Shown in pieces: positions 1 through 1,278 of a stretch of DNA of 1,278 bases. Position 1 is the stretch's first letter. Every line of letters begins with the position of its first letter. The translations under genes and the position numbers were made by a program. The stretch lies in sequence record MT912506.1; one strand, 5' to 3'. The notes under the pieces are model-generated. The model saw nothing but the letters and a program-made list of their open reading frames with translations. It was not told where the DNA came from and ran no database searches. This DNA is from a phage.

Positions 1-1278
1 ATGAGCAACGTGCAGACCAGCGCCGAGAGGATCCCCCACGACCTGAGCCACCTGGTGTTCGAGGCCGGCAAGATCGGCAGGCTGAAGACCATCAGCTGGA
101 CCCCCGTGGTGGCCGGCGACAGCTACGAGACCGAGATGGTGGGCGCCATCAGGCTGAGCCCCCTGAGGAGGGGCCTGGCCGTGGACAGCAGGGTGGACGT
201 GTTCACCTTCTACATCCCCCACAGGCACGTGTACGGCCAGCAGTGGATCGACTTCATGAAGACCGGCGTGAACGCCACCCCCCTGGCCCCCGTGACCTGC
301 GCCAGCGGCTGGGACAGCGCCGCCTACCTGGGCACCATCCCCAGCACCAACCTGAAGGTGCCCAAGTTCCTGCACCAGAGCTACCTGAACATCTACAACA
401 ACTACTTCAAGCCCCCCTGGAGCAACGACCTGACCTACGCCAACCCCAGCAACATGCCCGCCGAGGACTACAAGTGGGGCGTGAGGGTGGCCAACCTGAA
501 GAGCATCTGGACCGCCCCCCTGCCCCCCGACAGCCTGACCAAGCAGGACATGACCACCGGCGCCACCACCATCGACATCATGGGCCTGCAGGCCGCCTAC
601 GCCAAGCTGCACACCGAGCAGGAGAGGGACTACTTCATGACCAGGTACAGGGACATCATGAAGGACTTCGGCGGCCACACCAGCTACGACGGCGACAACA
701 GGCCCCTGCTGCTGATGAGGAGCGAGTTCTGGGCCAGCGGCTACGACGTGGACGGCACCGACCAGACCAGCCTGGGCCAGTTCAGCGGCAGGGTGCAGCA
801 GACCTTCAACCACAAGGTGCCCAGGTTCTACGTGCCCGAGCACGGCGTGATCATGACCCTGAGCGTGACCAGGTTCCCCCCCACCCACGAGATGGAGATG
901 CACTACCTGGTGGGCAAGGAGAGCCTGACCTACACCGACATCGCCTGCGACCCCGCCCTGATGGCCAACCTGCCCCCCAGGGAGATCGAGGTGAAGGACC
1001 TGTTCCACAGCGCCGGCACCGGCAAGTTCAAGATCGCCGAGGGCCAGTGGTACAGGACCCAGCCCGACAGGGTGGCCTTCCCCTACAACGCCCTGGACGG
1101 CTTCCCCTTCTACAGCAAGCTGCCCAGCAACGACATCCTGGAGAGGGTGCTGGTGCACACCGACAACTACGACGAGATCTTCCAGAGCATGCAGCTGGTG
1201 CACTGGAACATGCAGACCAAGTTCAACACCACCGTGTACAGGCACATGCCCACCACCAGGGACGGCATCATGACCAGC
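1..1278 (+). CDS. F: Major capsid protein F, phiX174-like microvirus (Bullavirinae); full-length protein, stop codon not present in the window; back-translated or codon-optimised coding sequence
   Basis: Seen in sequence: frame +1 is open from ATG at nt 1 to nt 1278 (426 codons, no in-frame stop). Translation begins MSNVQTSAERIPHDLSHLVFEAGKIGRLKTISWTPVVAGDSYE and ends TVYRHMPTTRDGIMTS. Established knowledge (recalled, not computed): many long stretches match phiX174/G4 protein F, e.g. PHDLSHL, LRLSPLRRGLA, HRHVYG, GVNATPL, YLNIYNNYFK, IWTAPLPP, IDIMGLQAAYA (nt 571-603), DNRPLL, WASGYDVDGTDQTSLGQFSGRVQQT (nt 730-804), VPEHG, LTYTDIA, NLPPREI, KFKIAEGQWYR (nt 1024-1056) and the C-terminal IMTS; the length (426 aa) matches the ~427 aa phiX174 F. 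Codon usage is synthetic (one codon per amino acid), so no native start-site context can be assessed. Confidence 0.9.
   Translation, partial: MSNVQTSAERIPHDLSHLVFEAGKIGRLKTISWTPVVAGDSYETEMVGAIRLSPLRRGLAVDSRVDVFTFYIPHRHVYGQQWIDFMKTGVNATPLAPVTCASGWDSAAYLGTIPSTNLKVPKFLHQSYLNIYNNYFKPPWSNDLTYANPSNMPAEDYKWGVRVANLKSIWTAPLPPDSLTKQDMTTGATTIDIMGLQAAYAKLHTEQERDYFMTRYRDIMKDFGGHTSYDGDNRPLLLMRSEFWASGYDVDGTDQTSLGQFSGRVQQTFNHKVPRFYVPEHGVIMTLSVTRFPPTHEMEMHYLVGKESLTYTDIACDPALMANLPPREIEVKDLFHSAGTGKFKIAEGQWYRTQPDRVAFPYNALDGFPFYSKLPSNDILERVLVHTDNYDEIFQSMQLVHWNMQTKFNTTVYRHMPTTRDGIMTS

Follow-up and report, generated by a model that had tools for sequence, protein, structure and literature searches.

A microvirus capsid gene written with one codon per amino acid: a probable back-translation of the EMCL318 F protein with human codons

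The question raised by this stretch of DNA (1278 nt, analysed over its whole length and called the window in what follows) is whether it is a natural phage gene or a sequence that was written from a protein. Read in frame +1, the window consists of 426 codons: it begins with an ATG at position 1, and translation through to the final base meets no stop codon. When these 426 codons are tabulated, 20 distinct codons are found for 20 amino acids, which is an effective number of codons of 20.0. The third positions are C in 268 codons and G in 158, that is, 426 of 426 (GC3 of 100%), and the overall GC of the window is 64%. The complete census is given below, one codon per line.

Codons in frame +1 of the window (amino acid and codon, number of occurrences, status)
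Ala GCC, 26, the sole Ala codon
Arg AGG, 22, the sole Arg codon
Asn AAC, 18, the sole Asn codon
Asp GAC, 28, the sole Asp codon
Cys TGC, 2, the sole Cys codon
Gln CAG, 16, the sole Gln codon
Glu GAG, 17, the sole Glu codon
Gly GGC, 26, the sole Gly codon
His CAC, 15, the sole His codon
Ile ATC, 19, the sole Ile codon
Leu CTG, 32, the sole Leu codon
Lys AAG, 18, the sole Lys codon
Phe TTC, 20, the sole Phe codon
Pro CCC, 28, the sole Pro codon
Ser AGC, 27, the sole Ser codon
Thr ACC, 37, the sole Thr codon
Tyr TAC, 22, the sole Tyr codon
Val GTG, 27, the sole Val codon
Met ATG, 17, non-degenerate
Trp TGG, 9, non-degenerate

A preliminary description of this DNA had listed one codon for each of the 18 degenerate amino acids and had stated that all third positions are C or G. 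Every entry of that list is right, the third positions are as stated, and no amino acid in frame +1 is encoded by two or more synonymous codons, which is the occurrence that the description itself had named as contrary to its reading. If codons are drawn at the frequencies seen in the F gene of EMCL318 (the natural gene for the same protein, as shown below), the log10 probability of using one codon per amino acid is -86.8. Resampling synonymous codons 10,000 times from this native usage always gives at least 42 distinct codons and a GC3 of at most 0.49. To our knowledge, no natural gene of 426 codons has an effective codon number of exactly 20.

Which protein, then, does the window encode? The whole of it is taken up by one feature.

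Positions 1..1278, + strand: recoded coding sequence of the major capsid protein F (gpF) of Escherichia phage EMCL318, with 100% protein identity to AUG88362.1

This recoded F sequence has 426 sense codons and an ATG start, and is without a stop codon or flanking sequence. Its translation matches the Pfam family PF02305 (Phage_F, capsid protein F) with 525.2 bits (E = 2.3e-157; the curated cut-off is 25), and when phage records are searched with tblastn, gene F of EMCL318 (MG563770.1, positions 2559-3836) matches at 100% over the full length, followed by the F genes of WA14 and ID18 (99.1%) and of other G4-like phages (about 88-90%). By exact-sequence look-up the protein is AUG88362.1, "gpF [Escherichia phage EMCL318]", on one 5489-nt contig. 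EMCL318 (MG563770.1), described in PMC6316680, is classified in the Microviridae, Bullavirinae, Gequatrovirus, and its native F gene spans positions 2559-3839 of MG563770.1, where it ends with a TAA stop and is sited between J and G. This is the J - F - G context, on a circular ssDNA genome of roughly 5.5 kb, that goes with a Bullavirinae F gene.

Among the solved structures, the G4 capsid (PDB 1GFF) is the best relative of the window protein (906 bits), residues 2-426 being colinear over the full length with residues 1-426 of 1GFF. The F proteins of phiX174 and alpha3 (2BPA, 1AL0, 1CD3, 1M06) give about 640-650 bits and are also colinear over the full length and members of the same Pfam family, Phage_F. 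The G4 F protein (CAA24019.1) is 87% identical to the window protein with one single-residue gap, and the window protein falls within the WA14/ID18/EMCL318 subcluster of the G4 clade, 4 residues apart from the F proteins of WA14 and ID18. Because the matches are strongest with EMCL318, WA14, ID18 and G4 (1GFF) and weaker with the F proteins of phiX174 and alpha3, the source protein is best classed by sequence as G4-like (Gequatrovirus), and its tie to phiX174 is at the subfamily level only. The match to Microviridae F proteins that had been predicted is thereby borne out, while the accompanying "phiX174-like" framing holds as far as a Microviridae F protein is meant and fails as a narrow label, the source being G4-like. 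A T=1 shell of 60 F subunits is described for phiX174 and G4, and by homology the window protein, as a 426-residue Phage_F capsid subunit, would form such a T=1 shell of 60 F subunits.

The alignment with G4 F (CAA24019.1) contains a set of differences that deserves mention in its own right. At residues 35-37, 69 and 282, G4 reads TPGGAG, FPF and HRV, and the window protein reads TPVVAG, FTF and HGV; the window residues at these places are those of native EMCL318 gpF. Rather than true variation, these differences may reflect errors made in the early sequencing of G4 (the 1978 record).

With the source protein at hand, the window can be compared base by base with the natural F gene of EMCL318. 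The latter draws on 49 distinct codons where the window draws on 20, has a GC of 45.7% (64% in the window) and a GC3 of 41.8% (100% in the window), and ends with TAA where the window has no stop. The two are 71.3% identical in nucleotides, with 367 base differences; 136 of the 426 codons are the same and 290 are changed. All 367 differences are synonymous, and the proteins are identical in 426 of 426 residues. The third codon position accounts for 285 of the differences, and the 82 that fall in first or second positions are all swaps within the six-fold codon families: Ser TCN to AGC in 27 codons, Arg CGY to AGG in 22, and Leu TTR to CTG in 6. The native F genes of EMCL318, WA14 and ID18 are 96% identical among themselves, while the window is at most 71.6% identical to any natural F gene. 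In similarity as well as in codon usage, the window is thus unlike its natural relatives and falls outside native Gequatrovirus DNA.

The same comparison of natural genes provides a separate observation on EMCL318 and WA14. Their F genes (positions 2559-3836 in EMCL318) are 96.0% identical, which is about 51 differences in 1278 nt, with four amino-acid changes (A101S, K373E, H386R, V400A). PMC6316680 counts 79 differing bases in the entire 5.5-kb genome, and 3 changes in F. If both counts hold, about two thirds of the EMCL318 genome differences fall in F, and nearly all of these are synonymous; such a concentration would be a hint of recombination in F, or else of a discrepancy in counting.

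Does the same DNA exist elsewhere? Megablast with the window finds no match in 50,697 phage records, 72,556 plasmids and 20,395 E. coli replicons. A sensitive blastn search recovers natural F genes only, and all 400 matches are at 60-80% identity, the best at 71.6%. Scans of the viral, genome and metagenome contig collections for exact 30- to 39-mers of the window come back empty, and no searchable paper contains its first 21 bases. The preliminary description had predicted that there would be no close nucleotide match, and had named a near-identical match to a natural genome as evidence to the contrary; the prediction agrees with the searches, and no such match is present in the collections searched.

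We turn to the question of which codon table was followed. For every degenerate amino acid (18 in all), the comparison uses the codon that has the highest RSCU in Table 2 of PMC5125587. In the Homo sapiens column of this table, the top codon is the window codon for 18 of 18 amino acids, whereas the control columns give 12/18 (Aedes aegypti), 13/18 (A. albopictus) and 11/18 (Zika virus). The preferred codons of the native F gene agree with those of the window in 4 of 18 cases. For Arg the human values in PMC5125587 are nearly tied (RSCU of 1.26 for AGG and 1.20 for AGA, CGC and CGG). A random choice of one codon per residue hits all 18 human top codons once in 3.4e8, and the claim that the codons are the most frequent human ones can be upheld for 18 of 18, with the Arg AGG narrow and dependent on the table. 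In the Kazusa human table, Arg AGA is marginally ahead; the use of AGG therefore points to one particular human table, since not every human table yields this codon set. Going by its documentation example, EMBOSS backtranseq run on the default human table would render Arg as AGG. In the literature, we find no printed backtranseq output of an EAAAK linker and no mention of the Ehuman.cut table.

The coding scheme itself is a standard one. According to PMC1810562, BACKTRANSEQ renders every residue by the codon that the species uses most. "One amino acid-one codon" is likewise an established method under that name, offered for protein back-translation too (PMC1933141). As with the tools that follow it (OPTIMIZER, JCat, GeneDesign, EMBOSS backtranseq), the window has a single top codon for each amino acid and an effective codon number of 20, and the drawbacks named for the method in PMC1933141, repetitive elements and an unbalanced codon pool, are seen in the window as 12 direct-repeat families and six C-runs. 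The window differs from the usual use of these tools in that a human reference set is applied to a protein of an E. coli phage, and in that no stop or flanks are added. The window is rich in codons that are rare in E. coli (22 AGG for Arg, 28 CCC for Pro), AGG being among the rarest codons of that host. That such codons saturate the gene is a further sign that the choice of table ignored biology; the recoded gene would express poorly in E. coli, the natural host of the phage.

The window also retains traces of how its codons were joined, of which the following are located by sequence and restriction scans.

Positions 876..882, + strand: the longest C-run (six runs of 6-7 bases in all), where Pro CCC stands beside codons that end or start with C
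Starts at 278, 412, 515, 523 and 973, + strand: the other five C-runs of 6-7 bases
Positions 29..34, no strand assigned: BamHI site GGATCC, formed by AGG-ATC-CCC (Arg-Ile-Pro)

The C-runs arise because Pro is always CCC and adjoins codons ending or starting in C; the native F gene has no C-run of 6-7 bases. All 76 of the 76 CpG dinucleotides are at codon junctions, where a third-position C meets the G of the next codon, and none is within a codon (observed/expected ratio of 0.59). Four common cloning sites (BamHI, PstI, BglII, BsaI) remain within the window, which indicates that no clean-up for manufacturability took place. The junction CpGs, the C-runs and the retained sites together argue that the codons were picked singly, with their context ignored. 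The window contains no Kozak sequence, Shine-Dalgarno sequence, tag or cloning flanks. All this is as expected of a plain residue-by-residue look-up, and less so of a synthetic gene that a vendor had cleaned up.

How else could such a sequence have come about? If the window were a natural gene with an extreme bias in codon use, belonging to a G4 relative rich in GC, its intact reading frame would be the one point in favour. In nature the same protein is encoded at 45.7% GC with 49 codons, none of the 400 blastn matches exceeds the 60-80% range of identity, and the window has 22 AGG codons, which are very rare in the natural host E. coli; we give this reading a vanishingly small probability. 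Natural extreme codon bias is ruled out by the probability of 10^-86.8 (P of about 1e-87 under native usage) together with the resampling (at least 42 codons, GC3 at most 0.49). That some other rule produced the sequence, be it maximal-GC codons, E. coli-optimal codons or a generative sequence model, is in our judgement highly improbable. A maximal-GC scheme would also give a GC3 of 100%, but it is ruled out as the back-translation rule by Arg, for which AGG has less G+C than CGC and CGG. The E. coli-optimal scheme is at odds with AAG, GAG, CCC, GCC and AGG in the window, which are not the preferred codons of E. coli, and from a generative model one would not expect 426 of 426 natural residues with zero codon variation.

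A gene that was physically built, whether for making the microvirus capsid protein or virus-like particles in mammalian cells or for use as a fusion partner, would carry a codon signature equal to that of an in-silico back-translation, and the absent stop would suit a C-terminal tag or fusion. Designs of the "skewed" or cOpt kind have really been made and tested (bioRxiv 10.64898/2026.03.18.712111; PMC8754653). The window, however, is without Kozak sequence, tag, cloning flanks and stop, it keeps internal BamHI, PstI, BglII and BsaI sites and six runs of C6-7, and it has no match in the plasmid collection (72,556) or in the searchable papers, so that a built gene of this kind appears unlikely. 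We know of no reported reason for expressing the EMCL318 F protein in human cells. In a related form of this proposal, a human-codon-flattened capsid gene would have been built either for mammalian production of capsids or virus-like particles or for testing the effect of host-rare codons (22 AGG, 28 CCC) on microvirus fitness; this, too, we hold to be distinctly unlikely.

The explanation that we prefer is the back-translation of a known protein. It is practically certain that the window is an artificial recoding and not natural DNA, and we consider it very probable that EMCL318 gpF was written back to DNA with the top human codons by a fixed look-up. In this process, the amino-acid sequence of gpF would be converted into DNA deterministically, with the one most frequent human codon for each residue, and no editing would follow the look-up: no stop or flanks would be added, restriction sites and homopolymers would be kept, and the codon junctions would be left untouched. 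An unedited look-up output of this kind makes a purely in-silico product the most likely origin, and the window probably exists only in silico. Which tool was used, and that no physical copy of the gene was ever made, are matters of inference. The interpretation offered in the preliminary description, a back-translation or codon-flattened synthetic sequence, is accordingly supported by the single codons, the human codon set, the synonymous-only differences and the absence of the DNA from natural collections.

The recoding has consequences for anything that is read from the DNA. No promoter-like site, no terminator-like site and no Rfam match is found in the window, and the features that are found are as follows.

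Positions 1..1278, - strand: stop-free frame -1, an artefact of the recoding (the native gene has 9 stops here)
Positions 3..1277, + strand: stop-free frame +3, an artefact of the recoding (the native gene has 49 stops here)
Positions 348-369, 807-828 and 855-876: examples of direct repeats within 194-1277

Each codon of frame +3 opens with a third-position C or G of frame +1, which makes TAA, TAG and TGA impossible, and frame -1 is open because no stop codon has its reverse complement among the 20 codons in use. Twelve families of direct repeats of at least 14 nt (D1-D12) are located in 194-1277 of the window, with lengths of 14-22 nt and identities of 73-88%, and the native gene has none; they arise because coding with single codons turns similar short peptides into near-identical DNA. 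The predicted RNA folding energy is -473.9 kcal/mol for the window and -321.6 kcal/mol for the native gene, the stronger predicted folding being due to the higher GC. The expectation that any DNA signal here would be an artefact is in keeping with these results, the searches for promoters, terminators and Rfam families being empty and the open frames, repeats, C-runs and folding following from the recoding. Microviruses are famous for their overlapping genes, and the stop-free frames +3 and -1, the repeats and the folding energy are open to misreading as overlapping genes or structured elements.

The biological content of the window is its protein only. The coding scheme is standard, the protein has an existing database entry (AUG88362.1) and comes from a capsid family that is among the best studied, and nothing in the window is biologically new. 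No call on promoters, ribosome-binding sites, terminators, repeats, RNA structure, overlapping reading frames or composition should be drawn from its DNA. The value of the finding is in quality control only: the window is to be flagged as synthetic or back-translated, and is not to be counted as a new phage lineage.

Follow-up and report, generated by a model that had tools for sequence, protein, structure and literature searches.

The analysed window is a stretch of 1278 nucleotides occupied over its entire length (1..1278, plus strand, frame 1) by a single open frame of 426 codons that starts with ATG. The frame encodes the complete major capsid protein F (gpF, 426 aa) of Escherichia phage EMCL318, as judged from an identity of 426/426 residues and from membership of the Phage_F family. 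A stop codon is absent from the window, whereas the natural EMCL318 F gene ends in TAA. The translation was compared with 50 697 phage records using tblastn; 591 records were matched, among which EMCL318 (MG563770.1, nt 2559–3836, F/gpF) was the only one with 100% identity over residues 1–426. The translation of the window and that of the natural F gene agree character for character. An exact-sequence look-up in a collection of 15 billion proteins returned AUG88362.1, described as ‘gpF [Escherichia phage EMCL318]’, at 426/426; the first-pass annotation had itself named a 100% match to a known F protein as the outcome that would make the window an ordinary gene that had simply been back-translated. 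Nothing met in the analysis contradicts the identification, and the encoded protein is an ordinary, known gene product, neither a new lineage nor a designed capsid.

The record of the source phage describes a circular genome of 5489 nt with the gene order A, A*, B, K, C, D, E, J, F, G, H, in which F spans 2559–3839 between J and G. This is the context shared by the Bullavirinae (order A-B-K-C-D-E-J-F-G-H on a circular ssDNA of ∼5.4–6.1 kb); the window itself comes without flanks. EMCL318 is classified in its record under Microviridae, Bullavirinae, Gequatrovirus, with wastewater from Kamloops, Canada as the source and E. coli 15-318 as the host. The phage was published in 2018 after isolation from Canadian wastewater, with mass spectrometric identification of its F protein and a reconstruction by cryo-EM (PMC6316680).

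The DNA of the window is coded in a manner unlike that of natural genes. It uses 20 distinct codons for the 20 amino acids, one codon for each (A=GCC, R=AGG, S=AGC, L=CTG, P=CCC, T=ACC, V=GTG, G=GGC and the others likewise single), so that all codons end in G or C (GC3 of 1.00, or 100%). The natural EMCL318 F gene, in comparison, draws on 49 codons, with six different ones for Leu and four for each of Ala, Pro and Val, and has a GC3 of 0.42; the overall G+C content is 64% in the window and 46% in the natural gene. All 22 arginines of the window are encoded by AGG, whereas CGT and CGC are the sole arginine codons of the natural gene. Since AGG is seldom used in E. coli, the codon set is poorly suited to the host of the phage. 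The set points to a human-type codon table: we take the G/C-ending set to be that preferred in human genes, and the choices R=AGG, S=AGC and L=CTG are presumably those of the default human table of EMBOSS backtranseq. The reasoning of the first-pass annotation did not mention the use of one codon per amino acid, and back-translation was hinted at only in its statement of what would refute it. Apart from the F frame, the only open reading frames of at least 30 aa in the window are three on the minus strand (468–581, 930–1031 and 1167–1271) of 33–37 aa; these were dismissed as by-products of an artificial sequence.

At the nucleotide level, the window and the natural EMCL318 F gene are 71.3% identical, with 367 of 1278 nucleotides different (285 at third, 55 at first and 27 at second codon positions). 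The changes affect 290 of the 426 codons and are synonymous throughout; those at first and second positions arise because Ser TCN becomes AGC, Arg CGN becomes AGG and Leu TTR becomes CTG. The closest phage DNA found by blastn is the EMCL318 F gene itself, at 71.6% identity. No exact 40-mer of the window was found in IMG/VR, and no Rfam family was matched in the window at the gathering thresholds. Natural microvirus genomic DNA would be recognized by mixed codons, a stop codon and a resemblance to some natural genome at the nucleotide level, and these are lacking in the window. Since a single codon per amino acid and a GC3 of 1.00 are unlike natural genes, the window DNA is best explained as a mechanical back-translation. 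We conclude, with a probability of about 97%, that the window is an in silico back-translation of the natural EMCL318 gpF into fixed, G/C-ending, human-preferred codons and that it does not come from any genome. Only the nucleotide sequence is artificial; the protein is natural and already known. The DNA-level properties of the window (its 64% G+C, the short minus-strand frames and any motifs) are side effects of the back-translation and have no biological meaning.

The same coding would also be seen in a physical construct, that is, a codon-optimized synthetic gene made for the mammalian or in vitro expression of an EMCL318/G4-type F protein, as might be wanted for virus-like particles. All codons end in G or C, as is presumably preferred in human genes, and the encoded sequence is exactly that of a natural capsid protein, both of which would suit such a gene. 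However, a strict choice of one codon per residue is rare in practical optimization because it gives rise to repeats and C-runs such as CCCCCCCC at Pro-Pro. The window also has no stop codon, Kozak sequence or ribosome-binding site, tag or cloning sites, and a megablast search of the window DNA against a plasmid collection gave no match. We consider a physical gene of this kind very unlikely, and it does not change the biological verdict.

The family assignment of the protein is unambiguous. Pfam PF02305 (Phage_F) is matched with 525 bits (E = 2.3e-157; cutoff 25), and sequence matches in the PDB include 1GFF (G4; E = 2.6e-272), 2BPA/1AL0 (phiX174) and 1M06 (alpha3) (E of ∼1e-191 to 1e-194), together with the phiX174 chain 1CD3 and newer cryo-EM entries. 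These matches, from 1e-191 to 1e-272, bear out the earlier view that the window encodes a capsid protein F of the phiX174/G4 family that is nearer to G4. Its N-terminus, MSNVQTSAER, had been likened to that of G4; it is indeed of the G4/alpha3 type and differs from that of phiX174 (MSNIQTGAER). With 426 aa the protein has the length of a Bullavirinae F (∼426–431 aa, without the long threefold ‘mushroom’ insertion of gokushovirus VP1), next to 427 aa in G4 and phiX174 and 431 aa in alpha3, and it aligns end to end with these three proteins with between one and five gap columns. In contrast, SpV4 VP1 (497 aa) and a VP1 of 553 aa match the window protein only in part.

Within the genus Gequatrovirus, the G4 F protein is 88.5% (1GFF chain 1) or 87.6% (RefSeq YP_009497844.1) identical to the window protein; some 50 substitutions and a deletion of one residue near position 338 set the two apart. 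The first-pass annotation was therefore mistaken in holding that the later segments match neither G4 nor phiX174 closely. The F proteins of phiX174 (2BPA/1AL0; NP_040711.1; genus Sinsheimervirus) and alpha3 (1M06; NP_039597.1; genus Alphatrevirus) belong to the same Pfam family and are alignable over the full length, with identities of 65.7 and 64.3%, respectively. The closest relatives after EMCL318 itself are the gpF proteins of ID18 (NC_007856, YP_512796.1) and WA14 (DQ079909, AAZ49387.1), which have the same length and are identical at 422 of 426 residues (99.1%).

Divergence from phiX174 and alpha3 is concentrated at residues ∼91–120, 141–180, 281–310 and 351–400. The earlier proposal that it is centred on residues 94–166, 285–310 and 353–378 holds against these two proteins and fails against G4. 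Compared with phiX174, the three segments are 48% identical versus 73% elsewhere (Fisher p = 1.2e-6); compared with alpha3 the same pattern is found in weaker form (p = 0.004). Compared with G4, the segments are 90% identical versus 86% elsewhere and are not more diverged (p = 0.33); the differences from G4 F cluster instead at residues 171–190, 321–350 and 371–390. High conservation had also been claimed for residues 181–280, and this was substantiated: they are 77% identical to phiX174, as opposed to 62% elsewhere (p = 0.008), and the difference is seen with alpha3 as well (p = 0.02). Judged from these alignments, the regional pattern may fairly be described as the divergence between genera of Bullavirinae F proteins and is not a peculiarity of the window sequence.

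The conserved stretch had been equated with the structural core of the protein. About two thirds of phiX174 F are said to lie in insertions, chiefly an E–F loop of ∼163 residues and an H–I loop of ∼111 residues reported in the structure papers. If these sizes hold, the insertion loops would cover much of residues 181–280, and the equation of conserved with core is for this reason probably only partly right. On where the insertion loops of phiX174 F begin and end, the literature yielded only general statements, namely that the eight-stranded barrel is conserved and that the insertion loops are variable. A single-sequence AlphaFold2 model of the window protein had a mean pLDDT of 29.5 and a pTM of 0.20 and was unusable for assigning substitutions to strands or loops.

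Given an identity of 88.5% to the 1GFF chain within the same genus, the solved G4 fold should be directly applicable to the window protein. The protein would thus be expected to adopt an eight-stranded jelly-roll fold with large insertion loops and to form a T = 1 shell of 60 subunits, as is also indicated by the cryo-EM work on EMCL318 (PMC6316680). By analogy with the phiX174-type phages, 60 copies of F, each with a jelly-roll barrel of eight strands and long insertion loops, would build up the T = 1 icosahedral shell. Assembly would proceed via pentamers with the help of the internal scaffolding protein B and the external scaffolding protein D. Pentamers of G (the spikes) and H would be located at the fivefold vertices, and the shell would enclose the ssDNA accompanied by protein J. 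The assembly roles of the phiX174-type proteins are summarized in the annotations of the ID18 RefSeq record. This is the established mechanism of the family, and its application to the window protein is suggested by the homology to G4 and phiX174. The protein can be regarded as a well understood T = 1 microvirus capsid protein with a close homologue of solved structure (G4, PDB 1GFF).

The first-pass annotation had left open whether the window represents a capsid that had been engineered or generated by computation. The unnatural appearance of the DNA and the moderate distance of the protein from the reference sequences (87.6% identity to G4 and 65.7% to phiX174) might suggest a variant of the phiX174/G4 family that was engineered or designed by a language model. 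At the protein level this is refuted by the 426/426 identity to the capsid protein of a wastewater phage (MG563770) that was published in 2018. Furthermore, the sequence is only four residues away from those of ID18 and WA14 (DQ-series accessions, isolated in 2001–2002), and a generated sequence would not copy one natural isolate exactly. We regard a designed capsid as extremely improbable.

An equally negligible probability is assigned to a previously unrecognized natural lineage of Bullavirinae capsid proteins. In its favour, the F proteins of ID18, WA14 and EMCL318 are diverged by ∼10% from all other G4-like F proteins: those of ID204, FL68, ID2, ID11, WA2/3 and NC13 are 88.5–89.7% identical to the window protein by tblastn, with ID204 F (89.7%) the next best match after the three. 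The window protein accordingly falls into the ID18/WA14/EMCL318 subcluster, for which we took an identity of at least 99% to these three and of at most 90% to other G4-like F proteins as the mark of membership; the values found are 100% for EMCL318, 99.1% for ID18 and WA14, and then 89.7%. However, this subcluster has already been described, WA14, ID18 and EMCL318 having been grouped into a cluster of their own within the G4 clade (PMC6316680), and the RefSeq record of ID18 is classified as Gequatrovirus G4. The earlier suggestion of a distinct natural lineage is thus correct in that the protein is natural and belongs to a recognizable sublineage and incorrect in that it is not new, being exactly the published EMCL318 gpF. 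Both the designed-capsid and the new-lineage readings were rejected, on the basis of the exact match and of the deposited records. For the back-translated EMCL318 gpF, the main value of the analysis lies in a negative result: the window should not be listed among new capsid lineages, designed proteins or features of a genome.

The four substitutions that separate the window protein from ID18/WA14 F (window residue first) are A101S (codon at 301..303, plus strand), K373E (1117..1119, plus strand), H386R (1156..1158, plus strand) and V400A (1198..1200, plus strand), as located by alignment. The EMCL318 paper counts three F changes relative to WA14 (PMC6316680); four residues differ in the present comparison. 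Ala101, Lys373, His386 and Val400 all lie within segments whose conservation between the genera of Bullavirinae is among the lowest. It is conceivable, if rather unlikely, that these four residues help EMCL318 to form plaques on the multidrug-resistant E. coli strain 15-318. EMCL318 F would in that case be a host-range variant worth testing; this concerns a known phage and nothing new in the window, and the question of host range in relation to the F changes has already been raised by the authors of the EMCL318 work (PMC6316680).

A minor observation concerns the G4 reference. The RefSeq F sequence of G4 (2600–3883) and chain 1 of 1GFF differ at five residues (G36V, G37V, P69S, R282G and E379D), and at residues 36, 37 and 282 the window protein agrees with 1GFF. 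These differences, with the window protein siding with the crystal structure at three of the five positions, suggest that the old G4 reference sequence contains errors or reflects differences between strains.
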